From an uncultured delta proteobacterium (GTDB taxonomy: Bacteria > Desulfobacterota > Binatia > UBA9968): a stretch of 64,000 nt of DNA. The position numbers were made by a program, and so were the translations under genes. The stretch spans positions 480,001 through 544,000 of the forward strand of contig CAWFJP010000003.1 of assembly GCA_963816145.1 (NCBI GenBank), given 5' to 3'. The notes under the pieces were generated by a model that was not told where the DNA came from, made no database searches, and saw only the letters and a list, made by a program, of their open reading frames with translations. Of this stretch, positions 1 to 64,000 are shown in pieces. The first letter of the stretch is position 1. The number at the start of each line of letters is the position of its first letter.

Positions 1-31
1 CTTCAGCATCTTCGCTTTCCTCCCTTATCCC

Positions 32-57
32 GTCATTCCGGTGCAAACCGGAATCCA
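32..57. repeat. Single CGTC-tagged REP-like palindrome (family A)
   Basis: GTCATTCCGGTGCAAACCGGAATCCA; same 26-bp unit as the arms at 2425, 3572, 12517, 49762 and 56717. Confidence 0.75.
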
Positions 58-80
58 TCTTAAGATCTTTCCCAGCGACG

Positions 81-1121
81 TCAATCCTCCACCACCTGCA
101 CCGCTGCCTCGACGCCGTTGCGCTTGAGGATCTCGACATACTCGCGCTGGATCGCCGGATCTTCGTCGGCCATTGGAATCATCGTCCAGGCCGGATTGCG
201 AAATCGGTCATGGCTGTATTTGGGACTATCGCCGCGCATGGCGAAGTGGCGCATGTTGCCTTTGCCGGTATTGAAATGGCCATGCCACATGAGATCGTTG
301 GGCGAGTAAACCGTGCCGACTTTGAATTCATGGCGCTGGCGCTCCTCGCCATCCCGCCACAACACCACATAACCCTCGCCCTGGGTGATGATGATCACCG
401 CCCCTGGCCCGTGCCGATGAAAGGTGCTGCGGCAACCGGGCGGAAACTCGGACACATGACAGCCGTAAGTCGTATCCGCCAGCGTGTAGCGCATATGCTT
501 GACGTTCTTGCCCTTCATCGGAAAGTCGTCGAGAGGGAAATGATTGACGTCCGGCACCAAGTTGGTCTCCCAGTAGCGGTCGGTGACATGCTTGTTGTAA
601 CGCAAAAACTCGTCGCCCTCATGAAAGCGGTCGCGGAAATTGAACGGATTACGGAAAATAAAATCCTCGTTGTGAAAGATATTGATCATCGCCGGGCAAG
701 TCGTGCCGACAAACAAACGGATTGGCTCGCTGCCCGAACCATTGAAGTGGATATAGGTGGAATTTAGCGGGATCGCAAAGATCGCCCCCGGCCCCCATTC
801 GAACGTGACTTTGGACTTCTCGTCCTGCCACACCGAGGTCGCGCCGCGCCCTTTGGCGACATAAACGATCTCCTCGAATAAATGGCGCTGCGGCAAAGTC
901 TGGCTGCTCGGCGGGATCTCGCAGACGTAAGCGTCGGTGCGCTGCTGATTGGAAAGGTTGAGATAGCAGCCCAACACCCCCATGCGCTCCCATTTGCCCA
1001 GCTCGAGGGTGGTCACGTCATTGACAACATTGCCCCTGACAATAGGAATACCTTCCTTTTGCAGCAATAGATCGTACGGCGTCGGGCCAAAATCCAAATG
1101 TTCGCGAAACGGTAATAGCAT
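81..1121 (-). CDS. Bicupin-domain protein
   Basis: 346-aa ORF with two cupin motifs (QRHLFEEIVYV...H and FHRHGPGAVI...WHGHFN). Confidence 0.8.
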   Translation of the reverse strand: MLLPFREHLDFGPTPYDLLLQKEGIPIVRGNVVNDVTTLELGKWERMGVLGCYLNLSNQQRTDAYVCEIPPSSQTLPQRHLFEEIVYVAKGRGATSVWQDEKSKVTFEWGPGAIFAIPLNSTYIHFNGSGSEPIRLFVGTTCPAMINIFHNEDFIFRNPFNFRDRFHEGDEFLRYNKHVTDRYWETNLVPDVNHFPLDDFPMKGKNVKHMRYTLADTTYGCHVSEFPPGCRSTFHRHGPGAVIIITQGEGYVVLWRDGEERQRHEFKVGTVYSPNDLMWHGHFNTGKGNMRHFAMRGDSPKYSHDRFRNPAWTMIPMADEDPAIQREYVEILKRNGVEAAVQVVED

Positions 1122-1197
1122 CGCTGGTTCTCCCCATTAGTCTCGTATCTCATAGCACGACGCGAGGCAACGATCACTCAAATCGACCGATGATGTT

Positions 1198-1231
1198 TAA
1201 TTCTCCATTATCAATTCTCCATTTTCCATTC
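1198..1231. repeat. Short degenerate heptamer tandem repeat (ATTCTCC/ATTTTCC)
   Basis: aattctccattatcaattctccattttccattc in the intergenic region. Confidence 0.5.
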
Positions 1232-1277
1232 CTCCCTCCTGTTGCCTAATGCCTATTGCCTCTCCTATATTCCGCCA

Positions 1278-1676
1278 ATGAAAGATAGCCTCTGTCCCGG
1301 TCTCACCCGAACCGCGTCCTATCAAACCACCATCGATATGCGCGCGCGCCAGCTCAAAGCCGATGTTTTCTCGACGCCGTCGATGATTAGCTTGATGGAA
1401 CGAACCTGCACGGAGCTTACAGAACCCTATCTCGATGACAATGAACAGACTGACGGCATTCACATCGACGTGCGCCACTTGGCATCGACGCGCATCGGCC
1501 AAGGCGTCACCATGAACGTCGAGATCATCGAGGTCAAAGGCCGCAAGATCCGCTATGCCATCGACGCCTACAACGACGCCGGCGTGAAGATCGGCGCGGG
1601 CACCCAATGGCGCGCGGTTGTCGACACCCAGCGCTTCGCCGGTGGGATCGACCGGGAGGCTGACTCTGCGGGCTAA
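1278..1676 (+). CDS. Hot-dog-fold thioesterase (fluoroacetyl-CoA thioesterase FlK-like)
   Basis: VFSTPSMISLME and G-I-H-I-D-V-R-H-L-A motifs; ATG at 1278 preferred as start. Confidence 0.75.
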   Translation: MKDSLCPGLTRTASYQTTIDMRARQLKADVFSTPSMISLMERTCTELTEPYLDDNEQTDGIHIDVRHLASTRIGQGVTMNVEIIEVKGRKIRYAIDAYNDAGVKIGAGTQWRAVVDTQRFAGGIDREADSAG

Positions 1677-1817
1677 AAATACTCGGCACCTATCCCCCAC
1701 GGAGCCATGTCGGCGAGTGCCATGGTTCGAGCGGCGCCTTGGCGACAATGAATTCTTGTTGCACCAGTGCGCCCGAACGGCGTAGATTCCACCATCAGAC
1801 GAAACTAGGAGGTCTTC

Positions 1818-2378
1818 ATGAAGCTATTTACCTACCGGCCTTGACCCTACGCCCACCGGACAAGGATTGTCCTGGCGGAAAAGCATCTCCCCTATGAGAC
1901 CATCGAGTGCGATCTCAAGAACAAATCCAAGGAATTGCTCGAACGCAATCCCTACGGCAAAGTGCCGGTGCTGGAAGACGACGGCGCGGTAGTCTACGAG
2001 TCGGCGATCATCGACGAGTATCTCGAAGAAAAATATCCGGCGGTTCGCTTGATGCCGAGTGACCTGGCCGAGCGCGCCCGCGCGCGCATCTGGATCGACT
2101 ACTGCAATACCCGCCTGCAGCGCGCCGGCGGCTTCGTCGCCCATGATTACAAAGTCGAGCAGTCCAAAGCGGAGATCGTCGAGTATTTGAGATTTCTCGA
2201 CGCCCACATGCGCGGCCGCGACTATATCGCCGGCGAGTATTCGCTCGCCGATATCACTTTTATCCCGTTTTTCACCCGGCTTGACCGTTACCAAGCAACC
2301 GTTGGCGATGACCTGCCGAATGTCAAAGCATGGGTGAAACGGTTGTTGGATCGACCGGCGGTGCGAGAAACGCTATAG
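1818..2378 (+). CDS. Glutathione S-transferase with in-frame UGA (probable selenocysteine at residue 9)
   Basis: RBS AGGAGG, then ATG 1818 reads MKLFTYRP-TGA(1842-1844)-PYAHRTRIVLAEK in frame with ORF 1935..2378 (NPYGKVPVL, ESAII, YSLADI); TGA sits at the Cys of the CP(Y/F)A(H/Q)R motif. Confidence 0.85.
1853..1875 (+). promoter_or_regulatory. Candidate bacterial SECIS element
   Basis: GGACAA(1858-1863)-GGA loop-TTGTCC(1867-1872), extended by CCA/TGG; G-first apical loop begins 19 nt after the UGA. Confidence 0.65.
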
Positions 2379-2424
2379 TCAATTGGAGTGATGTGGCTAC
2401 GCTAGACCGCTGGCCGCCAATTCC

Positions 2425-2505
2425 GTCATGCCGGTGAAAACCGGCATCCAGGGGGGAGTGGCGGGGCGGAATCGAAGCCTGGATTCCGGCCTCCGCCGGA
2501 ATGAC
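2425..2505. repeat. REP doublet (REPIN-like), family A, 81 bp
   Basis: Two inverted 26-bp arms GTCATGCCGG...ATCCA / TGGAT...ATGAC with a 29-bp spacer. Confidence 0.85.
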
Positions 2506-2547
2506 AGACACGGGAATAACAAACATGAACGGAGACTTATTTCGATC

Positions 2548-3536
2548 ATGGTTAGTTTCTTGGGATTACTAATTTTCATTTCATTGTTGGAGCGCCAGCA
2601 AACCTAGTCCATGCCGCCACCAACCTGACGAAAGTCCTCCTCACTACCGGCTCGGTGAGCGAGCGCGAAGCGGCCGTTTACGTCGCCCAAGAACAGGGCT
2701 ACTTCCGCAAATACGGTGTCGAAGTCCACTTCGTCCAGACGCGCAACGGTCCGGTGGGCATGGCGGCGCTCAGTTCCGGCGAGTCTCAGTTTCACTGGGG
2801 CTCGGTAACCGGCGCCAACCTCGGCGCCATCGCCGAAGGTGCCGATATCGTATTCGTCGCCGGCTTCATCAATCGCCTAACCGGCATGTTCATGGCCAAC
2901 CCCAAGATCAAGACCCCTGCGGAGTTGCGCGGCAAGAGCGTCGGCGTCAACAGTCTCAGCGGCGGCGGCTGGATCTTTTCCATGCTGACATTGGACCATT
3001 GGGGCCTATCGCCGGAGCGCGACAAGATCCAGTTCCGTTCCCTCGGCGATCAAAGCGTCATGGTCCAGGGGCTCATGGCGGGCACTGTCGACGCCGCCCT
3101 GGTCGGCTACGCCCATGGGAGAAATTTGCAGAACAAAGGCTACACAGTGCTCGCCGATGTGGAAAAGCTGCCGATTCCTTACCAAGGCTCAGGATTGATG
3201 TCGCGACGCAACTTCATGCGCGCTCAACCGGCGGTGGCGGAAAGTGTCTTTCGCGGCTTGATCGACGCCGTCAATTTTATCCGTAATCCGGCCAATAAGG
3301 CCGAAGTGATGCGCGCCGTCGCCAAGGGCATGCGCTTGGCAAAAGTGGAAGACGCCGAGGAAGGCTACAAAAGCCTGCCGACGATATACGACCAGAAAAT
3401 TTACCCCAGCGTCGACGGCATCCGCAATGTCATCCGTCTGCTTGGCACGACCAATGAAAAGATTCGCAAATTGAAGGCAGAAGATCTGATCGAAGATGCC
3501 GTGCTCAAGAAGCTCGAAAAGGAAGGCCGGTTCTAA
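2548..3536 (+). CDS. NMT1/SsuA/TauA-family solute-binding protein (probable frameshift in signal peptide near 2577)
   Basis: ORF 2655..3536 has GYFRKYGVEV, LRGKSVGV motifs; hydrophobic leader MVSFLGLLIFI from ATG 2548 lies in a different frame. Confidence 0.75.
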
Positions 3537-3571
3537 AGCTCTACTCGCAAAATCGATGCTGTCACTCGTTC

Positions 3572-3652
3572 GTCATTCCGGCGCAGGCAGGAATCCAGGT
3601 TTTCTTCGAGTTCGCGAAAACCAAGATGGATGCCGGCCTGCGCCGGCATGAC
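3572..3652. repeat. REP doublet, family A, 81 bp
   Basis: 26-bp inverted arms with 29-bp spacer, between convergent genes. Confidence 0.85.
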
Positions 3653-3659
3653 ACCCCGC

Positions 3660-4857
3660 TCAATTCACGAATTCGATCACGTCCAGGCCACGTTCCTTAT
3701 CCGTGACCCACAGTAAACCGCGGTGGTCCTTGACGACGTCGTTGGTCAGCGGCGCCGCCACCCCATCGCCTGGTTTCGGAATGAAGTATCCGCGCTCCTT
3801 GGGGTTCTCCGGGTCGTTGATGTCGATAATACGCAAACCGCCGGCGAACCAGGTGACGTAAAGCAGATTGTCCGCGTCCACCCGCTCACGTAATTGATGG
3901 GTGCCAAAGCGTACCTTATCAGCCGGATACGGCGTCGCTGACTCGGCCAAATAACGGGTGTGAAGCAGCTTCGGTTTCGTCGGATCACTGACATCCCAAG
4001 TCCGTAGCGGCCCGTGCGGCTTGCCGGTATCGGCGCCACGGTGGGTGCGTTCTTCCTCCGTCGAGACAGCGATGCGCTTACCGCCGATGGCATGGGGAAC
4101 TTTGAGAAAGGTGTGGGTCGGCTCCGGGCAAGGCGGGTCATATTGCACTGCATCGTAATGCGACAACGTGCGCGGCGCCATGATGTCACTGACATCAATG
4201 ATCGCGACGCCCGACATCCAGCAGCCAGCATACATTTCGTTGCCGCAGCGCATGGCATGGTGCAATCTGTGCTCGGCATGCTTCGGGTGCGGTGCGTCGC
4301 CGCCGGCGACATGCTGCCCCTGCATCCACCAACGGGAGACTTCCACCGGTTTCACCGGGTTGCGGATGTCATAGATGACTAGAATATTGCCGACGAATCC
4401 TTCCATCTCCGTGGAGATATAAGCGTAGTTCTCGTCGCAATCGAAGCGATGCACACCCTTGCCATGGGTTTTCACGAAGGTGATGAGCTTAGGATTTGTC
4501 CTGTCTTTGATATCGTAGATCCGAAAGCCGCCGTCGGGATAATCCCCGTGTTGACCGGGACCGCGCTCGAACTCGGAGTTGACCAGCATCAGAGTCGCCG
4601 ACCACACGCACCTTGTGCGAGTGCGACCAGGGGTGGTTTGGCATCAGCGTGCTGACGACCTTCGGCTTGCGTGGATCGGCAATGTCGAGGATCGTCGTTC
4701 CCTGGACCCGGTGTTGATGGCCGACATAGGCATAATTCTTATCAAGGACGATCTGCCCGCCGCCCTCAAGCTCCATCCGGCTAAGATGGCGAATATTCGC
4801 CGAACCGCGCGGCGCGTTGCCGCTGTCGCTTTCCGCTGTGGCCAAAACTTCATTCAT
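3660..4857 (-). CDS. LVIVD-repeat beta-propeller protein (single frameshift near 4590)
   Basis: Repeated xIxDVSDPxxP units; ORF 4489..4857 (…HSHKVRVVGD) joins ORF 3660..4607 (LMLVNSE…) through one extra base. Confidence 0.75.
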
Positions 4858-5041
4858 GTTACACCTCCATTTGCAGCCGCGGTCTCTAGCGGCGATGCCT
4901 TATAACAAGTCAATTTGCGTGTTTCGCGTCGTTCGCAGATTACAATTATCCGCTTCGGAACATCAACCGCTTGCAGATAATTCTCGGCTTGCGGCCCTTC
5001 TGCTGACTTCCTTTCAATCTCGTCCGGCCCGCTCGTGGCCC

Positions 5042-5069
5042 TTGACACCTGTAGCATATAGGCTACACT
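5042..5069 (+). promoter_or_regulatory. Sigma70-type promoter with palindromic TA operator
   Basis: TTGACA (5042-5047), N16, TACACT (5064-5069); inverted repeat TGTAGC-N6-GCTACA (5050-5067); ATG follows 6 nt later. Confidence 0.65.
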
Positions 5070-5075
5070 CCGCCC

Positions 5076-5363
5076 ATGCGCGTGAGAATGACCGAAGTCT
5101 ATCAAGACTGGATCAATTCTCTGAGAGATCGGGTCGCCCGCGCTCGTATCCAGGTTCGCGTCGATCGTTTAGTCCACGGCAACCCAGGACAATACCGAAA
5201 TCTGACCGACGGCGTCTGCGAATTGAAAATGGATTTCGGTCCCGGCTATCGCGTCTACTACACGGAGCGGGCCGGCGCCTGCGTCATATTGCTTGCCGGC
5301 GGCGACAAATCGACGCAGCAACGAGACATCAAAACCGCGATTGCCTTAGCTAAAAACCTTTGA
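5076..5363 (+). CDS. Type II TA toxin, RelE/ParE/HigB family (addiction module killer protein)
   Basis: GVCELKMDFGPGYRVYY and LLAGGDKSTQQRDI motifs. Confidence 0.9.
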   Translation: MRVRMTEVYQDWINSLRDRVARARIQVRVDRLVHGNPGQYRNLTDGVCELKMDFGPGYRVYYTERAGACVILLAGGDKSTQQRDIKTAIALAKNL

Positions 5364-5373
5364 AGGGACTGCC

Positions 5374-5691
5374 ATGCGAAAGAAAACCGCCAAAGCCACT
5401 GCGAAAACCAAGACCGTTCCCTACGACGTAGCCAACCAGTTGCGCACACCCGAGGAAATGGCTGCGTATCTGGACGCGTGGCTCGCCGATGCGCCCGACG
5501 ACGCCGCCGGGATCGCCCGCGCCCTCGGGGACATCGCCCGTGCCAAGGGCATGTCGAAAGTAGCGCGCGATACCGGTCTAAGCCGGGAAAGCCTTTATAA
5601 GGCGCTAAGCGACACCGGCAACCCAAGCTTTGACACCGTGCTGAAAGTCGCCAGAGCGCTCGGATTACGCCTGCACGCAGAGGCGGCTTAG
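5374..5691 (+). CDS. Addiction module antidote protein (HTH antitoxin)
   Basis: [30 protein letters not shown]…GNP motif; directly downstream of the toxin. Confidence 0.9.
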
Positions 5692-5713
5692 CGCTCGATG
5701 AGCGCGTCGACTT

Positions 5714-8785
<3,072 letters not shown>

Positions 8786-9854
8786 GGCCTCGATGATCGC
8801 CTTGCGAATATCGCCCTCGCCCGACTGGTTGGACGACATCGAGCCATTGGCGAGGACAAACCCTGCGAGTCCGGTGGGCGCGAGGTGGTGGATGAAGTGT
8901 TGCACCCAGGCGTAGTTGGCGTTGCGCAGCGGGCGGCGTGCCGTAGACCCAGCGCTTATCGTTCTTGAGCAGTTCGCCGCGCCAGTCGCTGTCGTTGAAC
9001 GGCGGATTGGCCAACACGTAGTCGGCCTTTAAATCTGGATGCGCGTCGTTGTGAAAGCGTATCGCCATGGCCGATCTGCGCATCGATGCCGCGGATGGCG
9101 AGGTTCATCTTGGCCAGGCGCCAGGTCGTGTAATTGCTCTCCTGGCCGTAGATCGAGATATCGCCGAGCTTGCCGCTGTGCGACTCGATGAACTTCTCGC
9201 TGCTGACGAACATGCCGCCCGAGCCGCAGCAGGGATCGTAGACGCGGCCCTTGTACGGCGCGAGCATTTCGACCAGCACGCGCACGACACTCGACGGCGT
9301 GTAGAACTGCCGCCGCTCTTGCCATCGGCACTGGCGAAGCGCGAAAGAAAATATTCGTAGACGCGCCCCAGCGTATCCTTGGCGCGATCGGCCGCGCTGC
9401 CGAGCGCGATGTCGCTGACGAGATTGATGATCTGGCCGAGCCGCTGCTTATCGAGTCCGGGCCGGGCGAAATCCTTCGGCAACACGCTCTTGAGCGACGG
9501 GTTGTCGCGCTCGATCGCCGTCATTGCATCGTCAACTAATGTGCCGATGGTCGGCTGGGGCGCGTTCGCTTTTAGATACGACCAACGCGCTTCCTTCGGC
9601 ACCCAAAAAATGCTGGCGGCGCGGTACTCGTCCGGATCTTCCGGCTCGGCGCCCTGCGCCCTCTGCGCTTCAAGCTCGGCGTGCTTGGCCTCGAAGGCGT
9701 CGGAAATGTATTTGAGAAAAATCAGGCCGAGGACGACATGCTTGTACTCCGCCGCGTCCATGTTGTTGCGCAGCGCATCGGCCATCTGCCAGAGCTTCGC
9801 TTCATAGCCGAGATTGGCGGCGCTGTCGTTCTTCGTAGATGTCGGTCTTGCCAA
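8786..9854 (-). pseudogene. hsdM: Type I restriction-modification M subunit, C-terminally truncated and frameshifted
   Basis: LWQMADALR…[32 protein letters not shown]; homology ends at [11 protein letters not shown] where hsdR sequence begins. Confidence 0.85.
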
Positions 9855-9901
9855 TAACCACCTCTGTTGCGAATCTGACCTAAGGTGTGGGACGAATCCA
9901 G

Positions 9902-10894
9902 CTAAATCTTGAACGCCTCCACCGTCTCCCGGGCGAACAATTCATCCAAAACTAAGCTTCTGCTTGGTCAAGCCCTTGCTCGAACAGATAGCCGTTCAAC
10001 GTTTCGAGATTGTGGCGGTTGGGCTCCAGACCATAGGGCCAGTAGTCTGTCGACATCAGCGCGGCAGTGTCTTCGAACTCGGCTGAAGTCCAGGGCAGAG
10101 CTACGCGCAGGATATTGGTGTCGTAGAGATCGCGCATGCAGATTTCTTTCGACGCGCAGAAGGCTTTGTATAACGTCTGCGCCACCCAGGGGTCTTTCTC
10201 GTAGATCGACCGCTTGATCACCAGGACATGCATGATCGGAAACAGGCCGGTAGTTTTGAAAGTAATCCATCTCGACCTGCCGGTAGTTGGGGAACAAACG
10301 CTTCACTTTGGGCGAGCCCTGGAGAAAACAGGTCGGCATGCGCGGCGACATCATGGCGTCGATCTCGCCGTTTTCGATCATGACATTCAGCGTCGTGTCG
10401 GGGCGGCTTTCCATGGTCACGCCCGCCGGCATCTCGAAGTCGACCCGGTCCTTGCGTCCGGGATGCTCCTCGCCCGCCTGCACCCAATGAATCGCCGACG
10501 GCGGCACGCCGTACTCATGCTCGAACATGCCGCGCAGCCACACCGCCGCGGTCATGGAATACTCCGGCACGCCCATGCGCCGGCCGCGCAGGTCTTGAAC
10601 GGATTTGATCCCCGAATCGGTGTTGACGAAGATGCAGCGATGGCGAAAGGTCCGCGACGGAAACACCGGGATCGCGACAAACGGCCGGCGCCCGCGCGAC
10701 GCCGCGGTCAGAAACGCGCCCATGGATAGTTCGGAAACGTCGAACTCCTCGTACTTCATCATGCGCCAGAAGATTTCCTCCACCGACATGACCATATAAT
10801 TGAGCTCGATGCCCTCGGGTTTGACGATGCCGTCTTTGAGCGGGCGCATGCGGTCGTAGTCTTCGCAAGCCAGGGTGAGATGGAGATTCTTCAT
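9902..10894 (-). CDS. 4,5-dihydroxyphthalate decarboxylase-like protein (frameshifts near 10250 and 9960)
   Basis: [56 protein letters not shown] motifs. Confidence 0.75.
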
Positions 10895-11565
10895 TTGCCG
10901 CGCTTTCTAATCGTGTTCTTTGTCGCTTGGGCTCGAGCGACCAGCTTGACGAACTGTTGCATCTCTTTGACCAACACCTTCTTGCCTTTGCCTGTGAGCA
11001 AAGCGCCAAGGTACGCGCTGCCGAGACAGATGCCGGTGACGCCGACTCGAACGTACTCTTGAACGTTTTTCAGGTTCACGCCTCCGGACACCATGAAGCG
11101 CACTTCGGGAAACGGCCCCTGCATCTGGCGAATGAAATAAGGCCCGCCGGCCAAGTCCGCGGGAAATATTTTGACCAAGTCGGCATGAGCCCGCTGCGCC
11201 GCGATGATCTCGGTCGGCGTCGCCGCGCCGGGGAAACAAGCGATGCTAGCCGCATGGCAAAGGCCGACTAGGTTCAGCTCCAACGAAGGCGACACAATGA
11301 ATTCGGCGCCGACGCCCATCGCCCGCTCCGCTTGCTGCGGCGCCAATACCGTCCCGGCACCGACGTGAATACCGCCGCGCCGGGTCAATTCTTTGATCAC
11401 GTCCAGTGCGCCGGGAACGCTGAAGGTGATTTCGACGAACTTGATGCCGCCGTCGGCTGCGGCGTTGGCCAGCGTAAGGGCGTCATCCGCGCTCTGCGAT
11501 CGCACGACGGCGACCAGGCGACTGGCGTGGAGTTCGGCAACCAGTTTGATTCTGTCAATGCTCAT
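10891..11565 (-). CDS. eda: KHG/KDPG aldolase family
   Basis: VEITF, VGAGTVL, FIVSP, PGAATPTEI, VKIFPA motifs. Confidence 0.8.
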   Translation of the reverse strand: MSIDRIKLVAELHASRLVAVVRSQSADDALTLANAAADGGIKFVEITFSVPGALDVIKELTRRGGIHVGAGTVLAPQQAERAMGVGAEFIVSPSLELNLVGLCHAASIACFPGAATPTEIIAAQRAHADLVKIFPADLAGGPYFIRQMQGPFPEVRFMVSGGVNLKNVQEYVRVGVTGICLGSAYLGALLTGKGKKVLVKEMQQFVKLVARAQATKNTIRKRGK

Positions 11566-11588
11566 CTTTCTGGATCCTGAACACTCGT

Positions 11589-11652
11589 TGTCATTTCGAG
11601 GCAAAGCCGAGAAATCTCTGCGAAGAGATCTCTCACTTCGTTCGAGATGACA
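11589..11652. repeat. REP doublet, family B (TGTCATyTCGA…)
   Basis: TGTCATTTCGAG…GAGAAATCT / AGATCTCTCACTTCGTTCGAGATGACA. Confidence 0.75.
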
Positions 11653-11671
11653 ATTCGCAGGCGGCGTCTCA

Positions 11672-12439
11672 TTAGCTCAGACTCAAGCCGCCGTCGACCA
11701 ACAGAGTCTGCCCGGTGACAAAATCCCCGCCGGTGATCAATCCGAGGATCGCCCCCGCTATATCCTCCGGCGTCGCGATGCGTTGCAGCGGATAGCCCGC
11801 CGACGCTTTGGCAATCACCTGCTGGTAGTCCGCGCCGAAGTGCTGGCTCATCCACGGCGTGTCGGTGAATGCCGGCGCCACGCAGTTGACCCGCACCTTC
11901 GGCGCCATCGCGACGGCTAAACCCTTGGTCATGTAAATCAACGCGGCCTTTGCCGTACCGTAAGCCAAGGAAGAAATCGTTGACGGCGCCAGCACGCCGG
12001 AGATCGACGACACGTTGACGATCATGCCCTGATTCGCTTCGAGCAGCTTTTGCGCGGCGCGGGCGCAGCGAAACGCGCCTTTGACGTTGACGTCGAGTAT
12101 CTCATCCCATATCGGATCGGTGAGCCCTGCGAGATCCGCCAGCTTGACCCAATGGGTCACACCGGCGTTGTTGACGACAACATCGAGACGGCCGAACTTA
12201 TCTTCGATCGTCTGAATCATCCTCCGCACTTGGGCATCGCTCTGAACGTCGGCCTGTAAAGCCAGCGCCTTGACGCCACCGCGCTCGAGATCCAGCGACA
12301 ACGCCTCGGCTTCCTTACTCGATTTCCGATAGTTCACGACAATGCCCGAGACACCAGCCTGCGCCAGCGCGCGCACCACCGCCCCGCCGATCCCACCGGC
12401 GCCGCCGGTCACGAGTGCCACTCTACCGCTTAGTTCCAC
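11672..12439 (-). CDS. SDR family oxidoreductase
   Basis: TGGAGGIG, NNAG, YGTAK motifs; GTG start assumed. Confidence 0.9.
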   Translation of the reverse strand: MELSGRVALVTGGAGGIGGAVVRALAQAGVSGIVVNYRKSSKEAEALSLDLERGGVKALALQADVQSDAQVRRMIQTIEDKFGRLDVVVNNAGVTHWVKLADLAGLTDPIWDEILDVNVKGAFRCARAAQKLLEANQGMIVNVSSISGVLAPSTISSLAYGTAKAALIYMTKGLAVAMAPKVRVNCVAPAFTDTPWMSQHFGADYQQVIAKASAGYPLQRIATPEDIAGAILGLITGGDFVTGQTLLVDGGLSLS

Positions 12440-12516
12440 AAAACCTCTATTGCTAATTTGCGAAAACACCGGGCTGGTTTGGCAATCGCGCGTATGAGAT
12501 AAAACCCGCTGCTGCC

Positions 12517-12597
12517 GTCATGCCGGCGAAAGCCGGCATCCAGGTTCGCATTGCGCATCGGTTCCAAAAGATGGATTCCGGCATACGCCGGAATGAC
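12517..12597. repeat. REP doublet, family A, 81 bp
   Basis: 26-bp inverted arms with 29-bp spacer. Confidence 0.85.
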
Positions 12598-12652
12598 GGA
12601 TACGAAGGCTCGATGTCGAAGCAAGATCACCTCCATTACCATCCGCAATTCT

Positions 12653-14401
12653 CTATCCTCGACCCGAGTGTTTCGCATTCGCCGTTCGCCGCAACTCCGC
12701 CGTCCGCGCCGTATCGACAAACCAATTCCCCGGCAACTTCACCAAGTCATCGACTTTGCCCTTATAGCGAATCGCCACCCCGTAACTCTTCTCAGCCTCA
12801 TTCGCCGTCACGTAACCTTCGATCACATCCCAGAGAACTTTATCCGGGTCGCGTTTGAACGGATCGCCGTAACCGCCGCCGCCAGGCAGATTGATGTGAA
12901 TAACCTCACCCTTGGTTAAATCCTTGAGCGCCTTGGCGTGAAGCTTTTTGCCATCGTCGGTGGTCACTTCCCCAGGCGCGCCGGATCTTCCACCGAGCAG
13001 TCCGGGTGCGGGATACTCGGTGCGATCGGCGATGGAGCTGACGCTCCATTTGCCTTCGCCGCGCCGGGTAAATTCGGTCAACTGTCCGAGCCCGCCGCGC
13101 CAGGTCCCAGGGCCGCCGGAATCGGCGCGCAGTTCGCGCCGCTTGAGCACCACCGGCGACAGGCTTTCGATTACTTCCGCCGGCACGCCGGCGACACCGC
13201 TGGGAAAGCCAACCGCATTCAAGCCGTCTTTCGACGGCCGAGCGCCGGTGCCGCCGACTTGGAAGACGGTTAAAGTAAATGATGGATTCTGGCCGCGCCA
13301 GACACTGAGCCAGATCGGATCCGCGCCCGGCGCCATCAATCGTCCCGGCAGCGCGCCGGACATGGCAGCGAAAATCGCGCTTGGAATGAAATGGCCGATC
13401 ACCTGACGGCTCGCCACCGGCGCGGGATCGAGGGCGTTCAAGATGCTGCCTTCGGGCGCGCTCACATGCACCGGGCGAAAGCTGCCCTCGTTGTGCGGCA
13501 CGTCCGGACAGATCGCGGCTTTGATGGCGAAGCTGGCATAGGCATGAGTGTAGTTGAGCACGACGTTGATGCCGCGGCTGCTCTGCGGTGAGGAGCCGGT
13601 GAAGTCGATGAAGATATCTTCGCCGGCGACTTTCACCGTGCAGCGCACCAGGATCGGCTCTTCAAAACCGTCGCTCCAGGTCTCGCTCGACCATTCGCCG
13701 GCGGGCAATTTGGCGATCTCGGCGCGCACCGCGGTTTCGGAACGGCGGATGATTTCTTCGGCAACCTCATCGATTGAATCGAGTTGGAATTCGTCCATCA
13801 TTTCGAGCAGCGCCCGGCCGCCGGTTTCATTGCACGAGGTCTGGGCGTAAAAGTCACCGATCACTTCGTCGGGCTGGCGCACGTTCGTGCGGACGATTTG
13901 CATGAGAATCTTGTTGGGCTCGCCGCGGTCGAACAGCTTCATGATCGGGATGCGCAACCCCTCTTCGAAGACTTCCCGCGCTTCGGCGGAAAGAATCCGC
14001 CCGCCGATGTCGGCGCTATGGCAGGTGTTGGCGAACAAGGCGATCAGCTTGCCGTTTTTGAAGATCGGCGTGGTGATGGTGATGTCGTTGATCTGCCCAG
14101 CGGTTTGCCACGGATCGTTGGTGATCAAGACATCGCCCGGCGCCAGCCGGTCGGGCGGAAACGCGGCGAGAAAATGTTTCATCGATGTTGCCATAGCGTT
14201 GATATGGCCGGGCGTGCCGCTGATCGATTGCGAGATCATCCGCCCCTTGGTGTCGAACATGCCGCAGGCTAAATCCTGGCTTTCGCGCACAATGGTGCTG
14301 AAGGCGGTGCGGATGAGCGCGTCCTGCTGCTCGTTGGCCACCGATAAGAAGCGGTTCCAGATCACCTCCAAAGTAACCGGATCGATGACTTTATTTTCCA
14401 T
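12653..14401 (-). CDS. Hydantoinase B / oxoprolinase family
   Basis: DPVTLEVIWNR, RTAFSTIVRE, LITNDPW, DSGGPGTWRGG, PGGGGYGDP motifs. Confidence 0.9.
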   Translation of the reverse strand: MENKVIDPVTLEVIWNRFLSVANEQQDALIRTAFSTIVRESQDLACGMFDTKGRMISQSISGTPGHINAMATSMKHFLAAFPPDRLAPGDVLITNDPWQTAGQINDITITTPIFKNGKLIALFANTCHSADIGGRILSAEAREVFEEGLRIPIMKLFDRGEPNKILMQIVRTNVRQPDEVIGDFYAQTSCNETGGRALLEMMDEFQLDSIDEVAEEIIRRSETAVRAEIAKLPAGEWSSETWSDGFEEPILVRCTVKVAGEDIFIDFTGSSPQSSRGINVVLNYTHAYASFAIKAAICPDVPHNEGSFRPVHVSAPEGSILNALDPAPVASRQVIGHFIPSAIFAAMSGALPGRLMAPGADPIWLSVWRGQNPSFTLTVFQVGGTGARPSKDGLNAVGFPSGVAGVPAEVIESLSPVVLKRRELRADSGGPGTWRGGLGQLTEFTRRGEGKWSVSSIADRTEYPAPGLLGGRSGAPGEVTTDDGKKLHAKALKDLTKGEVIHINLPGGGGYGDPFKRDPDKVLWDVIEGYVTANEAEKSYGVAIRYKGKVDDLVKLPGNWFVDTARTAELRRTANAKHSGRG

Positions 14402-16469
14402 CGCTCAACTCCACAACAACATTGAGCTTATCGTCGACCCGCGCCCGGCCCCGGGCGCCGACGATCAAAGTCGATTCGCGCTCCTCGACGATCGCCGGGC
14501 CATTGAACCGCATACCCGGCTCAAGCGCGTAGCGATCATAAATCGCGGTCTCGACGTAGCCATTGGTCTCAGGAAAGAATGCCAAGCGCGAGCCTTTGCG
14601 CGCGTCACCGCCTTTGGAGGAACCACGCGGCAGCTTCAAACTCATGTCCGGCCGTGGCCCGCTCGCGATTACACGCCAGTTGATTACTTCAAGCGGCACA
14701 TCCGGTCCTTTGCGGCCATAAAGCGATTCGTAGGTGCGCTCGAACTCGGTGCCAATGCGCGTTAGATCGCCGGCAGCGAGCACGCCATCGGGCAGCGCCA
14801 CCGAAACCTCATGACCTTGACCGATATAGCGCAAGTCAGCTGTGCGCTGGTAGCGAATCTCGCTGGAATCTAAACCGGAACTTTCCAAAACCTGACGCCC
14901 TTCTTGAGCCATGCCATCGAGCAAGCGATTGGCCAAGTTCCAATCCAGCTCATCCATCCGGCTATAGGCGCTGCGCACAAAGTCGAAGGCCAGCGGCGCG
15001 CTGAGCAAACCGAATGTCGAACCAACGCCGGCACCGAACGGCGAGATCAAAGCCGGCAAGCGCAAAATCTCGGCGACCCGATAGCCATGCACCGGTCCGG
15101 CCCCGCCGAAGGCGTACATCGGCATGCGCCGGGGGTCTTTGCCCCGCTCGCCGAGATGCGCGCGCGCCGCGTTGGCCATATTCTCATTGACGATCTGATG
15201 GATGCCCCAGGCAACTTGCTCGGCAGACATTTTCAATGGTTTGCCCAATCGTTCGAGAGCCTGTTTCGTGCGCTCCATATCGAGCTTCATCCTGCCGCCG
15301 AGAAAATAATTCGCATCGAGATAACCAAGCATCAGATCAGCGTCGGTCACCGTAGGCTGAGTGCCGCCCTGGTCATAGCACACTGGACCGGGATCGGCGC
15401 CCGAACTGTCCGGACCGACCTTCAGCAATCCGAGAGAATCGACCCGGGCGATGCTGCCGCCGCCGGCGCCGATCTCGATCATGTCGATCACCGGAATGCG
15501 CACCGGCAAACCGCTGCCCTTGCGGAAGCGATAGACACGGTCGACTTCGAATTCGTGGGTCTTGAGCGGCTGGCCATCGTCGATGACGCACAGCTTGGCG
15601 GTCGTGCCGCCCATGTCGAAGGAGAGTAAATCGCGATGGCCCGACCGCAAGCCCGCTTCCGCCGCCGCGATGGCACCGGCAGCGGGACCCGATTCAAGCA
15701 GGCGAACGGGAAATCGTGAGGCGGTTTCGCGCGTGGCGATACCGCCGCTCGACAGCATGACGAAAAAGCTGCCGTGAAATCCGACCTTGTCCAAGCGCGC
15801 TTGTAACTGGGCTAAATAATCGGCCACCCGCTCCTGGACGTAAACGTTCGCCAGCGTAGTGCTGGTGCGTTGAAATTCACGAATCTCGGCCACCACTTCG
15901 GAGCTCAGCGACACGCGAATACCCGGCGCGACCTCGGCGATGATTTCGGCGCTGCGCTTTTCATGAGCCGGATTACGAAAACTGTTGAGATAACAAATGC
16001 CGATAGCCTTGATGCCCTTGTCGCGCAGCTCGCCGACCAGCTTGCGCACATACGCTTCGTCCAACTTTTCCAGGACGCTGCCATCGGCGGCCAAGCGCTC
16101 GGGCACATCGAAGCGCAAATGGCGCGGCACCAAAGGTTTGGGCAGATCTAAATTGAGATCGTAAAGCTCGTAGCGATGTTCCCGGCCGATCTCGACGGCA
16201 TCGCGAAACCCGGCGGTCGTCAGGAGCGCAGTCAAAGCGCCTTTGCGCTCGATCAATGCGTTGGTCACCAGTGTCGTGCCATGAATCAGCGTGCCGCGCG
16301 CGCGGGTATCCACCGAGCCGTTTTCCAACACCGGCCGCAGCGCGTTCTCCACCGCAAGGCTGGGATCCCCCGGTGTGGTCAAAGTCTTAGCAATGACGGC
16401 GCGGCCGTCGTCGCCGACCAACAGCATATCGGTAAAGGTGCCGCCGATATCGATGCCTACGCAAAACAT
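14391..16469 (-). CDS. Hydantoinase A / oxoprolinase family
   Basis: GIDIGGTFTD, HGTTLVTNALIERKG, ESGPAAG, DMGGTT, GAGGGSIA motifs. Confidence 0.9.
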   Translation of the reverse strand: MFCVGIDIGGTFTDMLLVGDDGRAVIAKTLTTPGDPSLAVENALRPVLENGSVDTRARGTLIHGTTLVTNALIERKGALTALLTTAGFRDAVEIGREHRYELYDLNLDLPKPLVPRHLRFDVPERLAADGSVLEKLDEAYVRKLVGELRDKGIKAIGICYLNSFRNPAHEKRSAEIIAEVAPGIRVSLSSEVVAEIREFQRTSTTLANVYVQERVADYLAQLQARLDKVGFHGSFFVMLSSGGIATRETASRFPVRLLESGPAAGAIAAAEAGLRSGHRDLLSFDMGGTTAKLCVIDDGQPLKTHEFEVDRVYRFRKGSGLPVRIPVIDMIEIGAGGGSIARVDSLGLLKVGPDSSGADPGPVCYDQGGTQPTVTDADLMLGYLDANYFLGGRMKLDMERTKQALERLGKPLKMSAEQVAWGIHQIVNENMANAARAHLGERGKDPRRMPMYAFGGAGPVHGYRVAEILRLPALISPFGAGVGSTFGLLSAPLAFDFVRSAYSRMDELDWNLANRLLDGMAQEGRQVLESSGLDSSEIRYQRTADLRYIGQGHEVSVALPDGVLAAGDLTRIGTEFERTYESLYGRKGPDVPLEVINWRVIASGPRPDMSLKLPRGSSKGGDARKGSRLAFFPETNGYVETAIYDRYALEPGMRFNGPAIVEERESTLIVGARGRARVDDKLNVVVELSDGK

Positions 16470-16495
16470 AAGAATTGGGTTCAACAGGTCAAACA

Positions 16496-16560
16496 TTCAA
16501 GGTTCACGCCCACGGGATTCTTGTCCGGCCTTGAACTTTTGAAGCCTTGAACCTTGAACG
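16496..16560. repeat. TTGAAC/TTCAA-type short tandem and inverted repeat
   Basis: ttcaaggttca…ccttgaacttttgaagccttgaaccttgaac; related runs at 31790-31822 and 40691-40719. Confidence 0.55.
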
Positions 16561-16564
16561 GATA

Positions 16565-17584
16565 TTATTGGGCGAACAAATCCAGCAAAGGTTGCGTCTG
16601 ATGCGCCGCGGCCGGCCGAAGTAGCGGCACCTGTACCCCCGCGTCACGGTACTGCTGCACCCGCTTCTTGACTTCATCGGGCGTGCCGCTGGCGGTCATG
16701 CCCTCGACGTAGGAGTCGGGGATCGCTTTGATCAATCCTTCCATGCCGCCTTGAGCATGGGCTTTTTCAAATAGCGGAATATCTTCCTTGTGGATGTACG
16801 GCTCGCCGACGCGCATCTTCGGTCCGGCGATGAATGAGATTTGCACCGGGTCGAGCTTGGTCGCCACTTCCCAGCGCACCGCGTCGAGAGCTTTCTTGTG
16901 GTTGTCTTCGATGGAACAGTTGATGATTTGCGCGACGAAGAATTTGGAGAAGTCGCGCCCGGCCTGCTGCGCCGACTCCTTGATGATTCGCAAGGCGTTA
17001 ACGGTGTACTCCGGCGAGCAGACGGCGTTGAGTATCACGCCATCGCCGACGGCGCCGGCAAGTTTCAAGCCCACGGTGGCCGTCGCCGGGACGTAGAATG
17101 GAATATGCGAGCGCACCGGTTTCCAGCCCAAACCGACATTGTCAAAGTTCACGAACTTGCCGTGATAGGAAACCTTCTCGCCGGAAAACAACAAACGCAT
17201 GGACTCGATATACTCGCGCAACACTTCGCTCGGCGTGGCGCCGACGTCCTGCGGCAGCGCGTGCACCCGGGCGTGGCTCTTGGTGCAAGCTCCCGGCGCC
17301 GCCGTTATGCGCCCGCCGCTGAGTTCGTCCAAGGTCGCCAGCGATTGCGCCATCACCACCGGCCCGCGCAAGCGCACGATTTGGGTCGTCCCCATGATCA
17401 TGTTCTTGGTCGCCAAACTGATCGCCGTCAACGAACTCACCGAGTCGCGCATGAGCTCGATGGTCTCGGAGAAAAACGCCATCTCGAAGCCGCGCTCCTC
17501 GGCCTGCTTCATCACATCGGCCATCTCGCGCACGTTGGTAAACTTGCCGTAACCCAATGCGTAGCCCACTCGTGCTTTTGCCAT
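16565..17584 (-). CDS. LLM-class flavin-dependent oxidoreductase
   Basis: AEERGFE, LATLDELSGGR, AGAVGDGVILN, GTPDEV motifs. Confidence 0.8.
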   Translation of the reverse strand: MAKARVGYALGYGKFTNVREMADVMKQAEERGFEMAFFSETIELMRDSVSSLTAISLATKNMIMGTTQIVRLRGPVVMAQSLATLDELSGGRITAAPGACTKSHARVHALPQDVGATPSEVLREYIESMRLLFSGEKVSYHGKFVNFDNVGLGWKPVRSHIPFYVPATATVGLKLAGAVGDGVILNAVCSPEYTVNALRIIKESAQQAGRDFSKFFVAQIINCSIEDNHKKALDAVRWEVATKLDPVQISFIAGPKMRVGEPYIHKEDIPLFEKAHAQGGMEGLIKAIPDSYVEGMTASGTPDEVKKRVQQYRDAGVQVPLLRPAAAHQTQPLLDLFAQ

Positions 17585-17736
17585 GTACACTCACTCCTTG
17601 ATTGAACGGTTCGAATTGGCTGATACAGCCGTGAACACTAGACTTATTCCTACGCAAAGGTACCTGGCGAGTCAATCGCACGGGGCGTGATTACGGTCTA
17701 GGAGCTGGCAGACGAATTCACGGATCAGAAGATGAA

Positions 17737-18720
17737 TTATCTCTTTGGCAAGTCCTTTAACGCCTCGGCGAGATAACTCTGATCGACATACTTGGCCACG
17801 CTGGTCAGCTGGCCCTTAGCATTGATCTGGTCCATGTAGATGCGGATCGCGTATTCGGTTCCTTTGATGCTCAAGTCTCCGTCGGGGTGCCAGATTTGCT
17901 GCTGCGTGTAATACTCCCAACCGCGGCGGGCGTAAGCCGGTTTCAACTGCATTTCGTGGGCGAGGAAATCAATCGCGGCCTCCTTGTTGTCGTACATCCA
18001 CCGGTGCGTCAACGCGATCGCCTTCATGAACCGCACCGCGAGCGAACGATTCTTCTCGGCCCAAGAACGTTTCACCGCCAATGCGCTCAATTCGAATTCC
18101 GGCACCGCGTCGATCAACCGTCCGACGATATTCAAGCCGCTCTCCTCGGCGATATAATTGAGCGGGATGGCCACTGTGGTGGCGGCGATCTGGCCGGACT
18201 GCAGCGCGGCTAAATTAGCCGACGAGCCGCCGGCCAAGACAAGAATTTTATAATCGCGCGGATACTCGAGCCCCTTGGCTTTGAGTGCCGCCTTCATCGC
18301 CGTTACGGTGCCGCTCGTCAACGACGACGCGCCGAACGTCGCACCGCGCAGTTCTTCGATGGATTTGTATTTCTTGCCGGCGACGATGTCGTGGGTAAGT
18401 CCGTTGATGATACCGCCGATCATCACCAGATCGAGACCGCGCTCGGTGGCCTCGTAAAACGCCTCGGCGCCGCCCGAGCCGACATGCAGCGAGTTGGCTG
18501 CCAAGGCCTGAACGTTCATCGGCGTGCCGCGCAGCAAAACCAGCTGGCCGTCCAACCCTTGCTGCTCCAGAAATCCCTTCTTGACCGCAACCCAAAGAGG
18601 CCCGTAACCGAGAGTCTTGCTCGACGCGCCGAAATAGATCTTGGGTTTGTCCTGGGCTTGCCCGAGACCAATATCCGAGACTAAAAGTGCAAGCAAAGCG
18701 ATCAGAGAGCGGATAGCCAT
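17737..18720 (-). CDS. NMT1/TauA-family solute-binding protein
   Basis: Signal peptide; PLWVAVKKGFLEQQGLD, LRGATFG, AALQSGQI motifs. Confidence 0.8.
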   Translation of the reverse strand: MAIRSLIALLALLVSDIGLGQAQDKPKIYFGASSKTLGYGPLWVAVKKGFLEQQGLDGQLVLLRGTPMNVQALAANSLHVGSGGAEAFYEATERGLDLVMIGGIINGLTHDIVAGKKYKSIEELRGATFGASSLTSGTVTAMKAALKAKGLEYPRDYKILVLAGGSSANLAALQSGQIAATTVAIPLNYIAEESGLNIVGRLIDAVPEFELSALAVKRSWAEKNRSLAVRFMKAIALTHRWMYDNKEAAIDFLAHEMQLKPAYARRGWEYYTQQQIWHPDGDLSIKGTEYAIRIYMDQINAKGQLTSVAKYVDQSYLAEALKDLPKR

Positions 18721-18872
18721 GCAACGCCTCCTTGGTCTCGGCCAGTTCCTTGTACGATTATTTGCCATCCCCACGCCGCCACCTGGGCGTCTGCCATACG
18801 CCCCTACACACGGATTCGTATTTTTTGTGTTCTATGTGCTCTTTGTGGACGCTTCCGACGCCGAGTCCAGCC

Positions 18873-19976
18873 TTACGGATGCACGCTCTCCAAAAACCAA
18901 TCCGTCGGCAGCTCCCGGCCTATGCCTTTGGCGACGGCTTCGCTGTAAACCGCGGCGCCGACCGCGGCGAATTGCAAACCGATGCCGATGTTGTTGAGAA
19001 AGCATGTCGACTCCTGAGCATTGGCGCGCCCCTGGGCTTTGCCCGTGACAAGATCTTTTAAATCCGGCGCCGACAACCAGAACGGATGCTCGACATTGAG
19101 TTCATGGGCATGGGCCGGTCCCAATTTGATTATGTCGATGGCGTCATGGGCATGAATGCCTTCTTCGCCGTAGCCGGCTATGTAATTCGCCGGCGCATGC
19201 TGGTGCGCATGAATCACCAAGCGGTCGACTTTGCGTATCGTATCGTCGCCCAACTCCGGCACGCGCACGCAGGTCAAATGCAGTCCGGGCTTGACCCAAT
19301 CAGCGCTAACCACGCGGGAAAGCGAATTGGTCGTCGCGGCGATAATATCGGCATCACGGATCGCCTCTTCCGGCGAATCCACCGCGCGCAGTTCGGCGCC
19401 CACTTTCGGCTGTAATTCTTTGACGAAGGTTTCGCGGTTGGCCTTGGTCGGGCTATAAACATTGATGCGCTTGAGCGGTCGCACCGCGCACATCGCCGGG
19501 ACATGGCTGCCGGCCTGCCAGCCGGAGCCGAACAGCGCCATGGTGCTGGCGTCTTCGCGCGCTAAGTAACGCGCCGCCAATGCACTGCTCGAAGCCACGC
19601 GCATGCGCTGGACGACGCCGTCAGGGAACATCGCCAGGGGTTCGCCGGTGACTGTAGAGAACAACATCACCAGGCCCACGTACTTGTCACCCGGCGCGGC
19701 GCGAAGTTTGGTTTTGATGGTTCGGTTGCCCTGTTGGGTCCAACGAATGATGTCGGAGTTGATGCGCATGGCGACAATCGGTGGATCGTACAGTCCGGCT
19801 TCCATCGATTTGAAAGCATAAACCCCGGCCTCGGTCGGCGACGGCATAACCAGATCGGTGCGCGGCCGGTTGATCGCCGTGCCCTTGTTCCAACTGGCGT
19901 AGGCTTTCTCCAGCGCGTCGATGCAAGTTTTGATAGAGAGGAACGACTCGATTTCTTCATTGCTGAGTATAATCAT
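18873..19976 (-). CDS. Ornithine cyclodeaminase / mu-crystallin family
   Basis: TGEPLA, MRVASSSALAARYLAR, FGSGWQA, GIGLQFAAVG motifs. Confidence 0.85.
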   Translation of the reverse strand: MIILSNEEIESFLSIKTCIDALEKAYASWNKGTAINRPRTDLVMPSPTEAGVYAFKSMEAGLYDPPIVAMRINSDIIRWTQQGNRTIKTKLRAAPGDKYVGLVMLFSTVTGEPLAMFPDGVVQRMRVASSSALAARYLAREDASTMALFGSGWQAGSHVPAMCAVRPLKRINVYSPTKANRETFVKELQPKVGAELRAVDSPEEAIRDADIIAATTNSLSRVVSADWVKPGLHLTCVRVPELGDDTIRKVDRLVIHAHQHAPANYIAGYGEEGIHAHDAIDIIKLGPAHAHELNVEHPFWLSAPDLKDLVTGKAQGRANAQESTCFLNNIGIGLQFAAVGAAVYSEAVAKGIGRELPTDWFLESVHP

Positions 19977-20073
19977 GGAGCTGAAATATCAGCGCGGTCA
20001 GCTATCGTCAAGACAGTGATCATTGACTAAGGACACTGAACTCGATTAGCCTCGCGACCAGGAGAGACTAATT

Positions 20074-20931
20074 ATGAAAACCATCGCATTGCTTCATCCA
20101 GGCAATATGGGCACAACCATCGGCGCTTGCGCCGCGACCAGCGGCGCCCGGGTGCTCTGGGCATCGGCACTGCGAAGCGCCGCATCGCGCAAGCGCGCCG
20201 AGCAGGCCGGACTGATCGATGCCGGCGACCTAGCCGCCGCCGTCCGTCAAAGCGATATTGTTCTGTCGGTCTGTCCGCCGGAGTTCGCCACGGAAGTCGC
20301 CGTGAACGTCGCCGCGCAACAATTTGAAGGGATTTATGTGGACGCTAACGCCGTGTCGCGCGCGACCGCTGAGGAGATCGGCAAGATCGTTACGAAAGCC
20401 GGCGCCAGCTTCGTCGACGGCGGCATTATCGGCTCACCGGTCAAGAAAGCCGGCACGACCAGAATGTATCTCTCGGGAGAGAAAGCCGCGGAGATCGCTC
20501 AAGTATTTTCCGCCAGTATGTTGGATGCGCGCAGCATCGGCGCCATCGCCGGCGCAGCATCGGCTTTGAAAGTCGTCTATGCCGCTTGGACCAAGGGCAC
20601 GGACGCGTTAATCCTCGCCATTCGCGCGCTCGCCACCCACGAAGGCGTGGACAACGCATTGCTGGAAGAATGGAAGATCTCTCAACCGGCGCTGGAAAAC
20701 AAATGCCTGCGCGCCGCCGCCGTCGCCGCGCCCAAAATGTGGCGTTACGTCGGCGAAATGAGAGAAATTGCCGAGGCGTTCCAAGCCGCCGGCTTGCCGA
20801 GCGGATTTCACAACGCGGCAGCGGAGGTGAGCGAGCGGCTCGCCTACTTCAAGGATCAAACCGAGCCGCCTCTGTCAGTAGCAACGGTACTTGAAAAGCT
20901 GTTGTCAACTGGAACGCAATCCCCGCATTGA
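20074..20931 (+). CDS. NAD(P)-dependent oxidoreductase (6PGD NAD-binding + DUF1932-like domain)
   Basis: HPGNMG, YVDANAVS, VDGGIIG, ASALKVVYAAWTKG, WRYVGEMREIA motifs. Confidence 0.75.
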   Translation: MKTIALLHPGNMGTTIGACAATSGARVLWASALRSAASRKRAEQAGLIDAGDLAAAVRQSDIVLSVCPPEFATEVAVNVAAQQFEGIYVDANAVSRATAEEIGKIVTKAGASFVDGGIIGSPVKKAGTTRMYLSGEKAAEIAQVFSASMLDARSIGAIAGAASALKVVYAAWTKGTDALILAIRALATHEGVDNALLEEWKISQPALENKCLRAAAVAAPKMWRYVGEMREIAEAFQAAGLPSGFHNAAAEVSERLAYFKDQTEPPLSVATVLEKLLSTGTQSPH

Positions 20932-21040
20932 CCAGTTTTGCCGCCATCGCTGCCTGAATTGACGAGGTCCTTCGCTTGCGCTGATCTAAGCAACCACGGC
21001 GATTGCCGAGACTGCGTCGGCAAGTTAATTCTTTGATCAA

Positions 21041-22144
21041 TTATTTGAAGAACATCTTGTCGAACAGCTCGACCCACTTTTCTTCCTTGTCGTAGAGTAG
21101 CTCCGGTGCGATGAAGTTGAACTTGGAGAACTTGCCGCCGCCGGCTTTTAGATCGGCAACTTTCGCCGGCACATCGGGATGGGCCGGCAGATAGTCGGCT
21201 TCCTGCAGAATCTTCTGACCGTCCTTCGACAGCAGAAAATCGATGAACAGCATGCTCGCATGCGGGTGCGGCGCATTTTTTGCCAGGCCGAGGGTCTTTA
21301 CCAGCGCCGGCACCGGTTCGATGGCCTGCCAGTCTACCGGCGCGCCGGCGGCGCGACTGATCACCGCATGGTAGTTGAACATGTTGATGCCGATGGCGTA
21401 TTCGCCGGCAACCACCATGTCCATGACCGCCCGGGCGCTGGCGGTGCTCTTGGCGACGTTCTGCGCTGTCAGCTGCTTCAGATAAGCCATGCCCTTCTGC
21501 TCGCCCAGCGTGATCAGCGTGTTGCCGAGAAACACCGGCGCGCCGGAGCCGCCGCTGGTGTTCCAAACCATTTTGCCTTTCCATTTGGGATTGAGCAGAT
21601 CGCTTAGCGACTTCGGCACTTCATTGGCAGCGACCAGCTTGGTGTTGTAGCCCAGCGTCATGAAATACAGGTTGGGCACCGCCCAGTAGCCCTGGGGCTC
21701 TTTGAGCCGGGCCGGATAGTCACGCAACTGGGGCGTCGAGAAACGTTGAATGTAACCGGCCTTCTTCAACATGACGATGGTCGAAGTGCCGTCGAGGACG
21801 TCGACGTCGTAACGCTTGGCCTGATACTCGGCCAGCATGCGCTGCGCCAAGGCCTCGGAATCGGCGCGATGATATTCGACCTGAACGTAAGGATATTTTT
21901 TCTCGAAGGCCTGCTTGATCGGCTTGAGCGCTTGGTTGACGATCAAGGTGGTATACCACAGGAGCTTGCCTTCCTTTTTGGCACCCTCTTCAAGCAGCGA
22001 TTGGCGGTTGACCGATGTCGTCAGCGCGACTTCCTCCACGGTGGCGCCTGCGGTCGCATTCGGTATGACAAGCCCTAACAGAGCGATAGTTAGCCCAAGC
22101 CGCAGCGACTGACGGTACACGCAATCCCATGACGTTTTCTTCAC
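21041..22144 (-). CDS. Extracellular solute-binding protein (AfuA/Fe3+-like)
   Basis: GAKKEGKLLWY, YNTKLV, LLNPKWKGK, APHPHASMLFIDFLLS; GGAGG precedes GTG 22144. Confidence 0.8.
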   Translation of the reverse strand: MKKTSWDCVYRQSLRLGLTIALLGLVIPNATAGATVEEVALTTSVNRQSLLEEGAKKEGKLLWYTTLIVNQALKPIKQAFEKKYPYVQVEYHRADSEALAQRMLAEYQAKRYDVDVLDGTSTIVMLKKAGYIQRFSTPQLRDYPARLKEPQGYWAVPNLYFMTLGYNTKLVAANEVPKSLSDLLNPKWKGKMVWNTSGGSGAPVFLGNTLITLGEQKGMAYLKQLTAQNVAKSTASARAVMDMVVAGEYAIGINMFNYHAVISRAAGAPVDWQAIEPVPALVKTLGLAKNAPHPHASMLFIDFLLSKDGQKILQEADYLPAHPDVPAKVADLKAGGGKFSKFNFIAPELLYDKEEKWVELFDKMFFK

Positions 22145-22329
22145 TAACGCCTCCCGAAATCTCACCGCTTGATCCAATCGCGCCATATATAACGCCGCCT
22201 GGCTCAGAAAGAAACAAAACACTCAAATCGCACCCTGCCGTGCGTCTTTGTCATTCCTTTTGACATCGCCCGGCCGTTCTTATAGGTAACCGTCTAGCAC
22301 CTGGTGGAGGGGGACATCTCGACGACGAG

Positions 22330-22668
22330 ATGCGCAATACTATGGACAAGCTCGGATATATCATTTCGGAAGCGCCAGTCTTTTTCTTAGTGATCTGGGT
22401 TGCCGTGCGGCTGGTGCAATATCGCCGTTATCGAAACAAGCAGCCGCTCTTCTCGGAACGCGACAGGGCGATGCTGTTCCCGGAAAATAAAGTCGATTTG
22501 CGATCGCCGGCGCTGCGGGTCAAATTCGCCCGCTGTATTTTGCTTGCCACCGCCGCGACGTACGTCGAATTCCTCATGTTGGCGCCACTCGGCGCGGCGA
22601 TTTTGTGCATCGCGCTGGTGCTCACCACTGCCGGCATCGTGCAAGGCATCCTGTTCGATCAATCTTAA
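22330..22668 (+). CDS. Hypothetical membrane protein
   Basis: 112-aa ORF with about 3 hydrophobic segments; upstream GGAGG. Confidence 0.5.
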   Translation: MRNTMDKLGYIISEAPVFFLVIWVAVRLVQYRRYRNKQPLFSERDRAMLFPENKVDLRSPALRVKFARCILLATAATYVEFLMLAPLGAAILCIALVLTTAGIVQGILFDQS

Positions 22669-22745
22669 TCGGCAGAATGGCCGCTGAACTCTCCAACCCA
22701 GAACCCAAAGGCGTAGCGATGCGGCGCTGAGACTGTTTTTTGAAG

Positions 22746-23207
22746 TCAGTCCTTTACCTGAACGATCACTTCATTTTCCACCGGCGCATTTTGACTCAAC
22801 GAAGCCACGCCGATGGCAGCCCGAGTATGCCGTCCGTTTTCGCCAAACACTTCTATCAGCAAATCTGACTCCCCGTTGGCGACTTTCGGCATATCGGTGA
22901 AGCCCGGTGCGACGTTGACGTAGCAGAGCACTTTGACGATGCGCTCGACTTTATCGAGATCGCCCAGCGCCGCTTTCATCGTCGCCAGATGATTGAGCGC
23001 GCAATTGCGTGCCGCGTCGTAGGCCTGTTCGAGGCTCACCTCGGCGCCGACTCTACCGCGGTATTTGATCACGCCGTTGATCCGGCCAATGTTGCCGCCG
23101 ATGAACAACAGATTGCCGACCCGCACGTAGCCGATGTAATTGGCCGCTGGTGTCGGTGGGTTGGGTAGTTCGATACCAAGAGCTTTGAGTCTATTGTCGA
23201 TTTCCAT
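22746..23207 (-). CDS. RidA/YjgF family protein
   Basis: RLKALGIELP…ANY, VANGESDLLIEVFGENGRHTRAAIG motifs; RBS GGAGG. Confidence 0.85.
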   Translation of the reverse strand: MEIDNRLKALGIELPNPPTPAANYIGYVRVGNLLFIGGNIGRINGVIKYRGRVGAEVSLEQAYDAARNCALNHLATMKAALGDLDKVERIVKVLCYVNVAPGFTDMPKVANGESDLLIEVFGENGRHTRAAIGVASLSQNAPVENEVIVQVKD

Positions 23208-23585
23208 GGACACCTCCGCGCTTTTGAAATAATTCCGCAAACCCGACTGGACAGCCGCATCGCGAGACAAATCCCTGTGCAGTTAAACATAATCTGACCC
23301 AACGCTCCCTGAATTCTCGCCAATCGCAAGATTAGCTTGCAATTTCCGAAGCAAGTGGCGAATCTGCAAGGATTGAGAATTATCTCCCGACATTCAACAG
23401 CACAAACAAAATAGTCGACGATCAACCAGAGTTGTGCACCGAAGAACCCGATAGCCGGGGACCAAAAAACCCACTGTTTCTACTCCGTGTCACCCAGAGT
23501 TCTGCAAGCTGTCAGGAAATATAGATCCAATAGGGCAAAATCATGGGCTTAACATGTTGCACGACTTTTGCGCTAGGACGAGGTC

Positions 23586-23882
23586 ATGAGCAACTTTGAG
23601 AGTTTACTCCGCGAGGACCCCGAAGCCTTGATCGACCTGCTGGAAGATATCGTCGCATCGTATCAGGATAACGACTCACGCCCGGCCGACGCGTTAAATC
23701 TATACCGGCAACGAGTTACACTGGGTGCGAGCTATCGGGTCAAACTCGCCAAGGGGTTTGTTGTCGTCGACGGTGGAGCGAGTCATCGACCGGTTCGCCG
23801 GTACCGCAAATCGAACGGCCAGTTTGACCAGTCCCACCTCAAGCTGGTGGCGAAAAACATGTTCCCCGTCGCGACACCCTAG
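23586..23882 (+). CDS. Hypothetical protein
   Basis: 98-aa ORF with GAGG RBS; no family recognised. Confidence 0.4.
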   Translation: MSNFESLLREDPEALIDLLEDIVASYQDNDSRPADALNLYRQRVTLGASYRVKLAKGFVVVDGGASHRPVRRYRKSNGQFDQSHLKLVAKNMFPVATP

Positions 23883-23921
23883 CCTGCCGAACAACGCGTC
23901 CAACCTTCCGGCGCCAACCAC

Positions 23922-24887
23922 TCAGCCTTGCCAATCATAAAACAACCCTGAGTAGTCGGTCGCATAACTGCCACCCTGCTTAACGCCGCGGGGAAACTGC
24001 GCTGCTTGGGGAATGTCCTTGCCGCAGTAAATCTCAAACAAATTGCCCGACGGATCGCGAAAATACATCAGCCCTTTCTTGCCATCGCGCGTCCAAGGCC
24101 CTGGCGCTACGACGCCGTTGCCCTTGAGCCAATCGATCATCGGTAGAAAATTCTCGCCATCTGCGTAAAACGCGTAATGCGGATACTCGGCATGCCGTCC
24201 GGTCCAAACCCCGCTCCGGGTCGACAGTCCGACGATCGCACCGGCGACTCGTACTTCGGTAAAGGTCGCGGGATCGCTGGTCGCCATCGGTTCGCCGCCC
24301 ATGACTTCGATGAAAAATCGCTTCGCCTGTTCGATATCCTTCACCGGAACGCTCAAGTGGGCGAAGCTCGCCAACCGCGGCCGGTTCAACGTCGAGGTGG
24401 CAACCCTGCCGTTCCAGTGATAGTTAAGCGCCGCGAGCGGTAGCGGCACTCCACCCTGGCGCGGTCCCAAGGCTAGGTTATTAATTTCTCCGTAGCCGCT
24501 CTCACAGTAGAGCTCGAGCAAATTTCCCGATGGATCGCGAAAATAGAGCAGCGCAGTTTTGTAATTGCGCGTCCACCCATGGGTCGGCACGCCGCAGCCA
24601 TCGAGCCACGGTTGCGCTAAAGCGAAATCCTTCGGGTCGATATTAAATCCGTAGTGCGGATACTCGGCGTCCCAGCCGGTCCAGCCTTCCGATTGTTCCG
24701 ACAGGCCGACAATCAGGCCTGCCAGCATCACCTCGGCAAAGCCCGGCGTGTCGTGATATAGCTCACCGCCCAAGACTTCAATGTAGAACCGCTTCGATTC
24801 CGCGAGATCGCGGCAGGGTAAACTTACATGATGAAGATAGGCGAACTGTGGATGGGTCGAGAGTGTGTGGGAAGCCAGGTTTTCCAT
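23922..24887 (-). CDS. Tandem two-domain VOC/glyoxalase family protein
   Basis: Internal duplication HxSxPxxD…F…EVxGGE…AEYPHYxF…YFRDPSGNLxExYC, present twice. Confidence 0.85.
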   Translation of the reverse strand: MENLASHTLSTHPQFAYLHHVSLPCRDLAESKRFYIEVLGGELYHDTPGFAEVMLAGLIVGLSEQSEGWTGWDAEYPHYGFNIDPKDFALAQPWLDGCGVPTHGWTRNYKTALLYFRDPSGNLLELYCESGYGEINNLALGPRQGGVPLPLAALNYHWNGRVATSTLNRPRLASFAHLSVPVKDIEQAKRFFIEVMGGEPMATSDPATFTEVRVAGAIVGLSTRSGVWTGRHAEYPHYAFYADGENFLPMIDWLKGNGVVAPGPWTRDGKKGLMYFRDPSGNLFEIYCGKDIPQAAQFPRGVKQGGSYATDYSGLFYDWQG

Positions 24888-25136
24888 GGTTCGGCTCCTA
24901 ATTGAATAGCTGAACGGAGTCTTACACCAAACATTCAACACCGACAAGGTAATTCGTCTTGACCAGCATCTGTAGGTTCCAATTCACCAACTAACCCAAG
25001 AATTTCTGGTTTCAACGTTCAACGTATACTCGAGCGGTTGCTGGACAGCATCCCGGAGCGCCAAAAGCGTCAACCTAGCGGGCCCCGCACGGGCGGGCGC
25101 CTCCAGATCGGCCAAAAGAGTAAACTGCGAGATTTG

Positions 25137-25164
25137 GTAAACCTTTCCCCTTTGGCGCCGTCTA
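25137..25164 (+). promoter_or_regulatory. Putative ECF-sigma promoter
   Basis: GTAAAC-N16-CGTCTA (AAC/CGT pattern) about 35 nt upstream of the Spy/CpxP-like gene. Confidence 0.5.
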
Positions 25165-25198
25165 ATCGATCAAAATCTCACACCCTTAAGGAGGGAAT

Positions 25199-25711
25199 AT
25201 GAATAAAGTAACAGCTTTAATATTCGGTGGTGCGGCGCTGGCGGCGGTCGCGCTGGTCTCCGCACCCATGGCAGCAGCCCCGGACGGAGGCGGACCCGGT
25301 GGCGGACCCTTTGCCCATCGCGCCCGTATGGGCGGTGGGTTTGGCGGCGGCGCGCCGTTGATCAACATCGCGCTCCAGCATAAGAGCGAGCTCAACTTGG
25401 CCACCGATCAGGTAGCTAATCTGGAAAAAATCAAGAGCCACTACCAAAGCCAGGTGGCCCCGCTGCACCAACAGATCCAAACGGCCGAAAAGGAGATCGC
25501 CACCCTGAGCCAGCAATCGCCGGCGAACTTGATTCAGATCAAGGCAAAGATTCAGGAGACTGAGAAGGTCCGGTCGGAGCTTCGTTACCTGGGGGTCGAA
25601 GCGTTGGAAAATGGCCGGTCGGTGCTAACCGTCCAACAGCGTGACCAGCTGAAGACCCTGATAGGCTCTCGCCAGCAGAATTTCCGCCAGATGCACAAGC
25701 AACCGTCGTAA
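25199..25711 (+). CDS. Spy/CpxP-family periplasmic chaperone
   Basis: Signal peptide, Gly-rich linker, ELNLATDQ and VLTVQQRDQL (LTxxQ) motifs; RBS AAGGAGG. Confidence 0.75.
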   Translation: MNKVTALIFGGAALAAVALVSAPMAAAPDGGGPGGGPFAHRARMGGGFGGGAPLINIALQHKSELNLATDQVANLEKIKSHYQSQVAPLHQQIQTAEKEIATLSQQSPANLIQIKAKIQETEKVRSELRYLGVEALENGRSVLTVQQRDQLKTLIGSRQQNFRQMHKQPS

Positions 25712-25737
25712 AAAACAAGGTAATGATTCGAGCCAAT

Positions 25738-25773
25738 GGCGGTCAAGCTCAGCGAAGCTTGGCCGCCTTTTAT
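25738..25773 (+). terminator. Intrinsic terminator
   Basis: GGCGGTCAAGCT/AGCTTGGCCGCC stem followed by TTTT. Confidence 0.65.
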
Positions 25774-25851
25774 TCAGGCGAACCGACAGCAAGGCCCAGC
25801 TGATGCATTGTCGGCGAAAGTTCGGTAAAATTATCGGGAGATTAAGTAACG

Positions 25852-26505
25852 ATGATCACCACGGTTATTTTCGATCTCGATGGCCTGCTGGCCGACACCG
25901 AGCGGCTCCATTGCCAAGCTTACCAGATGGCGCTGCTTGAACACGGTGTCCAACTCACCGAAGCGGACTACGGTGAGCATTGGGTGCGCTGCGGCAAAGG
26001 GATCTATGAGTGGGTCGGCCAACAGGGGCTTGAACTCGATCCCGGCGCGTTACGAGCCCGCAAGGCGACGCACTACCAGGAATTGCTACGCTCGTCGCTG
26101 CGTCCCATGGAGGGCGCCGAAGCGCTGTTAAATCGATTAACCGGCAATATGCGCATCGGTCTCGCCTCCTCTTCCCATCGCGACGCGGTCGACGGCGTCA
26201 TTTATGGTTTAGGGATCGCCAACTATTTTGAAACCATCGTTAGCGGCCTCGATGTCGCCCGAGTGAAGCCGGCGCCGGATATTTTCCTTGAAACCGCTAA
26301 TCGTCTTGGCGTCGCTCCCACCGAATGCGCCGTACTTGAAGACGCTGAGAAAGGCGTACTCGCGGCCCACGCCGCCGGCATGCGCTGCGTAGCCGTGCCC
26401 AATGATTACACACGGCAACATGATTTTTCCAAAGCGAGTCATATTTGCTCGTCGCTCAACGACGTTACGGTCAATTTATTGCGAGACCTCGGAATAAACT
26501 TGTAG
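25852..26505 (+). CDS. HAD-family phosphatase (beta-PGM/CbbY-like)
   Basis: FDLDGLLADTE, KPAPDIF, LEDAEKG motifs. Confidence 0.9.
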   Translation: MITTVIFDLDGLLADTERLHCQAYQMALLEHGVQLTEADYGEHWVRCGKGIYEWVGQQGLELDPGALRARKATHYQELLRSSLRPMEGAEALLNRLTGNMRIGLASSSHRDAVDGVIYGLGIANYFETIVSGLDVARVKPAPDIFLETANRLGVAPTECAVLEDAEKGVLAAHAAGMRCVAVPNDYTRQHDFSKASHICSSLNDVTVNLLRDLGINL

Positions 26506-26528
26506 ACGGAGCAACTATTTTTAGCTCT

Positions 26529-27251
26529 ATGGCCGCCTTTCTGCACAAGTATTTCTCGCTTCTCCTAGTGCTTTCGTTGCTCGCTCCGCTTTGGCTCGGC
26601 GTCGTTTCGGCGCCGGCACCGGAACTCCCCGGCGCGCTTCATACCGCTACGGTTTGGAGCGGCATACTTCTGGGAGGATGGACGGTTCTCCGCTTTATCC
26701 AGCGTTACCATGTACGAGGAATTTGGCGCAGCCCGACCCGGCAGGAGTCGTCCTTATACATGCGACTGTTGCTCGCCGTGTTACTGGTCGACTTCGGATC
26801 GAAAGCATTGTTCTTTCGCTGGGATCGCCCGGAACAAGTGGAGATCTTTCCAAACTTTGGCCTCCATTCGGTTTTTCATGTGACCCAATTCGAGACTTTT
26901 CACATTTATTTAATCCTTTACTTCGCCTATGGCTTTCTCCTCGGACCGTTGTTTTTCCGCTTCGCCAATCCGGCCCTCGACCGGCTCTGGCTCGGATCGG
27001 CTCCCTTCGCCTTGGGCGGCGCCTTGGCGCTGAGCTTCGAACGCTACCTCTTCGGCGGGGTGCACAATTCATTCTACGTCGCCGGACCGCTCATGTGGAT
27101 TTGCCCGCCATGTGCATCGCCGGCGTTTAGCAGTTACGCCTGGACCCCAGCCGACTTTTTCGTCCACGCGGCGATACTCCCCTTCTTCATTTTGTTGTTG
27201 TCTTACTTCCCCTCGACTCGACCATCTGTTGGCGAGATCAACGGTCGATGA
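26529..27251 (+). CDS. Divergent signal peptidase II (LspA/A8)-like membrane protein with N-terminal extension
   Basis: VLLVDFGSK, VEIFPNFGLH, GGALALSFERYLFGGVHNSF and WTPADFF align in order with LspA motifs; first catalytic Asp is Asn. Confidence 0.6.
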   Translation: MAAFLHKYFSLLLVLSLLAPLWLGVVSAPAPELPGALHTATVWSGILLGGWTVLRFIQRYHVRGIWRSPTRQESSLYMRLLLAVLLVDFGSKALFFRWDRPEQVEIFPNFGLHSVFHVTQFETFHIYLILYFAYGFLLGPLFFRFANPALDRLWLGSAPFALGGALALSFERYLFGGVHNSFYVAGPLMWICPPCASPAFSSYAWTPADFFVHAAILPFFILLLSYFPSTRPSVGEINGR

Positions 27252-27358
27252 GTCCGCGTCGAGGACCGGGCACGGCCCGGGAAAACTCTCTTGCAGTCAG
27301 CGAAACCCTATCGTAGGTTGATGGACCAAGAATTTAGATAAGGAGCTAAAGATTCATT

Positions 27359-28357
27359 ATGGCCTCAGCTGAATTGATCGTCGACGTCCATCACCACTAT
27401 ATGCCGGCCCAACTGTTCGATCGTCTCGCCGCCCAAGCCGGCGGCAAACGGATCGTCACCAAGGAAATCAGTCTAACGCTGCACCCATCGCGCAAAGACC
27501 TCGACGCCCACATCAAAGCGATGGACGAAGCCGGGGTCACGGTATCGATCCTCACCGACCAAGTGCAGGTCATGGGCGCTGACGTGGCCCGCGCCTTGAA
27601 CGACGGCGTCGCCGCGGTGGAGAAAAAACACCCGACGCGCTTTCGCAGCGCAATCCATATGGCGATACACGAACCCGAAAACGCCAAGCGTGAGCTCGAG
27701 CGCGGCATCCATGAACTCGGACTGCGCTCGGTCGCCCTGCTCGCCTGTCACCTCGATATCCAGCTCGACAACCCGCAAATGTTTCCGCTTTACGAGATCA
27801 TTCAAAAGAACCATTTGCCGATCATTATTCACCCCCAATCCAAACCGACCGGTTCGGAGACAACCTACAGCTTGGACCGCTGCGTGTTTCGGCCGCTCGA
27901 AACCACCCAAGCGATCGTGCGCATCATGAACGCGGTCCTACCGCGTTTTCCCGAACTGCGCTTCATCATCCCACATCTGGGCGGGGCAGCGTCGTCGCTC
28001 AAAGGGCGCATGATGGCGTTTTTCGAAACCGATGACGCGCCGATTCCGGCGGATATGCGCGGCTATTTGAAAACTCAAAACGAACAGAAAAAGTTCGGCG
28101 TCACGGAAAGATTTGAAAAACTATTTCAGCGCTTATATTTCGATACTGCCGGAACCGGCGCCTGGCTGCCGTCGATGGCCGCGGCTTTGAATATCACCAC
28201 CGCCGACCGCATCATGTTTGGTAGCGACTATCCGCTCGAGTGCAAGAGCGCCGCGAACATCATCGAGTCCATCGATATGGTGCGCCAAGCGCCCTGCTCA
28301 AGCGCGGACAAAACCGCAATCCTAGGCAATACCGCCGCCGGCGTTTTCAATCTATGA
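27359..28357 (+). CDS. Amidohydrolase_2 family (ACMSD-like decarboxylase/hydratase)
   Basis: VDVHHH, IIHP, PHLGG, YFDTA, MFGSDYP motifs. Confidence 0.85.
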   Translation: MASAELIVDVHHHYMPAQLFDRLAAQAGGKRIVTKEISLTLHPSRKDLDAHIKAMDEAGVTVSILTDQVQVMGADVARALNDGVAAVEKKHPTRFRSAIHMAIHEPENAKRELERGIHELGLRSVALLACHLDIQLDNPQMFPLYEIIQKNHLPIIIHPQSKPTGSETTYSLDRCVFRPLETTQAIVRIMNAVLPRFPELRFIIPHLGGAASSLKGRMMAFFETDDAPIPADMRGYLKTQNEQKKFGVTERFEKLFQRLYFDTAGTGAWLPSMAAALNITTADRIMFGSDYPLECKSAANIIESIDMVRQAPCSSADKTAILGNTAAGVFNL

Positions 28358-28917
28358 AGATATTTTTCATGGGCGCGCTCGTTGCATTACTTGCAGCAAG
28401 CGCGCCGGTGGAGAATCGACCGCGTCAAAGCGAACTGCCGACATCCGGTCGGTTCGACCCGACAGCCAAGGTCAACGTTCCGGTTATCCTGTGCATCGAT
28501 GACAAACCGACCCTAGGCGGGCAACCCTCGGGCGATGCTTACGCCAAGGCCGCGGCCAATGGCTTTCGCTCGGTGCTTACGCTGCGATCACCGAAAGACG
28601 GCGTGGACACGTTGCGCGAGCGCTTCTTGGTGGAAAATAACCGGATGCGCTACTTCAATATTCCAACCGCCAAATCGATACCGAACACCAAGCAGGTCGA
28701 CGAATTTCTCCAGCTCACCGCAGACCCAAACAATCATCCGATGTTGGTCAATTGCGCCTTCGCCGAGCGGGTCGCTCCCTACATGATGATTTTCCGCATC
28801 CGGGAGGAAGGCTGGAGTGAACAAAATGCCCTGGAGGAAGCCGTTCGATTAGGACTGCCGCAAGACGAAATGCGCAAGTTTGCCCGCAGCTATTTAACAC
28901 TGCGATCAGTGAAATGA
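28354..28917 (+). CDS. Exported DUF442/Blh-like (PTP/sulfurtransferase fold) protein
   Basis: Signal-like N-terminus, GGQP, GFRSVLTLR, PMLVNCAFAER (CX4R); ATGA overlap with the upstream gene. Confidence 0.6.
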   Translation: MKIFFMGALVALLAASAPVENRPRQSELPTSGRFDPTAKVNVPVILCIDDKPTLGGQPSGDAYAKAAANGFRSVLTLRSPKDGVDTLRERFLVENNRMRYFNIPTAKSIPNTKQVDEFLQLTADPNNHPMLVNCAFAERVAPYMMIFRIREEGWSEQNALEEAVRLGLPQDEMRKFARSYLTLRSVK

Positions 28918-29471
28918 TCCGGTGTCACAAGGGCACTTAAACAAGTCTGGATAAGAATCTTAGGATCCGAGTCAAAGAACAGTTTACCAAGGCTCGGTTT
29001 CCGACAGACCTCGACGATTTTCTTGATGTGATCCGCCACCCCGCCGCTGCCCTGTAAAACACCTATCACCTTGCCCTCATCGTAAGCGATGGTGAATTCG
29101 TTCAAAGTTCCGGTGGCACCGCCCAAAATGATCACGATGTCTGACGAGCGAATGTTAATGACGTTGCGCCCCTTGTATCCAAACCCCGTGTAAACGATCA
29201 CATCCGCGCCGTCATCGGGCAAGCCGTAGCGCTGCACATGCTGAGCGTTATTCTCAGCGGGCGAAATTCCCAAAGCAAACCCACCTTGCTTGCGAAACGC
29301 AGTGGCCACCATGGCTGGTAACCCCGTCGTCGCCCCGGTGACCAAGAAACAGTCCGCTTGCGCAATTGCGGTCCCCAGACATTCAGCAAGTTGTTGCAAT
29401 CGCACCGACGCAATATGACTGAGACCATCATTTGCCGAGGCGCCCATGACGCCGATGACTAGCTTGCGCAT
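28890..29471 (-). CDS. LOG/SLOG family (TIGR00725-like) protein
   Basis: IGVMG, VTGATTG, TGFGYKGRNVINIRSSD, GTLNEFTIA motifs. Confidence 0.8.
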   Translation of the reverse strand: MRKLVIGVMGASANDGLSHIASVRLQQLAECLGTAIAQADCFLVTGATTGLPAMVATAFRKQGGFALGISPAENNAQHVQRYGLPDDGADVIVYTGFGYKGRNVINIRSSDIVIILGGATGTLNEFTIAYDEGKVIGVLQGSGGVADHIKKIVEVCRKPSLGKLFFDSDPKILIQTCLSALVTPDHFTDRSVK

Positions 29472-29531
29472 AGCTCCCTCCAAATCGGATTTTTGATTGA
29501 CAGCAGCACAAGTTTTGATAGTTTCGCGCCA

Positions 29532-30569
29532 ATGGTCAAAATCTATGTGCGAATCGGTCTGCCTTCCGCCGCGCTCGTTTTCATCCTAACAATCGCCGAG
29601 AGTTTCACAACCAGTTTCGCGGCGGAAGTCGCGCTCTTCGAGAAGGCTAAGGCTGAAGGCAAGTTGGTCGCCTATCTAGCCATGAACGCTGCCGATGCGG
29701 TCACGGTTCAAGCCAGCTTTGAAAAGAAATATTCAGCCATTAAAGTCGAACTCGTGCGCATGGGCGCGCCCTCTATCTTGCAAAGGATTTTGACTGAGCA
29801 GCGCGGGGGGAAGACTTTCGCCGATGTCGTGCTAGGCTTTGGCTTTGTCCACTATGAACTGGCCCAACAAAAACTTCTTGCCAAGTACGACTCGCCCGAG
29901 CGCAAAAACTATGTCGGCCAATTCAAGGATGCTGAAGGGTATTGGACAAACGTCATGCCCATCGTCCACACCATCGCCTACAACTCCACACTTGTACCCA
30001 GCAGCGAACTGCCGACCCGTTACGCCGACCTTTTGCAGCCAAAATGGCAAGGTCGATTAGGCTTGAACAGCAACAACTTAATGTTCCTGGCCGCTATGAT
30101 GGCCCATTTCGGCAGGGATGCCGGCATGGATTTCTTACAAAAGCTTGCAGCCCAATCACCACAGGTGCGCAGCGGTGGTACCTTACTAGCAACCTTGGTT
30201 GCCGCCGGTGAGTTTCCTTTAGGATTTTCGATCAACGAAAACAACGTCGAGAATTTGAGACTCAAAGGAGCGCCCGTGGATTGGCTGAAACCGGCCGACC
30301 CATTCTACGGGGAACTGGTGCCCATCGGCATCATGGCGGGAGCGGCGCATCCGAATGCGGCGCGGCTTTTTATCGATTATGTGTTGTCGAAAGAAGGACA
30401 GGAGCTATTTCGCAATATGGGAAAGATCCCGGCGCGCGGCGATGTCACGCCCAAGATCAATCTCGATCGCGATAAGATCCGCATGATTCCGCCGGAAGAA
30501 TCGGCGCGGACCAATTATTACGCCAAGCTTTTCGATGACCTGTTCGTGAAACGGACGACGGTCAAATGA
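29532..30569 (+). CDS. Extracellular solute-binding protein (AfuA-like)
   Basis: AKAEGKLVAY, AYNSTLV, LLQPKWQGR, AAHPNAARLFIDYVLSKEGQ motifs. Confidence 0.8.
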   Translation: MVKIYVRIGLPSAALVFILTIAESFTTSFAAEVALFEKAKAEGKLVAYLAMNAADAVTVQASFEKKYSAIKVELVRMGAPSILQRILTEQRGGKTFADVVLGFGFVHYELAQQKLLAKYDSPERKNYVGQFKDAEGYWTNVMPIVHTIAYNSTLVPSSELPTRYADLLQPKWQGRLGLNSNNLMFLAAMMAHFGRDAGMDFLQKLAAQSPQVRSGGTLLATLVAAGEFPLGFSINENNVENLRLKGAPVDWLKPADPFYGELVPIGIMAGAAHPNAARLFIDYVLSKEGQELFRNMGKIPARGDVTPKINLDRDKIRMIPPEESARTNYYAKLFDDLFVKRTTVK

Positions 30570-31761
30570 CTTTATCGCGCTGCAACCCTTCTATGGCGGC
30601 GGCATCGTAACCCAGCTCAGACAGGATCGCCGCATTATTCTCACCTAGACCTGGAATGCGGTCATAGCGCGCGTCGCTCTTCGACATCTTAAGCGCATTG
30701 GCGATCACCGGAATCTTGCCCACTGGCGACTCTGCCTCTCGTATCAACTTGCGGGCCACCACCTGAGGATGCGCCAGCACTTGCGCGATGCCGCGCACGA
30801 TGCCGTGCGGCAGATCGGCTTTTTTCAGTTGTACCAGCCAATGTTGGTGGTCGCGGGACGCGAAAATATTCTCGATGGTTTCTTCCAGCGCGTTGCGGTT
30901 CTTGCGCCGATCTTGAACCGTGGCGAAGCGCCCGTCGGTCAGCAATTCCGGCTTTTCGATCACGACTTTACAAAATACATCCCAATCCGCCGGACTCGCC
31001 ACAGCCAAATTCACATACTCGCCGTCGCCGGCCAAATACGGGCCGTAGGGACAAACATAATGATGCCGCATACCGACCCGGCCGGGCTCCTCTCCGGCAT
31101 GCCAATAATGATGCGGGAAATATCCAAGCCAGGAGACGATGGAATCGAGCATGGAAACATCGACGAGCTGACCCTCCCCGGTCTTTTCCCGCTGGTAGAG
31201 CGCGAGCAAAATACCAATCGCCGCGTACATGCCGGATGCGATATCGGCGATGGCGATGCCGGCGCGCGCCGGCTTGTCCGGATAACCGGTGGTGGCGATG
31301 ATCCCGCCTTCGCCCTGAATCAGCAGATCGTAGGCTTTCACGTCGCGATAAGGACCGTCTTGACCGTAACCGGAGAGCGAGCAATAGATCAGCCGCGGAT
31401 TGAGTTCAGACAATTTTTCGTAACCGAGCCCAAGCCGGCCGGCGACGCCGGGGGCATAGTTCTCGAAGAAGATATCCGATTGCTGCGCCAGCTTTTGAAG
31501 TATTTCCCGCCCCTGATCTTTCTTCACATCCAGCGTCAAGCTGCGTTTGTTGCGATTGAGCCAAACGTAACCGGAGGACAGACCCTTCACGACCGAATCC
31601 CAGGAGCGAATCACATCACCCACGCCCGGTCGCTCGACCTTGATTACCTCCGCCCCCATGTCCGCCAGCAAACAAGTCGCGAACGGCCCCGAGAGCACCT
31701 GCTCGAAAGCAAGAATCTTAACTCCATCCAGCGCTCGCAAGGGTTTCGAATTACTGGCCAC
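30562..31761 (-). CDS. Family III CoA-transferase (CaiB/BaiF)
   Basis: SGPFATCLLADMGAEVIKVE, NRNKRS, SGYGQDGPY, IADIASG motifs. Confidence 0.9.
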   Translation of the reverse strand: MASNSKPLRALDGVKILAFEQVLSGPFATCLLADMGAEVIKVERPGVGDVIRSWDSVVKGLSSGYVWLNRNKRSLTLDVKKDQGREILQKLAQQSDIFFENYAPGVAGRLGLGYEKLSELNPRLIYCSLSGYGQDGPYRDVKAYDLLIQGEGGIIATTGYPDKPARAGIAIADIASGMYAAIGILLALYQREKTGEGQLVDVSMLDSIVSWLGYFPHHYWHAGEEPGRVGMRHHYVCPYGPYLAGDGEYVNLAVASPADWDVFCKVVIEKPELLTDGRFATVQDRRKNRNALEETIENIFASRDHQHWLVQLKKADLPHGIVRGIAQVLAHPQVVARKLIREAESPVGKIPVIANALKMSKSDARYDRIPGLGENNAAILSELGYDAAAIEGLQRDKVI

Positions 31762-31826
31762 ACTTACCTCGGTTTTCTTGAATGACGTTTTGAACGGCTT
31801 GAATGATTTAAACCTATTGAACGAGT

Positions 31827-32336
31827 CTATTTCTTGTCTTCTTTAATTTCCGGAAACAAATCGTTCTTCGGCGCGAACGCTTTCTTCCAAACCATCACGC
31901 TGCGGGCGTAATCGATCACCACCTTACCCTCCTGCTGGATACCGCGGGTGCGCACTTTGAGGATGCCCCATTGCGGTTTCGACTTAGACTCGCGCTTCTC
32001 CAGCACTTCGGATTCGGAATAAAGCGTGTCGCCGGCGAATAACGGATTAGGCAGCGTAATGCCGTCCCAGCCCAGGGCAAAGCCGTTCTCGCTCACGTCG
32101 GCCACACCCATGCCGGCGACAATAGCCAAAGTTAACGCGCTGTTGATCAAGCACTTGCCGAATTCGGTGCGCTTGCCGTACTCGTTGTTGAAATGAATTT
32201 GATTGGTGTTGTTGGTCAGCAAAGTAAACCAGATATTATCCGCTTCCGTGACCGTGCGACCGAGACGGCAACGGTAAATATCACCGATCTCGAAGTCTTC
32301 GAAAAAACGACCTTCCCAGCCTGGCTTAACGGCCAT
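31827..32336 (-). CDS. MaoC-family (R)-hydratase, RipB/itaconyl-CoA hydratase-like
   Basis: GRFFEDF, GRTVTEADNIWFTLLT…IHFN, PLFAGDTLYSESEVL motifs. Confidence 0.85.
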   Translation of the reverse strand: MAVKPGWEGRFFEDFEIGDIYRCRLGRTVTEADNIWFTLLTNNTNQIHFNNEYGKRTEFGKCLINSALTLAIVAGMGVADVSENGFALGWDGITLPNPLFAGDTLYSESEVLEKRESKSKPQWGILKVRTRGIQQEGKVVIDYARSVMVWKKAFAPKNDLFPEIKEDKK

Positions 32337-32400
32337 GACACTCCTCCTCTTTTGGCGCTAAAAACATTAGGTTATAGTCTACCGACTATAGGAGGCATCG

Positions 32401-33561
32401 ATGGATTTCAACCTGACAATCGAACAGCAGCAAATCCGTGAAGAAATTAAAAAAGTCTGCAAAGAATTCCCCGATGCCTACTGGCGCAAGGTCGACAGCG
32501 AGAAAGCCTACCCCGACGCCTTCGTGAAAAAACTCGGCGATCACGGCTGGCTCGCGGCGCTCATTCCAGAAGAATATGGCGGCACAGGGCTGGGAATCAC
32601 CGAAGCGAGCATCATCTTGGAAGAGATCAACCACTCAGGCGGCGTCGCCACCGCCTGCCATGCCCAGATGTACACCATGGGAACTCTCTTGCGCCACGGC
32701 AACGCCGAGCAGAAGAAACGCTACTTGCCCAAGATCGCCACCGGCGAGCTGCGCCTGCAGGCCTTCGGCGTCACCGAGCCCAATGCCGGCTCGGAATCGA
32801 CGAGGATTCAAACCGGCGCGGTTAAGAAAGGCGACCGCTATCTGATCAACGGGCAAAAGATTTTCATCTCGCGGGTCTTGCAGTCCGACCTCATGCTGCT
32901 GCTCGCCAGAACCACGCCCTATGACGAATTGACGGATAAAACCCGCGGCCTATCGGTCTTCATCGTCGACTTGAAAGCCAATCAAGGAAAACTTGAAGTG
33001 AAGCCGCTGGACTTGATGATCAACCACCACACCAACGCGCTGTTTTTCGACAATGTTGAAGTGCCGGTTGAAAATCTCATCGGCGAGGAAGGCATGGGCT
33101 TTCGCTATATCATCGATGGCTGGAACGCTGAGCGAATCCTCGTCGCCGCCGAAGCGATCGGCGACGGCCGCTGGTTCGTCGAGCGGGCGGCCAAGTATGC
33201 GAGCGAACGCATCGTCTTCGGCAAGCCCATCGGCTCCAATCAAGGCATTCAGTTTCCCATCGCCAAGGCTTACGCCAATATCGAAGCCGCGGATTTAGTC
33301 CGCTACCAAGCCGCGACCAGGTTCGACCGCAAAGAAAAATGCGGCGCCGAAGCGAACCTGGCCAAGTACCTTGCTTCGGAGGCTGCTTGGGAAGCCGCCA
33401 ATGCCTGCTTGACCACTCATGGCGGATACGGCTTTGCCGCGGAATACGATGTTGAAAGGAAATTTCGCGAAACGCGACTGCTCACTGTCGCGCCCGTGAG
33501 TAACAACCTCGTGCTCGCCTATCTAGGACAGCATGTGTTGGGTATGCCGAAGTCTTATTAA
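32401..33561 (+). CDS. Acyl-CoA dehydrogenase
   Basis: IPEEYGG, AFGVTEPNAG, NGQKIFISR, HGGYGFAAEYDVERKFRE motifs. Confidence 0.9.
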   Translation: MDFNLTIEQQQIREEIKKVCKEFPDAYWRKVDSEKAYPDAFVKKLGDHGWLAALIPEEYGGTGLGITEASIILEEINHSGGVATACHAQMYTMGTLLRHGNAEQKKRYLPKIATGELRLQAFGVTEPNAGSESTRIQTGAVKKGDRYLINGQKIFISRVLQSDLMLLLARTTPYDELTDKTRGLSVFIVDLKANQGKLEVKPLDLMINHHTNALFFDNVEVPVENLIGEEGMGFRYIIDGWNAERILVAAEAIGDGRWFVERAAKYASERIVFGKPIGSNQGIQFPIAKAYANIEAADLVRYQAATRFDRKEKCGAEANLAKYLASEAAWEAANACLTTHGGYGFAAEYDVERKFRETRLLTVAPVSNNLVLAYLGQHVLGMPKSY

Positions 33562-33614
33562 ATCAGTCTTGCGATTGGAGTGTAATATTTTAGTCGGAAC
33601 TGAGAACCCTAAAC

Positions 33615-34817
33615 TTATACTGCCAAACTCTTTGATTCTACGGAGCTGCTCAAGCGCTTCACTATCAAGACACCGATCAGAAACAGCGCCGTCGACCCCA
33701 ACGAACCGACGACAAACACACTGGCGATACCCGTGGCTTGAGCGATAAAGCCGCCGATCGACGGGCCGAGAATATTGCCCACATCGCCGGCAGCATTGTA
33801 GACACCGGAGGCCAGGCCGCGGCGGACTTTTGTCTCCGGCACGTCCTGCACCAAGCCGACGGCGTTGGCGACGATGACGATGGCGCGCATAAAGCCCGAA
33901 GCGACATAGACGACGATGATCGCGCCAAAGCTCGTAAACAGCGGTACCAGCATCAAGATCATCGATTGCAGCGGTAGGCCGAAATACGACAACCCCTTGT
34001 GCCCGAATTTATTGACCACGTGGCCGCTGATTGGCCTGGTTACCGCATTACAGCCCGCGTAGGCGGCCCGAATAATGCCGATTTGGGTTAAGCTCATCCC
34101 CACCGCCAGGCCGTAGAGGGAGATAAACACACCGCCCATTTGATGCAGCAGATTCAAAAACAGCGCGACCAATACTACGGTCGCCAACTCGGGCTCGAGC
34201 AGCGCGCGCGCCGATTCTCGCACCGTAAGTCTGCCAACTTCTTTGGCTTTACCCGGTACTGGCGCATCGCTGCTCGGACCATGCAAAAACCATAAGAGCG
34301 CCACAGCGACGAAGGACAGCAGCGCGCCCAATTGAAACGTCCAGGAGTAGCCCCAGTGGTCGGCAATCAGCCCGCCGAAAAAATTTCCCGTCGAGTAACC
34401 CATCGCCAGGCAGCCGACGTAGTAACCGATGGCATGATTGCGGTTCTCATCCGGCGCCAACGAATCGACGTAGAACGCCATGTACAGGGTCGTCACGGCG
34501 CTGTAAGCAAACCCGTTGAGACAATGGACGAGGGCGAAGGACAAGCTGCTCGCGGCAAAACTATAGCAATAGTTGGTCAGCCCCATCGCCAGGATCGCAA
34601 GCGACAAAAGCGAGCGCGCGTGGCTGCGGCTGTAGAGCATGCCGATGGGCAGACGAGCCATGAGTGCGAAGATCGGCCCGAGCGAAATCAAGCTACCGAT
34701 CAATGCCACCGGAATGCGCATGTGGTCGAGATAAGGCGGAATGACAGTCGATGCCGAGTTGCTCTGGATCGTCACAGCGATGATGGGCACCAGAAGTTTG
34801 GCGGTGCTAAGTTTCAT
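33615..34817 (-). CDS. MFS transporter
   Basis: About 12 hydrophobic segments in 6+6 layout; GGLIADHWG motif. Confidence 0.8.
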   Translation of the reverse strand: MKLSTAKLLVPIIAVTIQSNSASTVIPPYLDHMRIPVALIGSLISLGPIFALMARLPIGMLYSRSHARSLLSLAILAMGLTNYCYSFAASSLSFALVHCLNGFAYSAVTTLYMAFYVDSLAPDENRNHAIGYYVGCLAMGYSTGNFFGGLIADHWGYSWTFQLGALLSFVAVALLWFLHGPSSDAPVPGKAKEVGRLTVRESARALLEPELATVVLVALFLNLLHQMGGVFISLYGLAVGMSLTQIGIIRAAYAGCNAVTRPISGHVVNKFGHKGLSYFGLPLQSMILMLVPLFTSFGAIIVVYVASGFMRAIVIVANAVGLVQDVPETKVRRGLASGVYNAAGDVGNILGPSIGGFIAQATGIASVFVVGSLGSTALFLIGVLIVKRLSSSVESKSLAV

Positions 34818-34869
34818 AACATTCCAGTTATTCGCCAAAACTTTCTGCTCTTCAACCAATTCTCCGGAA

Positions 34870-34943
34870 AGATTTCTCTCTGCGGTCGAAATGACAATCG
34901 AAAGTAGATCGCCGATTGTCATCTCGAACGAAGTGAGAGATCT
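34870..34943. repeat. REP doublet, family B (arms in the opposite arrangement)
   Basis: AGATTTCTCTCTGCGGTCGAAATGACA-N20-TGTCATCTCGAACGAAGTGAGAGATCT. Confidence 0.75.
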
Positions 34944-35044
34944 CGCCTTCAAAGGGGCGACGAATCGAACCCTCTACTGCCGAACCGAGTCGTTAGACAT
35001 TCGCCGCCCCTTCAGGTAAAAATTTCGGCCAAGGAGATTTTTCG

Positions 35045-35926
35045 ATGGACCTAATCCGCTCGTGGATGTTCGTGCCGGGACATCGGCAAAAAATGATCGA
35101 CAAAGCCCTGGGCCTCAACGCCGACGCGATCATGCTTGATATCGAAGATGGGGTTGCCCCCAATGAAAAGGACTCAGCGCGCAAGAATATCGGCGCATCT
35201 TTGGGCCGCGTCAAAACCGCCGGCTCTCCGGCCCGCTACGTGCGTATCAACGCCATCGGTCACCAGTGGATGGAGGCCGATCTCGCGGCGGTCGTGCGCC
35301 CAGGGCTGGAAGGATTGGTCTGCCCCAAAGTCGACACCGTCGATGATGTGCGGCGAGTCGACGCCCTCCTCAACGGCATGGAAGCCAAGAACCAAATCGC
35401 CAAGGGCAGCGTCCGGCTGCTGATCGCCATCGAGAGCCCCAAAGGGCTATTGAACGCCCCGGCCATCGCGGCGGCCTCGCCGCGCATCGTCGGCATCATT
35501 TTCGGCGCCGAAGACTTTGGCCGCGAGATCGGCCTGCCCGCCGTGCGCGAGGGCGAAGCCCGGGATCTGATCTACGCCCGCTCCGCGATCGTCGTCGCCG
35601 CCGCGGCGGCCCATGTGCAAGCCGTCGACGGCGTGTGGGTCGACCTGAACGACAGCGCCGGATTGCTCGGCTTCGCCAAACAATCGCGCCAGTTGGGCTT
35701 TTCGGCCATGTCGTGCATTCATCCGGCGCAAGTCGACGCGATCAATACCGTCTTCAGTCCGACCGCGGCGGAAATCGACTACTGCCAAAAGGTGCTGCGA
35801 GCGTTTGAAGAAGCCAACGCCCGCGGCGACGGCTCCATCGCTTTCGGCGGCCAGCTGATCGATCGGCCCATTGTCGAACGGGCCCGCCGCACCATCGACA
35901 TGGCCAGGTCGTTGGGGATGATCTAA
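35045..35926 (+). CDS. CitE/HpcH-family CoA-ester lyase (citramalyl-/malyl-CoA lyase-like)
   Basis: RSWMFVPG, LDIEDGV, YVRIN, IESPKG, FGAEDF, IHPAQV motifs. Confidence 0.85.
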   Translation: MDLIRSWMFVPGHRQKMIDKALGLNADAIMLDIEDGVAPNEKDSARKNIGASLGRVKTAGSPARYVRINAIGHQWMEADLAAVVRPGLEGLVCPKVDTVDDVRRVDALLNGMEAKNQIAKGSVRLLIAIESPKGLLNAPAIAAASPRIVGIIFGAEDFGREIGLPAVREGEARDLIYARSAIVVAAAAAHVQAVDGVWVDLNDSAGLLGFAKQSRQLGFSAMSCIHPAQVDAINTVFSPTAAEIDYCQKVLRAFEEANARGDGSIAFGGQLIDRPIVERARRTIDMARSLGMI

Positions 35927-35964
35927 CATAACTGACCGCGCTGACGCCAAGAAGGAATTACTCG

Positions 35965-36897
35965 ATGAAACTGAAGTTGCCCTTGCTATTGCTTGCCGCC
36001 GGCTACTTGACCATGGGCGCCGCCGCCCCGGTGCGCCTAACGCCGGTCAAGATCGCCGACAACGTTTACATGCTGCAGCACTCCGGCGGGTCAGGAAATT
36101 CCACCGTGGTGATCACCAATGACGGCGTGGTGGTGCTCGATTTTGCCATCGACAGCGCCGACCAAACCATGGCCTTCATCCGCAAGACCACCGACAAGAA
36201 GGTGAAGTATCTCATCACCTCCCATAGCGCCGGCGACCATGCCACCGGGTCCATGCACTTTCGCGAAGACAAGCCCATATGGATTGGCACCAAAAATCAG
36301 ATCCACGACTTTCAAATGCAGGAGTTGAAGGATTTTAACGAGCGCAAAAATTCCAATGACCCACGCTATGCCGCCTACAAAAAGGGCGAATTGGGCCAGC
36401 CCGATATCGGCATCGAAGCACCGACGACAATTTATTTGGGTGGGTTGACCCTTCAAATCACCCCCGAAGGGCGCGGCCATAGCACCGGCGACTTGACGGT
36501 TTATATTCCGCAGAAGCGGGTCATGCTCATGGGAGATTTACTCGACACAGAGATCCACCCCGGCCAAGGCGAGTCGGGAGAGATTTTTTACTCCAATGTC
36601 AAAGGCTGGATTCAAATCCTCGATAACATCATGGCGCGCAACCTGCCGGTGGACACCTACGTCCCCGGCCATGGGCCGGCCCATCTCGGCCGCGGCGTGA
36701 AAGACCTGGAAGAACAGAAACGCTACTTTGTCGTGATGCGCGACGAAGTCGCCAAGATGATCGCCGCGGGGAAGAGCCTGGAGCAGATCGAAAAAGAATT
36801 CAAGGTTCCCCAGGAGTTCGCGCACTACACGCGGCCCGAGCGGCTGCGCTCGTTTTACAAACTTTTTTACAACCAACTGATGGAGACCGGCTACTAG
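35965..36897 (+). CDS. Exported MBL-fold metallo-hydrolase
   Basis: Signal peptide; SHSAGDH, GHSTGD, MGDL, VPGHG motifs. Confidence 0.8.
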   Translation: MKLKLPLLLLAAGYLTMGAAAPVRLTPVKIADNVYMLQHSGGSGNSTVVITNDGVVVLDFAIDSADQTMAFIRKTTDKKVKYLITSHSAGDHATGSMHFREDKPIWIGTKNQIHDFQMQELKDFNERKNSNDPRYAAYKKGELGQPDIGIEAPTTIYLGGLTLQITPEGRGHSTGDLTVYIPQKRVMLMGDLLDTEIHPGQGESGEIFYSNVKGWIQILDNIMARNLPVDTYVPGHGPAHLGRGVKDLEEQKRYFVVMRDEVAKMIAAGKSLEQIEKEFKVPQEFAHYTRPERLRSFYKLFYNQLMETGY

Positions 36898-36925
36898 AAC
36901 CAGATTCCAGCCAAGGAGAGCTTCG

Positions 36926-37975
36926 ATGCAGAAATTCGCAGCAGCCTTAATTTTCATTTTATCGAGCGCCAGCGCCGCTTGGTCGCAGCCAAAGATGTCC
37001 ACCGAGCAATTGGCCGCTTATAACAAACCGGACCGCGAAAAAATGCTCTATGCCGGGGCGAAAGCCGAGGGCAAGGTGACCTGGTACACTTCGCTGGCCG
37101 GCGATTCCTACAAGAAACTCGCCGCCGCGTACGAAGCCCGTTATCCCGGCGTCTCGGTGGAATCCTACCGCGCCACGCGCCAGGAAATGAGCGCGCGCAT
37201 CTTGGCCGAGTCCCAGGCACAGCGCTACATCGCCGACACCATGGAGACGACGATCCCGCTGTTGAAGCTATTGAAGGACAACAACTGGCTGGTGCCTTAC
37301 TACTTCTCGACCATTGCCAAATATCCCGACAACGTCAAAGAAAAGGCGTCCAATGGTCTGGTCTACTGGGCCATCGACCGTGAATCCCATATCGGCCTCG
37401 CTTACAATAAAAACTTAATCCCGGCGAAATCGGTGCCGCGCAACTACGAAGGACTCCTGCGGCCGGAGCTGAAGGACAAAATATCTTTTGCCGGCAGCGA
37501 TACCGGCGTCACCGTCACCGGTGCCATGCTCAAATTCAAAGGCGAGGAATATATAAAAAAGCTGCGAGCTTTGAACCCCTCCGTTCATAATGTATCCGGC
37601 CGCGCGTTGCTCGACATGGTGATCTCCGGTGAGGTCGGCGTTTCGCCCACGACGTTCCGTAACCATGTCGAAGTTTCGCTCAAAGCCGGCGCGCCCATCG
37701 AATGGATCCCCATGGATGTTGTACCAGCCAACTCCGGCTCCACCGCCGTATTGGCCAAAGCGCCGCATCCGCACGCCGCCCTGTTGTTAGCCGACTTTAT
37801 TCTCGGCCCAGGCGGACAAAAGGTTCTGGAAGAATATGAGTACGGCAATCCGACCAAGGACTACGGCTTCAAACGCTGGTATCCCGAGCAGGGTATGAGC
37901 GCGGAACAGATCGACAACCTCGAAAGCAAATGGCGCACAATCATGCGCGATTTGACCCGGAGATCTTCGTTCTAG
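36926..37975 (+). CDS. Extracellular solute-binding protein (AfuA-like)
   Basis: Signal peptide; GAKAEGKVTWYTS, AYNKNLI, APHPHAALLLADF motifs. Confidence 0.8.
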   Translation: MQKFAAALIFILSSASAAWSQPKMSTEQLAAYNKPDREKMLYAGAKAEGKVTWYTSLAGDSYKKLAAAYEARYPGVSVESYRATRQEMSARILAESQAQRYIADTMETTIPLLKLLKDNNWLVPYYFSTIAKYPDNVKEKASNGLVYWAIDRESHIGLAYNKNLIPAKSVPRNYEGLLRPELKDKISFAGSDTGVTVTGAMLKFKGEEYIKKLRALNPSVHNVSGRALLDMVISGEVGVSPTTFRNHVEVSLKAGAPIEWIPMDVVPANSGSTAVLAKAPHPHAALLLADFILGPGGQKVLEEYEYGNPTKDYGFKRWYPEQGMSAEQIDNLESKWRTIMRDLTRRSSF

Positions 37976-38002
37976 TTTTTCCAGACTAAGCGAGCTCCTG
38001 CG

Positions 38003-38036
38003 AAAACCAGAGCGTCACACTGACGCTCTGGTTTTT
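38003..38036 (+). terminator. Intrinsic (possibly bidirectional) terminator
   Basis: Perfect stem AAAACCAGAGCGTCA-CAC-TGACGCTCTGGTTTT. Confidence 0.8.
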
Positions 38037-38092
38037 AACTGACCTGCCGGATATATCATTGAACCAAACTTACCTTTCACGGCGAGGTGATC

Positions 38093-39563
38093 ATGAACAC
38101 CGGTTCATATATCGACGGCAAATGGTTCCACCCCAACTCGAATCGCTTGGTGCGCAATATCAACCCCGCCGATCCTGATGAAGTGATCGCCGAGTTTCCC
38201 GCGGCCACCGCTGACGACGTTGCGCGCGCCATCGATCGCGCCCAAGCAGCGTTTCGCGGCTGGCGAAAAACGCCAGGCCCGGAGCGCGGCCGGGTGTTGT
38301 GGCGCGCCGCCGACATCGCCCGTCAACGCGCCGACGAGATCGCCCGCACGCTCACCCGCGAAGAAGGCAAAATTCTCAAAGAAGCCAAGGGCGAAGTGAT
38401 GAAAGGCATCTCGCTGCTGGAATTCTACGCCGGCGAAGGTTTTCGCATGCACGGCATGACGCTACCGTCCGAAGCGCGCGACACCTTTACTTACACGATT
38501 CGCCGTCCGCTCGGCGTCGTCGGTTTGATCGCGCCGTGGAACTTTCCCTGGGCGATCCCGGTTTGGAAATCCGCGCCGGCGTTGGCCGCGGGCAATTGTG
38601 TGATCTTCAAACCCGCTGAGCTGACGCCAGCCACGGCGGCTCTGCTTACCGAGATTTACGCCGAAGCCGGCCTGCCTGTCGGCGTGTTTAACATGATCGT
38701 CGGTTCCGGCTCCGTGGTCGGCGAGGCGATGGTCATTCGCCGGTGCTGCGCGCCATCTCCTTCACAGGTTCGAACGAAGTCGGCGGCGCGCTTTACGCCA
38801 AGGCGGCCCAGCGCGGCGCCAAGGTCACCTGCGAGATGGGCGGCAAGAACGCGGTCATCGTCATGGCCGACGCCGATCTCGACAAAGCGGCCATCGCCAT
38901 CCATGGCGGCGCTTTCGGCTCCACCGGCCAACGCTGCACGGCAACTTCCCGCGTGATCGTGGCGCCGGCCGTCAAAGACGCCTTGGTTGAACGGTTAGTG
39001 GAAGCTGCGAAAAAAATCAAAGTCGGGTCCGGGATTGGACGAGTCGGTCGATATGGGTCCGGCGGTGGACGACAAGCAGTGGAAAACCGATCTCGACTAC
39101 ATCGCTATCGGCCAACAAGAAGGCGCGCGGCTGTTACTCGGCGGCAAAGCGCCAGAAATAGCTTGGCAATGGCTATTTCGTCGAACCGACAATCTTCGAC
39201 AACGTCGCGCCGACAATGCGCATCTTCAAGGAAGAAATCTTCGGCCCGGTGCTGTCGGTGACGACGGCGAACAATCTTGACGAAGCGCTCAGATACGCCA
39301 ACGGCGTGGATTACGGTCTGACAACATCGATATTCACGGAGAACATCGACACGATCATGAACTTCGTCGAGGAAGTAGAAACCGGCATGGTGCACGTCAA
39401 CGAGCCGACCATCGGCGGCGAAGCCCAACTACCCTTTGGTGGCAGCAAAGCGACGGGAGTCGGCGAGCGGGAGATGGCAGTCGAGGGGCTGAACTTTTTC
39501 ACCGAACTCAAAACCGTCTTCATCAACTACTCCGGCAAAGCGGAGAGGTCGATGACCAGATAG
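38093..39563 (+). CDS. Aldehyde dehydrogenase (about 3 frameshifts near 38740, 39035, 39160)
   Basis: PWNFP, FKPAE, FTGS, EMGGKN, GQRCTA, EEIFGPV, PFGG motifs spread over three ORFs. Confidence 0.85.
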
Positions 39564-39667
39564 CGCGTGAACGTCGGCTGAAATGCCACCATGGGGAGAT
39601 AAGGCTTGTTGGCAATCGAGAAAACTTACCGGATATCCGCTCCCAAGCTGTGAACCTGACTCGAATC

Positions 39668-40153
39668 TCACCCTGACCGTGGTGTTCCTATCAACACGAT
39701 CGTGATGAACAGCATGAGCGTAGCAAGGCCAACCATCAGCTTCTTGGATGTACTGAATCTCGTCTTTGGAGAGATAATCGCATTAATAATTGTCACTAGT
39801 AGCCAGACGACTGATGATAAAACGGTAACACACCATACCCATCCGAAGAGCGCGGCAGAATGACCATTAACATTCAGCCGCAATGCCATAATTGCCGTGG
39901 GAAAACCCAAGCTGAAAGGCACTGACAACCACCACCAGGCGTCGGTTCTACTCAGCGTGCCCGTCTTCACCGCAACCCAGAGGGACAATGATAGCCCCAC
40001 GAACGATAGCGGAAATAACAGTAACGCACCTATAGAAATAAATATTGAAAACCCTATGTACTTATCCGCAAAAGAACATGCAACGCTAACAACGCACCAC
40101 GGTAGCAATCGCCGCACCAGCTGAAATTGCTCTTTATCTAACGTCGGAATCAA
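39668..40153 (-). CDS. Low-GC hypothetical membrane protein
   Basis: 161-aa ORF with about 5 TM segments; visibly AT-richer than its flanks; start uncertain. Confidence 0.4.
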   Translation of the reverse strand: MIPTLDKEQFQLVRRLLPWCVVSVACSFADKYIGFSIFISIGALLLFPLSFVGLSLSLWVAVKTGTLSRTDAWWWLSVPFSLGFPTAIMALRLNVNGHSAALFGWVWCVTVLSSVVWLLVTIINAIISPKTRFSTSKKLMVGLATLMLFITIVLIGTPRSG

Positions 40154-40289
40154 CGTGTGATCTAAGTCTTGGCAACCGGCGACAGAGTCTATCTCCGGGG
40201 AAAAACATCGGGTGAGATTAGGAGCGGTTCGGGAGTATTTCTTATTCTCGCAATCAACGACTCGGGCCCAGAGATGGTTGCCTAAATCG

Positions 40290-40660
40290 CTATTTCTCCA
40301 CCGGCGCGGCGCCCTGCCAGTGGCCGACGTCGACGATGATCCCTTCTGGCCCTTTGTATTTATCTTCGTAGTACGCCGTTCCCAGATTCACCGCACCGGC
40401 CTTGGTCGCGCCGGCGGCTTCAAGCAGCCGGAACTGTTCCTGATCGTTGTCGGTGGAAAAACCGATGTGATCGATACCGGCCTGACCGCCCATGCCCGGC
40501 GGCTAGCGGCAGCACTGTGATGTTCACCTGAACCGTCGCTCAAATCGATGGCGTTGTTCTTACGCTTCTGGATCATCGTCATGCCCATGGCGTCGACGAA
40601 AAACTTCGCCATCGCATCGACATCCACTGCCCGGTAAGCGATATGCCGTATCTTAGCCAT
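40290..40660 (-). CDS. VOC/glyoxalase family protein (frameshift near 40500-40530)
   Basis: MAKIRHIA…FF…DLSDG joins GIDHIGF…KGPEGIIVD; RBS AAGGAG. Confidence 0.7.
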
Positions 40661-40737
40661 TGGTTATCTCTCCTTCTTCAGATCCGACGTTGAACTTTGA
40701 ACTTTTGAACCCTTGAACTGAGCGCGCGAAAGCGCGC

Positions 40738-41241
40738 TTATCCGCCGTAAAAAACCTTGTCGCCCAAATCACGCATCGCCAAGATCGCGTCGTCCGGCCG
40801 GCCGCTCGGCGCCACGGCAACGCCGGCATCTTTCACTTCTCCGACAAAGATCGAGTGATCGCCCTTCTCAATGGTATCGACCAGTTCGCATTCGACGAAT
40901 GCCGGCGCCTTTTCCAAGATCGGCGCGCCAAGCGACCCTTTGCGGAACGCTTCGCCGCCGATGGTATTGCCTTCGCGCTCAAGCGGCTTGAAGAAGGTAA
41001 ACGCTTGACCCTTCTGATCTTTGCCCAACATGTTGAGGGCAAACACCTTGGACTCCTTGATAATTGCGTGGGCGCCCGAATCGGCTTTTACACCGACGAC
41101 CACCAGCGGCGGCGCAAATGCAGTCTGGGTCACCCAATTGACTGTCGAAGCGGCCACCTTGCCGTCCTTCCCTTCAGCCGTGAGCACGTAGATTCCATAG
41201 GGAATCATTCGTAACGCAGTTTTTTTCGCATCGGCATCCAT
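40738..41241 (-). CDS. Flavin reductase-like family protein
   Basis: IPYGIYVLT, WVTQTAFAPP, GDHSIFVGEV motifs. Confidence 0.9.
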   Translation of the reverse strand: MDADAKKTALRMIPYGIYVLTAEGKDGKVAASTVNWVTQTAFAPPLVVVGVKADSGAHAIIKESKVFALNMLGKDQKGQAFTFFKPLEREGNTIGGEAFRKGSLGAPILEKAPAFVECELVDTIEKGDHSIFVGEVKDAGVAVAPSGRPDDAILAMRDLGDKVFYGG

Positions 41242-41359
41242 AATCGATAGTTCCTTTCAAATTTGTTTTTGACGTTTCGCGGTCTAAGCGCGAATGCGAA
41301 TCGATTCTATGGGAGCCAATCCAAATGCGCAAGCCGCCGAACTATCGAACTGCCCCATC

Positions 41360-41920
41360 TCACCTGGGCGCCAGGGAGAAGGCGACCGTCGCGAACAGGT
41401 TACCGTTGACCTCGAAACTCCCAACATCGGTCATGCCGAGCCCTGCGACATGGGCGTCGAGTGAATGCTGGTTTGTCCGCGCGATCAGCGCCACGCCGAC
41501 TTCGAAGCTTCCCGCCAGCTCGCGCTTCTGCTCTTGGTATAAGCCACGTAGCAAACCCCGACGCCGGTATGCGCGGTCGATGCACACGGGACCGTATGCG
41601 TAGGAATTATAAGCATCGAGCAGCTTGCCTGCGAAACTCAGGCGATCGTAAGATTCGATCATCTTGGCAACCACCGGCGAACCATGATCGAAGTCATTGC
41701 GGAAGGCACAGAGAAAACCGGCGAGCTGGCCATCGACGATCGCCACGGTCGTGCCGAGATCTTCGGCCATGGCGGCCGTCTGTTCCAACGTGAACACAGC
41801 GGAAAGAAAGCCGTCGCGCCGCTCTTCCTCCGAGAGGTTGGCGATAAAGTTGGCGGCATTGAGACGCACGATGGCGGCATAGTCTTCCGGCCGGGCCCGG
41901 CGAAAGGTCAGGTTACTCAT
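41360..41920 (-). CDS. GNAT-family N-acetyltransferase
   Basis: GPVCIDRAYRRRGLLRGLY (motif A), NQHSLDAH. Confidence 0.75.
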   Translation of the reverse strand: MSNLTFRRARPEDYAAIVRLNAANFIANLSEEERRDGFLSAVFTLEQTAAMAEDLGTTVAIVDGQLAGFLCAFRNDFDHGSPVVAKMIESYDRLSFAGKLLDAYNSYAYGPVCIDRAYRRRGLLRGLYQEQKRELAGSFEVGVALIARTNQHSLDAHVAGLGMTDVGSFEVNGNLFATVAFSLAPR

Positions 41921-42288
41921 GGCGCCGGTTTCGCTTTATCGAGATAGCGCGCAAACTCGTGCTTCTTGTAGCCAAAAAAATTCGCGGAAGTTTGCCGCAC
42001 CAGGGCTCGTTGCCCGGGACGGTAATCCACCGGCAGAGTGGAACCCGCGCGCACGGTTTCACCGCTATCAAGTTTGACGATCAAGTATGAGACCGGTTCG
42101 CTTGGACTTGGATTCCCGGCAAGAGGCATAACGGTGCCGCTGACATCGGTAGAGCGAAAATTGACTTCGATAAGCTGTATCGATCCGAATAGGAGCGCGC
42201 CGCACAAGATAAAAAAGCCCAACTTCCATCCGAGCAACAGCTGCTCGCGCACCAGCAACTTGCTCAAGATCTCGCTGTACCGCCGCAT
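41917..42288 (-). CDS. Hypothetical membrane-anchored protein
   Basis: One TM segment followed by a beta-rich domain; stop overlaps the GNAT start. Confidence 0.45.
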   Translation of the reverse strand: MRRYSEILSKLLVREQLLLGWKLGFFILCGALLFGSIQLIEVNFRSTDVSGTVMPLAGNPSPSEPVSYLIVKLDSGETVRAGSTLPVDYRPGQRALVRQTSANFFGYKKHEFARYLDKAKPAP

Positions 42289-42442
42289 GCAGGACTCCAA
42301 GACTTACACGACACGATGAAACGGGTCGTTACAGTGACAGCCGGCGAACCGAACCGTGTTCAAAGCGATGTCAGAATCAACTCGGCAAAGCAAAAGAGTG
42401 TCGTTTCGCCAACTCTTCATTTTACCTATTCTACCAAGATTC

Positions 42443-42961
42443 TCAGCCAGTCTGCGAGGGGCGAATCCGCCCCCTTCCGCCACCGATAGCGCTCTTGAAC
42501 ATCTCGGCCAAGAAGCCGCCCAGGGCGCCGGCCGGGATCGCGGCAGCGAAGGAAAGGGCCATAAACCATTCCGGGAATTGCGTCTCGGTATCGCCTGAAT
42601 GCATGATGAGTCCGACGAGAATCGATACAACCCCAACCAGCGCCCCATGCTTCATCTCCAAGGTGCCGGCTTTGTAGGCGGCGTAGAAGCCGCCGATCAG
42701 CGTGCCAAGAGAACCCAATAATAGACCGGCCGCCAAGCCCTCGCTCGACACCCAGTACTTCGCCGCTTCCTCTTCGAACGCGGCCGAGGCGCCGGAGCTT
42801 GGCGCGACGTAAAAGCCGTAATAAAAGGCGGCCAAGACAAAACTGGCGATAAAGTCGACAACCGCGCCGGTGAGAATCGGCCGAAATTGGATACCGGTGA
42901 AAAAACCCGTCGGCTCGATGGGTTTGGGCGTCGTACCTGATTGATGGGGATCGTATTGCAT
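42443..42961 (-). CDS. Hypothetical 4-TM membrane protein (TIGR04086-like)
   Basis: GGFYAAYKAG…HGALVG…GALGG pattern. Confidence 0.55.
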   Translation of the reverse strand: MQYDPHQSGTTPKPIEPTGFFTGIQFRPILTGAVVDFIASFVLAAFYYGFYVAPSSGASAAFEEEAAKYWVSSEGLAAGLLLGSLGTLIGGFYAAYKAGTLEMKHGALVGVVSILVGLIMHSGDTETQFPEWFMALSFAAAIPAGALGGFLAEMFKSAIGGGRGRIRPSQTG

Positions 42962-43098
42962 AAAAGTATTTTCTGCTATTGTCGACCTTGGTTACGATAG
43001 TCCGCGTCACGCCTGCTCCAATCGGCGCTGCGTTGACTTAGCTTCGACTATCAGGAAAATAACTGGTCAACGGGGCCAATGGCAACCGATCCGACAAA

Positions 43099-43560
43099 AT
43101 GTTTCATCGCTACGACTATGAAGCCGCATTCTATCCCAAGTTGACCCGCTTGCCCCTCGATGTGCGCCGCAAGCTAGATGTGACGGGCGTCAAGATTTCA
43201 CTGAAAGACTGGCTTGGTTTCAGCCTCGAAGAGCGGTTGGTGCTTTGCCATCTGCCTTGCGACCATGACGACGAGCGCCAGGTCTTCACCGCGTACCTGG
43301 ATTTCCTGGCTGAGAAATACTGCGGCACACCGATCGATAAGACCGAACCGATGGACAACGCGATGTGGAGCCCGCTGGCTGTGCCCGAGGAAGTCGCGCA
43401 GAAAAGCGCGGCGCTGGGGCAATCGGTTACAGCGAACGAATGGCGTGGTTGGCCGTCGCACCATCGCTACGGCCTATACAAGTTAGCGGTGTCGAAGAGT
43501 CAACCGGAAGCCTTTGAGCAAGTTCTGATCCAATTGCGCAATTCGCTGGCTAACCACTGA
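43099..43560 (+). CDS. Nitrate reductase-associated protein (NarM-like)
   Basis: LPLDVRRKLDVTGVKISLKDW…EERLVLCHLPC and W…RYGLYKL match the family pattern. Confidence 0.75.
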   Translation: MFHRYDYEAAFYPKLTRLPLDVRRKLDVTGVKISLKDWLGFSLEERLVLCHLPCDHDDERQVFTAYLDFLAEKYCGTPIDKTEPMDNAMWSPLAVPEEVAQKSAALGQSVTANEWRGWPSHHRYGLYKLAVSKSQPEAFEQVLIQLRNSLANH

Positions 43561-43737
43561 TGACGGCAAGCCGCATGAAGTCCACCGACACTTTGCATTC
43601 CCGCGTCGTCCCGCCGTGGCGCTCAGGCGTCGGCTCAGAAAATTCGACCGTTAAGTTTGCAAAATCTATTCGAGGATGCGAAACGAACACAAACGACGAT
43701 CGATCGTCGTTCGCCAACACCGAACTGGAAAGTCCCC

Positions 43738-44184
43738 ATGCCATCCTTCTTAATCTTTTTAGCCATGGTCGCCGCCACGGCCTTCATCGGAATTCAATTC
43801 GGCCCCGGACCTTGGTACGTCGCATTACAAAAACCATCGTGGACACCGCCCGGTTGGCTCTTCGCTCCGGTCTGGACCGCGCTCTATGTGGCCATCGCTG
43901 TTGCCGGATGGTCGGTGTGGAGATCTAAAGCCCTTAGCGTTACCAAGCCGATCCTGCTTTGGCTGCTGCAGTTAATTCTGAACGGACTTTGGTCGTGGCT
44001 ATTCTTTGGCCTGCGCCGGCCCGATCTCGCGCTGATCGATATTATCGCGCTGCTCATAACGACCTGCTGGTTTATCACCACTGCCAACAAGATCAGTCGC
44101 CTTGGCGCCTGGCTGTTCGTTCCCTACGCGCTCTGGGTCGGCTTCGCCAGCGCATTGAATTTTTCGATCTGGCAGTTGAACTAA
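43738..44184 (+). CDS. tspO: TspO/MBR tryptophan-rich sensory protein
   Basis: WYVALQKPSWTPPGWLFAPVW, LNGLWSWLFFG, PYALWVGFASALN motifs. Confidence 0.9.
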   Translation: MPSFLIFLAMVAATAFIGIQFGPGPWYVALQKPSWTPPGWLFAPVWTALYVAIAVAGWSVWRSKALSVTKPILLWLLQLILNGLWSWLFFGLRRPDLALIDIIALLITTCWFITTANKISRLGAWLFVPYALWVGFASALNFSIWQLN

Positions 44185-44218
44185 CTGTTTGCCATTCCAC
44201 CATGACCAAGGAACGTCC

Positions 44219-45367
44219 ATGACCGACCAACTTTTCCCACGCTTCTCCGACGCCGAATATAACCGCCGCTACAGCGCGATCCGCGAGGCGATGGCTAAAG
44301 ACAACCTTGACGCGATCCTGATTTCGGGCGCCCGCGGGTCATCCGAGGTGACCTATCTGGCGAACTATCTGCCGCAGTCGCCCTGCTGGCTGCTCTTTCC
44401 CCGGGCAGGCGATACGACCGTCTTCGTCCATTTTTTCAATCACCAGCCCTGCGCCAAAGCCCAATCGATCGTCGAAGATCTCCGCTGGTACGGTCCGACA
44501 CCGCTGCCGACGCTGGTCGAAGAGATCAAAAAACGCCGTATGTCGACAAGCAAGATCGGCTTGGTCAGCATGCGCGCCATGGCCTATGGCCATGTCACCG
44601 AACTGCAGCGCCAGCTTCCCGAAGCTGAGTTCGTCGAGTTCGGGCCGCAGTTTGGCCGCATCCGCCGCGTGCGCAGCGAAGAAGAACTGGTTTATCTGCG
44701 TAAGAGCGGCTATCTGACCGATCTGGCTTGCGAGGCCTTGGAAAACAACTTGCGCCCCGGCCTGACTGAACAAGATGTGCTGGCGATCGTCTACAACGCC
44801 TACTTAAAAAACGGCGGCGATCCCGGTATCCATTTCATCGCCACGACCAACATGGACAACCCCGACCGCTTCGTTCCGTGGCAACGCCAGACATTCCGTG
44901 TGCTCGAAAAAGGCTCCGTCGTAATCACGGAACTCACCGTAAGCTACTGGGGCTACTCGACACAAATCCATCGTCCCTTCGCCATCGGTAAAGAACCGAC
45001 GCCGACCTACCGCAAACTGTTTAACGCCGCCTACGAATGCTACGAGAGCGTGCGCAAGATCTGCAAACCCGGCACCACCAGCGAGCAGATTGTCGCCGCG
45101 ACTTCGGCCATCGAAGCCCACGGCTTTACCAGCTACGACAGCGTCTTCCACGGCGAAGCCGGCAAGTCACCGGAGCTCGGCACCAGCTCGGCGGCACACC
45201 CGCTGGAGAAATGGACGCTGGAAGAAAACATGATTCACGTCATCCAGCCCAATCCAATCACCAAGGATTTCAAAGCAGGTTTGCAATTGGGAGCCGCGGT
45301 AGTCGTCAAGCCGAACGGCGGCGAAGCGCTGCATAACTACCCGTTCAAGTTTCCGGTATGCGGCTAA
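44219..45367 (+). CDS. M24 (creatinase/aminopeptidase P fold) family protein with altered metal site
   Basis: FSDAEYNRR, RRVRSEEE, GYSTQIHR, FHG, VIQPN motifs. Confidence 0.75.
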   Translation: MTDQLFPRFSDAEYNRRYSAIREAMAKDNLDAILISGARGSSEVTYLANYLPQSPCWLLFPRAGDTTVFVHFFNHQPCAKAQSIVEDLRWYGPTPLPTLVEEIKKRRMSTSKIGLVSMRAMAYGHVTELQRQLPEAEFVEFGPQFGRIRRVRSEEELVYLRKSGYLTDLACEALENNLRPGLTEQDVLAIVYNAYLKNGGDPGIHFIATTNMDNPDRFVPWQRQTFRVLEKGSVVITELTVSYWGYSTQIHRPFAIGKEPTPTYRKLFNAAYECYESVRKICKPGTTSEQIVAATSAIEAHGFTSYDSVFHGEAGKSPELGTSSAAHPLEKWTLEENMIHVIQPNPITKDFKAGLQLGAAVVVKPNGGEALHNYPFKFPVCG

Positions 45368-45377
45368 GGAGGCGCAA

Positions 45378-46101
45378 ATGAATCCGTCCCAATTCGCAAA
45401 CATCAAACTCCTCGCCTTCGACGTTTTCGGCACCGTCGTCGATTGGCGCTCAAGCGTGATCGCCGAAGGCGAGCAGCTTGGCAAAGCAAAGGGCATCAGC
45501 ATTGACTGGGCTGCCTTCGCCGACGCGTGGCGTTCGATCTACCGCCCTTACATGGACAAAGTCCAGAACGGCGAGCTGCCCTGGACGAAGTTGGACGACC
45601 TGCATCGGATGATGCTCGCCGAGACCTTGAAGCAAGTTCGCCATCCACAGTCTCAGCGATGACGAAAAGGAACATCTGAATCTTGTCTGGCACCGACTTG
45701 CTCCATGGCCGGATTCGGTGCCGGGTCTGCAGCGAATCAAGTCGCGCTTCGTGATCTCGCCGTTGTCCAACGGTAACATTTCCTTATTGACGAACATGGC
45801 CAAGAACGCAGGCTTGCCCTGGGACTGCATCTTGTCGGCGGAAAATGTCCGCCGCTACAAACCCGACCCATCGGTCTATTTACTCGCGCCGCAACTTTTC
45901 GATTTGAAACCCGAGCAAGTTATGATGGTCGCAGCCCATGAGCATGATCTGCAATCGGCGTGCAAGCATGGATTACGCACCGCCTATGTACATCGCCCAT
46001 CGGAACATGGACCCGGCAAGGCCACCGCAGTCCCACCCAAGGACCGTTTCGATATCGTCGCCAACGATTTTCTCGACCTGGCCGATCAACTCTCTGCTTA
46101 A
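45378..46101 (+). CDS. Haloacid dehalogenase type II (frameshift near 45635)
   Basis: AFDVFGTVVDWR, LSNGN, YKPDP, MMVAAHEHDL motifs. Confidence 0.85.
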
Positions 46102-46116
46102 GCGAAGGAGCCTGTT

Positions 46117-47112
46117 GTGATTGCGCGAACCCTAGTGATAATTGCCACGCTCACTCTGTTCTTGGCCGGCGTGTCCCCTGCCAATGCCCAACGCCTGCGC
46201 GCCGCCAGCGGCGGGCTGTCGATCATTCATTCCCTGCTATGGGTCACCTACGAGCAAAAGCTTTTAAAGAAATATGGACTTGATCTCGAATATATCGCCA
46301 TCGAGAACGGCACCGTCGGCATGCAGGCGCTGCTCGCCAACGAGGCGCAGTTTCTGTTTTCCACCTCGTCCCTCGCGGTCAACGCCAACTTGCGCGGATC
46401 CGATGTCACCGTGGTCGCCGGCGGCTTGAACTTCATTCCGGATAAGCTGATCGTCCGCCCGGAAATCGCCAAACCGGAGGATCTTGCCGGCAAACGCTTG
46501 GCGATCAGCCGATTCGGATCTTCCTCGGAAACCAGCGCCAAGCTCACCCTTGAGAAAGTCGGCGTCAAGCCGGAGAGCGTTTCGCTCATTCAACTGGGCG
46601 GGGTATCGACCCGCCAAGCCGCCTTGATGTCCGGTCAGGTTCAAGCGACCGTTCTCAGCGACCCACAAGCGACGGCGGCAACCACTGGCGGCATGAAACT
46701 GTGGGTCGATTTGTCGGACGCCAAATGGGGCCTGCCGCGCATTTGCTTCAACTGCTTCATGGCCAAGCGCAGCTTTCTCGATTCGAACCGCGAGGCCGCC
46801 ATGAATTTTCTCAAAGCCGTCATCGAAGGCCTTTACCTGCTCAAGAAGGACAAGCCGCTTGGCGTGCGGCTGATCAAAAAATATCTCCGCCTGAGCGACG
46901 ATGCAGCTTCCGTCGGCTACGACTTCTACATCGGCAAACACGGCGAAGGCATGCTCAGTCTGCCGGAGCGGCGCGGCATGGAATTCATCATCGCCGAAGT
47001 CGCCAAATCCAATCCGGCGGCGAGCAAAGCGACGCCTGAAAGCTTGCGCTTGGTAGAGCCGAGTTTGTTGGACGAAATCAAGAAGAGCGGATTTATCGAG
47101 CGGGTGAAATAG
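46117..47112 (+). CDS. NMT1/TauA-family solute-binding protein
   Basis: Signal peptide; KKYGLDLE, LAGKRLAISRFGSSS motifs. Confidence 0.8.
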   Translation: MIARTLVIIATLTLFLAGVSPANAQRLRAASGGLSIIHSLLWVTYEQKLLKKYGLDLEYIAIENGTVGMQALLANEAQFLFSTSSLAVNANLRGSDVTVVAGGLNFIPDKLIVRPEIAKPEDLAGKRLAISRFGSSSETSAKLTLEKVGVKPESVSLIQLGGVSTRQAALMSGQVQATVLSDPQATAATTGGMKLWVDLSDAKWGLPRICFNCFMAKRSFLDSNREAAMNFLKAVIEGLYLLKKDKPLGVRLIKKYLRLSDDAASVGYDFYIGKHGEGMLSLPERRGMEFIIAEVAKSNPAASKATPESLRLVEPSLLDEIKKSGFIERVK

Positions 47113-47183
47113 ATTTTTGCCAATTTTGACTGGATTCAACCAACCCGGCGTTCAACCCTCACTCAATCGAGATCAGCGATAAC

Positions 47184-48239
47184 ATGCAGCCCTTGCGCGA
47201 TGCCAAATCGGAATTTGCAGAGGGGCTGATCCAAGCCGCGATTGTCCACGGTAAAGCACTCGCCGCTCGGCGTTTTCGACCCATTGCATTACGAAACTCT
47301 TGCCGCTGGTTCTTTCGCTGCGGCGCAGCCATCGGCATAATCGTAGAATTTCTTTCCTGCACACCACCGACAAAGGGAACAACGGCGCCGGCGCACAACA
47401 CCAATATTGGCAGCAGCCAGCGGATCGATGCCGAGGGCGTGGCAATGTTGCTGGCCCCGGCGCCGGGATCACGTTTCCACCTCGCCAAGGACGATCCCAA
47501 CGGCGCGCGCAACTTTCACATCGAACGAAAGACGCCGGCACTGCCGCGAAACGACGGCGCGCTGCAATATTGGAACGTCGCCGCCCATGATCTCGATTAT
47601 GCTACCGGCGGCTCCGGCAAAACTAGCCGGCTGCATATTTACGCCAGCGGCGGCCGGCAATCCTACACCTGGAAGACTCAGCACGGCTTTCTTTCCTCGT
47701 CGGCGGATATCCGCAATCAAGAGTTCACCGCCTTCGTGCGGGTACACGGGATCACCGATCCGAAGCGCGCGGCGATTAGTTTAAAGATCCGCGGCGGCGC
47801 GCACGGTGCGATTGACCCGGATCTGGCTTCGTGCACCATGATGACATTTCAATCCGTCGGCACCGGAGCAGTCACGCGCTTCGGCAAAGAGCTCACCCAC
47901 CCGATCTACGATTACGTGAAATTGACGCCGGCCTTAGACGCGGCGTTGATCGAGAATCGCTGGTTCGGCTTGAAGCTTTTGAGCTACAGTTCGCCGGGGG
48001 TGCCGACTCGCGTCGTCAATCGCCTTTACTTGGACGACGATCCAATCGAGCCCGCCACCGGTAAGCCACGCAACAATTGGAAACTAATGTCTGAGTTCGT
48101 CGATGCCGAAGGCGTCACCGCGGGCAAGTACGCCAAACTCGCGGATTGGGGCGGCTGGCAAACAACTTTGCGAACCGACGGTGTCAGCAGTTTAGATTTC
48201 ACAATGATCAGCCTGCGCGAGGTCCTGCCCGGCCAATAG
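47184..48239 (+). CDS. Hypothetical beta-rich, Trp/Tyr-rich protein (possibly exported, jelly-roll-like); start uncertain
   Basis: 351-aa ORF with host-like codon use in its 3' part; no family confidently recognised. Confidence 0.5.
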   Translation: MQPLRDAKSEFAEGLIQAAIVHGKALAARRFRPIALRNSCRWFFRCGAAIGIIVEFLSCTPPTKGTTAPAHNTNIGSSQRIDAEGVAMLLAPAPGSRFHLAKDDPNGARNFHIERKTPALPRNDGALQYWNVAAHDLDYATGGSGKTSRLHIYASGGRQSYTWKTQHGFLSSSADIRNQEFTAFVRVHGITDPKRAAISLKIRGGAHGAIDPDLASCTMMTFQSVGTGAVTRFGKELTHPIYDYVKLTPALDAALIENRWFGLKLLSYSSPGVPTRVVNRLYLDDDPIEPATGKPRNNWKLMSEFVDAEGVTAGKYAKLADWGGWQTTLRTDGVSSLDFTMISLREVLPGQ

Positions 48240-48312
48240 TAATCGCCCGGCGCGGATGATAGGTTTTCCGTTGTGCGGCCGTTTCATTCCAGTTCCGGGA
48301 TCGCAGTCGTAT

Positions 48313-48379
48313 AGATTTCTCACTGCGCTCGAAATGACAGATTTATAGCAGCTGTCATCCCGAACGAAGAGAGGGATCC
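48313..48379. repeat. REP doublet, family B
   Basis: AGATTTCTCACTGCGCTCGAAATGACA-N13-TGTCATCCCGAACGAAGAGAGGGATCC. Confidence 0.75.
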
Positions 48380-48441
48380 CTTGCGACTGAACCGGCACGC
48401 AATCTTGACATCCGACGGAGAATTTCACTGATGGAGCATTC

Positions 48442-49119
48442 ATGAAACTCTACTACCATCCCGCATCCACCACTTGCCGGCCGATCATGCTGCTGGCGGC
48501 AGCCGAGAAGATCGAACTCGACTATCAGCTCGTCGACCTTTTCACCGGCGAGAACTATCAACCCGCCTTCACGGCGATCAATCCGAACCAAGCCGTACCG
48601 CTCCTCGTCGACGACAACTTTCAGCTAACCGAGAGTTCAGCCATCTTGAAGTATCTCGCCGACAAATTTCACGCGCCCAGCTACCCGGCCGAGCTGCGCG
48701 CGCGGGCGCGGGTCAACGAACGCATGGACTGGTTCAACACCGGACTGTATCGGGACCTCGGTTATGGACTGGTCTATCCGCAAGTGCTCGACAGCTACAA
48801 AAAAGGCGATGACCAAGCGCAGCGCCAGCACCTGGCCTGGAGCCGGGCCAAGGCTAAGCATTGGCTAGAAATCCTCGACCGACATCTGCTCGGCGGAAAG
48901 AGCCGTTTCGTCTGCGGCGACAGCCTTGCTCTCGCCGACTTCATGGGCGCATGCTACGTGACTCTCGGCGACGTGATTCGACTCGACTACTCCCCCTATC
49001 CCAATATCACGCGCTGGCTTGCCGATATGAAAGCTCTGCCCTACTGGAACAATACTCAGGAAGTTTTTTACCAGCATTTCGTCGGCGCGTTTAAGGACAA
49101 AACGTTCGAGGGTCTGTAA
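48442..49119 (+). CDS. Glutathione S-transferase family (theta-like)
   Basis: MKLYYHPAS, INPNQAVP, LTESSAILKYLA, LADF motifs. Confidence 0.9.
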   Translation: MKLYYHPASTTCRPIMLLAAAEKIELDYQLVDLFTGENYQPAFTAINPNQAVPLLVDDNFQLTESSAILKYLADKFHAPSYPAELRARARVNERMDWFNTGLYRDLGYGLVYPQVLDSYKKGDDQAQRQHLAWSRAKAKHWLEILDRHLLGGKSRFVCGDSLALADFMGACYVTLGDVIRLDYSPYPNITRWLADMKALPYWNNTQEVFYQHFVGAFKDKTFEGL

Positions 49120-49139
49120 TGGAAAAGGAGAAACACACC

Positions 49140-49619
49140 ATGATCAAAGGTTTACACCACAGCGCTTACCGCTGCCGGGACTCGGAAGAGACACGCAAAT
49201 TCTATGAGGACTTTCTTGGTTTGAAACTTGTCGGCTCGTTAGCGATCCAAGACTCGCCGAGAGCCGCCAAACCGGACGTCCTGCACACATTCTTTCAAAT
49301 GGCCGACGGTTCCTGTTTGGCTTTTTTCGAAGCGCCTGCCATGTCATTCGAATTCAAGCGCCAGCTCGATTTCGACCTGCACATCGCCCTGGAAGTCGAC
49401 GCTGCGACCCTGCAGTCCATGTTCGCCAAAGGTAAAGCGAGCGGCATCGAGACCCGCGGCATCGCCGACCACGGCATGGTTCATTCGATCTATTTCAGGG
49501 ATCCTAACGGCTACGTCGTCGAACTTACCGCAAAAATGCCGAAACATGACGACATGATGAATCCGGCAACGAACCGAGCACGGCAAATTCTGGATGACTG
49601 GCAGGCGGCGAAAGGCTAA
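49140..49619 (+). CDS. VOC/glyoxalase family protein
   Basis: GLHHSAYRCRD, LHIAL, SIYFRDPNGYVVEL motifs. Confidence 0.85.
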   Translation: MIKGLHHSAYRCRDSEETRKFYEDFLGLKLVGSLAIQDSPRAAKPDVLHTFFQMADGSCLAFFEAPAMSFEFKRQLDFDLHIALEVDAATLQSMFAKGKASGIETRGIADHGMVHSIYFRDPNGYVVELTAKMPKHDDMMNPATNRARQILDDWQAAKG

Positions 49620-49704
49620 GTGAATACTTTCTCACCACGAAGGCGCGAAGAACACGAAGGGTTAGGAGACAATTACGATTCCAAACTTCATGCTCTTCGT
49701 GTCG

Positions 49705-49916
49705 TCCTTAGAAAATACATCCGCAGGTACTGTCTGGGCAACGAATTGGCATGAGGCTTCCGTCATACCGGCGAAACCCGGTATCCATTCCCTCACTCCC
49801 CCTGGATGCCGCCCTTCGCCGGCATCACGAATCAAGGTAAGAACCATAGGATGGTAAGAGGGCTACAATTTCATACTCTTTAGACGAGCGTATGCTAATC
49901 GACACTTCGTGGTGAA
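49705..49916. mobile_element. ~211-bp dispersed structured element (MITE-like or ncRNA), copy 1, containing a family A REP doublet
   Basis: About 90% identical by manual alignment (~21 differences) to 56660-56870; REP doublet at 49762-49828. Confidence 0.6.
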
Positions 49917-49968
49917 TCAACCGTCCCCGATCTTGCGAACTTTGCGTTCTTTGCGGCCAATTCCTGCA

Positions 49969-51744
49969 TCAGCGCATCTGGCAGACAACATCCACCAGCG
50001 CCGGCTTACCTGACTTCACCACCTTCACCGCCTCACGCAGCGTTTTGATCAAGTCCTTGGGCTCGGTGATCGGACCGGCGCCCCAGCAGCCGTAGTTGCG
50101 CGCCAAACCGGCGAAGTCGACGTTAGGATCTTCAATACGAATGCCGATGGTTTTGTTTTCCACCGGCCGGTTGCGCTGAACGGCGATGCGCTCCTGATGT
50201 TCTTCGTCGTTGAAGTAAGAGCGGTTGCTGCAGACGACGCTCAGCAGCGGGATCTGATGATGCACCGCGGTCCAGATCGAACTGACGGTGAACAAGAGAT
50301 CGCCGTCGGGCTGGATGTTGACGCAGAATTTGCCGGAACCCTTGTGCGCCAGCGCCGCGCCCAGCGACGCCGGCATGCCATAGCCCAAGCCGCCGCCTTT
50401 GTACTTGCCCAGGATCTGATTGAACTTGGCCGCCGGCAGATAAAGATTCTCTTTGCCTTGAGAACTCCCGTTCGTTAGCACCCAGTCCTCGCCCTTGAGC
50501 GCTTCGGCGATCTCGGCATAGATGCGCGTCATCGAAACCGGTTTTTCGTCCCACTTCGCTTTCAGCTCTTTGTCGAGCGCGGCCTTTTTCTCTTGGTAAA
50601 TCTTCTCCCAATCGGCGCGCCGATTGGCGATGTCATCTTTCAGCTCGCTGAGCTTCTTCTCCGCCTTCAAGCGCCGCACGAGTTCGGGTAAAAACACCGA
50701 CGTGTCGGCCATTATCATCAAATCGGCTTCACGCAATTTGTTGAAATCGGTCGCCCAAGCGCGCACCAGCAGATCGTCGAGGGCAACGTTGATCACCTTG
50801 GCGCCGGGTGCAAGCAGCGGAATCGCACGGCGGTTGCCGCGCTCCTGCACGCGCCGCACCGTGGCGCCTTCGAGGTCGGGAACATCCAGCGCCAAGATCA
50901 GATCGGCCTGCGGAATCACTTTGTCGGCTTGGCCGGTCAGATTGAGCGGATGTTGTACCGGAAAATTGAAACGGCCCAACTGATCGAGCACCGGCGCCGC
51001 CAGCAGCTCGGCCAATTCGCCGAGCGCGTTGAAACCCGACTCGCGCCGCCCCACCCAGTCGGCCAAAATCACCGGCCGTTTGGCCGCCAAGATCATTTCA
51101 ATTGATTTGGTAAAACCTTCCTCGGGCGCTTGCAGCGGCAACGGCGCCGGATAGCGGCCGATGTTGACGGCGATCTCGCCGTCCAGTTGCTTTTCCTGAA
51201 CATCGCCGTCGTAGCAAATATAAACCGGCCCCATCGGATCGGTGGTCGCCAGCCTGTAGGCGCGGATGAATGAGTCCGGAACCGCTTCGACGCTCGCCGG
51301 CTGATCGTCCCACTTGCAGAAGTCGCGCACCAGATTGCCCTGCACGTTGGCGGTATGCACCCAGTCGATCCAAGGCCGGCGGTTCGCCGAATTCATGGGA
51401 CCTGTGCCGCCCAGGACGATCACCGGAAGCCGGTCGGCCCAGGCGTTGTAGATCGCCATCGACGCATGCTGCAGGCCAACGACATTGTGCACCGCGGCCG
51501 CCATCGGTCGCCCCTTGGCGCGCGCGTAGCCATGCGCCAACGCCACGGCGATCTCTTCGTGATTGCAGAGAATGATCTCCGGCGCATGATTGCCGCCGTA
51601 GTTGACCAGCGAATCGTGCAAGCCGCGGAAGGTCGCTCCAGGGTTGATCGCGATATACTCGATGTCGAAGGCTTTGAGTGCATCGACGATAACATCCGAG
51701 CCCCACTCCGCGCGGGGCTTTTCGATTTTTTGCTGCTTGGCCAT
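49969..51744 (-). CDS. Thiamine pyrophosphate-binding enzyme (ALS/benzoylformate decarboxylase superfamily)
   Basis: NPGATFRGLHDS, HEEIAVALAHGYA, GGGLGYG, PDGD…SN motifs. Confidence 0.85.
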   Translation of the reverse strand: MAKQQKIEKPRAEWGSDVIVDALKAFDIEYIAINPGATFRGLHDSLVNYGGNHAPEIILCNHEEIAVALAHGYARAKGRPMAAAVHNVVGLQHASMAIYNAWADRLPVIVLGGTGPMNSANRRPWIDWVHTANVQGNLVRDFCKWDDQPASVEAVPDSFIRAYRLATTDPMGPVYICYDGDVQEKQLDGEIAVNIGRYPAPLPLQAPEEGFTKSIEMILAAKRPVILADWVGRRESGFNALGELAELLAAPVLDQLGRFNFPVQHPLNLTGQADKVIPQADLILALDVPDLEGATVRRVQERGNRRAIPLLAPGAKVINVALDDLLVRAWATDFNKLREADLMIMADTSVFLPELVRRLKAEKKLSELKDDIANRRADWEKIYQEKKAALDKELKAKWDEKPVSMTRIYAEIAEALKGEDWVLTNGSSQGKENLYLPAAKFNQILGKYKGGGLGYGMPASLGAALAHKGSGKFCVNIQPDGDLLFTVSSIWTAVHHQIPLLSVVCSNRSYFNDEEHQERIAVQRNRPVENKTIGIRIEDPNVDFAGLARNYGCWGAGPITEPKDLIKTLREAVKVVKSGKPALVDVVCQMR

Positions 51745-51808
51745 GGCACTATCCTTTGAATCAACCTATTTGGAAAACCGAACACGAGCCACGAACACGA
51801 TCACCTCT

Positions 51809-52426
51809 TTATTTCTTCGGAATTTCCATCCCCCGCTGCACTGCCGGCCGCTTGCCGATCTGATCGTACCAGCGTTTGACGTTAGGATAATCCTCCAGCG
51901 CCACGTGATGGCCCTCGTGACGCCACACCCAAGGGTAGGTCGCGATGTCAGCAATGGAATAGTTGCCGGCGAGGAATTCCCGCTGAGCCAACGCCTGATC
52001 GAGCACGTTATAGAGCCGCTTGGCTTCCTTGTGGAAACGTTCGATGGCGTAGGGAACCTTTTCTTCCAAGCGGAAAAAATAATTCGCTTGACCGAACATC
52101 GGCCCGACGCCGCCCATTTGAAACATCAACCATTGAATCACGGTATAGCGCTGCGCCATGTCGGCGGGCCAGAATTTGCCGGACTTCTCGGCGAGATACA
52201 TGAGTATCGCGCCGGACTCGAAAAGTTTGAACGGCTTGCCACCGGGGCCGTCGGTGTCGACGATGGCCGGGATCTTGTTGTTGGGATTGATCGCCAAATA
52301 TTCCGGCTTGAACTGATCGTTCTGGCCAATGTTGATGGCGTGGACTTCGTAGGGCAAACCAACCTCCTCCAACATGATCGAGGCTTTTTTTCCGTTGGGC
52401 GTGCCCCATGTGTAGAGTTGAATCAT
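51809..52426 (-). CDS. Nu-class GST / GSH-dependent disulfide oxidoreductase (YfcG-like)
   Basis: TPNGKK, NPNNKIPAIVD, FESGAILMYLAEK, WLMFQMGGVGPMFGQ motifs. Confidence 0.9.
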   Translation of the reverse strand: MIQLYTWGTPNGKKASIMLEEVGLPYEVHAINIGQNDQFKPEYLAINPNNKIPAIVDTDGPGGKPFKLFESGAILMYLAEKSGKFWPADMAQRYTVIQWLMFQMGGVGPMFGQANYFFRLEEKVPYAIERFHKEAKRLYNVLDQALAQREFLAGNYSIADIATYPWVWRHEGHHVALEDYPNVKRWYDQIGKRPAVQRGMEIPKK

Positions 52427-52429
52427 CGC

Positions 52430-53683
52430 TTAATTCCTTTCTGCATGTGCATCGACGGCTTTCCCCGCCGCCCAAACGATAAACACGGAAACGATCAGGC
52501 ATGCAAGCGAGGCCCAGAAAGCGACCGCGTAACTGTGAGTCATGTCGAAGAGAAAGCCACCTAGCCAAGCGCCGATAGCGCCGCCGAGCCCGATGCTAAA
52601 TGTGAAATAGCCGAAGATCGCGCCAAAATGTCTGCCGTGAAAAATATCGGCCGAAATCGCCGACAACACCAGCGCCCGGGAGCCCTGGCCGAGGCCGTAG
52701 CAGATCGCATAAGTATAAAGCAGCCACGGCATCGAAGCATCGTGCATCGCCAGCAAGGCGAAGATCCCGAAGGCGGAAATAATCTGCACCCAGGTAAACA
52801 CCATCTGGCGGTTCATCACGTCGGCAAGATAGCCGAAAAGAATCCGCCCGCCGATGCTGACCACGCCCATCAAACCGAAGATCGATGCGGCGAACACTTT
52901 GCTGTAGCCAACGTCCACCGCATGAGCGATTTGATGCGTGACAATGACTTGGTTGCCGAGGCTCGCCAAGGTGCGCGCGACGAACAGCAACCAGAACGCC
53001 GAATTGGTCAGCGCGCGCTTTACCGTCCAGTCCGCGCCCGTCACAGAGTGGCTTCCAGCCGCAGTCTCGACGCCTTGCGCGGATTCACCCGGCGCCGTGC
53101 GCGGCAGAAAATACAAAACCGGCGGAATGACCAGGAACGCCGTGATGACGGCGAGACCCAAGTAAGCCGGCGACCAGCCCCACCGATCGATCATCAACTG
53201 AGTCACCGGCACAAGCAGGACAATGCCGACGCCGCCGCCGGCCCAGGCGATCCCGAGAGCCGTGCCCTTGCGCTCAGGAAAGGTGCGCGTAATGATCGCC
53301 ACGTGCGGGACCATGCCGATCAGCGCGATGCCCGCGGCGCCGACGATGCCAATCCAAAAATACAGCTGCCAGATTGATGAAATCGTCGAAGCGAATCCGA
53401 GACCGGCCAGAAGCACGACACCGCCGAGTATCAATGTTTTGCGACCGCCGATGCGATCGATCAATCCGCCGGCATAGGGCAAACAAGCGCCTTCGAAAAT
53501 AATCGCCAACGAAATCGCCCCCGCCGTGGTCGCCCGGGACCACCCAAAGGCGTCGAGCATCGCGACGAAGAACACGCCAAAAGTACCGTGCAAGCCGCGC
53601 CCGACAGCGATGTGCAGGAAGGCCAAAGCTACGAGACCATACCGTTTCATCGCGGCGGAAGAAGAAGTGATTGCGTCGCTCAT
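52430..53683 (-). CDS. MFS transporter (OFA/MCT-like)
   Basis: FGWSR, GGLIDRIGGR, GRILFGYLAD motifs; 12 TM segments. Confidence 0.85.
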   Translation of the reverse strand: MSDAITSSSAAMKRYGLVALAFLHIAVGRGLHGTFGVFFVAMLDAFGWSRATTAGAISLAIIFEGACLPYAGGLIDRIGGRKTLILGGVVLLAGLGFASTISSIWQLYFWIGIVGAAGIALIGMVPHVAIITRTFPERKGTALGIAWAGGGVGIVLLVPVTQLMIDRWGWSPAYLGLAVITAFLVIPPVLYFLPRTAPGESAQGVETAAGSHSVTGADWTVKRALTNSAFWLLFVARTLASLGNQVIVTHQIAHAVDVGYSKVFAASIFGLMGVVSIGGRILFGYLADVMNRQMVFTWVQIISAFGIFALLAMHDASMPWLLYTYAICYGLGQGSRALVLSAISADIFHGRHFGAIFGYFTFSIGLGGAIGAWLGGFLFDMTHSYAVAFWASLACLIVSVFIVWAAGKAVDAHAERN

Positions 53684-53808
53684 GACAAGAAACCGTAAGG
53701 AATAACCCAAGTGAATCGGAAAGTCTATTTGCCGAGTTGAGTATCTTCGCTGTTATTGAAGTGACGCACGCTAACTTCAACGCGCCAAGGCATGATCTAA
53801 TTTGCGCC

Positions 53809-54603
53809 CTACTTCTTCATCTGGAACTCAAAGGTTACGTTGGTCACTTCGCCGGCTTTCACCTCGACGGATTGGGTCGTTTTGCCCAGGGATTCGTGCC
53901 ACACGTCCAAGCTGTATTTCCCCACCGGGACATTTTCCATCTTGAAATTGCCGTCGAGTGCAGTGACATCGAAAAACGGACTCTCGGTGACGACGATCCA
54001 GCCGCTCATCCAACCATGCACGTCGCAGCGCACCGAGATCACTTCCGGCTTGGTGAACTTCTCGCTGATCTCCTTCAGATACTTGGGCTGAGCCCGGTTG
54101 AACGGGGTATTTTTTTCGCTGAACGTATGGACATTGTGCAGGATGCCGTCGCTGTTTTTGATCTTCACGGTCGCGCCGACCGGCACGGCCAGCACATGCG
54201 GCGCGTATTCGCACTTGACCTGATCGAGGACCGCTTCTTTTGCGCTGCTCGGCGGCCCCAACAAGTCAACGATTTGAATCACGGCGTTTTTGACCTCGCC
54301 CTGAGCGCTAATAACCAATGCCGGGTCAAGCTTTGAGTCGCCGCAAACCTCTTGGTCTTTACCCATGGCGACTTTTCCCGCGGCATGGGCGCCCTTGAAA
54401 ATCACTTTTCCGGTAATCATACCGACACCATGACCCGGATTCGAATTGGTCGGCGCCGGAGTTGCCGGTGCCGCGGGAGCCGGCGCGGTTGCAGGCAATG
54501 GCTCGGCAGATTTGGCCGGCGCGCCGCTTCGGTCATTACCACAGCCCGCTGCCATGACCAGCAGGACAATAAATAGATGCTTGAACCAACGAGTAACCGT
54601 CAT
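53809..54603 (-). CDS. Lipoprotein with cupredoxin-like and carboxypeptidase-regulatory-like domains
   Basis: Lipobox AAGC, Pro/Ala linker, LDQVKCEYAPH, NSDGILHNVH, CDVHGWM, GKYSLDVWHE motifs. Confidence 0.75.
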   Translation of the reverse strand: MTVTRWFKHLFIVLLVMAAGCGNDRSGAPAKSAEPLPATAPAPAAPATPAPTNSNPGHGVGMITGKVIFKGAHAAGKVAMGKDQEVCGDSKLDPALVISAQGEVKNAVIQIVDLLGPPSSAKEAVLDQVKCEYAPHVLAVPVGATVKIKNSDGILHNVHTFSEKNTPFNRAQPKYLKEISEKFTKPEVISVRCDVHGWMSGWIVVTESPFFDVTALDGNFKMENVPVGKYSLDVWHESLGKTTQSVEVKAGEVTNVTFEFQMKK

Positions 54604-54652
54604 GACAAGCGCCTCCCTGCGCCCAATTACCAGACTTCAAACTCCGTTCAGG

Positions 54653-56077
54653 TCAATGAGCCGAAGCGCGCCGCTCGCCGCGCAGCGCCGACAGCAACAT
54701 CGCCATCAAGGCCATACAACCGCCGACCATGAAGCTAAAGTTCATCGAGCGCACGAACATCTCCGGGTTTGCGGCCGTCAGCGTCGCCGTCGCATCGCCG
54801 GTGAAGTAGCGAAACGACGCGGTCAAGAGCAATGTACCAAGCGAAACTCCAAACGTCGTCCCCAAACCAAACATTACATAAATCGCCCCGGTGGCGACGC
54901 CGCGATGCCGCGCCGGCACGGAAGTAATCATCGCGGTATGGTTCGAAGTGAAAAATAGTGAAGTCGCCAGCCCCCACAAACAGAGCACCAGCACCGCCGA
55001 CAACCAATGGGAATCGGTGCGCAAAAAGGAGCCGACGAAGCCGGCGCTGGCGAGAAACGAAATGCCCAGCGTCGCGGGCAAACGCGGACCGACTTTGTCG
55101 ACTGCCCAGCCGACCAGTGGCGACAGCGTCACAGTGAAGATCGGCGCGCTGACGAACAGCAAGCCGATGAAAGAAGGTTTCAGCTTGAGCACTTCTTGCA
55201 GGTAGAATGGCAAAACGAAGCCAATCATCACTTGGGCGACTCCAACCAATAAAAGCGCCAAGCCGCTCAGGGTAAACATGCGGATGCGGAACAAAGACAG
55301 ATCGAGGATCGGGCTCGGCGTCGTCTTCTCCCGATAAAGAAAAGCAATAAAAACGATGAGGAAGGCAATGACCAGAGCCACACGCAGCGCCGGCGCGAGC
55401 GACTCCATGATGCGATGATCGACGGCAGCGATCAATGCGATGGTCGCGCCGATCAGCAGCAACGCCCCCCAATAATCGACGCTGCGGTCGGCAACCGGTA
55501 CCGGCGGCGGGACATTGCCCTTGGCACGATTGACCAGCGTCAAAACCATGGCGCACATGGCGATGGGAATGAGAAAGAAAAAGATCGCGCGCCAGTGAAT
55601 ATAATCAATGATCAAGCCGCCGATGCTCGGGCCGATCAACACGCCCGTATGAAAAGCGGTTGTCATGAAACCCTGCGCCTTGCCGGAGGATTCCTTGGGC
55701 ATCGCTTCGAGCGCCAACGCCCGCCCCTGGGATTGGGTCATCGACGCGCCGACGCCCTGAAACACGCGAAAGATGATTAACTGAGTCACGTTCTGCGATA
55801 GCCCGCAGGCAAGGGCCGCCAATGACGAGACGATCAACCCTAGACCGAATAATGTGTGGCGGCCGTAGATATCGCCGATACGGCCGAAGATCAACGACAA
55901 GCTGATCTGGGAAATCTGATACGCGATCACCGCCCAAGAAATGCCGACGATGGTGGTTTCCAAGCTGTTGGCGATAGTCGGCAGCGACACCGCAAAGATC
56001 CGGCTCGAAGTGCCGGCGAGAAAATTTCCCAACGCGGCATTGCTCAAGAGCAACCAATTAATTTGTCCTTGGCTCAT
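54653..56077 (-). CDS. MFS transporter, DHA2 (14-TM) family
   Basis: GRIGDIYGR, RVFQGVG, GPSIGG, DYWGA, PILDLSLF motifs. Confidence 0.85.
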   Translation of the reverse strand: MSQGQINWLLLSNAALGNFLAGTSSRIFAVSLPTIANSLETTIVGISWAVIAYQISQISLSLIFGRIGDIYGRHTLFGLGLIVSSLAALACGLSQNVTQLIIFRVFQGVGASMTQSQGRALALEAMPKESSGKAQGFMTTAFHTGVLIGPSIGGLIIDYIHWRAIFFFLIPIAMCAMVLTLVNRAKGNVPPPVPVADRSVDYWGALLLIGATIALIAAVDHRIMESLAPALRVALVIAFLIVFIAFLYREKTTPSPILDLSLFRIRMFTLSGLALLLVGVAQVMIGFVLPFYLQEVLKLKPSFIGLLFVSAPIFTVTLSPLVGWAVDKVGPRLPATLGISFLASAGFVGSFLRTDSHWLSAVLVLCLWGLATSLFFTSNHTAMITSVPARHRGVATGAIYVMFGLGTTFGVSLGTLLLTASFRYFTGDATATLTAANPEMFVRSMNFSFMVGGCMALMAMLLSALRGERRASAH

Positions 56078-56472
56078 GACCAGTGCTGCGCGACAATCGC
56101 GATCGAGGTTTGCAAAATGGTTTCTACCTCCGCGACGGTAAACGCCCGAGTAGCCAACTCGGTGCGATAACGATGCAACGGCTGCAAGCGCTCAGCGTCG
56201 CTTGGCTGGAGCAAATTCGCCGCGACCGCCGCGGCGAGTAAACTCGTCAAGGTCGTTGCCGACCACTGAGATAGTTTCAAGCGCCGCTTCAACCAGTCCT
56301 CCACCGCCTGCCCGCACAAGACCACCACATCGGCGCCGGCCAAGTTCCCCGACGACCAACCGTCAAGCGCGCGGCCGAGCGTGCGAATCGCTTGACCCTC
56401 CGGCGAGTGATGGCCATGGATGCGTTCTCTCTCGGCAAGATTGGCGAACAGCGCTCGTGTATTGAGTTCCAT
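56074..56472 (-). CDS. Hypothetical all-alpha protein, possibly HEPN-like
   Basis: VVLCGQAVEDWLK resembles the HEPN N-terminal helix; stop overlaps the MFS start. Confidence 0.45.
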   Translation of the reverse strand: MELNTRALFANLAERERIHGHHSPEGQAIRTLGRALDGWSSGNLAGADVVVLCGQAVEDWLKRRLKLSQWSATTLTSLLAAAVAANLLQPSDAERLQPLHRYRTELATRAFTVAEVETILQTSIAIVAQHWS

Positions 56473-56659
56473 GGGGAAACACCGAACCTATGTTTTGACA
56501 TAATTCACCGCGAAGATCACCCGGGCCAGAAAATAATCGGATTCGGATATTCCTCCCGCAGAGGTTCAAAACGTTCGCTGGTATTTGTATCTTTTGCTTC
56601 CGAACTTGGCGTCTTAACGCCTTTGCGGGGATATTCCGAATTCCGTTTGCCCCTGTCCC

Positions 56660-56870
56660 TCCTTAGAAAATACCTGTGCAGGTACAGTCTGGGCGACGAA
56701 TTGGCATGAGGCTTCCGTCATACCGGCGAAAGCTGGTACCCATCCCCTCACTCCCCTGGATGCCGGCCTTCGCCGGCATGACGAATCAAGGGAAGAACCA
56801 TACGATGGTAAAAGGACCACAATTTCATGCTCTGTAGGCGAGCGTATGCTAATGGACACTTCGTGGTGAA
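56660..56870. mobile_element. ~211-bp dispersed structured element, copy 2
   Basis: Direct-orientation copy of 49705-49916; REP doublet at 56717-56782. Confidence 0.6.
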
Positions 56871-56940
56871 AACTGTTGACACAACCACCGCGCGCTCACT
56901 AAGGTAGCCGGCGAGATCAATTTCAATTGGAGGTCCGATC

Positions 56941-57906
56941 ATGGAACCACTACCGCGCGGCGCAAACTTTCAACGAGCTTTGATGCTATGGGAAATCGGC
57001 TTACACATTGCCGGCAACCCCAACACACCCTACTACGGCTCGCGCGATATATGCATCACCGTCGGCAGCGGCTCCAACGAAACCATCAAGCCTTGGTTGC
57101 GCATGTCCACCGGCTCGCCAATCCTGGCCCACGGGATTTGCCGCGGCGACCTTGAAGCGGCGATGATCAATCCGTCAGGACTCCTTACCCAAGCTCACCG
57201 CGGTACCGGGATTTTTCCCCAGCCGCTGCCGGTCCGCATCATCGCCGTTTATCCGTCGCTCGACCATTTTGTTTTCGTGATCCATCCGCGTATCGGGTTA
57301 AAGTCCCTGGCTGAAATCAAACAGAAAAAATATCCTCTGCGCTTATCGATCCGCGAGGACGCGACCCATTCGACCCGCGTGCTGGTCGATCAGACGCTCG
57401 CCGCATATGGCATGACGGTGAAAGATATCGAGTCCTGGGGCGGCAGCTTGCAATTGAACGGCGGCCCTGGCGACCAGCGCAGGCTGAAAGCAATCGCTGA
57501 CGATTCGATCGACGCGATATTCGATGAGGGCTTGCCGCTCTGGTTCGAGGCCGCCCTCGCCGCGGGAATGAAACCAATTGCGTTAGAAGACTACGCCTTC
57601 AAGTATTTGGTCGACGATCTCGGCTGGCGCCGCTACACGATCGCACCCGGCCGCTTCAAAGGCTTAAATCAGGAATACACCTGCATCGACTACAGCGGCT
57701 GGCCGATCTACACACGCGCGTCGTTGCCCGACGACGACGCCTATAAGATCTGCGACGCGATAGATGCCCGCAAAGAGCAAATGTTTTGGGAAGACTCTTA
57801 TACCGGCATCGGCCAGTTGGGCGAAAACACCGACGCCACGCCGCGCGATGTCCCGCTCCACCCCGGCGCGGAGAAGTGGTACCGCGAGCGTGGGTTCAAG
57901 GTCTAG
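56941..57906 (+). CDS. TAXI-family (PBP2 fold) protein without a signal peptide
   Basis: C-terminal VPLHPGAEKWYRERG, LPDDDAYKI; RBS GGAGG; no hydrophobic leader. Confidence 0.65.
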   Translation: MEPLPRGANFQRALMLWEIGLHIAGNPNTPYYGSRDICITVGSGSNETIKPWLRMSTGSPILAHGICRGDLEAAMINPSGLLTQAHRGTGIFPQPLPVRIIAVYPSLDHFVFVIHPRIGLKSLAEIKQKKYPLRLSIREDATHSTRVLVDQTLAAYGMTVKDIESWGGSLQLNGGPGDQRRLKAIADDSIDAIFDEGLPLWFEAALAAGMKPIALEDYAFKYLVDDLGWRRYTIAPGRFKGLNQEYTCIDYSGWPIYTRASLPDDDAYKICDAIDARKEQMFWEDSYTGIGQLGENTDATPRDVPLHPGAEKWYRERGFKV

Positions 57907-59143
57907 CAGCGCTGCCCCGACGTTTCAGTTGCTCGCGCAACGCCGGCAGCGTCGGCACGATCGGGGCAAACTCCTGTGCGGTGTATTGAATCGCTTCGGG
58001 CTGCTTCAGCCCGTGGCCGGTGAGATGGCAGACCACGACTTCATCGCGGCCGATGGTTCCGTTCCCGCGCATTTTCTTGGCGGCGGCCACCGAAGTCGCC
58101 GCCGCTGGCTCGGCGAAAATTCCCGCCAGTCTCCCCGTCAGCGCTTGCGCTTCGAGTATTTCACCGTCACTTAACCCCACCGCGGTTCCCCGCGAATCGC
58201 GCAACGCCGCCAGGGCGCGATCGCCGAGCGCGCTGGGATTGCCCACCTGAATACTTTCAGCCACGGTCTCGCGGGCGTCGACCGCCGCGATCTCGACGCT
58301 CCCATGCGCCATCGCCGCAACGAACGGCGCCGCCGCTTCGCTCTGGGCCGCGACCAGCTTGGGCAACCGCTCGATCCAGCCGAGGGTCTGGAATTCCTTG
58401 AAGCCCTGCCACATACAAAATATCCCGGTGCCTCCGGCGGTTGGATGAATCACCCAATCGGGTAGCGCGCCATCCAGTTGATCGACCAGCTCGTAAGCAT
58501 AACTCTTCTTGCCGACACGATAGGGGTTGGACGATAGACAATCGTACCAGCCAAACTCCGCGACCGCCTTCTTATAAAGCTCCGCCACCTCGTAATCGAA
58601 GCGGCCATCGACGACGATGACGGTCGCGCCGTAGGCATGGGCTTGGATGATTTTAGAAGCGGCCGTGCCCTTCGGCACCATGACAATGCTCTGCATCCCG
58701 GCGGCAGCGGCATAGGCCGCTACCGAAGCCGCGGCGTTACCGGTGGAAATCACGCTGGCGGTGGCAAAGCCGAGCTCTTTGCCCACTGACATACCCACAC
58801 TGTTACTGCGATCTTTGAGGGAACCGGTCGGCAAAACGGTGTCGTTTTTCAAATATAAGTTGGCAATCCCAATCCTTGCGCCCAACCGCCGGGCAGGCAG
58901 CAACGGCGTACTGCCCTCGCCCAACGAAACGATCGACGCGCGATTTTCGACCGGGAGAAAATCAAACCAACGCCAGATCGACGAGTCGCGGCTCGACCGC
59001 ATGGCGGCAAATTCCGCGGCGGAAAGATGATCGATCGAAATCCTCACTTCAAGCACACAACGGCACACCGAACATCGAAACATAGCCTTCGATGTCGCGA
59101 GGGCGCGACATTTTGGACAACTTAACTCGATCAACTTAGCCAT
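57896..59143 (-). CDS. thrC: Threonine synthase-like PLP enzyme
   Basis: N-terminal CxxC…CxxC, SLGEGSTPL, PTGSLKDR, STGNAAAS, LTGHGLK motifs. Confidence 0.75.
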   Translation of the reverse strand: MAKLIELSCPKCRALATSKAMFRCSVCRCVLEVRISIDHLSAAEFAAMRSSRDSSIWRWFDFLPVENRASIVSLGEGSTPLLPARRLGARIGIANLYLKNDTVLPTGSLKDRSNSVGMSVGKELGFATASVISTGNAAASVAAYAAAAGMQSIVMVPKGTAASKIIQAHAYGATVIVVDGRFDYEVAELYKKAVAEFGWYDCLSSNPYRVGKKSYAYELVDQLDGALPDWVIHPTAGGTGIFCMWQGFKEFQTLGWIERLPKLVAAQSEAAAPFVAAMAHGSVEIAAVDARETVAESIQVGNPSALGDRALAALRDSRGTAVGLSDGEILEAQALTGRLAGIFAEPAAATSVAAAKKMRGNGTIGRDEVVVCHLTGHGLKQPEAIQYTAQEFAPIVPTLPALREQLKRRGSAARP

Positions 59144-59199
59144 GTCGCGCACACCTTCTAGCGATCGTTATTCGATGCCGATCCGAGTCGATTATTCCC

Positions 59200-59715
59200 T
59201 CACCCCACTCCCCCGCTCGATCCCGTTCGCCGTTCAATTTCACCGAGGGGTTTTTCCAACTCACCCTCGAGATCGCCGACGTCAAATCCGACGGCGCGGG
59301 CGCCGTCCAGGGTCGCGATGCAGATCATAACGAGATTCAAGCACTGCCGCGGCAATGGCTCGTCCGGATGGTCATAAAGAAAATGATCGACGCGCTGTTT
59401 AAGCATGAGAAAGTCGCGCAGACAGACCACTGACGGCAGATTCTCTACCGGACCGGAGTTCGCCGTCGATGGCGCGAAAGCGACGCCCCCGGGGTCGACC
59501 AGCGCGAGCTGAGTGCCATCGTCGAAGAGCAGAACCAGATAATTGCCTTGAGTCTCGGGATGAACTTTCTCTTCGTAGCCTGCCAGCGCCGGCCAATCGA
59601 TCTTCAGCCGCTTGCCTGAAGCGACATCCAAGAGTATCGCGCTGGTATCGTCGTAGAGGACCGCTTGCCGGTGGCCATCGGCCCAGAGACGCACCTTTTC
59701 TCTTGCTTGTTCCAT
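59200..59715 (-). CDS. Hypothetical protein
   Basis: 171-aa ORF with host-like codon use; no family recognised. Confidence 0.55.
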   Translation of the reverse strand: MEQAREKVRLWADGHRQAVLYDDTSAILLDVASGKRLKIDWPALAGYEEKVHPETQGNYLVLLFDDGTQLALVDPGGVAFAPSTANSGPVENLPSVVCLRDFLMLKQRVDHFLYDHPDEPLPRQCLNLVMICIATLDGARAVGFDVGDLEGELEKPLGEIERRTGSSGGVG

Positions 59716-59904
59716 CGCTCTCGTCTTAACACGCGACTACGGCTGCCCAAAGAAGTTTCATCGTAGCCGGTCGCAGACAACAATTAAACCAGATCGTTTC
59801 GTCGCCGGGGTTCAACCCCCGGCATGCGATGGCACTATTACTATTCTCGGGCCGCATAGTATGCTCGCCGTCAAATCTACTGTCACTGCCGATACCGTCG
59901 CACC

Positions 59905-60671
59905 ATGCCCACGTCCGGCCGTCCATTCTCGATCGACATCGGTTACCGTACAGTGCGCCGGCTGCTCTGCTGTTACCTATTGTTTATCGTTTACGCCTCG
60001 ATTAATCCATTCCATTTGAGTCTCGATCCAAACTTCATTCGCTGGCGCCTCGATATTTTCTTCTCGCGATCGCTGTTTCGCGGCGTTCAACCGTGGTCCG
60101 GCAGTGACGAAGCGGCAAAGCTAACGGTCGCCAACCAAACTTTTCATGCTGACAACCTCGTCTTTGCGCTGATCGGCGCAGCCGTAGGAGCAGCCATGGA
60201 GTTTCGCGTGCCTTACCGCAGTCTATCTAGTCGCCGGACTTGCTCGTTCCAACTGTTTTAACAGTTGCCCCTCTGCGATATTTCCAGATGGAACCCTTCG
60301 ATTGGATCTCACGCGGCGAGCTGCGCTGGAAGCTTCAGAAAATCGAATGGTTTTTCTTCGCCGCCTATTATTGGTCCGAAACGCGCGCAGTGTTTTTCGA
60401 TCTGCTCAATAAATTAAATCTGTCGATACCCATCGGTCAGTCGCTCTCAGCGCTCATGGCGCAAAAGTAACGCGAGCCGCGATTACATGCGGTCACAGTA
60501 GTAGCCCTTCTCGGCGCTATTTTCGAAGCCGGCCAGTTCGTCATCCGCTCGCGTACCCCTTCGGTGACCGATGTGTTAGTCATCGCGATTGGCGGATGGA
60601 TCGGCTGCCTCGCCGGACGATTGTATCAATCGAAAAAGGGGTTGAATGAACCGACAGCGCAGAATATCTAG
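59905..60671 (+). pseudogene. Degraded VanZ-family membrane protein
   Basis: YLLFIVYASINPF start, apparent internal deletion, a frameshift, in-frame TAA at 60468, then EAGQFVIRSRTPSVTDV (VanZ ExxQ…R…D motif). Confidence 0.6.
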
Positions 60672-60737
60672 GTTGCAAATGTTGACAAAAACTCAGCAGA
60701 GCGCTTATAGCCATTAAGACTTTACAAGGAGGGATCC

Positions 60738-60989
60738 ATGTTTGGACTCATCAGCGCCGTGATCGTCGGCTTTGTTGTCGGTGTAATCGCCAAATAGGTC
60801 ATGCCGGGAAAAGAAGATTTAGGTTTTGTCATGGCGGCCCTCTTCGGCATCGTCGGCTCGGTCGTTGCGACCTAAACCGGACAGATGATCGGCCGGTATC
60901 AAGGCGGCCACGGCGCCGGTTGAATCGGATCGACCATCGGTGCCTACATGGTTTTGTGGGGCTACTTGAAGGTCAAAAGCAAAGCTTAG
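60738..60989 (+). pseudogene. GlsB/YeaQ/YmgE (transglycosylase-associated) small membrane protein with three in-frame stops
   Basis: MFGLISAVIVGFVVGVIAK*VMPGKEDLGF…GIVGSVVAT*TGQMIG…GAG*IGSTIGA; TAG 60795, TAA 60873, TGA 60921. Confidence 0.75.
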
Positions 60990-61001
60990 CTTACGCTCAC
61001 G

Positions 61002-61397
61002 ATGCAATTGCCAATCTGCCGGCGCGATCGTTTAGCACCATCGCTTTATGTCATCGCGCTGGCAGTGATCATCGCCGTTGGTATTGGGCCAAGTTTCGCT
61101 CACGAGTCGAGCGTCAGCAATTCAGCCCAACTGCGCTTCGAAGATCTCCCAAAAAAAGCGCAAAAGACTCTGGGTCCGGTAAAGACGGACGGGCCATTCC
61201 CATACAAACGCGACGGCGTCACCTTTGGCAATTTCGAGGGCCGGCTGCCGCAAAAAGCGCGCGGCTACTACAAGGAATACACCGTACCGACACCCGGAGC
61301 AGGCGATCGCGGCGCGCGCCGAATTATCGCCGGTCGTAATGGCCAGTATTACTACACCGACGATCACTATAAGACCTTTCGCCGCATTCTGGAATGA
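61002..61397 (+). CDS. Secreted guanyl-specific ribonuclease (RNase Sa/barnase family)
   Basis: GPFPYKRDGVTFGNFEGRLP, YYKEYTV, RGARRII, YYTDDHYKTF motifs; signal peptide. Confidence 0.9.
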   Translation: MQLPICRRDRLAPSLYVIALAVIIAVGIGPSFAHESSVSNSAQLRFEDLPKKAQKTLGPVKTDGPFPYKRDGVTFGNFEGRLPQKARGYYKEYTVPTPGAGDRGARRIIAGRNGQYYYTDDHYKTFRRILE

Positions 61398-61843
61398 AGC
61401 CAATGGAATCTCTTTTCAGTCTCCTGCCGAACAGCAAACGCGCCGGCGTCTATCGCTCTAAAATCGCCTCTGATGAGATCGTTGCTGCGGCCCAGGCCGC
61501 CGGCCTGCGAGCTTACAAAATCGATCTCGCCAAAGCGCGCGGCAAACTCGGCCTATTCGATGGGCTTTCCAAAGCTCTCAAGTTCCCCGCCCACTTCGGG
61601 AAGAACTGGGACGCGCTCAACGATTGCTTGACGGATCTGGCGTGGCTTGACGACACGGGCTGGGTATTGATCTTAGTGAATGGCAAATCCTTCGCGGCAA
61701 AATACCAAGCCGATTTCGACATGGCGCTCGAATTATTTTACGGTGTGGCCGCCTGTTGGCAGGAAGACGGCAAACCGTTCTGGGTCATCGTGCAGGACCA
61801 ACCAGGCTGGACTGCGGAGCTGCCGGCTATTCGGCTCAGCTAA
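61394..61843 (+). CDS. Barstar-family ribonuclease inhibitor
   Basis: LKFPAHFGKNWDALNDCLTDL motif; ATGA overlap with the RNase. Confidence 0.9.
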   Translation: MKPMESLFSLLPNSKRAGVYRSKIASDEIVAAAQAAGLRAYKIDLAKARGKLGLFDGLSKALKFPAHFGKNWDALNDCLTDLAWLDDTGWVLILVNGKSFAAKYQADFDMALELFYGVAACWQEDGKPFWVIVQDQPGWTAELPAIRLS

Positions 61844-61993
61844 TTTTTCTGCGCCAGTCCGCCGCGGGATTTCCCTTGACAGGCGCTGCCGCTGTCCGCT
61901 ATTACCCGATTCCAATCGAGGTTGAATGTCGGTAGCAACGAGGCGTCTAAACCATAAAAAACGGCGGCACGGCGCCCAAAACAGGAGGAATAG

Positions 61994-62473
61994 ATGAAGA
62001 AACTTTCCCTCGCGGTAGCGTTATGGTTCGCGGCGGTAGGACTGGCCGTGAATGCAACGGCGGCCGACAAGGCGCCGGCAGCGAGCAAGAGTGCGGCGGA
62101 CACCAAGGCCGCGACCAAGGAGGCTCCGGATAGCAAAGCCAAAGCTGGCGGCCTCATGGTCAACATCAACAAAGCCAGCAAAGAGGAACTCAAAAACCTC
62201 AAGGGCATCGGCGACACCCGCGCCCAAGACATCATCGATTACCGCAAGAAGAACGGCGACTTCAAAAGCGTCGATGAACTCGAAAAGGTCAAAGGCATCG
62301 GCCCCGGCACCATGAAGCAGATTCGCGCCAATGTCACCGTCAGCGGCAATTCCATGATTCCGACCAAGTCGGAGCCGGCCAAGGATGCCAAAGCCCCAAT
62401 GAAAGACGAAAAGTCCAAGGCCGCCGATGCCAAAGCGCCGGCCAAGGACGAAAAGAAAGTCGAAAAGAAGTAA
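61994..62473 (+). CDS. comEA: ComEA-family helix-hairpin-helix DNA-binding protein
   Basis: Signal peptide; VNINKASKEELKNLKGIG…AQDIIDYRKKNGDFKSVDELEKVKGIG; Lys/Ala/Asp-rich tails. Confidence 0.85.
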   Translation: MKKLSLAVALWFAAVGLAVNATAADKAPAASKSAADTKAATKEAPDSKAKAGGLMVNINKASKEELKNLKGIGDTRAQDIIDYRKKNGDFKSVDELEKVKGIGPGTMKQIRANVTVSGNSMIPTKSEPAKDAKAPMKDEKSKAADAKAPAKDEKKVEKK

Positions 62474-62492
62474 GACCACTCACCGGCTGACG

Positions 62493-62533
62493 ACAACCCC
62501 GCTCGCGGCAACGCGGCGGGGTTGTTTTCTTTT
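62493..62533 (+). terminator. Intrinsic terminator
   Basis: ACAACCCCGC…GCGGGGTTGT stem followed by TTTCTTTT. Confidence 0.7.
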
Positions 62534-62590
62534 GTGACGGTGCAACACTTTACCCTGCAGTCAACGCGGCAGTTTCGAGGGAGCCAAAAA

Positions 62591-63451
62591 ATGCGCTTGG
62601 ATGATGAACAGGAAAGCCAGAATATCGAAGACCGCCGAGGTTCACGCGTCACCAAAACCCTCGCCGGCGGCGGCCTAGGCACTCTCGCGATCGTGCTGAT
62701 CGCGATGTTTTTTGGCATCGATCCGAGCGCGATCCTCCAGAGCGGCGGCGACTCCCAAACCAGCGTGCAGCAGCAAGCACCGCAAAATCAACAGGCGGGG
62801 ATGCGCGACGAGGGCCGCGAGTTCGTCTCGCGGGTCTTGGGCAGCAATGAGCGCGTGTGGGGCGAGATCTTCCAAAAAGCCGGGCGCCAGTATGCCGAGC
62901 CCAGACTGGTGCTTTTTACCGACAAAGTGCAATCGGCATGCGGCTTTGCAGCCGCGGCATCGGGACCGTTTTACTGCGGCAACGATCAAAAAGTTTATAT
63001 CGACCTCGCCTTCTACCGCGAGCTGCGCGAGCGCTTCAAAGCTCCCGGCGATTTCGCCCAGGCTTACGTGATCGCCCATGAAGTCGGCCACCATGTGCAA
63101 AACCTGCTCGGCATCATGGGCAAAGTACAAGCCCGCCAACAGCGCGCCAGCGAACGGGATGCCAACAACCTCTCGGTTCGATTGGAGTTGCAAGCCGACT
63201 GCCTCGCCGGCATCTGGGCGAGCCTGGCCAACCGCGACCGCAAAATCCTCGAACATGGCGACATCGAAGAGGGTTTGAACGCCGCCGCCATGATCGGCGA
63301 CGACACGCTGCAGAGACGCGCCCAAGGTTACGTCGTCCCGGAAGGCTTCACCCACGGCAGTTCCGAACAACGGGTGCGCTGGTTCCGCAAAGGATTAGAA
63401 ACCGGCGATTTGAAGCAGTGCGACACGTTTGCTGCACGGGGCGTGCTGTAA
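62591..63451 (+). CDS. ypfJ: YpfJ-family neutral zinc metallopeptidase
   Basis: SQNIEDRRG, SACG…GPFYC, AHEVGHHVQ, ELQADC, FTHGSSEQR motifs. Confidence 0.85.
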   Translation: MRLDDEQESQNIEDRRGSRVTKTLAGGGLGTLAIVLIAMFFGIDPSAILQSGGDSQTSVQQQAPQNQQAGMRDEGREFVSRVLGSNERVWGEIFQKAGRQYAEPRLVLFTDKVQSACGFAAAASGPFYCGNDQKVYIDLAFYRELRERFKAPGDFAQAYVIAHEVGHHVQNLLGIMGKVQARQQRASERDANNLSVRLELQADCLAGIWASLANRDRKILEHGDIEEGLNAAAMIGDDTLQRRAQGYVVPEGFTHGSSEQRVRWFRKGLETGDLKQCDTFAARGVL

Positions 63452-63611
63452 GAATGAAACTGTGAGATCTGGGATCGATGAGCGAACCGGGATTTCACTG
63501 ATCCTCGCGATACCCCTGCCGTTTCGACGCGGTAGTTTAAGGCGCAAAGCTCCCGCTTGATGACTCTCTTGTGCTAAAATTGCAGCCGGCATGCTAAGCA
63601 CGGAGGGCGAT

Positions 63612-64000
63612 ATGAGCTGGACTTGGGTTGTCTGCATCGATGGGACTTGGAATCAACCGGGCCAAACCGACAAAGATCCTGTAACCCAAACCGAAGTCCG
63701 CACACCGTCCAACGTCTCCAAGATCTGGCAAGCGCTGGCCAATCAACCGCTATCGGGCGAATTTCACTATGGCGTGATTGCGCCGATCCAGCCCAAGATC
63801 GTCCATACCGGGGTCCAAGGCGAAGTCATTTATCTGTCCGGCATCGGCACCACGGGCACTGTGAAACATAAAGTTTTGGAAGGCGGCACCGGCACCGGTA
63901 CCTCAGAGCGCGTGCGCGACGCTTATCGATTCCTGGCTGAGCGTTACGAAGACGGTGATAAGATTTACGGTTTTGGCTTTAGCCGCGGCGCCTTTGCCGT
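63612..64000 (+). CDS. DUF2235 (Tle1-like alpha/beta hydrolase) protein, 3'-partial
   Basis: Own translation: VVCIDGTWN…SNV…YLSGIGT…AYRFLAERYEDGDKIYGFGFSRGAFA; runs off the window end. Confidence 0.85.
   Translation, partial: MSWTWVVCIDGTWNQPGQTDKDPVTQTEVRTPSNVSKIWQALANQPLSGEFHYGVIAPIQPKIVHTGVQGEVIYLSGIGTTGTVKHKVLEGGTGTGTSERVRDAYRFLAERYEDGDKIYGFGFSRGAFA

Follow-up and report, generated by a model that had tools for sequence, protein, structure and literature searches.

"Glutathione S-transferase" was named as one of 15 new selenoprotein families from the Sargasso Sea, where it was represented by 4 sequences (Zhang, Fomenko & Gladyshev 2005, PMC1088965), and the GOS study of 2008 counted 12 Sec-containing against 1,036 Cys-containing sequences in the GST family (PMC2398784). 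Reviews from 2022 and 2026 list a "GST-like" family with functions given as "largely uncharacterized" (PMC9312934, PMC13188914). In the two marine reports, the family is a COG0625/PF13409 GST with one Sec and without a UxxC-type motif, predicted from Sec/Cys homology together with a bacterial SECIS element, and no experimental characterisation is described there. Selenium-containing GSTs also exist as engineered enzymes: chemical conversion of Ser13 to Sec in a tau GST abolished CDNB conjugation and created H2O2 reduction, with the kcat for cumene hydroperoxide raised 177-fold and kcat/Km raised 2746-fold (PMC10812501), and a Sec-GST has been made in E. coli with the fdhF SECIS (PMC10778597). 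Beyond family lists and reviews, our literature search for natural Sec-GSTs returned engineered enzymes only; a search for work linking Binatia with selenocysteine found none, and the deep-Sep paper does not mention GST.

Several characterised systems serve as points of comparison. Omega GSTs carry a proline-rich N-terminal extension of ~19 residues that packs against the C-terminus, and SspA associates with RNA polymerase as a regulator and is no redox enzyme built on a catalytic Cys or Sec. The E. coli fdhF SECIS is a hairpin within the coding region that follows the UGA immediately and shows the G residues of its apical loop to SelB; this loop is larger than 3 nt.

Here, we analyzed a window of 64,000 nucleotides, i.e., the whole stretch of DNA under study, which corresponds to C3:480001-544000 of a 7.8 Mb genome assembled in 31 contigs (99.5% complete, 6.7% contamination). 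The window contains a GST gene that resembles the marine GST selenoproteins, by description, in each of the features listed above. It differs from the marine reads in coming from a soil and wetland order in which it mostly occurs as two paralogues and has neighbors conserved within the genus. The Sec-GST is a further member of an already predicted kind of GST selenoprotein, placed there by description. A preliminary description of the locus, made from the sequence alone, had regarded such proteins as rare and little characterised; the reviews agree that they are uncharacterised, but the family has been predicted in print since 2005 (PMC1088965). The features of the locus are, in window coordinates:

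81..1121, minus strand: bicupin protein (Pfam Cupin_2, Cupin_1), divergently transcribed
1242..1676, plus strand: FlK-like hotdog thioesterase (Pfam PF22636, 1.1e-26), upstream of the Sec-GST
1807..1812, plus strand: Shine-Dalgarno sequence AGGAGG, seen in the sequence 5 nt before the ATG
1818..2378, plus strand: complete coding sequence of the predicted selenoprotein GST, 186 codons followed by a TAG stop at 2376-2378
1842..1844, plus strand: predicted Sec UGA, residue 9, past strand β1 and directly ahead of helix α1, at the GST catalytic Cys/Ser position
1851..1878, plus strand: SECIS-like hairpin, from folding, covariation and codon entropy
1935..2378, plus strand: 147-aa ORF with a TTG start, the output of standard ORF calling
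2655-3536, plus strand: NMT1/SsuA-like binding protein, downstream of the Sec-GST

The ATG at 1818-1820, preceded by AGGAGG at 1807-1812, opens a frame in which the sole in-frame TGA is codon 9, in the context P-U-P-Y-A-H-R. With TGA translated as U, the product reads MKLFTYRP-U-PYAHRTRIVLAEK... over 186 residues with no other stop within, in agreement with the earlier reading of a ribosome-binding site, an ATG and an in-frame UGA in a complete GST. GGAGG-type sites precede the same ATG in most homologous loci read, an impression from reading and not a tally. Pfam recognized GST_N_3 (3.1e-22, 79 bits), GST_C (1.6e-12, 48 bits) and GST_N, all above gathering scores. The ORF list, as had been pointed out for this gene, holds only the TTG-initiated frame at 1935..2378, truncating the GST to 147 aa. 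This ORF is an artefact that arises from taking UGA for a stop, and its product would lack strand β1, helix α1 and strand β2 of the thioredoxin-like domain as modelled by AlphaFold.

Next, we asked whether the host can decode UGA as selenocysteine. A profile search placed selA (616 bits), selB (417 bits) and selD (380 bits) adjacent to one another on contig C30, all above curated cut-offs; selD carries one in-frame TGA of its own, at AAG-U-AAK. A tRNA-Sec with anticodon TCA was found by aragorn ~10 kb from selA-selB-selD (C30:576761-576855) and again by Rfam (RF01852, 74.2 bits against a cut-off of 47). All four components that the initial Sec interpretation implied for this genome were thus detected above curated cut-offs. 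In addition, a selB match exceeding its cut-off was obtained for 36 of 41 related genomes, including each of the 22 relatives with at least 90% completeness and at most 5% contamination. By a rough count, TGA terminates 742 of 1920 long stop-to-stop frames in the host genome and is therefore an ordinary stop there.

The conservation of the TGA was evaluated by a six-frame search with the protein in the host genome and 40 relatives, 24 from the same genus and 16 from two other families of the same order. Across these 41 genomes, 58 matches showed at least 50% identity, and 57 of them contained exactly one TGA; the 58th begins at residue 15, and the site lies outside its coverage. All matches at or below 45% identity were stop-free. 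The TGA form was present in 38 of the 41 genomes, most of which carry two, the second copy of the host genome lying at C18:167158-167715 (53% identity). These counts include two matches from an unpublished genome (G005); leaving it out gives 55 of 56 for the matches and 37 of 40 for the genomes. The TGA column was identical in all 31 loci read (P/T/M/R-U-P-Y/W-A), or 30 of 30 without the G005 locus L038. Within a named genome collection, TGA occupied that column in 38 of 44 loci, the other 6 comprising two Ser-type loci (A/S-S-P-N-C-Q-R) and four that do not cover the position; the 31-locus and 44-locus sets overlap, since many loci are the same contigs. More distant TGA forms were found in an SAR324 MAG (L088, 44% identity, same column) and as a second type labelled Binatia (L089, 46% identity).

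The relatives are all MAGs, publicly labelled as Candidatus Binatia, Deltaproteobacteria, Thermodesulfobacteriota or Syntrophobacter sp. When the phylum was sampled evenly, close homologues (E ≤ 1e-45) occurred in 2 of 301 genomes, both from family f1 and one of them the host genome itself, and none was detected at that threshold in 8 genomes of the same class outside the order; among the genomes searched, the core Sec-GST clade is thus lineage-restricted. What these searches newly reveal is that an order of uncultured bacteria from soil and wetland has retained the Sec-GST, mostly with two paralogues per genome.

To place the Sec forms among their Cys and Ser counterparts, we searched 1.84 billion cluster representatives exhaustively with HMMER, took the best 150 and mapped query position 9. 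This position is covered in 124 of the 150, with Cys in 91, Ser in 32 and Asn in 1; the remaining 26 are N-truncated and do not reach it, and many of these are probably miscalled Sec forms. Cys representatives typically read C-P-F/Y-A/C-x-R, and the best of them (P0124 and P0125, 45-46% identity) read ...CPFAHRTRI and ...CPYALRTRI. The expectation that homologues would divide between TGA, accompanied by a conserved hairpin, and Cys codons was borne out: close relatives have TGA in the same column, and distant ones have Cys of the CP[FY]A type. The nearest stop-free relatives within the same genomes are Ser-type and not Cys-type. In a maximum-likelihood tree, 20 of 22 Sec rows formed one clade (support 98/98), while L088 and L089 branched outside it, among Cys and Ser forms. 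The Sec label requires 3 changes on this tree, only 1 of which is forced by well-supported branches, and a single origin of Sec across all Sec forms may therefore be compatible with those branches; at the same time, the placement of L088 and L089 is a hint that Sec may have replaced Cys or Ser more than once at the same GST active site.

Immediately 3' of the UGA, GGACAA (1858-1863) pairs with TTGTCC (1867-1872) in a core stem of 1857/1858-1863 with 1867-1872/1873, which encloses the apical loop GGA (1864-1866) and stands on a lower helix of ~1851-1856 with 1874-1878. In the RNAfold structure, the stem reaches 1853-1878 and includes a bulged U. The preliminary description had correctly identified the GGACAA/TTGTCC stem and its G-first loop but had placed the start of the stem 19 nt past the UGA; the stem in fact starts 13 nt past it, and 19 nt is the distance to the first loop G (1864), in a loop of only 3 nt. 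The spacing rule in the description of bSECISearch is reportedly ~16-37 nt, into which the 19 nt to the first loop G falls, and a G lies in the apical loop, as in a bacterial SECIS. Like the E. coli fdhF SECIS, the element is a hairpin inside the coding sequence immediately 3' of the UGA with an apical-loop G; unlike it, the Sec-GST element consists of a perfect 7 bp and a 3-nt GGN loop, without the conserved bulged U of the upper stem.

On its own, the hairpin is thermodynamically not significant (MFE of -14.5 kcal/mol, z = -1.1, with 27 of 200 shuffles equally stable), and its significance was thus drawn from the comparison of homologues. No SECIS family was matched when 1700-2700 was scanned against Rfam with E values of up to 10 admitted. 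That scan returned only chance miRNA-like matches, located on a palindromic repeat at 2415-2516.

The hairpin AGGACAA-GGN-UUGUCCU recurs across 68 loci, i.e., 54 distinct 102-nt sequences. In an alignment of 45 distinct 45-nt rows (A1, L038 left out), 98.1% of the cells of the 7-bp stem pair, compared to only 29-44% in controls in which the 3' partner had been shifted by 1-3 columns. Two of the seven stem pairs had changed on both sides, with covariation amounting to 5 cells in these two pairs: pair 21-27 was AU in 37 rows, GC in 3, GU in 1, UA in 1 and other in 3, and pair 18-30 was GC in 44 rows and AU in 1. The covariation score was reached by none of 500 shuffles. Loop positions 1-2 were GG in all 45 rows, and the three pairs of the lower helix were less regular (91% of cells pair). 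The copy in the window has a C-U mismatch in place of the outermost core pair, its first Arg codon being CGG where AGG is usual. The hairpin was absent from six Ser-type sequences, namely the paralogues L015-L017 and L020 and the homologues L090 and L091, some of which fold equally stably by chance.

Hairpin conservation is in part forced by the conserved peptide H-R-T-R-I/L-V-L, and codon choice was therefore examined for constraint beyond the protein, using 52 distinct full-length coding sequences. Codon use over the hairpin was nearly fixed: AGG for Arg16 (52/52) and Arg14 (48/52), GTC for Val18 (51/52), CTG for Leu19 (49/52) and ACA for Thr15 (44/52), with Leu elsewhere using 4-6 synonyms. 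Normalised codon entropy was 0.369 over codons 10-20 compared to 0.743 over the remaining conserved degenerate columns, 91 in number (Mann-Whitney p = 4e-4, a value that is no more than indicative since the sequences are related), and the minimum of the sliding-window entropy fell exactly on the hairpin. Conservation of the hairpin, proposed at the outset as a check on the Sec reading, is accordingly visible both as compensatory changes, among 45 distinct sequences, and as suppressed synonymous variation, among 52.

Read-derived contigs were consulted for the TGA itself. The soil DNA run X1 yielded a 253-nt Logan contig that spans 1806-2058 with a single difference, at 1991, and so keeps the TGA; X1 is possibly not independent of the assembly. 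On the basis of this contig, with the same proviso on independence, the TGA is not an assembly error, and the earlier suggestion to look at 1842-1844 in reads gave, in Logan contigs, a result in favor of a real UGA. Contigs from runs X3 and X15 do not reach the TGA. Among soil RNA libraries, a contig from X16 covers 1841-2015, touching the TGA only by its last bases, and one from X15 covers 2146-2378. These short contigs are a weak hint of transcription of the Sec-GST, weak because RNA libraries can carry DNA.

Two explanations compete with selenocysteine for this codon. Under the first, the TGA either terminates translation or results from a sequencing or assembly error, leaving a pseudogene or, as the functional product, the 147-aa ORF initiated at TTG 1935; this might be supposed from the 147 aa that standard ORF calling yields and from the truncated annotation of 119 of the best 120 database relatives. 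Such a scenario would have to accommodate one TGA kept in 57 of 58 homologues from 38 genomes, an identical column in all 31 loci with an RBS and 8-9 conserved codons ahead of it, a product without β1, α1 and β2 of the thioredoxin-like domain, synonymous constraint concentrated immediately past the TGA, and a TGA retained in a metagenome contig of another run; we consider it very improbable. Still closer to negligible is the possibility that a suppressor tRNA or an altered genetic code makes TGA specify a standard amino acid, Trp or Gly. TGA ends 742 of the 1920 long frames by the rough count above, each gene has a single TGA that is always at the catalytic position, the host genome has complete Sec machinery, and neither Trp nor Gly aligns at position 9 in any of the 124 covering representatives among the best 150. 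The one database entry called with W at the site, P0019, speaks for such decoding; it presumably reflects a code-4 gene call.

The in-frame TGA is thus almost certainly a genuine selenocysteine codon at the GST catalytic position. Overall, the Sec-GST interpretation first put forward for this gene gains support from the decoding machinery, the same-column UGA, the Cys homologues and the conserved hairpin, and we hold it very likely that 1818-2378 encodes a 186-residue cytosolic-type GST with a catalytic selenocysteine whose insertion is directed by the hairpin.

We next evaluated the fold and class of this protein. An AlphaFold model built on an alignment in which Sec, Cys and Ser forms make up 44 rows (A2) had a mean pLDDT of 97.7 and a pTM of 0.92, with strand β1 at 2-5 and helix α1 at 10-21, which sets U9 at the strand-helix junction. 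Foldseek matched it with TM of 0.84-0.93 to SspA-like, tau, zeta, nu and omega GSTs, the SspA-like, tau, omega and zeta matches lying at 0.87-0.93, and the model confidently predicts a GST fold with a thioredoxin-like N-domain and a helical C-domain. Every row of A2 has P50 and S62, and E61 is conserved in at least 90%; we take P50 to be the cis-Pro before strand β3, and E61-S62 to be the Glu-Ser pair before helix α3 in the glutathione site.

The "omega-like" label given previously holds in one respect and fails in another. U-P-Y-A (residues 9-12) does parallel the C-P-F-A of the omega GST human GSTO1 (1eem; phmmer E = 2.6e-25), U9 falls on Cys32 by residue offset (query 2 = chain 25), and the expected chemistry would likewise proceed through an enzyme-glutathione mixed (seleno)disulfide. 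However, the Sec-GST has Sec for Cys, only 8 residues ahead of U9 and 186 aa compared to ~240, without the N-terminal extension, and it resembles the omega class no more closely than the tau or SspA-like GSTs, all three matching about equally. The best PDB sequence matches are the tau GSTs GmGSTU4-4 (2vo4) and GmGSTU10 (4chs), with E = 2e-28 to 1e-27 and TM ~0.9, and the catalytic Ser13 of the soybean enzyme 2vo4 aligns to U9. Natural tau enzymes differ in that they use Ser and conjugate xenobiotics, and their seleno forms are man-made, whereas Sec would here be genetically encoded. The top structural matches are the SspA-like proteins 4qq7, 6v91 and 4hoj (Foldseek E = 5e-14, TM 0.88-0.89). 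NCBIfam holds no dedicated model for Sec-GST; SspA, FzlA and maiA scored best, all far under their cut-offs, and an SspA identity was rejected, the best match (NF007016) reaching 85.2 bits against a cut-off of 314.

Starting from the gene structure, the conserved UGA and hairpin, the Sec machinery, the GST fold and the position of residue 9, we infer selenium incorporation, substrate and reaction along the following lines. Translation would begin at ATG 1818 and meet the UGA (1842-1844) at codon 9, where the downstream hairpin, with its 7-bp stem and GGN loop, would recruit SelB carrying Sec-tRNA(Sec), such that Sec is inserted rather than translation terminated. U9 would then sit between β1 and α1 in the glutathione site, in the place of Cys (omega-like) or Ser (tau-like). 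Its selenolate may attack a mixed disulfide of glutathione or some other substrate that is oxidised or electrophilic, giving a putative Se-S-glutathione enzyme (or selenenic acid) intermediate that a second GSH would resolve. By analogy with Cys in omega-like GSTs, the Sec-GST would be a glutathione-dependent thiol transferase or reductase, perhaps with peroxidase activity; the thioltransferase/deglutathionylase role put forward in the preliminary description is likewise a prediction. For glutathione synthesis, the host genome encodes gshB, at 399 bits, together with a glutamate-cysteine ligase of the plant type, at 483 bits; each exceeds its cut-off, and gshA of the E. coli type (PF04262) was not found there. 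Since the nearest stop-free relatives in the same genomes are Ser-type, U9 may alternatively play a Ser-like role, merely activating GSH.

With the same Sec decoding, the enzyme might instead act chiefly as a glutathione peroxidase on a GST scaffold, with H2O2 or organic hydroperoxides oxidising Sec9 to the selenenic acid, from which two GSH would regenerate it; thiol transfer or deglutathionylation would then not be its main role. The CP[FY]A Cys homologues in nature, which from general knowledge we take to be reductases or thiol transferases, as omega and lambda GSTs are, point away from this chemistry, and the FlK-like thioesterase, bicupin and SsuA-like binding protein around the gene give no pointer to peroxide defence. 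In its favor, the residue of soybean tau GST (2vo4/4chs, which gave the best sequence matches in the PDB) that aligns to U9 is Ser13, and replacing it by Sec cost CDNB conjugation and gained hydroperoxide reduction (PMC10812501). Weighing these points, we regard a chiefly peroxidatic role as unlikely, though a serious candidate. A broader version, equally built on analogy, in which a genetically encoded seleno-GST serves as glutathione peroxidase or hydroperoxide reductase, is present as two paralogues across the order and has arisen with the repeated Cys/Ser-to-Sec switching hinted at above, strikes us as rather doubtful; if true, nature would have pre-empted the seleno-GST that engineers built by hand.

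The genomic neighborhood led to no pathway assignment. By tblastn, the bicupin gene adjoins the GST in same-genus loci at 84-92% identity, and many loci of the same genus have the thioesterase immediately 5' of the Sec-GST, with identities as low as ~58-65%, which makes the FlK-like thioesterase a possible operon partner; neither was seen by tblastn in GST loci of the other families. The bicupin received no specific NCBIfam assignment, its score for 5-aminosalicylate dioxygenase being 26 bits against a cut-off of 650, and a gentisate/maleylpyruvate-isomerase reading of bicupin plus GST was dropped for this reason.

The preliminary description had also foreseen a selenoproteome that standard annotation would miss, and for this gene the databases bear it out. 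Among the best 120 relatives in a collection of 5.8 billion proteins, 119 were N-truncated GST calls, 129-177 aa long, that covered 69-94% of the query. Among nine of the 120 that were read, eight begin downstream of the TGA, and the ninth is P0019 (211 aa), with W at the site. The relatives are named simply "glutathione S-transferase (family protein)". Newly observed here is thus that databases hold the Sec-GST almost only as N-truncated fragments, and since 119 of the best 120 relatives are stored without the catalytic residue, the selenoproteome of this lineage is undercounted.

Taken together, the Sec-GST is a clean, well-supported case of a selenoprotein concealed by standard annotation in an abundant soil and wetland lineage. 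For specialists, it is unsurprising in kind, and its use lies in annotation and as an experimental entry point: GST selenoproteins have stood on predicted lists for twenty years without biochemistry, and a natural Sec-GST provides a link to the engineered seleno-GST peroxidases. Because the clade offers natural variants, a compact SECIS, conserved neighbors and close Ser and Cys relatives, it makes the question of what Sec buys a GST directly testable.

The genome carries a second Sec-GST paralogue on contig C18, where a GST with serine at the position matching the selenocysteine (U) is also encoded:

C18:167158-167715, second Sec-GST paralogue (locus L014), 53% identity, motif T-U-P-Y-A-H-R
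C18:148356-148940, Ser-type GST, ~18 kb from the second Sec-GST paralogue

The hairpin of the second paralogue is as in the Sec-GST of the window, and both paralogues are also present in most of the related genomes. For one further GST homologue (L087, from a genome_contigs record), the reading frame ends early, at 105 codons, and the locus is 1 base longer than its neighbours; this cut frame probably reflects either an indel from long-read sequencing or a genuine frameshift.

Directly 3' of the GST stop, two short palindromic units lie within 2419-2510:

window ~2422-2452, first palindromic unit
window ~2477-2506, second palindromic unit

These units occur in ~37 and ~68 copies, respectively, in the same genome (blastn-short), reach summed depths of 400-4400 in metagenome contigs from soil and wetland, and look like a REP-like intergenic repeat family. 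Short ORFs such as 2428..2607 are artefacts of the repeat, which also draws chance matches to miRNA-type Rfam families.

Three further genes were annotated in the window:

3660-4607 (-), LVIVD-repeat protein
5076-5363, HigB/Gp49-like toxin
5374-5691, HI1420-type HTH antidote

The LVIVD-repeat protein showed a weak, sub-threshold match (30 bits vs a cut-off of 34) to PF05694, the 56-kDa selenium-binding protein family. An ORF at 4489-4857, upstream of this gene, overlaps it, suggesting that the gene is longer or carries a frameshift. The toxin and antidote genes form a predicted toxin-antitoxin pair (5076-5691).

Finally, contig C30 holds a selA-selB-selD cluster, with tRNA-Sec ~10 kb downstream, which includes the following gene:

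C30:565877-566803, selD (locus L010), in-frame TGA at AAG-U-AAK

With this in-frame TGA, selD is itself a predicted selenoprotein gene.
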